Origin: Patescibacteria group bacterium | GTDB taxonomy: Bacteria > Patescibacteriota > UBA1384 | NCBI GenBank assembly: GCA_017992655.1 | Contig: JAGOOF010000001.1 | Location: 1 to 24,423 of the forward strand | Reading direction: 5' to 3' | Length of the DNA: 24,423 bases | Shown here: in pieces, positions 1 to 24,423 of the stretch | How positions within the stretch are numbered: position 1 is the first letter of the stretch | Layout of the letters: the number at the start of each line of letters is the position of its first letter | Program-made: the position numbers and the translations under genes | Notes under the pieces: generated by a model | The model's input: the letters and a program-made list of their open reading frames with translations, nothing else | Told to the model about the DNA's origin: nothing | The model's database searches: none

Positions 1-115
1 CTAACCTTCCGATAACGCCACCTAAACTAGGTTCACGCCATTTTTTTAGGTCGCTTTCCTTAACCTCACCGTTATGCTCAATATATATAAGAACTTCAAT
101 GGACGGAGTAATCAT
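1..115 (-). CDS. 5' part of a protein running off the window edge, possibly a winged-helix DNA-binding protein
   Basis: Hand translation from ATG at 115: MITPSIEVLIYIEHNGEVKESDLKKWREPSLGGVIGRL..., open to the edge. AAAAAGGTG SD-like element 5 nt upstream and its own promoter. The wHTH call is a pattern impression from only 38 codons. Confidence 0.55.
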   Translation of the reverse strand, partial: MITPSIEVLIYIEHNGEVKESDLKKWREPSLGGVIGRL

Positions 116-145
116 ATAACCACCTTTTTTATATTATGTAGTTAT

Positions 146-174
146 ATACTATTAAGTTAATGTACGTTCGTCAA
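146..174 (-). promoter_or_regulatory. sigma70-type promoter for the gene starting at 115
   Basis: Minus strand TTGACG (174-169), 17 bp spacer, TAGTAT (151-146). Confidence 0.6.
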
Positions 175-194
175 GTACAAAAAAATGCTGTATT

Positions 195-1133
195 TTATTC
201 CCAAACGAAATTATCGAAACCCCAGTCCAAAAGCTTTGCTGTTTCTTGCGCACTAGCTTCGTTCGTATTGCTGATTGTGTTTAATACTACAGAGATGAGG
301 GTGTGTCCATTTCTATTTGCAGCAGCTACCAAAGAATGTCCTGCCTCAAACGTAAAGCCAGTTTTACCTGCAATTGCGCCCTCATATTTCAGTTTATCAG
401 TGATCAGCCGATTAGAGTTTTCGAGCTCGTATTCAACTCCGTCTTCATTTTTTATCACAGTCTTATCGGTGCTCATAATTTCTTTTAACTTATCGATCTT
501 AAGAACGTAGGAAAATAAAATGGCCTGATCGAATGGTGTGGAATAGGCCTCTGCGCTTAATCCATGCGGGTCCATGTAGTGTGTATCATTAAGGCCGATA
601 GAGTGAGCCTTCTCGTTCATTAACTCCACAAATGCCTCCTCGCTCCCTGTGGTAATACGTGCAAGCGCCTTTGCCGTATCGTTTCCTGATTTTATGAGCA
701 GTGCCCTTAGTAGCTCCCCTATTTTCATACGATCTCCACTTTTTATACCAATTTTAGAGCCGATGACATTGGAGTCGGATGCTTCGATCGTTACGACCTC
801 ATCAAGATTTTTTTGTTCGTAAACAACGAGTGCTGTCATTACTTTTGTGATGCTTGCAATTTGCACCTTCTCACGAGCACCCAGCCCAAACATAAGATGT
901 TTAGAGTCGGCATCGATAAGGATGATATTTTTCGCTTTGGTTTTCGGTTCTTGGGAGATGTCTTTGATCCGAGGAATGGGAGCGACACCAAGATTGTTTG
1001 CATCTATTGCTAGAGCGTTGATATTACTAGCGTTAAGTTTTGGTTTATAAATTTGTTGCCCGATGCCAAAACCTGTCATTGCCAATATCGCAAGAAAAAC
1101 AATTAATATATACTTAGGCGGTTTATTATTCAC
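195..1133 (-). CDS. D-alanyl-D-alanine carboxypeptidase (peptidase S11, PBP5/DacA-like), N-terminally membrane anchored
   Basis: Catalytic motifs SxxK (ASITK), SxN (KSGND) and KTG (GKTGFT), plus the YMDPHGL segment. Hydrophobic N-terminal helix. Ends after the penicillin-binding domain. Confidence 0.92.
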   Translation of the reverse strand: MNNKPPKYILIVFLAILAMTGFGIGQQIYKPKLNASNINALAIDANNLGVAPIPRIKDISQEPKTKAKNIILIDADSKHLMFGLGAREKVQIASITKVMTALVVYEQKNLDEVVTIEASDSNVIGSKIGIKSGDRMKIGELLRALLIKSGNDTAKALARITTGSEEAFVELMNEKAHSIGLNDTHYMDPHGLSAEAYSTPFDQAILFSYVLKIDKLKEIMSTDKTVIKNEDGVEYELENSNRLITDKLKYEGAIAGKTGFTFEAGHSLVAAANRNGHTLISVVLNTISNTNEASAQETAKLLDWGFDNFVWE

Positions 1134-2988
1134 GGATAGAAACTTGATATTTTTTTGTTAAGTGGTCTCGTAGTTTATCGTGTCTCGTATCTGCCTCTTC
1201 TGCGGTCAGTGTATTGTCTGGCTTTTGGTAAGTGATCCTTAAAGTCATGCTTTTTCTTCCTTCGAACTTGGGGCTTTCAAATTCATCAAGGGGCTCAACA
1301 ATTAAGATAGAATTATCTAATGAGCTGACGTCATCCAATATTGTCCCAATTGCTATTTTGCTTTCAATCAAAAAAGATATATCGCGTACAACAGGTGGAT
1401 ATTTTGATATAGCCCTGTATCTATTGTTAGTGGTAGGCATCCTGTTTGATGCTAATGAAAGAGAAATTTTTTCGATGGGTATTTCCGCGAAGAAAAAAGA
1501 TCTTTTAATTTTATAAAGCTGAGATGTTTTTGTGTCGGGGGTTATTCTTACAACACTAGACGGTGGGAATATTTCCCCTAAGCGATGGTTTTTGCTAGTT
1601 GAGGCGGCAGCAAGATTTATAACTTCTTCGCCATTTGTAAAGACGCTACCGACTTCAAAAATTGTAAATTGATCATACCAGGGATTTTTAGACACCGCTT
1701 CGAACATTTTCGGTGCAAGCAATGGACGCATGTAGATATATTCGGCTGATAAAGGCTTTTCTATCTCAACAAGATCTTTTTCATTTAAAGCGAAAGCGCG
1801 AACTTCTTTTTTGCTAATAAACGATGTGCTTTTAACCTCCGTTAATCCCATTTCAGCTAGAGTGGTTATCAGTCTGTTAGTGTTCCCTTCCTCGCCTTGT
1901 GTATGTATTGCAAAATTGCTTGATAGCGCATTGGGCGTAATATGATGATAGCCGTAAATGCGTGCCACTTCTTCTGCGATATCGACGGGGCTTTTAACGT
2001 CGTGTACGCGCCACGAGGGCACAATGACTTCTTTTCCTGAAAGCTTGAAGCCAAGACGGGCTAAGATATTGCGCGACATTGTTTCGCTAATATTTGCGCC
2101 AGTAATGGCAGGAATCAAGCTATAGTCAAACGAAATAATATTTTCTTGAATTGGTTTTTGAATAAGAATTTTTTTTCTTTGAATACGGTAGCCCCAATTC
2201 TCTAGGGTCTGGGCTGCTTTTTCCAGAGCATAAATTGGTGCTTGCGGGTCAACCCCTCGCTCGTAGCGATAAGAAGCGGGTGTTTGAACGCCTGCAGTTT
2301 TTGCGCTTTTACGAATAACCGCTGGCGTAAAAATGGCGGCTTGTATCAAGATTTTCGATGTTGTTTGAGTAACAGAAGAATTGACACAGCCACTTATTCC
2401 TACTAAATCTACTATGGTATTTTTACTGCGGGCAACCAAATTCTCTTCTTTTATCTCTATTTCAGTATCGCCAAGTAAAATTGCTTTTTCGCCATGTTGT
2501 CCAAAACCAATCTCTAGCCTATTTACTTTTTCCAAATCAAAGGCGTGAAGTGGCAGGCCGTATTCATGCATTAAGTAGTTAGTGAGATCGACAATATTAT
2601 TTTTAGGGTTAATATTAATTTGTTTTAATCTTTCTGCAATAAGCGAGGGTGATTTTTTTGGTGTTGGCCCTTCGGCAACAAAATAAGCATAAACAGGCAC
2701 ATTCGTTCTTGCTGTTTCGCTATTGAAAAAGACGATATCATCTTCCTCTTCTATAAAACCTGAAGGTTTGCTGTAAGGAGTGGTAGTTTGATTAAGGAAA
2801 GCATTTATTTCGCGTGCGAGACCATAAACACTTACTGTGTCGCCACGGTTTGGGGTAATTTCTAGGTCTAAATAATCATCAGTGATCTTGTCGGGGGTAA
2901 AGCCAATCGAATGAAAAATATCAGCAATTTCGGAGCTTTTCTTCTCTGTTTTGCAAAAATCTTTAAGCCATTCAATTGGTAAAATCAT
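1126..2988 (-). CDS. pheT: phenylalanine--tRNA ligase beta subunit (short form, no B2 OB-fold)
   Basis: LEITPNRGD, VDLTNY...PLHAFD, ASYRYERGVDP, PSWR...DIAEEVARIYGY, and C-terminal B8 ISKYPPVVRDISF. Directly follows pheS. Confidence 0.96.
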   Translation of the reverse strand: MILPIEWLKDFCKTEKKSSEIADIFHSIGFTPDKITDDYLDLEITPNRGDTVSVYGLAREINAFLNQTTTPYSKPSGFIEEEDDIVFFNSETARTNVPVYAYFVAEGPTPKKSPSLIAERLKQININPKNNIVDLTNYLMHEYGLPLHAFDLEKVNRLEIGFGQHGEKAILLGDTEIEIKEENLVARSKNTIVDLVGISGCVNSSVTQTTSKILIQAAIFTPAVIRKSAKTAGVQTPASYRYERGVDPQAPIYALEKAAQTLENWGYRIQRKKILIQKPIQENIISFDYSLIPAITGANISETMSRNILARLGFKLSGKEVIVPSWRVHDVKSPVDIAEEVARIYGYHHITPNALSSNFAIHTQGEEGNTNRLITTLAEMGLTEVKSTSFISKKEVRAFALNEKDLVEIEKPLSAEYIYMRPLLAPKMFEAVSKNPWYDQFTIFEVGSVFTNGEEVINLAAASTSKNHRLGEIFPPSSVVRITPDTKTSQLYKIKRSFFFAEIPIEKISLSLASNRMPTTNNRYRAISKYPPVVRDISFLIESKIAIGTILDDVSSLDNSILIVEPLDEFESPKFEGRKSMTLRITYQKPDNTLTAEEADTRHDKLRDHLTKKYQVSIRE

Positions 2989-2995
2989 AATAAAA

Positions 2996-3685
2996 TTAAA
3001 ATTGTTTTAAAAACCTTAAGTCACCGCTTAGGCTCCAACGGATGTCGTCTACCCCTCGTTCCAGCATCATAAGCCTATCAAGCCCCATACCAAAAGCAAA
3101 GCCTTGCCACTTTTCGCTCTCTACTCCCATATTTGCTAATACCTCAGGGTGGATCATACCGCTTCCCAGTACCTCAAGCCATTGCCCATGCCACTTTATC
3201 ATGACGTCCATACCTGGCTCAACAAATGGGTAGTTATGGGGGAAGAACTTAGTTTCAATGTCTTTGCCCAGCAATTCTTTTAACAAATAATTAAGCGTCC
3301 ATATAAGGTTGGCCATAGTAATATTTTTTTCTATTACAAACCCTTCTAGCTGGTGCAAGACCGCCTCATGGGTAGCGTCAGTGGCTTCGTTGCGGAAAAC
3401 TCTGCCTGGAATTAAAATACGGACAGGCGGTTTCTTTTGGGCCATAGCTGGAATCTGCATTGCAGACGTATGTGTTCGCAGTACTCTTTTGTCTTTTGTC
3501 CAGAATGTGTCTTGGGTGTCACGAGCTGGGTGGTCTTTAGGAATCCTTAGAACGTCAAAGTTGAGCTTTTCAGTTGTTATTTCAGGCCCTGTTACCACGT
3601 GAAAGCCAATTTTTTCCATTGCGTAAATCGCGCGACTTACGAGCTGGCTAGTAGGATGAATGTGACCCATTGGTAGTTTAGACAT
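2996..3685 (-). CDS. pheS: phenylalanine--tRNA ligase alpha subunit (catalytic domain only)
   Basis: GHIHP, NFDVLRIPKDHPARDTQDTF, LRTHTS, PGRVFRNE, WLEVLGSGMIHP, GFAFGMGLDRL, DLRFLKQF. Start placed at ATG 3685 (overlaps the upstream stop) rather than 3718. Confidence 0.96.
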   Translation of the reverse strand: MSKLPMGHIHPTSQLVSRAIYAMEKIGFHVVTGPEITTEKLNFDVLRIPKDHPARDTQDTFWTKDKRVLRTHTSAMQIPAMAQKKPPVRILIPGRVFRNEATDATHEAVLHQLEGFVIEKNITMANLIWTLNYLLKELLGKDIETKFFPHNYPFVEPGMDVMIKWHGQWLEVLGSGMIHPEVLANMGVESEKWQGFAFGMGLDRLMMLERGVDDIRWSLSGDLRFLKQF

Positions 3686-4058
3686 AATTAGGCTTTTTGG
3701 AGTTATAGTAAAACTCAATTAAAATTAACGCAATAACATAAACGCTCGCACTCAATAGGTTTAATACGTCGATAGTTCTTAACAGTACAAGGCCAATAAT
3801 GCCGATACTGATAATCAGCCCTTGTCTTATTGAAGATAAAAGGATATTCAGTTGCTTGTTGCGATCTTTATTTTTGCGCACGTAAAAAAAGAACATTGCG
3901 AGGATACCCCATATAAAAAACAAAGCGAAAACGTAGAACATCGCTCTACTAAACTGATCGGTACTAAAGGGGTCGATTGTCTGTAAGATCGTAAACCACC
4001 CAGCGAACGAGAGCAACGTGGCGGAAAATACTGCAAATAGAATCTTATAGTGTTTCAT
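3678..4058 (-). CDS. hypothetical integral membrane protein, about 4 TM helices
   Basis: 126 aa with four hydrophobic segments. Start overlaps the rbfA stop (ATGA) and stop overlaps the pheS start. Confidence 0.85.
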   Translation of the reverse strand: MKHYKILFAVFSATLLSFAGWFTILQTIDPFSTDQFSRAMFYVFALFFIWGILAMFFFYVRKNKDRNKQLNILLSSIRQGLIISIGIIGLVLLRTIDVLNLLSASVYVIALILIEFYYNSKKPNYV

Positions 4059-4393
4059 AATGAGTCAATAATTTTGTCTATTCTTGCAACTTCTTCTACA
4101 CTTTTATCTATTGAAAAAGATATTTTCGGAATTTTGCGCATAGGTACTCTTTCAACCAGATAATGCTTGAGGTCGTAAAGATAAGGGGCAAGTACGTCTT
4201 TTACAGCTACTCCTTCTTTAAGCGGAGGATAGAAACTTATGAAGAAAAGCGCGTTTGAAAAATCGGATGCCATTTTAACACGGGTGCAGCTAATTAAGCC
4301 AAGGTTTTCCGATGCCTCCTTATGAAGAAATGAGGTAGCGTTGTGGGCTAACTCTTCCTCGATACGTTCTTTTCGACTATATGGTTTAGGCAC
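4055..4393 (-). CDS. rbfA: ribosome-binding factor A
   Basis: RKERIEEEL N-terminal helix, ISCTRVKMASDFSNA, and C-terminal MRKIPKISFSIDKS...ARIDKII match the RbfA layout. Start moved to GTG at 4393 because the upstream TTG lies inside the promoter. Confidence 0.85.
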   Translation of the reverse strand: MPKPYSRKERIEEELAHNATSFLHKEASENLGLISCTRVKMASDFSNALFFISFYPPLKEGVAVKDVLAPYLYDLKHYLVERVPMRKIPKISFSIDKSVEEVARIDKIIDSL

Positions 4394-4399
4394 AGACAC

Positions 4400-4428
4400 A
4401 TTATAGCAAAAATAAGGCAACCACTCAA
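4400..4428 (-). promoter_or_regulatory. sigma70 promoter with extended -10 upstream of rbfA
   Basis: TTGAGT (4428-4423), 17 bp spacer ending in TGC, perfect TATAAT (4405-4400). Confidence 0.75.
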
Positions 4429-4433
4429 ATTTT

Positions 4434-4823
4434 TTAGCGCTTTGCCCACTGCGGAGCGCGCCTTGCTCTTCTTAGTCCTGGTTTTTTTCGTTCTTTTTCA
4501 CGATCGTCTCTGGTCAATAAGCCAGATTTTCGCAATATAGTTTTTAATTCAGGATCAGCCTGTATCAAGGCGCGCGCAATGCCGAGTCTTAGGGCGGTAA
4601 GACGGCTGGAGACCCCTCCCCCGATAATAGTGGCGCTAATATCGTATTCCTTGTTTTTTTCAGTCAAAACAAGTGGTTCACGAACGTATTTTTCATTTTC
4701 TTTGGGTAACGTCCAGCTATGAACATCTATAGTGCCCTTTCCTGGCACCAAGCTTACTCGCGCAATTGCCGATTTGCGACGGCCAACCCCATGATAGGTT
4801 TTTATTTCTTTAGCCATAATCAT
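4434..4823 (-). CDS. rpsI: 30S ribosomal protein uS9
   Basis: GVGRRKSAIARV, GGG, LLTRDDREKERKKPGLRRARRAPQWAKR. Confidence 0.97.
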   Translation of the reverse strand: MIMAKEIKTYHGVGRRKSAIARVSLVPGKGTIDVHSWTLPKENEKYVREPLVLTEKNKEYDISATIIGGGVSSRLTALRLGIARALIQADPELKTILRKSGLLTRDDREKERKKPGLRRARRAPQWAKR

Positions 4824-5191
4824 TTTTTAATTAATTGTGGTATTTCATTCTTATAGATTTTTAGGCGTTTCAACCAGCGTTGTCTTAGCTTGTTATCGGG
4901 GAGCATTCCCCTTACGGAGAGATAAAGAATTTTGTCGCTGGGAACTTGCGTATAGCTTTTCTCCTTGAGATTGCCAAGGTAGCCACTATGACGATAGTAT
5001 TTTTTTGTTTCAATTTTGCGTCCAGTAATTTTTATGTTATCGCTGTTAAAAACGACAACCTGGTCACCATTGTCAATATTTAAGGAAAAATCAACTTTAT
5101 TTTTTCCTCGTAAAAGGTTGGCTATTTCTACGGATAGTCTCCCAAGAACTTTGCCACTTGCATCTATTTTATGAGTTGTACGTGTAGGCAT
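4820..5191 (-). CDS. rplM: 50S ribosomal protein uL13 (short, 123 aa)
   Basis: IDASGKVLGRL, LLRGKNK, GDQVVV, YYRHSGYLG, VRGMLP. Confidence 0.96.
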   Translation of the reverse strand: MPTRTTHKIDASGKVLGRLSVEIANLLRGKNKVDFSLNIDNGDQVVVFNSDNIKITGRKIETKKYYRHSGYLGNLKEKSYTQVPSDKILYLSVRGMLPDNKLRQRWLKRLKIYKNEIPQLIKK

Positions 5192-5193
5192 GA

Positions 5194-5652
5194 TTATTTC
5201 TTATTCTCAACTTTTTTTACAATTTTCTTTTTTTCTTCCTTTGGTGCATCCGGTACTTTCTTCTCGTCCTTATTGTGTGCCGTTTTTTTCAGTAAATCTT
5301 CTGTTTTTTTAGTAAGCTCTATAATTGCCATAGGGGCGTTATCGCCCTTGCGGTTGGCAGTTTTTATTATTCGAGTAAAACCGGATTGAGTGTTGGCGAA
5401 ATTTTTCTTTAATATTTCGATGACTTTTTTTGCTGGTTTTTCAGCTCCACCAAGCATAGTAAGTGCAGTCTTATAGCCATTCAAGTCGTTCTCTTTTTTC
5501 GCGCGGCTAATAATTCTTTCGATATAACTTTGTACGAATTTTGCTTTGGACGTTGTTGTGACAATTCTTTCGTGTACCACCAAAGAAGCTGCTAAATTTC
5601 GGATTAGCAAAATACGATGCGCTTTCTTTCTGCCGAGCTTGAACGTTTTCAT
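5194..5652 (-). CDS. rplQ: 50S ribosomal protein bL17 with Lys/Glu-rich tail
   Basis: KLGRKKAHR, NLAASL, ERIVTT..KAK, SGFTRIIK, RKGDNAPMAIIEL. Follows rpoA. Confidence 0.95.
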   Translation of the reverse strand: MKTFKLGRKKAHRILLIRNLAASLVVHERIVTTTSKAKFVQSYIERIISRAKKENDLNGYKTALTMLGGAEKPAKKVIEILKKNFANTQSGFTRIIKTANRKGDNAPMAIIELTKKTEDLLKKTAHNKDEKKVPDAPKEEKKKIVKKVENKK

Positions 5653-5658
5653 CTTTTC

Positions 5659-6417
5659 TTACTTTTTTGATTTAGTTTTGCTTGTTTTACTTTTTTTCTT
5701 GGCTGGCTTCTCGTTGGGCATAGTATCAGCCAAATCGGTGTTTATTAACGTGAAATGGTCGATTAATATTTGGCTTGCGTTCTTAAGTGCCTCATAGGGA
5801 GTAATACTGCCATTAGTTGTTATGTCGATGGTGAGACGGTCAAAATTGGTAATACTGCCAACACGGGTATTTTCCACCTCAAAATGAACTTTTCTAATTG
5901 GTGTGAACGCACTGTCGAGCATTATTGTCCCAAGTGGGGTTTTTTCTTCAGTTTTCTTTTCACTCGCTACAAAGCCCCTCCCCTTTTCAATTACAATGTC
6001 GGCTTTTAATTTGCCACCTTTGCCTAGCGTTGCGATGTGGTAATCGGGGTCAATAATCATAACATCAGATACTGTTTTTATGTCTTTAGCCTTAACCTCC
6101 TTTGGGCCACTAACGTCAAGAGAAATAGTAACGGGATCATCTCCCTCAAGCCTGACTGGCAGGCCCTTAATGTTGAGAATAAATTCGACAATATCCTCAC
6201 GCATATTTTCAACTGTGGTAAACTCGTGGTTCACGCCGTCTATTTTTACTGAGCTTACGGCGCTTCCTTCTAACGATGCAAGCATTACTCGCCGTAGCGC
6301 GTTGCCAACTGTAACTCCATACCCTGGGCTTAATGGCTCAATAACAAATGTCGCGGCATTTTGCTCGCTACTTTTCGTGCTTAATTTTACTAATTCAGTT
6401 TCAGGTAATAAATACAT
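5659..6417 (-). CDS. rpoA: RNA polymerase alpha subunit, N-terminal domain only
   Basis: FVIEPLSPGYGVTVGNALRRVMLASLEG, HEFTTV, EDIVEFILNIK, GRGF, DSAFTPIRKV, RVGSITNFDRL, TNGSITP. AGGAG SD upstream. Confidence 0.96.
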   Translation of the reverse strand: MYLLPETELVKLSTKSSEQNAATFVIEPLSPGYGVTVGNALRRVMLASLEGSAVSSVKIDGVNHEFTTVENMREDIVEFILNIKGLPVRLEGDDPVTISLDVSGPKEVKAKDIKTVSDVMIIDPDYHIATLGKGGKLKADIVIEKGRGFVASEKKTEEKTPLGTIMLDSAFTPIRKVHFEVENTRVGSITNFDRLTIDITTNGSITPYEALKNASQILIDHFTLINTDLADTMPNEKPAKKKSKTSKTKSKK

Positions 6418-6430
6418 ATCTCTCCTCTTT

Positions 6431-7045
6431 TTATGTTAATCGTGAATAATATTCAACGACCAACTGTTCTTCGATAGTGGTTTGAATTTGCTCTCGCGAA
6501 GGTGTTGCCACTACTTTGGCTTTCTTGTTTTGCTCGGATGCTTCAAGCCATGCAGGAACAGTCGCTTTTTTGCGAGCGGATTCACGCTCTACTGTTTTTT
6601 TTGCTTCAATGGTTTGCCCCTCTGCCATTATGTATGAAGGGGTCTTTGTTTTTTTGTTATCAATTAATATGTGGCCATGAGATATGAGTTGCCTTGCCTG
6701 ACGGCGGCTCTCCGCAAAACCCGCGCGATAAAGGATGTTGTCTGCTCTGAGCTCAAGTAGCTGGAGAAGTCGCTCACCGGTGTTTTTCTTAGAACGGTTT
6801 GCAAGCTCAAAGATTCTTCTTAATTGTTTCTCGGAAATATAGTAGGTATAGCGAATTTTTTGTTTCTCTTTAAGCTGTCGGGCGTAGTCGGAAGGCTTGC
6901 CACGACGTGATTGACCGTGCTGGCCAGGGCCATAGGGACGGCGCGTCATAACATTTTTTTGTCCCTCGTCTCTCTCTCCTTTGAGAAAAAGGTTTTCGCC
7001 GACGGAACGTGATAGCTTAGATACTGATTTTACCGGCTGTGACAT
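6431..7045 (-). CDS. rpsD: 30S ribosomal protein uS4
   Basis: LFLKGER, GPGQHG, SDYARQLKEKQK, LLELRADNILYRAGFA.SRRQARQLISHGH, LVVEYYSR. Confidence 0.97.
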   Translation of the reverse strand: MSQPVKSVSKLSRSVGENLFLKGERDEGQKNVMTRRPYGPGQHGQSRRGKPSDYARQLKEKQKIRYTYYISEKQLRRIFELANRSKKNTGERLLQLLELRADNILYRAGFAESRRQARQLISHGHILIDNKKTKTPSYIMAEGQTIEAKKTVERESARKKATVPAWLEASEQNKKAKVVATPSREQIQTTIEEQLVVEYYSRLT

Positions 7046-7059
7046 AATATCTTACTCCG

Positions 7060-7473
7060 TTATACTCTTCGTGGTTTTTTGGGGCGACACCCGTTGTGAG
7101 GAACCGGTGTTGTGTCCTTTAAGCTTGTAACGTTAATACCACTTCCTGCAAACGCTCGTACTGCTGCCTCTCTCCCATTCCCGACACCATTAACCGTAAT
7201 TTGTCCTTCCTCAAAACCCATTTCTTTTATTTTCTCGATTACTGTTTTGGCAGTTTGTGTAGCCGCAAACGGTGTTGATTTTTTTGTGCCCTTAAAACCT
7301 ACACTGCCGGCGCTTGCCCATGCAATAACATTGCCACTATTGTCAGTAACAGTAATATTGACATTATTAAAAGTGGAACGGACGTAAATATTTCCTGCTT
7401 TAACGGTCTTATTGACTTTTTTTCGTCTGGCGCGTAAAACCGCGCGTTTTTTGTTTACAGAAACATTAGCCAT
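7060..7473 (-). CDS. rpsK: 30S ribosomal protein uS11
   Basis: STFNNVNIT, WASAG, GFKGTKKSTPFAA, GVGNGRE, DTTPVPHNGCRPKKPRRV. Confidence 0.97.
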   Translation of the reverse strand: MANVSVNKKRAVLRARRKKVNKTVKAGNIYVRSTFNNVNITVTDNSGNVIAWASAGSVGFKGTKKSTPFAATQTAKTVIEKIKEMGFEEGQITVNGVGNGREAAVRAFAGSGINVTSLKDTTPVPHNGCRPKKPRRV

Positions 7474-7856
7474 TAGGTTTTCTCCGCAGCTTTCTTACGG
7501 CCACTACCAACAGTCACCTTCTTGCCACGCTTTGTACGCGCATTTGTTTTTGTGCGCTGGCCGTGAACAGGCAAATTACGAGCGTGCCTCACTCCTCGGT
7601 AGGCGCCAATTTCTTTGAGGCGTTTAATATTTTGTATTACTTCTACTCTTAAGTCACCTTCTACCTTATGTGCTTCTATTGCTGCTCTTATTTTTTCCAC
7701 ATCTGACGCTGAAATATCTTTTGTCTTTGTGTTGGGCTTGAGCTCGATACTTTCAAGAATATTATTCGCCGTGCTTCTTCCGATACCATAAATTGCGGTC
7801 AGCGCAGAGCTGATAGGCTTATTAGGGTCTAAATTAATACCTACAATGCGAGCCAT
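7473..7856 (-). CDS. rpsM: 30S ribosomal protein uS13
   Basis: MARIVGI, LTAIYGIG, VEGDLR, YRGVRH, LPVHGQRTKTNART. Confidence 0.97.
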   Translation of the reverse strand: MARIVGINLDPNKPISSALTAIYGIGRSTANNILESIELKPNTKTKDISASDVEKIRAAIEAHKVEGDLRVEVIQNIKRLKEIGAYRGVRHARNLPVHGQRTKTNARTKRGKKVTVGSGRKKAAEKT

Positions 7857-7858
7857 CT

Positions 7859-7987
7859 TTATCCTTGTCTTTGCTTGTGGCGTGGGTTAACGCACTTCAC
7901 TATTTTTTTAGGAATACCAGTTTTTCCTCGCCTGCGGATAATTTGACATTTATCACATATTTTTTTAACAGATGCTCGAACTTTCAT
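7859..7987 (-). CDS. rpmJ: 50S ribosomal protein bL36, zinc-type, 42 aa (absent from the ORF track)
   Basis: Hand translation: [42 protein letters not shown]. Canonical position between infA and rpsM. AAGGA upstream of the ATG. Confidence 0.93.
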
Positions 7988-7989
7988 GG

Positions 7990-8217
7990 CTATCCTTGAT
8001 TGATGTTTAATCTATGAGTGATACGCGCTTTTGTTAAATCGTAAGGGCTCATTTCTAGCTTTACTCTGTCGCCTGGAACAACCTTTATGTAATTCATGCG
8101 CATTTTACCAGACAGATGAGCAAGAATCTCTTGCCCGCTTTGGAGTGCAACACGAAACATAGCACTAGGCAATGCTTCAGTCACAGTGCCTTCCAGCTCA
8201 ACCATTTCTTTACTCAT
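7990..8217 (-). CDS. infA: translation initiation factor IF-1
   Basis: [43 protein letters not shown]. Confidence 0.97.
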
Positions 8218-8236
8218 TTATATAACCTTCCACAAC

Positions 8237-8245
8237 TTATCCACA
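8237..8245. promoter_or_regulatory. perfect DnaA box, with a degenerate second box CCTTCCACA at 8226-8234
   Basis: TTATCCACA on the + strand in the map-infA spacer, an exact match to the established consensus. Confidence 0.65.
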
Positions 8246-8251
8246 TGAAAA

Positions 8252-8280
8252 ATTTTAGCATAAATAACACCAAAAGTCAA
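8252..8280 (-). promoter_or_regulatory. sigma70 promoter with extended -10 for the infA...alpha operon
   Basis: TTGACT (8280-8275), 17 bp spacer ending in TGC, TAAAAT (8257-8252). Confidence 0.78.
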
Positions 8281-8293
8281 CACCTGATTAATT

Positions 8294-9043
8294 TTACAGT
8301 TTAGTTAAAATTTCACACCCTGATTTGGTAATAAGTACTGTGTGTTCAAAATGTGCTGAAAGCGATTTGTCTTGAGTACGAATTGTCCAGCCATCATTAC
8401 GGTCAATTACAATTTCTGGCGATCCTAACGTGAGCATGGGCTCGATGGCAATAGTCATACCTGCCTCTAAGGGTGCTCCTTTACCATATGTACCATAATT
8501 AGGAATACTCGGCTCCTCCTGCAGTTTTTTCCCAATGCCGTGGCCAGTAAGGTCTCTTACCACCGCTAAACTGTGGGCTTGTGCCAAGTGAGAAACTGTC
8601 GCACCAATGTCGCCCACATGAGAACCGTGCTTTAGCTCTTTAATTGCTAAATATAAGGATTTTTTGGTAAGCTCTATTAATTTTTCTGCGTCTTTGTTAA
8701 TTTTCCCAACAGGAACTGTGAGTGCGGAGTCAGCATAATAACCGTTGTGTTTTACTCCCATGTCTAAACCGACGATATCCCCTTGTATCAATTTTTTCTT
8801 GTTGGGTATACCGTGCACAACAACTTCATTAGTTGAAGCGCAGAGCGTTGCGGGGTAACCGTTAAAACCGAGAAAAGCGGGTTTAACCCTATGTTTTTTA
8901 CAGAGATCAGTTGCTAAGGCGTCTAACTCATAGGTTGTTACTCCTGGTTTAACCGCAGAACTTAGCTCTTTCAAGATTGTAGCCAGTATTTTACCGGCGC
9001 TACGCATTCGCTCAATTTCAATCGCATTTTTCACTTTTATCAT
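8294..9043 (-). CDS. map: methionine aminopeptidase, type I
   Basis: Metal ligands in LDMG, YADSA, GHGIG, AIEPM and SAHFEHT, plus NEVVVHGIP. Confidence 0.97.
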   Translation of the reverse strand: MIKVKNAIEIERMRSAGKILATILKELSSAVKPGVTTYELDALATDLCKKHRVKPAFLGFNGYPATLCASTNEVVVHGIPNKKKLIQGDIVGLDMGVKHNGYYADSALTVPVGKINKDAEKLIELTKKSLYLAIKELKHGSHVGDIGATVSHLAQAHSLAVVRDLTGHGIGKKLQEEPSIPNYGTYGKGAPLEAGMTIAIEPMLTLGSPEIVIDRNDGWTIRTQDKSLSAHFEHTVLITKSGCEILTKL

Positions 9044-9957
9044 TTTATAATTCCAATTACCGCGGAGGCATTAACGTTTGTGTTGATGAGTTGATCTAAG
9101 AGTAAAGAATATATAATAGGCTGTCTATTGCTTAAAAAGACGAGGTAATTGCCATCGTTTGATATGCGGAGATTTTTAATATCAGCAGGAGTCTGCGAGA
9201 GGTTGTAGTGCTCATTTTCTTTAATCATTTTTATTCCTTTTTCTGTATTGTCACCCGCATTTTTTGACACTGTATAGGCAATGATATTTCCTGTTGCAAC
9301 AAGCTCTCGAACGTAACCACTTTCTTTTTTAATAATTTTGCTAGCGGTGCCATTTTTATTGGCTTCCCATATTTCACTTCCATTTTCTTTCTCTAAACAG
9401 TAAATGAGGTTTTCGTTATCTTTCCAGCTCACGGACGTGATTTTACTGCTTGTGTTGGCAATACTGCCGATGTGCTGACCACTAGCTGATGTCAGCGCTA
9501 GTTTGTAGCCGAAATCGCGTTCCGCATTAGAAAATGTTATAAGTGCTGCTTCCTCACCGCTAGGGCTTAGTAGAGGTACTACGCCGTCGCTAATATCAAA
9601 AGTAGTTTCTTGTGTTTCGCCTATTCTATTAACAAGGTAAACTTCTTGCTTGTCGAGAGAGAAAAACGTGCCATTTTCACTACTAGGCGACGTAGTGCCT
9701 CCCACGTCATTCACTATTTTTTTATTTTCGCTAGTGGCAAGGTTCAAATGGAAGAGTGAATTACTGTTGATGTAAACCAAAGTACCTTCTATTTCATTTT
9801 GCTTTAAAGCGCTAATTTCTGAAACAGCGAGATCAATTTCTTTAACATTGTCTTCACGTGGTGTTGCCCCTCCATTGTGGATATAAAGAAAAGCGACTAA
9901 AACAACGAGTGAGACAGCAAGCAAGTAGCTAATAAGGCGCTTATTTTTTTTACTCAT
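9040..9957 (-). CDS. hypothetical protein with an N-terminal membrane anchor and a beta-rich, possibly TolB/PD40-like propeller domain
   Basis: 305 aa. Basic N-terminus, then LLAVSLVVLVAFLYI. LSPSGEEAALI, VSWKDNENLIY and ISNDGNYLVFLS resemble propeller blade turns. Tightly coupled to secY and map. Confidence 0.8.
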   Translation of the reverse strand: MSKKNKRLISYLLAVSLVVLVAFLYIHNGGATPREDNVKEIDLAVSEISALKQNEIEGTLVYINSNSLFHLNLATSENKKIVNDVGGTTSPSSENGTFFSLDKQEVYLVNRIGETQETTFDISDGVVPLLSPSGEEAALITFSNAERDFGYKLALTSASGQHIGSIANTSSKITSVSWKDNENLIYCLEKENGSEIWEANKNGTASKIIKKESGYVRELVATGNIIAYTVSKNAGDNTEKGIKMIKENEHYNLSQTPADIKNLRISNDGNYLVFLSNRQPIIYSLLLDQLINTNVNASAVIGIIK

Positions 9958-9958
9958 G

Positions 9959-11245
9959 CTAAATAAACTTATCGTATGTTTGTGTTGCCATTTGAGACTT
10001 AATTTGGTTCATTACTTCAATGGCAACTGCAACGATAATAAGGATTCCAGTTCCACCTAATGCAATTGTCCTAAATTCGGGCGTGCTTGCTTGTAATAAA
10101 TAAGGGATAATTGCCACAAGCGCTAAAAAGAGCGCACCAGTGGACGTGATTCTATAAAGAATAGTGTGAATGTAGCTTGCAGTCTCTTTGCCTGGCCTTA
10201 CGCCGGGAACGAAACTTCCTTGTTTCTGTAAATTCTCTGCGATCTGTTGTGGCTTAACGATAATTGATACATAGAAAAAAGTAAACGTCACTATTAAGAC
10301 AAAAAAGAGAGAGGCGTAAACATAGTTATTATTAATGAGTGAATTGACGGTATTTGCCGCTGAACGTAACCAATCCGAGCGTGCATCTGCAAATAGTTGC
10401 GCCAAAAATCCTGGAATCACTAAAATGCTGGTGGCGAAAATAATAGGAATTACGCCGGCAGCATTAATCTTGATAGGTAGATAAGATTCAACGTTTGTTG
10501 CGGAGCGCGAAGAGGCAACGCGGCGCGCATATGTAACCGGAATTCTTCTTTCTGCAAGCGTTACCCAAATTATTACAACGATCATCGCTATTATGATTAG
10601 GCCGTATAAGCTTGCCATGAAGATCTGCGTGGGGTTGCCTGCAACTACTTGTGTTAGGTTTTGTATACTTTGTGGTAAGCCGGCAATGATGCCAATCGCG
10701 ATAATCATCGATACACCATTTCCAATCCCTTTTTCACTAATTATTTCACCTAGCCACATTAAAAGTACGCTACTGGCCGCAGCTACGCTCAAAACAATAA
10801 ACATGTCCCAGTTGTTTTCTATTTTAACAACGTTTTGACTTGCCAGGAGTTTGATGAGGCCATATCCTTCTATGAAAGCAAGAGGAACAGAGGCAAGCCG
10901 GGTGTATTGGTTGATTTTACGTCTCCCATACTCCCCTTCTTTTTGGAGAGCTTCAAGCTGGGGGATAAGCATGGTGAGTAATTGAAAAGCAATAGATGCG
11001 GTAATATAGGGTCCCACCCCAAGCAGAGCAAGCGAAAAACGGCCCACTGCCCCACCTGAAAACATATCTAAAAGACCAAACATTTGGTTTTGCTCGAAGA
11101 ACATGCGTAATCCAGCTATGTCAACACCGGGAAGAGGAATTTGGGCGATGGCACGAAAAACTACAATCAATCCTAATGTTACAAGAATGCGCTTACGCAA
11201 ATCCTTATTTAAAAAAATAAGATTGAGTGATTTAAGTGGTTGCAT
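9959..11245 (-). CDS. secY: preprotein translocase subunit SecY
   Basis: [77 protein letters not shown]. Confidence 0.98.
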
Positions 11246-11477
11246 TATCTTTCTTTTTCAGCGCTTTTTTGTCGTGCCTTCTACGGGAAGGACCTTTTAG
11301 CTTTGGTAGACGGGCAAAAAGTGGTGATTGCCCACCCTCAAAACGGGCAGCAACACCACGCCCGGAGCGCGATTTTTGCCCCTTTGTACCACGGCCAGCG
11401 GTCTTACCAAGGCCTGCTGCGATGCCACGTCCTGCGCGCTTACGCTCTTTAACTATTTTTGGCAGTTTGTTTAACAT
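11232..11477 (-). CDS. rplO: 50S ribosomal protein uL15, truncated (81 aa)
   Basis: [26 protein letters not shown] and [14 protein letters not shown] are the uL15 N-terminal signature. Canonical position before secY. Confidence 0.92.
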
Positions 11478-11994
11478 CTTTTTTCTTATCCTCTTTTACT
11501 GTTTCCTTTAAGCTATATAAGGTATGTAGTTTGTTTAGGGACTGCAAAGCACCAAGTGTTGCCTGAGCGATATTGTGCTTATTGGCAGAACCGAGTGATT
11601 TTGCGACAATGTTGCGAATGCCCACAGCTTCAATAATCGCCCTTACTGTGCCCCCTGCAATAACAGATGTACCTTTAGGAGCAGGCTTCAAGTGTATTCT
11701 CGCACTTCCGCTAACATGCGTAACCTCATAAGGAATTGTTTCATTAATGATTGTCACTGCACACATTTTTCTTCTTGCTTTCGCGTTTGCCTTGCTAATT
11801 GCAAGGCTTACATCTCCCGCCTTACCTACTCCGATGCCAACTTTCCCTTTACCGTCGCCAATAACTACCAGCGCTCTAAAGCGGATACGACGTCCACCCT
11901 TTACCGTGCGGGAAACACGATCGATCTGAATTACCTTTTCGATCATGTCGCTTTTAGGCCGAGTAACTTTTTCTCTTCTCCCTGTATTTCTCAT
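11449..11994 (-). CDS. rpsE: 30S ribosomal protein uS5
   Basis: [41 protein letters not shown]. Confidence 0.97.
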
Positions 11995-12344
11995 ATCGTA
12001 ATCCCTTTTTCTCGAATTGATTCAATTACTTTTTTAATATTACCGGTATATGGGTAGCCACTGCGGTCAAATTTGAGGGCTTTAATATTGTTCTTTTTCA
12101 TATAAGCACTAATTTTTCGTGCAAGCCAATTAATTCTTTCCTGTGCAGGGAGAGACCTTGCTTCTTTTGCTTTTGTTGTAACGCCAATCAGTGTATTTTG
12201 TTTAACGTCGTCTATTAACTGCATTTCGATATAGCGCGCGCTTTTATAGGCCACTAATCTTGGACGATTGGCAGTGCGAATAATCTTCGTTTTCGAACGG
12301 CCCGCCCGAATTTGTCTTAGCTTGTTACGATTACTGATTTTCAT
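11991..12344 (-). CDS. rplR: 50S ribosomal protein uL18 (divergent)
   Basis: RPRLVAYKS, QLIDD, FDRSGYPY.G. Located between rplF and rpsE. Confidence 0.9.
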   Translation of the reverse strand: MKISNRNKLRQIRAGRSKTKIIRTANRPRLVAYKSARYIEMQLIDDVKQNTLIGVTTKAKEARSLPAQERINWLARKISAYMKKNNIKALKFDRSGYPYTGNIKKVIESIREKGITI

Positions 12345-12901
12345 TATTTCGCTCCTCCGCCTTCGGCCGCTTTTGCCGCTTTGCCCGCTTTTCTTCTAAC
12401 TACTTCATTGCTATAGCGAATACCTTTTCCCTTATAAGGCTCGGGAAGACGATAACGACGAATTTGTGCGGCAACTTCGCCTACTAGCTGTTTGTCGATG
12501 CCACTTATAACTATGGTATTCTTTTTTACTTCAATTTCTATGCCTTCAGGTATTTCATGCTCTACCGGGTGGGAGAAGCCCAGGCTCAAAATTAATTTTC
12601 TTTCCTTGACCTCTGCTTTATAGCCAACACCCTTCATCTCTAACTGTTTGGTAAAACCTTCTGTTACTCCTATTACAAGATTATTAATAAGAGTTCTTGT
12701 GAGGCCATATAAGCTCTTATGAAGGCGTGTATTACCCTTAGGGGCAACGATAATGCGGCCATCTTCAATCTTCACAGACATAAAGTCGTGAAGGTCGTAG
12801 GAGATAGTTCCTTTCGGCCCAGTTACAGCAACAGTCTGTCCAGATATGTCGACCGTTACGCTTTCGGGGATAATGATTGGTAATTTACCGATTCTGCTCA
12901 T
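12344..12901 (-). CDS. rplF: 50S ribosomal protein uL6
   Basis: MSRIGKLPI start (ATG 12901), GPKG, LGFSHP, PEPYKGKGIRY. Confidence 0.97.
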   Translation of the reverse strand: MSRIGKLPIIIPESVTVDISGQTVAVTGPKGTISYDLHDFMSVKIEDGRIIVAPKGNTRLHKSLYGLTRTLINNLVIGVTEGFTKQLEMKGVGYKAEVKERKLILSLGFSHPVEHEIPEGIEIEVKKNTIVISGIDKQLVGEVAAQIRRYRLPEPYKGKGIRYSNEVVRRKAGKAAKAAEGGGAK

Positions 12902-12902
12902 T

Positions 12903-13283
12903 TTAATAAACCTCACAAATAATTTCACCGCCTACGCCTTCTTTTGCTGCTTGCGATCCAGTAATAACGCCTTTGCTCGTCGAGACAATGAGGAGACCCC
13001 GTCCCCTAAGAGGACGAGGAAGAAGGCGAGCGCCACGATAAATACGATTGCCAGGCTTGCTTACGCGACGCATGTGAAAAATCGGTTTTTCTCCGAGTGT
13101 AAGTGACAATACTTTTTTATTATCTTTCTCTGTTATGTCAACATTTTCTAGGTAGCCTTTAGACAAAAGAATATGAGCGATCGCTTCCTTATTTTTTGAA
13201 TACTGCGAAACCACGTCATGGCGACCAACCGCCTTGGCGTTTTTAATAGCAGTTAACATATTCGCAATTGGATCTGTTACCAT
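12903..13283 (-). CDS. rpsH: 30S ribosomal protein uS8
   Basis: [42 protein letters not shown]. Confidence 0.96.
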
Positions 13284-13462
13284 GATGATTTTGTTACTCC
13301 TGGTATTTTACCTTCGCTGGCTAATTCTCTAAAACATATACGACACAAGCCAAACTGGCGTAAATAACCGTGGGGACGGCCACACTTCTGGCATCTTCTT
13401 ACTATGCGGCTAGAAAATTTTGGTTTTCTCTCGGCACGCGCGATCATTGATTTTTTAGCCAT
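13277..13462 (-). CDS. rpsN: 30S ribosomal protein uS14, zinc-binding type Z (61 aa)
   Basis: MAKKSMI start, [29 protein letters not shown]. Confidence 0.96.
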
Positions 13463-14000
13463 TATTCTCCTTATTTTCTCGCACAAATGGCATCCCAAAA
13501 GCAGTTAACAACACTTTGCTTTTGTTTCTGTCTGAATTGTTGATGCGAAAATTTATTTGCATACCATGATTGTGCTTAATTTTATCATAAGCGATCTCTG
13601 GGAAAATAATTTGTTCTTTAAGGGCAACGGTATAGTTTCCTTGTTTATCAAAATGTTTTAAGCTTAAGCCTTTAAAATCTCTAATACGTGGTAAAGTTAT
13701 GGCAACAAGTCTTTCTACAAAATTTAACATTCTTTGTCCGCGCAGTGTGACCATCGCACCAACTTTATCATTTTCTCTTATTTTAAATCCGGCAATTGCC
13801 TTTTTTGCGCGAGTCACGACGGGTTTTTGTCCGCTAATTACCGTTAAAGTGTCAATAACTTCTTTCAGGTAAGATTCGTCTTTTGTTGCCATTCCCGCGC
13901 CAACATTAATAACTACCTTTTCCAAGCGAGGCAAGGCCATGGGGTTCTTTACCCCCAAGTCGGTAGCAACCTTTTTGTTGATATCTTTTATATTAATCAT
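13455..14000 (-). CDS. rplE: 50S ribosomal protein uL5
   Basis: [45 protein letters not shown]. Confidence 0.97.
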
Positions 14001-14305
14001 TTAAAGCTCTTTTTACATTTTTTACAGAATCTTGCTTTGTTTTTTTTATTAGTGGAATATGAAACGCGCGTTGGCTTTGCGCAGTTAGGGCAGATTATCT
14101 GGATATTAGAAATATTAACAGGTAACGTCTTATCAACAATTCCTCCACGCACAGTTTGTGCTTTTGCTTTGAGATGCTTCTTAACAACGTTAATACCTTT
14201 TACAATTGCTTTGTTTTTTCCTGGCATAACCAAAAGTACTTCGCCCGTTTTGTTGCGATTATTGCCAGATAGCATCTTAACTGTGTCGCCTTTTTTAATT
14301 TTCAT
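13997..14305 (-). CDS. rplX: 50S ribosomal protein uL24
   Basis: [28 protein letters not shown]. Confidence 0.96.
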
Positions 14306-14670
14306 AAAACCTCTGGAGCAAGAGAAATTATTTTTTTGTAGCCTGCATCACGTATTTCTCGCGCAACCGGACCAAAGATACGTGTTCCGCGTGGTGTTTT
14401 ATCGTCGGCAATTATCACAACAGCATTTTCATCGAATCTTACAACGGTGCCGTCAGCTCGTCTTGTTGGCTTTACCTGGCGTACGATAGTTGCTTTGACC
14501 ACTTCTTTCTTTTTCACCGTGCCTCGAGGAGCTGCAGATTTAACAGACGCAACAATAATGTCACCAAGGGTGGCACCAGCTGGTTTAGCTCCGCCAATTA
14601 CCTTAATGCAAGCAACGCTTTTTGCTCCTGTATTATCGGCGACTTGTAATTTTGTTCCTGGCTGAATCAT
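14302..14670 (-). CDS. rplN: 50S ribosomal protein uL14
   Basis: [38 protein letters not shown]. Confidence 0.98.
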
Positions 14671-14671
14671 T

Positions 14672-14905
14672 TTAAGCTTTCTTTATTATTTCTACCACTT
14701 GCCATTTTTTTCTTTTAGAAACAGGCTTTGTATCGTTTATCTCAACTATATCGTTCACGTGAGCGCTATTTTGGGGGTCGTGAACAATGAATTTCTTGCT
14801 TACGCGAAATTGTTTGCCGTACAATTTATGCCTCTTAAGAATTGTTCGTGTTGCGACAATTGTTTTGGGCGATACTTTTTCCACTACAGCAATAATCTTA
14901 GCCAT
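14672..14905 (-). CDS. rpsQ: 30S ribosomal protein uS17
   Basis: [28 protein letters not shown]. Start at ATG 14905 overlapping the rpmC stop. Confidence 0.93.
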
Positions 14906-15101
14906 TTTTTCTTTCTTTAAGGATAGTTTTAAGGCGTGCAATATCACGACGAATTTTTTTCGCTTCGCGCACGTTCTTAATTTTACCTCCAATATGGTCA
15001 AAAATCAAGCTCGCGACCTTATTTTCAAGGGTAATTATTTCTTTTTCAACTTCGGCTACGGTCGCCTTGTGGAATTTTACATTATATTCTTTAATTTTCA
15101 T
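14898..15101 (-). CDS. rpmC: 50S ribosomal protein uL29
   Basis: Two-helix pattern with [12 protein letters not shown]. Position between rplP and rpsQ. ATG at 15101. Confidence 0.88.
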
Positions 15102-15513
15102 TTTCACCTTCTTTGACTACAAACACACAACGCACGGGTAGCTTGTGTGACGCAAGGCGCATTGCCTCTCTCGCAACATCTGTAGTGACACCATCTATTT
15201 CAAACATAAAAGTACCAGGCTTAACCGTTGCCACAAAATGATCTGGAGATCCCTTTCCTCCTCCCATCCCAACTTCTGCCGGAGTGGTGGTTACTACTCG
15301 ATCGGGGAATATGCGGATCCACACTTTGCCTCCTCTTTTCATGTAGCGAGTCATTGCCCGTCGGGCAGCCTCAATTTGGCGCGAGGTGATTGAGCCACGA
15401 GAAAGCGCTCTTAGCCCGTATGCGCCAAAAGAAATTTTATTAAGACGGGTACTAACTCCCTTACGGTTTCCCCGAAAATGTTTTCTGTGTTTAAGTTTTT
15501 TAGGAATTAACAT
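15091..15513 (-). CDS. rplP: 50S ribosomal protein uL16
   Basis: [41 protein letters not shown] at 15513. Confidence 0.97.
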
Positions 15514-16147
15514 TTTCACTCTCCGCTTTGTTCAATATCCAAACTTTTACGCCGACTGTTCCATATGTTGTTATGGCGTGAAAAACTGAAAAATCAATAT
15601 TTGCCTTCAGTGTTGAGAGAGGAATTGATCCTTCCGCAAACTTTTCTGTTCGGGCAATTTCTGCGCCATTTAAACGTCCCGCGACAGATACTTTCACGCC
15701 CAGTGCCCCGGCCTGCATCACTTTTTGTATTGCCATTTTGACGGCGCGACGGTAGGCAACGCGACGGCTGATTTGTCCTCCAATGTTCTGAGCAACCAGG
15801 CTAGCAGATAAATCCGGTTTTCTAATCTCAATAACTTCTACCTCTACTTTGCCGGGAGTAATCTTTTTAACAGCACCAGTTAGTTTTTCGATGTTTTGGC
15901 CAGAGCGTCCAATGAGTACACCTGGACGGCCAGTATGGATAGAAACCTTTGTTTTTTGTGCTGTACGTGCAATAGTTATATTCGCGATAGCAGCTTGAGG
16001 GCCACCTTCTTTTTCAATAAGAGCGCGTATTTTGATGTCTTGCTGTAGCTGCGCTCGGTATTGAGCGGGATTACTTGCAAACCAAACACTATCCCAGTTT
16101 TGCTTGATTGGCAAACGAAAACTTTTTGGATTAATTTTGTGACCCAT
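15500..16147 (-). CDS. rpsC: 30S ribosomal protein uS3
   Basis: [55 protein letters not shown]. Confidence 0.97.
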
Positions 16148-16514
16148 TTTTTTCCTTTTTATCGCTTGTTTCGCTTGGTTGTGTTGCTTCGCTTAATGTT
16201 AATGACAAGTGAGACATTTGATGTTTATAGGCGTTTGAATAGCCCCGTGCCCCCGCTCGTTGACGGCGTAACCTCGCGCCTTGATTAACAGCGACATTAG
16301 CGACGACAATCGATTTTGCGTTTGGTGATTTTTCTTTAATAATTGCTTCTGCGTTGCTTAAGGCATGTAAAAAATACTCTTTGTATCCTTTGTTGCAATT
16401 ATTAACAATAAAGCGTGCTTGCTCAAGAGTCTTTTTCTGCAAAGCACTAGCTAACAACGCCATTTTTTTTGGCGATACTCGAATATAACGAATTAATACT
16501 TTTGCCTGTGTCAT
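16131..16514 (-). CDS. rplV: 50S ribosomal protein uL22 (divergent)
   Basis: RYIRVSPKK, VNQG, GARG, SHL. Position between rpsS and rpsC. Confidence 0.9.
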   Translation of the reverse strand: MTQAKVLIRYIRVSPKKMALLASALQKKTLEQARFIVNNCNKGYKEYFLHALSNAEAIIKEKSPNAKSIVVANVAVNQGARLRRQRAGARGYSNAYKHQMSHLSLTLSEATQPSETSDKKEKNGSQN

Positions 16515-16516
16515 AA

Positions 16517-16828
16517 TTATTTATCTTTTACTACGGGTGTTTTGTTTTCCGCAATGGCTTGTTCTTTCGCCATTTTACCACCGTGCTTACGAAACTTGCG
16601 TGTTGGAGAAAATTCACCAAGTTTGTGACCGACCATGTCTTCAGTGATAAAAACAGGTAAATGCTCTTTCCCGTTATGAATAGCAATGGTAAAACCTACG
16701 AATTCAGGGGCAACGACACTGCTTCGTGCCCATGTTTTTATTACTGTTTTATCGCCGGCTCTTAAGCCAGTGATTTTCTTTAGTAAATTTATATCTACGT
16801 AAGGACCTTTTTTGAGTGATCTAGACAT
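16517..16828 (-). CDS. rpsS: 30S ribosomal protein uS19
   Basis: [36 protein letters not shown]. Confidence 0.98.
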
Positions 16829-16830
16829 TT

Positions 16831-17679
16831 TTACCTTCTTTTTTTAGATCGTCGACGGATAATAAAACTGCCTCTGTCGAAGCGACGACGAGTCTTCTTG
16901 CCAAGCGCTTTGCTTCCCCATGGTGTTTTGGGTGCCTTCATCCCAATGGATGAACCGCCTTCACCTCCACCGTGAGGGTGAGCAGCGGGATGCATTGCTT
17001 TACCGCGTACTGTTGGTCTTATTCCCATATGCCTTTTTCTTCCAGCCTTATCAACCCTTATCGCATTATGAACATCGTTGCTAAGCGAACCGACGCTCGC
17101 AAGACAGGTGCTATGAAAACGACGGATCTCGCCAGAAGGTAGTTTAACAAGCGTATAATCGTTTTCGTGTGCCATTATAACTGCTCTCGACCCTGCAGAA
17201 CGAACTATTTTCGCGCGGCTTTTAGGTGTGATTTCTAAACAATGAACCGCAAGGCCAGTTGGAATCAGGCCAATAGGTAAACGGTTGCCTGGGGCAATCG
17301 GTGCTCTTTCTCCTATATCGAGTTTGTGGCCCACCTTAGTTTCTAGTGGAGCGAGTATATAAAATAGCTTACCGATACTATTTTTAATAAGAGCGATATG
17401 AGCAGACCTGTTTGGGTCGTATTCAAAACGTATAACCTCAAATGGTGGGTTGCCACATTGTTCCAGTGTGGAAATTTGTCGGTATAAACGTTTTGCTCCT
17501 CCCCCTTTATGCCGTACTGACACGTGGCCTTGGCTATCACGTCCAACTGCACGCTTAAACCCTTTAGTAAGTGACTTTACTGGCCTTGTTTTGCTTAATT
17601 TTTCGCTAATAACATAACTTGTCTTGCGTTGTGCAGGCGTGGTCGGTTTGCTAATTCTTATTTGCTTCTTTTTAATCAT
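16831..17679 (-). CDS. rplB: 50S ribosomal protein uL2
   Basis: [57 protein letters not shown]. Confidence 0.97.
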
Positions 17680-17951
17680 TTCGTGACCTCAAAACCATCG
17701 ATTTTGACTTTTTCTGGCATCTTTACACGGATAATTTTAAGTGCCTTAGAGGCAAAATAGTTACGTCCTCTTCTTTTCCTTATGCTGGCTCGTTTAACCG
17801 CTACAATGCTTAGGGGATTTTTGCCGTATTTTACAGAAATCATTTCAGCCATATCAGGCTTAGTTATTTCTTTAGGTACAATAAATGAATACCAATTTTT
17901 TTCGATTAGTTGCAAACTTTTTTCGGTAATAAGAGGCTTGAGGTATATCAT
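17676..17951 (-). CDS. rplW: 50S ribosomal protein uL23 (divergent)
   Basis: KPLITEKS and YSFIV. Position between rplD and rplB. Confidence 0.88.
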   Translation of the reverse strand: MIYLKPLITEKSLQLIEKNWYSFIVPKEITKPDMAEMISVKYGKNPLSIVAVKRASIRKRRGRNYFASKALKIIRVKMPEKVKIDGFEVTK

Positions 17952-17952
17952 G

Positions 17953-18561
17953 TTATTTAATATTTTTTATTACATCTTCTGGCATAACCACAGCGTTGTT
18001 ATCCAAAAGGTCATAAACATTAAGACTGTTGCTGGCAACAGTTGTTATGCCAACCATATTTCGTGCCGTACGAATGAGGGAGATATGGCCTTTTTCAGTG
18101 ACCAATAAAATCTTTCTTCCTAGTATGCCGAGTTTTTCAAATAATTTTACAAGATCTTTCCTCGGTAATTTATCGATTCCTTTTACAGGAAAAAGCGCTT
18201 TCTCTGCCACTTTTTGGCTTAGCGCAACATTGCGTGCAGCAACACGCATTTTTTTAGGGATAGTCAGTGAGCGATTACGCTGCGAGGTAGGACCAAAGGT
18301 TACTCCTCCGCCTCTCCAGATCGGTGAACGACTTGAGCCAGCACGTGCGCGCCCTGTTCCTTTTTGGCGCCAAGGTTTTTTGCCTCCCCCACTTACTTCA
18401 CTGCGATCGAGTGTGTTAGCTGTTGCTGGCTTACGATTGGCAAGAAAAACGCGTACGGCCTGCGCAATTAATTTGTCGTTTTTTTTCTTACCAAAAACAA
18501 CATCAGCGACAGTTATTGTCGTCTCGCTTTTGCCTGTATTGTCGTAAAGTTTAATTTTCAT
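17953..18561 (-). CDS. rplD: 50S ribosomal protein uL4
   Basis: RSEVSGGGKKPWRQKGTGRARAGSSRSPIWRGGGVTFGP, RNMVG, LNVYDLL. Confidence 0.97.
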   Translation of the reverse strand: MKIKLYDNTGKSETTITVADVVFGKKKNDKLIAQAVRVFLANRKPATANTLDRSEVSGGGKKPWRQKGTGRARAGSSRSPIWRGGGVTFGPTSQRNRSLTIPKKMRVAARNVALSQKVAEKALFPVKGIDKLPRKDLVKLFEKLGILGRKILLVTEKGHISLIRTARNMVGITTVASNSLNVYDLLDNNAVVMPEDVIKNIK

Positions 18562-18562
18562 A

Positions 18563-19171
18563 TTACTGTTTAATGGTTACCCAACTATTATTAGCGCCGG
18601 GTATAGAGCCTTTCAGAAGAATTAGGTTTTCCTTAGTGTTAACATCGAATATCTCTATTTTTTTCTGGTTAGAAACAACTCCTCCAAGGTGACCAGGCAT
18701 TTTCTTTCCTTTAACTACTCGTTGTGGATAACCTCCACCAATTGACCCAGGTGCCCGGTGATGATCTGAGCCATGAGTTTCAGGCCCTCTATGGAAGCCG
18801 TGCCTTTTGATTACGCCGGCATATCCTTTGCCTTTTGTTACGCCAATAACGGTTACCTTGTCCCCTTTTGCAAACTGACTTACATCAACTTTGTCACCAG
18901 GTTTAAGATTAGTGTCTTGCTCTATGGAAAATTCTTTTAGCAATGAGTGATTAGTACCACCTTTTTTCATGTGTCCTAGTGCCGGTTTTTTTATGTTTTT
19001 CTCTTTTATCTCCCCTGCCCCCACCTGGGCAGCACTATAACCGTCGGGGTTTTTAGCTCTTATTTGCATAATAGTATTAGGAAGAGCGCTTACCACAGTT
19101 AAAACCACCAACTGTTTATCGGTAAATACCCGTGTCATGCCTATTTTTCTGCCTAGTATGAATTTTGCCAT
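18563..19171 (-). CDS. rplC: 50S ribosomal protein uL3
   Basis: GRKIGMTRVF, GYSAAQ, KGKGYAGVIKRHGF, HRAPGSIG, GKKMPGHLG, KGSIPG. Confidence 0.97.
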   Translation of the reverse strand: MAKFILGRKIGMTRVFTDKQLVVLTVVSALPNTIMQIRAKNPDGYSAAQVGAGEIKEKNIKKPALGHMKKGGTNHSLLKEFSIEQDTNLKPGDKVDVSQFAKGDKVTVIGVTKGKGYAGVIKRHGFHRGPETHGSDHHRAPGSIGGGYPQRVVKGKKMPGHLGGVVSNQKKIEIFDVNTKENLILLKGSIPGANNSWVTIKQ

Positions 19172-19245
19172 AAGATTAACGTTATCCCGATCCTTCCCTG
19201 AAAGGGTGATATCTTGGATTATATTTGGTTACTCATTTAGGTGTG

Positions 19246-19578
19246 TTAAGTTTTAATTTCGATGTCAACGCCACTCGGTAGGTCCAGGTTCATAAGTAGG
19301 TCGATTGTTTGCCCGCTTGGTTCCATTACATCTATTAACCGCTTATGAATTCTCATTTCGTATTGCTCTCGGCTGTCTTTGTGAATGAATGTCGAGCGCA
19401 AGACGGTCATTTTTTTAATTTGTGTGGGCAAAGGGATTGGCCCTATTGCGCTTGCTCCGGAACGGATAGCTGTTTCTATGATCTTCTCTGCTGCTTTGTC
19501 CAAAATACGATGATCATAGGCCTTTAAGCGTATCCTAATTCTTTGCTTTACCTCATTTTTTTTGCTTTGAGTAGCCAT
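19246..19578 (-). CDS. rpsJ: 30S ribosomal protein uS10
   Basis: [46 protein letters not shown]. Confidence 0.98.
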
Positions 19579-19595
19579 TGACGGATAGTCTCTTT

Positions 19596-20780
19596 TTATT
19601 TGATGATTTTAGTAACAAACCCAGCACCAACAGTTCGTCCGCCCTCACGAATCGCAAAACGCATGCCATCTTCCATGGCAACGGGAACGATAAGCTTGAC
19701 TTTAAATGTAACTGTGTCTCCGGGCATCACCATTTCTGTTCCTTCCGGAAGCTCAACCTCACCCGTTACATCGGTGGTGCGAACATAGAACTGAGGCTTG
19801 TAACCTTTGCTGAACGGAGTGTGGCGGCCGCCTTCGTCTTTGGTAAGAATGTAAACTTCTGATTCAAACTCTGTGTGAGGCGTTATCGAACCAGGCTTTG
19901 CCAAAACTTGTCCACGCTCTACGTCGGTGCGTTCAATACCACGTAGTAGTACGCCAACATTATCGCCAGCCTGACCCTGGTCGAGCAATTTGTTGAACAT
20001 TTCCACGCCAGTAACAACAACTTTTTTAGTTGGTCTGATACCGACAATTTCTACTTCATCATTAATTTTTACTTGCCCGCGATCAATTCTGCCGGTTACT
20101 ACTGTTCCTCGTCCTTTAATGGAGAAAACATCTTCGATCGGCATGAGGAAGTCTTTGTCTATTTCTCTTTTTGGTTCAGGAATGTCTTTATCGAGTGCGG
20201 CAATTAATTCCTCAATTGCTTTTTCTGATTCCGCATCGCCCTCAATTGCTTTAAGAGCAGAACCACGGATGATACTGATTTTGTCTCCGTCGTATTTGTA
20301 CTTTGTTAAAAGTTCACGGATTTCCATTTCAACGAGGTCGATTAATTCTGCGTCCTTAACTTGATCAACCTTGTTCAAGAAAACAACGATATTAGGAACG
20401 TTTACCTGGTGCGCTAGCAAAATATGCTCTCTTGTTTGTGGCATAGGGCCATCGGCTGCTGAAACTACTAAAATCGCGGCATCCATCTGAGCGGCGCCGG
20501 TAATCATATTTTTTACGTAGTCAGCGTGTCCTGGACAGTCGACGTGCGCGTAGTGGCGGGTGTCAGACTCGTATTCACAGTGGCTGGTGGCGATGGTAAT
20601 ACCGCGCTCTCTTTCTTCTGGCGCGTTATCAATGGAGTCAAAAGATCGCTCCTTTGCCATTCCTTTTTTCGCTAGCACTTTTGTGATAGCGGCGGTTAAT
20701 GTTGTTTTGCCGTGATCAACGTGGCCAATAGTACCAACATTGACGTGAGGCTTGTTTCGTTCAAATTTTTCTGCGGCCAT
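19596..20780 (-). CDS. tuf: elongation factor Tu
   Basis: [54 protein letters not shown]. Confidence 0.99.
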
Positions 20781-20805
20781 TATACTCCTTTGGCATTAGA
20801 TGACA

Positions 20806-20822
20806 CGGCACATACTGTGCCG
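20806..20822 (-). promoter_or_regulatory. perfect stem-loop in the tuf 5' UTR
   Basis: CGGCACA-gta-TGTGCCG, a 7 bp inverted repeat. Confidence 0.6.
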
Positions 20823-20832
20823 ATTTGAATAA

Positions 20833-20875
20833 ATTGTAGCATAGTTATTGTAGCATTGCAACTGGTTTGTGTCAA
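20833..20875 (-). promoter_or_regulatory. two overlapping sigma70 promoters for tuf
   Basis: P1: TTGACA (20875-20870), 17 bp, TACAAT (20852-20847). P2: TTGCAA (20861-20856), 17 bp, TACAAT (20838-20833). Both -10 boxes are preceded by TGC. Confidence 0.75.
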
Positions 20876-20881
20876 TCAACA

Positions 20882-22960
20882 TTATTTAGCTTTATTGGAT
20901 GCAATTTGTTCTGTGATATTTCTTGGCACTTCTTCATAATGGCTAAATTCCATGGTGTAGCTTGCCCTTCCCTGTGTCATTGAGCGCAAGCTAGTTGCGT
21001 AGCCAAACATTTCCGCCAAAGGTACTTTGGCGCGGATCGATTTAGCGGAAGAGCGATCGTTCGTCTCTTCGATACGGCCTCTTTTGCTGTTTAAATCTCC
21101 CATGACATCGCCAAGAAAATCTTCTGGGGTGACTACTTCTACATTCATAATTGGTTCTAAAAGTACTGGACGGGCATTCTTTACACCTTCTTGCAAGGCC
21201 ATGGAGCCAGCAATTTGAAAGGCCATTTCGGACGAGTCAACGTCGTGATAGGTGCCATCGTACAGCTTTACCGTCATATCCACCAATTGGTAACCAGCAA
21301 CGACACCTTTTTGCATTGCCTGTTTAATACCTTTTTCTGCTGCCGGAATAAACTCTTGCGGGATAGCGCCACCTTTTATACTGTTGATGAATTCATATCC
21401 CTCGCCACGCTCTTTTGGCGTCACTTCAATATATACATGGCCATATTGACCACGGCCTCCGGATTGGCGAATGAATTTTCCTTCTGCTTTGGCCGGGGCG
21501 GTAATTGTCTCTCGGTAGGCAACTTGGGGTTTGCCGACGTTTGCTTCAACGTTGAATTCTCTTTTCATACGGTCAACAATGATATCCAGGTGGAGTTCGC
21601 CCATTCCACCAATGATAGTTTGGTTAGTTTCCTCATCGCTCGAAACCCTAAACGTCGGATCTTCTTCCGCCAAACGCTTAAGTGCTAGAGCCATTTTTTC
21701 TTGATCCGCCTTAGTTTTTGGCTCGATGGCGATATCGATAACAGGATCAGGGAATTCAATGGACTCTAAAAGAATCGGACGAGCTGGGTCGCAGAGAGTA
21801 TTGCCGGTAGTAGTGTCTTTGAGCCCAACTGCAGCGGCAATTTCTCCAGCGTAAATAGCGTCTACATCTTCGCGATGGTTGGCATGCATACGTAAAATGC
21901 GCCCAATGCGCTCTTTATTGCCTGTCGAGGTATTCAGGACATAAGAGCCGGACTTAAGAACTCCGGAATAAACCCTGAAGAATGCAAGCTTCCCTACAAA
22001 AGGATCTGCGGCAATTTTAAAGGCAAGTGCTGCGAAGGGTTCGTCGTCGCTAACTTGAAGCGTTATTTCTTTTTCGGGGTCTTTGGGGCTTGTTCCAACA
22101 GGTGCGGGGACCTCTAAGGGGTTGGGCAAATATTCGGTGATAGCATTAAGTAGAAGCTGAACCCCTTTATTTTTAAGAGCGCTTCCCAGAAAGACAGGGA
22201 AAAGGTTGCCCGCAATCACTGCTTTGCGTAGTGCTTTTTTAATATCGTCGACTAATAACTCATTTCCTCCAAGGTATTTATTAAGAAGGTCGTCATCAGT
22301 TTCTGCGATTTTCTCGATTGCTTTTTCCCTCAAAACTTCTGCGTGCTCTTTGAGATCTAAAGGAATTTCTCCTTCCTCTATTTCGTTACCGAGATCATCT
22401 TTATAAACATAAGCCTTGCGCGTAAGAAGGTCAACGATACCGCGAAGGTTAGATTCGGAGCCGACGGGCATTTGCATTAACACGGCTTTATTGGAAAGCC
22501 TCTCAATAATAGAGTTAAAACTTTTCTCGTAGTCGGCGCCAGTACGGTCTATCTTATTAATAAAGCAAATTCTCGGTACGTTGTATTTGTCGGCCTGTCG
22601 CCATACTGTTTCTGATTGTGGCTCTACACCGGCAACACCGTCAAAAACTACTACGCCCCCATCTAGCACACGCAAAGAGCGTTCTACCTCAACTGTGAAG
22701 TCTACGTGCCCAGGCGTGTCGATAATATTGATGCGCTTATTATTCCAAAAACAAGTTGTGGCTGCAGAAGTAATGGTAATACCTCTTTCGCGCTCTTGTT
22801 CCATCCAGTCCATTTCTGCTTGCCCCTCATGAACCTCACCTATTTTATGTTTTTTACCCGTGTAAAAAAGTACGCGTTCAGTGGTGGTTGTTTTTCCCGC
22901 ATCAATGTGTGCGATAATGCCAATATTTCTTGTGTCTTCTAGCGAAAATTCTCGTGCCAT
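20882..22960 (-). CDS. fusA: elongation factor G
   Basis: [61 protein letters not shown]. Confidence 0.99.
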
Positions 22961-22981
22961 AATGTTTTATATATTGCGAAT

Positions 22982-23038
22982 AAAAAGCCCCATTTTCGGG
23001 GACAAAGAAATTGTACTACATTATTTTATACATGTAAA
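22982..23038 (-). promoter_or_regulatory. fusA promoter followed by a hairpin and U-tract
   Basis: TTTACA (23038-23033), 17 bp, TACAAT (23015-23010). Then GTCCCC-GAAAAT-GGGGC (23003-22987) and TTTTT. Confidence 0.6.
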
Positions 23039-23070
23039 GATCGCATAACTGCTATCATGTACAATCGGCG

Positions 23071-23209
23071 CGAGAACTGTTGTATCAGTTTTTGCGTAAA
23101 CAGTTTATAGTTCTCTAGATGGCGCTTCGCTTTGCGCTTAGCGTGTTCTCTTGAACATAAAAAACATACCTTGGACAACAACAGTGGTGATACGAGGACT
23201 ATTGTATCA
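23071..23209. repeat. 17 bp imperfect direct repeat pair in the rpsG-fusA spacer
   Basis: CGAGAACTGTTGTATCA (23071-23087) and CGAGGACTATTGTATCA (23193-23209), 15/17 identical. Confidence 0.6.
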
Positions 23210-23210
23210 A

Positions 23211-23687
23211 CTAGTAGCGGGCGAAGTGGGCAAAGGCGCGGTTTGCCTCAGCCATACGATGAATATCTTCACGCTTTTTTAATGTTGCGCCAGTTCCCTG
23301 ATTAATATTTACAATTTCATCTGCGAGGCGTTGCGCAATTGGCTTTCCCTTAACGGCGCGTGCGGATTCAAGTAGCCAGCGCATCGCGATAGCAGTTTTG
23401 CGCGGTTCTTTTACTTCTACTGGTACTTGGTAGTTTGCCCCACCTACGCGACGTGATCGCACTTCCACAATAGGAGCAGCTTTTTCTAATGTTTCTTCGA
23501 GCAGATTATCGGGCTTTTTTGTTTTGAGTTTCTCGCTAGCGATTTTAATGGCGCTATAAACTATTTTTTCGGCAATAGATTTCTTGCCACTGTCCATAAC
23601 ATAACGGATAAACTTACTTACAACTAGTGAACCATAGATGGGATCTGGTTTTAAGTTTGCAAGATTTTTCTTAACTTTTCCTCTCAT
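23211..23687 (-). CDS. rpsG: 30S ribosomal protein uS7
   Basis: PDPIY, GKKSIAE, EVRSRRVGGANYQVPVEV, HRMAEANRAFAH. Confidence 0.98.
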   Translation of the reverse strand: MRGKVKKNLANLKPDPIYGSLVVSKFIRYVMDSGKKSIAEKIVYSAIKIASEKLKTKKPDNLLEETLEKAAPIVEVRSRRVGGANYQVPVEVKEPRKTAIAMRWLLESARAVKGKPIAQRLADEIVNINQGTGATLKKREDIHRMAEANRAFAHFARY

Positions 23688-23689
23688 TG

Positions 23690-24127
23690 TTATGCACCTT
23701 TCTCTGAGCCACTTTTAGGCTTTTTTGTGCCATAGTGGCTACGTGATACTTTACGATCGGCCACACCCTGGGTGTCGAGTTGTCCTCTAATAATGTGGTA
23801 ACGAACACCAGGCAAATCCTTAACACGACCACCCCTGATTAAAACCACAGAGTGCTCTTGTAAATTATGCCCTTCGCCGGGGATATAAGCGGTTACCTCT
23901 TGGCCACTGGTAAGACGTACTTTTGCGATCTTACGCAAAGCGGAGTTTGGTTTTTTAGGCGTCATAGTGGTGACCTTAACACAAACACCACGTTTAAACG
24001 GGTTTGATTTTCTAGAAAGCACAGGCTTATTCTTAAGAAAGTTAAAGCCTCTTCCTAGAGCGGGCGTTTTACTTTTGTGGGGAGCCGTTTTGCGTCCCTT
24101 GCGAATCAATTGGTTTATGGTTGGCAT
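23690..24127 (-). CDS. rpsL: 30S ribosomal protein uS12
   Basis: MPTINQL start (ATG 24127, AAGGA SD), [33 protein letters not shown]. Long N-terminal loop form. Confidence 0.98.
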
Positions 24128-24141
24128 GATTTCCTTATCTT

Positions 24142-24423
24142 CTAATTTTTCCAAGCTTTGGGGTCGTATCCCGTACCTGCTGGAATTAGTTTACCAATAA
24201 TAACATTTTCTTTCAGCCCTTGCAACCTATCTACTGCTCCTCGTGTCGCGGCTTCTATAAGGACATTTGTTGTTTCCTGAAAACTTGCCGCAGAAAGGAA
24301 ACTTTCTGTTTTAAGCGCTACTCTAGTGATACCAAGTGCAACATCGTGTGCGAGCGCTTGCTTTCCTCCGGTCTTGCGCACGTCACTGTTGATTTGTTCC
24401 AAGCGTGTCCTGTCGACTAATTG
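24142..24423 (-). CDS. rpoC: RNA polymerase beta' subunit, 3' end
   Basis: [42 protein letters not shown]. Frame open to the window edge. Confidence 0.97.

Follow-up and report, generated by a model that had tools for sequence, protein, structure and literature searches.

The window, a stretch of 24,423 nucleotides from a Patescibacteria group bacterium (contig JAGOOF010000001.1, positions 1 to 24,423), carries on its minus strand an operon of the order rpsM-rpsK-rpsD-rpoA-rplQ, which encodes S13, S11, S4, the RNA polymerase α subunit, and L17, as assigned from open reading frames and Pfam matches. The rpoA frame (5659..6417, minus strand) was identified as RNA polymerase α from the ORF itself, Pfam and PDB matches, and an AF2 model. 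Its product has 252 aa and comprises the assembly domain (NTD) followed by a short tail. The TAA stop codon of rpoA occupies 5659-5661 and the ATG of rplQ 5650-5652, with 6 bp between the two genes; stop codon and spacer together span 5653..5661 (minus strand). The downstream gene, rplQ (5194..5652, minus strand), encodes bL17, a protein of 152 aa in which the L17 domain is matched at residues 16-113 (PF01196, E 9.4e-28). Past the end of this domain at residue 113, bL17 has its own C-terminal extension of ∼40 Lys/Glu-rich residues, ...KKTAHNKDEKKVPDAPKEEKKKIVKKVENKK.

Two Pfam families are matched by α far above cut-off, PF01000 at residues 57-172 (E 9.5e-32, 110 bits) and PF01193 at residues 27-222 (E 3.6e-22, 78 bits). 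No Pfam match to PF03118, the family of the α C-terminal domain (α-CTD), was found in the 252-aa protein. When all PDB chains were searched, bacterial α subunits matched it with E values down to 6e-67 and over the span of the NTD only; residues 16-222 align with residues 20-228 of E. coli α, including the NTD-only crystal chain 1bdf. The AF2 model, calculated from a 53-sequence alignment, has a mean pLDDT of 84.6, with a confidently predicted NTD whose final helix covers residues 207-228, and 36 NTD columns are invariant among the 53 homologs. From the secondary structure and pLDDT of the model and the alignment with E. coli α, the folded NTD extends over about residues 10-228 (5734..6390, minus strand). 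In place of the linker and the α-CTD, the protein ends in a tail of 24 residues (229-252; 5662..5733, minus strand), for which the model gives no secondary structure and a pLDDT that falls from 60 to 42. The C terminus reads ...DTMPNEKPAKKKSKTSKTKSKK. The description of this locus in the initial annotation, an α subunit that lacks the CTD, ends in a short Lys-rich tail, and is followed by rplQ 6 bp downstream, is correct in every detail.

Of the features of a bacterial RpoA, the NTD domains, the conserved gene order, and the single copy are present, and PF03118 with its flexible linker is absent. The protein has the layout seen throughout the CTD-less clade described below: an NTD-only α of ∼245-300 aa, a disordered tail that terminates in a K/R patch, and rplQ directly downstream. 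Since the NTD is conserved and the genome has no other α, the subunit can be inferred to assemble as α2ββ′ into an active core.

Integrity of the rpoA-rplQ junction and the search for a separate CTD

A short rpoA might be the product of a misassembly or a frameshift, and the source genome, a MAG of 64 contigs and 518,605 bases (519 kb) with 95% completeness and 0.3% contamination, could hold a CTD gene in its missing, unassembled 5%. The stretch 5200-6500 is present in sequencing runs of 15 studies, which cover wastewater, digesters, biogas reactors, and landfill. In assemblies of three independent DNA studies, on a landfill, a biogas fermenter, and an anaerobic digester, and of one metatranscriptome library, contigs run across the junction itself (5652-5659) with 0 indels and 0-4 substitutions. 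The contig from the RNA library (run X16) is not counted as proof of transcription, DNA carry-over being possible. These independent contigs without indels exclude a misassembly at the junction, a concern raised in the initial annotation, and the TAA stop followed 6 bp later by rplQ likewise argues against an artifact. Indeed, the spacer is too short for a CTD remnant and, as had been proposed, leaves no room for a hidden, frameshifted CTD. Moreover, the same architecture is common to every genome of the order, is identical in a genome of the same genus, and recurs among the best 120 of 6935 homologs from NCBI, JGI, ENA, and Logan assemblies, all of which are 245-317 aa long and contain PF01000 and PF01193 only. 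The nearest named proteins among these best 120 are labeled Candidatus Berkelbacteria or Patescibacteria group bacterium. On this evidence, the probability that the short rpoA is an artifact of any of these kinds is regarded as negligible.

The initial annotation had also suggested a search of the genome for a second rpoA or a free CTD frame. A single match to PF01000 was obtained in the source genome, showing that α is single-copy. With PF03118, a six-frame search at E values up to 10 returned one match in the entire genome (E 0.062, 12 bits, contig 27); it corresponds to the HhH part of LigA, an NAD-dependent DNA ligase of 674 aa, and hence is no CTD. Because Pfam may overlook a divergent domain, two class-specific CTD HMMs were built, the first from nine CTDs attached to rpoA and the second from 21 segments that included free-standing CTDs, and both were run unfiltered (--max) on the ORFs of ≥30 aa from all six frames. 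Neither gave a significant match in the source genome, the best hit being a 41-aa ORF with an E value of 0.05. Neither a second rpoA nor a free CTD was therefore detected by Pfam or by the class-specific HMMs, and misassembly, frameshift, and a hidden paralog can be dismissed to the extent possible with a MAG.

A different possibility is that α is split, with the function of the CTD provided in trans by a separately encoded α-CTD-like protein. Free-standing PF03118 proteins of 114-368 aa are indeed found in seven CTD-less genomes of the class (G031, G039, G041, G047, G059, G111, and G113), and one of them, in G039, combines a sigma-region-4-like domain with a CTD. The occurrence of such proteins is patchy, however; they are present also beside a CTD-bearing α (G142, G144, G161, and G126), and they have no recognizable part that could dock onto the α-NTD. 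Among the genomes of the source order, the source genome and its genus included, none has a free-standing CTD by Pfam (0/15), and the class-specific HMMs were also negative; in particular, neither method found a separate α-CTD protein in the 95% complete source genome. A split α is thus considered highly unlikely in this organism.

The free-standing proteins in relatives with a CTD-less α include five of 175-368 aa, at L002:598-1701:+ (G039), L076:632-1240:+ (G041), L077:804-1418:+ (G047), L075:697-1221:+ (G031), and L055:803-1393:- (G111). In addition, small extra proteins with one or two α-CTD domains are encoded at L054 (G126:C5:40500-43000, a 209-aa ORF), at L050, L052, and L053 (family f18), and at L051 (G161, family f41). 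The presence of extra CTD proteins in genomes whose rpoA retains the CTD indicates that paralogs with the CTD fold exist independently of CTD loss.

Distribution and history of CTD loss

The 14 remaining genomes of the source order are all without a PF03118 match. Within the GTDB class, it was detected in 78 of 162 species-level genomes, and exactly one α-NTD was present in 157 of the 162, so that about half of the class is without a CTD. The length of the rpoA frame in the class is accordingly bimodal, with ∼250-300 aa in CTD-less and 314-345 aa in CTD-bearing genomes. Some divergent CTDs escape Pfam (PF03118, E 0.001) and were recognized with a class-specific HMM, namely those of a 306-aa rpoA product (L072, G074) and a 340-aa one (L068, G037); Pfam tallies of CTD loss in the CPR are therefore slight overestimates. 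In an even sample across the phylum, 348 of 401 genomes contain PF03118, which indicates that the loss is restricted to a clade and is no general trait of the CPR.

To place the loss on a tree, as the initial annotation had recommended, a maximum-likelihood phylogeny of the α-NTD was calculated from 82 rows and 219 columns, with the CTD columns left out. All 42 CTD-less sequences, the source α among them, fall together on the same side of one branch, whose support is moderate (SH-aLRT 79). The CTD state can be explained on this tree by one change, compared with a mean of 27.7 when the states are shuffled. An independent tree of S11, S4, and L17 (32 loci) requires three changes, of which the well-supported branches force only one. 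The intergenic distance between rpoA and rplQ is short in both groups. At 39 CTD-less loci its median is 5 nt and it never exceeds 79 nt, so that none of them retains a decayed remnant of the CTD; at 35 CTD-bearing loci the median is 3 nt.

Together, the two trees fit one to a few ancient events of CTD loss, and the absence of the CTD is, as judged from these sequence comparisons, an old trait of the entire clade. The framing of the short α as a peculiarity of a single polymerase is not borne out, given the absence across the order and in about half of the class and the topology of the NTD tree. A correlation of CTD loss with the repertoire of activators, which had been proposed as a further check, is statistically out of reach because only one to three loss events are indicated and the genomes are not independent.

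Composition, origin, and possible role of the C-terminal tail

The last 20 residues of the source α contain nine Lys, which places it in the top five of 482 crude ORFs of the genome; the most frequent value among these ORFs is one, and Lys makes up 7.5% of the proteome overall, so that general composition does not account for the Lys-rich tail. At least nine Lys in the last 20 residues are found only in α, bS1, bS20, uS15, and bL31 (5/482, ∼1%), and bL17 has eight. Lys-rich tails in this genome are otherwise carried by ribosomal RNA-binding proteins and so appear to mark proteins that bind nucleic acids, with α the sole nonribosomal one.

A comparison of the 42 CTD-less tails with the interdomain linkers of 40 CTD-bearing α subunits shows that the tails are longer (median 34.5 aa, range 15-76, versus 15.5 aa, range 0-33), have a median net charge of +5.5 rather than −3, and contain a median of seven K/R in their last 15 residues, with a minimum of three, as compared with a median of one in the linkers. 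All 42 tails, which represent more than 20 GTDB families, are of low complexity; they often begin with an acidic stretch and always end with a basic one. Their sequences cannot be aligned between families. Even between the source α and that of the same genus, where the NTDs are 95% identical, the tail is mostly turned over and its composition is kept. The CTD-bearing families f11, f16, f22, f31, and f35 have a linker that is first acidic and then basic, with the same layout as in the tails. The tail is thus most simply explained as a linker that was kept after deletion of the CTD, and a natural, clade-wide CTD-less α with a linker-derived tail is considered very probable. The α-CTD would have been deleted in the ancestor of a large sub-clade of the class, and the charged linker between the domains would have survived as a short, disordered tail with a Lys-rich end.

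The tail may nevertheless be functionless as a protein segment, either because it is a neutral leftover of the linker or because its codons serve as an A-rich mRNA leader that aids the translation of rplQ. Tails that vary from 15 to 76 aa and cannot be aligned are compatible with loose selection on composition and equally with a tolerated linker remnant, and K-rich linkers already occur in some CTD-bearing relatives, so that the basic patch was perhaps inherited. What argues against neutrality is the presence of the basic terminal patch in 42 of 42 CTD-less α subunits, which represent >20 GTDB families and whose tail sequences have turned over completely, together with the rarity of K-rich C termini, which occur in ∼1% of the ORFs and otherwise on ribosomal RNA-binding proteins. 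This rarity speaks against the leader as well. The Lys codons do form an A-rich run immediately upstream of the rplQ start, but CTD-bearing relatives, in which the two genes are equally tightly spaced (median gap 3 nt), have no such tails, which weakens the idea that the codons are there to give rplQ an A-rich leader. On balance, a tail without function as protein is a possibility to which we would assign a minor share.

If selection has retained the tail, contact of its Lys-rich end with nucleic acid is plausible from its composition. The initial annotation had put forward a nonspecific DNA tether. The comparative evidence, a basic patch in every CTD-less ortholog and the restriction of such tails otherwise to RNA-binding ribosomal proteins, lends weight to a basic, nucleic-acid-directed tail; the tether itself is what we infer from it. 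Tentatively, the disordered tail may be a selected, functional substitute for the α-CTD in more than 20 families, tethering the polymerase electrostatically and without regard to sequence, either to promoter DNA on the upstream side or to nascent RNA. A weak, sequence-independent contact specifically with upstream DNA, which would stand in only for the nonspecific part of α-CTD function, is similarly offered as a conjecture.

The transcription apparatus and its relation to known polymerases

The α-CTD contacts UP elements, class I activators, and NusA, and it is commonly regarded as a universal bacterial module of transcription control, through UP elements, class I activation, and contacts with many factors. 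The source genome contains one sigma-70, and no Trans_reg_C (OmpR-type), LysR HTH, or CRP HTH domain was found in it above cut-off. A search of the genome, which is 95% complete, found neither omega (PF01192) nor the RNAP-interacting domain of CarD/Mfd (PF02559), and on the basis of this gene content the polymerase may be composed of α(NTD)2-β-β′-σ only. NusA, of ∼389 aa, is without AR domains; the interaction between the α-CTD and NusA-AR2 of E. coli consequently has no counterpart here, and the comparison with the NusA AR domains that had been suggested earlier becomes moot.

The genome, which is very poor in transcription factors, also encodes an unusual fusion of a regulator with a chaperone, in which an Xre-type HTH (PF01381, E 3e-15) precedes an Hsp20/alpha-crystallin domain (PF00011, E 6e-22) at the N-terminal side. 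This ORF lies on contig 59 of the source genome (G000), where the part covered runs from about 9409 to 10100 (L103:510-1199:+).

E. coli α truncated at residue 235 forms an active core and holoenzyme, which can still transcribe from core promoters and on which UP elements and class I activators are without effect (Igarashi and Ishihama, 1991; Ross et al., 1993, both as cited in PMC8321222). By analogy with this truncated α(1-235), the polymerase would be unable to use UP elements or α-CTD-dependent activators, in line with the expectation of the initial annotation for UP elements and most activators, and the lack of OmpR-, LysR-, and CRP-type regulators above cut-off is consistent with this. 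We picture the following course of events, in which rpoA is an intact, expressed-looking gene and its product a natural NTD-only α. The NTD would dimerize and scaffold β and β′, giving normal assembly of the core. As in E. coli α-235, promoters would be recognized through sigma contacts alone, and both the reading of UP elements and activation through α-CTD contacts would be impossible. Selection would retain the basic tail, which would most likely touch nucleic acid weakly, through charge and irrespective of sequence, with promoter-upstream DNA as the probable partner; only the nonspecific share of the role of the α-CTD would thereby be replaced.

The source α resembles E. coli α-235, and the α-NTD in the crystal 1bdf, in having an NTD that dimerizes and assembles β/β′ and in the absence of the CTD. 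In contrast to this laboratory construct, it is natural and clade-wide, and its disordered tail is rich in Lys and conserved. Archaeal Rpo3 (RpoD) and eukaryotic Rpb3/AC40, the homologs of the α-NTD, have PF01000 and PF01193 in common with it and also are without the α-CTD, but they heterodimerize with Rpo11/Rpb11, whereas the source α is a typical bacterial α (E 6e-67) encoded in the bacterial rpsM-rpsK-rpsD-rpoA-rplQ operon.

A CTD-less α is already known in print. Loss of the α-CTD with retention of the NTD has been reported for Hodgkinia and Tremblaya, extremely reduced insect endosymbionts, and for Euglena plastids (PMC8321222). In these cases, extreme drift acts on plastids or on organelle-like genomes of 140-180 kb; in the clade of the source genome, by contrast, the loss is fixed across many environmental families with genomes of 0.5-1 Mb, and the basic tail is conserved. 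The absence of the α-CTD in Parcubacteria was mentioned in a single sentence, given without data (Rangel-Chavez et al., 2021, PLoS One; PMC8321222). Parcubacteria share the phenomenon and the super-group with the source lineage, which belongs to a different class. In the main text and three supplements of the source cited for that statement (Nelson and Stegen, 2015; PMC4508563), the CTD is not mentioned, and rpoA appears there only as a core gene. A literature search on the α-CTD or rpoA in CPR, Patescibacteria, and Parcubacteria found no analysis of CTD loss, the only mention being that in PMC8321222. What the present analysis adds is the distribution within the class, the number of losses, the origin of the tail from the linker, and the conservation of tail composition.

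A large and environmentally common clade that has long been without the α-CTD represents a natural experiment on the minimal needs of a polymerase. Promoter models and regulator predictions derived from E. coli or B. subtilis ought not to be applied to such CTD-less organisms. The conserved basic tail provides a concrete hypothesis that can be tested cheaply. If the tail does act as a tether, a bacterial polymerase that apparently also does without omega, CarD, and the classical α-CTD-dependent activators would have a minimal way of its own to make upstream contacts.

Follow-up and report, generated by a model that had tools for sequence, protein, structure and literature searches.

What sort of uL15 does a Patescibacteria group bacterium make when the gene in its rplO position has only 81 codons: a working ribosomal protein that has lost its globular domain, one whose missing domain is supplied from elsewhere or replaced by something else, or only the product of a faulty assembly? 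The gene lies in a window of 24,423 nucleotides, a term by which we mean the whole stretch of DNA that was analysed, and the window belongs to a draft genome (G000) of 518,605 bases in 64 contigs that is 95% complete.

The rplO locus and its product

The window holds a minus-strand ribosomal block that runs from fusA and rpsG-like genes through the S10 and spc genes, where the order continues with rplF, rplR, rpsE, rplO, secY, a gene for a 305-aa membrane protein, map and infA and, further on, rpoA and rplQ. In this block rplO occupies its canonical spc-operon slot, downstream of rpsE and directly upstream of secY (order rplR-rpsE-rplO-secY; Table 1). The preliminary description of this DNA had reported an 81-aa uL15 with overlaps of 29 bp to rpsE and 14 bp to secY, and both open reading frame coordinates and profile matches confirm it: the start of rplO reaches 29 nt into the 3' end of rpsE, and its own 3' end extends 14 nt past the start of secY, with the last codons of the tail inside that overlap. 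Because the N-terminus of SecY is complete (matching TIGR00967 from position 1 to 412), no space is left for further uL15 sequence before secY, and the earlier claim to that effect is borne out. Between rpsE and rplO there is no slot for rpmD, the gene for uL30; the two genes overlap directly because rpmD is absent, which sets this rplO apart from the canonical bacterial gene. The lack of uL30 that had been described also holds for the G000 genome as a whole, in which PF00327 has no match anywhere, and uL30 is absent in all CPR (PMC9297842). The AAGAGGA motif listed in Table 1 is a putative Shine-Dalgarno sequence of rplO.

NCBIfam model TIGR01071 (rplO_bact) matches residues 9-66 at model positions 12-68 of 144 (E=1e-21), and the score of 77.3 bits (76.7 in the genome search) falls just below the equivalog cut-off of 77.95 because half of the model remains unmatched. 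Pfam models, PF00828 included, have no match in the 81-aa protein. With phmmer against PDB chains, residues 10-67 align to residues 14-71 of E. coli uL15, and 57 PDB uL15 sequences are matched at E<=1e-5. The signature extension of bacterial uL15 is present (GRG..G.GKT.GRG.KGQK.R ... FEGGQ ... RLPK), with codons 1-62 leading from the Gly-rich GRG... stretch by way of RFEGGQ to RLPKLKG. Thirty relatives from its class (130-182 aa) were aligned with the protein: past the LPKxxG motif (here LPKLKG) they run on into a domain of ~75 aa, whereas its own chain has only 19 more residues and lacks that domain. The comparison with canonical E. coli RplO (144 aa; TIGR01071/PF00828) gives the same picture: the first 62 residues align one to one with E. 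coli 14-71 and the gene has the same spc-operon position upstream of secY, but the ~75-residue C-terminal alpha/beta domain is missing and a 19-residue basic tail stands instead. The 81-aa protein is thus supported as a uL15 reduced to its N-terminal extension plus this basic tail.

Other products of the window show features of their own. The 305-aa gene sits between secY and map, the usual place of adk; its product carries a membrane anchor at the N-terminus and gives a weak match to a WD40/beta-propeller model. In the same slot, the distant g69 lineage has a gene with a similar hydrophobic N-terminus, cut off by the edge of the locus to an open-ended fragment of ~71 aa. RpoA (252 aa) comprises only the N-terminal dimerisation and insert domains and is followed directly by rplQ; the domain search detected no alpha-CTD, which fits a lineage-wide trend of domain loss. 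PheRS beta (620 aa) has B3_4, B5, core and FDX-ACB domains, with no OB-fold tRNA-binding domain seen in the domain search, and PheRS alpha (240 aa) consists of the catalytic core only.

Table 1. Coordinates of features in the window and in the loci compared with it
Feature	Position	Strand	Evidence or remark
rplO (uL15)	window 11232..11477	-	ORF, 81 aa, ATG start, ends ...DNATT
rplO codons 1-62, conserved N-terminal rRNA-threading extension	window 11292..11477	-	alignment with 30 relatives
rplO codons 63-81 and stop, Lys/Arg-rich tail	window 11232..11291	-	sequence
Shine-Dalgarno-like AAGAGGA, inside rpsE, 11 nt before the rplO ATG	window 11489..11495	-	read by eye
rpsE (uS5, 181 aa)	window 11449..11994	-	PF00333, PF03719, TIGR01021
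secY (428 aa, complete)	window 9959..11245	-	PF00344, TIGR00967 positions 1-412/414
305-aa gene	window 9040..9957	-	PF24807, E=1.6e-5
RpoA	window 5659..6417	-	PF01193, PF01000
PheRS alpha	window 2996..3718	-	
PheRS beta	window 1126..2988	-	
Slot gene between secY and map, L032	2..745		
Slot gene between secY and map, L033	1..213		
Slot gene between secY and map, L034	2974..3186		
Only 23S rRNA copy of G000, L039 (contig C30)	36..314 and 153..2428	-	group I intron (RF00028, 72 bits) near E. coli 1938
23S rRNA loci compared: L039, L038, L045-L048			
Spacer between rplO and secY, L063	1004..1113		
Region between rplO and secY, L145 (G192)	1236..2165		
Region of the broken rplO-secY linkage, L146 (G237)	1..1622		

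Deletion and recurrence of the short form

The genome collection includes one further species of the genus, G001, whose uL15 has 84 aa and whose rplO shows identical overlaps of 29 nt and 14 nt. Full-length uL15 of the sister genus G003 (153 aa) has the same frame relation to secY and the same 14-nt overlap, ending in ...NAAN before the stop where the protein of the window ends in ...NATT, and its pre-terminal basic stretch (KK..K.NA) resembles the tail of G001. Since G003 and the short forms stand in the same frame to secY, the net loss is a multiple of three, amounting to 72 codons in G000 and 69 in G001. An in-frame internal deletion removed the globular domain and kept the coupled rplO/secY junction: some 70 codons for the surface-exposed C-terminal alpha/beta domain (PF00828) were cut out, and what was left is the N-terminal extension, a basic tail of a few residues more and, at the secY start, the 14-nt overlap for translational coupling. 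On a metagenome contig (L063), a 110-nt AT-rich non-coding spacer separates a 72-aa rplO from secY and may be what is left of a decayed C-domain coding sequence.

A survey of rplO lengths, proposed together with the preliminary description, showed that short uL15 recurs in other lineages. Across 162 species of the class, uL15 was matched in 156, and short forms (contig-end cuts aside) occurred in genus g1, to which G000 and G001 belong, and in genus g69 of another family (G086, G087), whose 73-aa uL15 ends RLPKKKSRPNKKR and is directly followed by secY. The genera closest to g1 have full-length proteins of 138-153 aa. Metagenome contigs contributed, besides the 72-aa form of L063, a 79-aa form (P0013, from three samples) and one of 76 aa. 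Outside the class, short and basic-tailed proteins were found in G192 (a single contig of 766 kb; 90 aa) and in G237 (88 aa), and PF00828 has no match anywhere in either genome. Basic tails comparable to that of the window are carried by the other short-uL15 lineages as well; each loss cut the protein just after the LPK motif and left a Lys/Arg-rich tail. In G192, ~900 nt with opposite-strand ORFs separate rplO from secY, and in G237 the gene after rplO is not secY but a large ORF with a membrane anchor and a P-loop, which by eye resembles FtsK.

Absence of PF00828 was rejected as a survey tool, as this model misses about half of the genuine full-length uL15 proteins of the class (e.g., G032, G035, G037, G026, G023, G033); elsewhere in the phylum it detects most of them. 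Phylum-wide, 35 of 401 genomes have no PF00828 match, a count that is unreliable within the class, and the five non-class genomes checked among those without a match divide into two with truly short uL15 and three with full-length proteins, such that the frequency in the phylum is only bracketed. The uL15 C-domain is already fast-evolving in the class where loss recurred.

In a tree of SecY and uS5, G000 and G001 are nested in their own family beside the full-length G003, G002 and G004, and g69 lies far away as sister to a full-length genome. Placing all short-uL15 lineages in one clade was rejected (AU p=5.9e-5); a common origin of genus g1 and L063 was not (AU p=0.12). The domain was therefore lost at least twice in the class, and two other families of the phylum add further losses.

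Contact residues in the retained part and the fate of the missing domain

Structures of full-length homologues show what the remaining part of uL15 can be expected to touch. In the archaeal structure, L15 residues 1-57 form an extension that runs into the RNA core; its conserved glycines are in contact with the counterparts of the E. coli bases G1190, A196 and G2415, and behind the peptidyl transferase centre it meets the loop of uL4 (PMC2386862). The interfaces of bacterial uL15 (T. thermophilus numbering) are with uL4 (Pro8), bL21 (Pro23) and bL35, the last covering 838 Å2 and involving R50, F51, E52, R55 and P63, and all catalogued protein interfaces of uL15 lie within residues up to 63 (PMC4881015). 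The aligned 81-aa protein has kept RFEGG and LPK, motifs that match the bL35-contact residues R50/F51/E52/P63, and the published contact residues for uL4, bL21 and bL35 would all fall in the part that short uL15 retains. Every short-uL15 genome examined has genes for both bL35 and bL21; a co-loss of these partner proteins was accordingly rejected.

We consider it very probable that the gene encodes a functional, domain-deleted uL15. The extension would thread into the 23S rRNA core, carrying all described contacts to uL4, bL21 and bL35, and most likely the short protein has kept the role of an internal rRNA "staple" and network node and has lost only the solvent-side surface knob. It is presumably assembled into 50S subunits, and the extension alone would suffice for the assembly and stabilising role of uL15. 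Escherichia coli reportedly tolerates complete deletion of rplO (work of Shoji and colleagues, from 2011), and mutants of this species lacking L15 were reportedly described by Lotti, Dabbs and co-workers in 1983. Given that E. coli survives without rplO, loss of the C-domain alone is plausible. On the evidence of these strains, translation as such depends neither on uL15 nor, in consequence, on its globular domain. The E. coli strains, however, are laboratory mutants with growth or assembly defects, whereas here the extension has been kept under purifying selection in natural lineages.

The preliminary description had also asked for a check of the 23S rRNA for loss of contacting helices. No deletion tracks the truncation. 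A MAFFT alignment, itself rough, compared the short-uL15 genomes G000 (partial), G086 and G087 (complete) with the full-length G003, G031 and G038 and with E. coli, and every deletion of >=8 nt in the comparable region was common to both groups, among them those in domain III (~1412-1433, 1505-1519, 1531-1542, 1568-1595) and one in the H98 region. Co-deletion of 23S helices with the uL15 domain was therefore rejected, the deletions being shared with full-length lineages. The 23S gene of G000, on contig C30, covers E. coli positions 12-1938, beyond which lie a group I intron and then the end of the contig; its 5' two-thirds are no shorter than in E. coli, and the 3' third (domains V-VI) is absent from the assembly and was compared only via G087. 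An apparent "miniature 23S rRNA" (2276 nt spanning model positions 1-2925) proved to be an alignment artefact. The compared members of the class also show variable 23S insertions near 146-164, 228, 351, 551, 1173 and 2166 in this rough alignment. The lack of a deletion confined to the short-uL15 lineages fits what has been published as a general rule for CPR: where proteins are lost, the rRNA sites that bind them are not lost with them (PMC9297842).

One alternative to plain loss is that the vacated site has been filled, be it by rRNA inserted in particular lineages or by some other protein that has become extended. G000 has an insertion of ~62 nt near E. coli 1740, where its relatives have a deletion, and inserts of 100-140 nt occur near 551 and 1173 in G087 and G003 (all in the rough alignment), but no insertion is common to the short-uL15 lineages yet absent from the full-length ones, and we regard such a replacement as improbable. 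Of the stripped 50S surface that had been proposed from this locus, the absence of the uL15 domain and of uL30 stands, whereas bL35 and bL21 are retained and the 23S rRNA shows no specific deletion. According to one network analysis, uL30 contacts uL15 in one T. thermophilus state (PMC7535068).

The domain could instead be encoded elsewhere and enter the ribosome as a separate subunit. PF00828, the L15/L18e/L27A domain, has zero matches in G000 at E<=10 in a search that matches 14 of 14 control genomes, and TIGR01071 finds rplO as its only locus in all of G000, with no full-length rplO. We also built a class-specific C-domain HMM from the C-terminal parts of 30 class relatives and ran it, with filters off, over the 11,741 stop-to-stop segments in all six frames of G000, where the best match (E=0.036) lies inside a Pol I 5'-exonuclease ORF; as a control, the same HMM gave 31 matches in the loci set and detected every full-length relative. 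Profile A1, which detects the full-length sister genus G003 at 1.4e-23, returned only chance-level matches in G000 and G001 (E 0.02-0.05, in Pol I-like ORFs) and none in G086 and G087. No separate C-domain gene is detectable in the assembled genome or in three other short-uL15 genomes, although a very divergent stand-alone C-domain could escape detection, this domain being fast-evolving in the class and the genome 95% complete. Limited sensitivity is what speaks for a split gene, given that Pfam misses about half of the genuine C-domains in the class; however, the class-specific HMM and profile A1 do detect full-length relatives and yield chance-level matches or none in the short-uL15 genomes, and the domain would have had to relocate separately in four or more lineages. 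We judge a split gene very improbable. The preliminary description had left it that the ribosome lacks the domain or that a split gene supplies it; the gene does lack the domain, and the genome-wide search proposed at the time brought to light neither a full-length rplO nor a separate gene for the C-domain.

Several lines of evidence bear on whether the short gene is real. A protein (P0001) of 81 aa and 98% identity occurs on ~20 contigs from at least eight sequencing runs. In each of the eight places shown, which represent eight runs, the 81-aa gene lies between rpsE and secY with unchanged overlaps, and the 305-aa gene is present as well. Eight independently assembled contigs are 99.1-99.3% identical to the window over 540 nt across both junctions, with zero gaps; these contigs, along with the architecture of the second species, rule out the collapsed or deleted segment that had been named as a possible flaw. 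Between G000 and G001, rplO has an overall dN/dS of 0.145, with dN of 0.120 and dS of 1.141 in core codons 11-62, the dS of neighbouring genes being at or near saturation in this comparison, and a second short-uL15 pair has a dN/dS of 0.04. The gene is conserved and under purifying selection, and is neither a collapsed assembly nor a fresh pseudogene. An assembly or binning artefact, or a decaying pseudogene beside a functional full-length rplO in the unassembled 5% of the genome, might draw on the draft of 64 contigs at 95% completeness and on the incomplete 23S gene, which shows that some regions are unassembled, but is largely refuted and of negligible probability: eight independent assemblies share the architecture without indels, the structure recurs in a second species, purifying selection acts on the gene, which occupies the canonical rplO slot, G000 and G001 each have exactly one TIGR01071 match, and the single-contig G192, from another lineage, has only a 90-aa uL15 and no PF00828 match.

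Reduced uL15 in CPR ribosomes

A uL15 without its carboxy-terminal region is already known from some CPR (Tsurumaki et al., 2022; RNA 28:1041, PMC9297842), where it takes up one sentence of the main text. The proteins described there agree with the 81-aa uL15 in the protein concerned, in the end that is missing and in the kind of organism, and the feature is shared among close genomes, as those authors ask, through the congener G001. The genome of the window combines CPR-type traits: a size of 0.52 Mb, no uL30 and no uL15 C-domain. Short uL15 is thus a member of an already described phenomenon, and what is gained is detail and not a new kind. New here are the loss of the whole PF00828 domain, a constant boundary right after LPKxxG and independent recurrences, together with an in-frame deletion that preserves the secY overlap, selection data, and the placement of the residues of all known protein contacts in the part retained. 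Proteins of this sort are easily overlooked in annotation: short uL15 falls just under the cut-off (77.3 against 77.95 bits), and marker counts based on Pfam will miss it.

Loss of the domain is presumably part of a general streamlining of genome and proteome in these bacteria of ~0.5 Mb. Tsurumaki et al. (2022) conclude that CPR ribosomes have simplified surfaces (PMC9297842), a view that the present findings support. It is a further and rather unlikely step, which we put forward tentatively, that selection itself removed the globular domain at least four times at the same boundary while strongly constraining the extension, such that the extension would be the functional core of uL15 and the surface domain an accessory. 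If this were true, the surface domain of uL15 would be, for example, an assembly aid needed for fast growth, and, uL30 being absent throughout the CPR as well, these ribosomes may expose one continuous patch of bare rRNA, or the patch may be held by a lineage-specific factor. Short uL15 offers a clean natural example of a universal ribosomal protein cut down to its rRNA-buried extension, one that is real, selected and has arisen repeatedly. It also speaks to a long-standing question, namely which part of a ribosomal protein is essential to its function, the extension or the globular domain.
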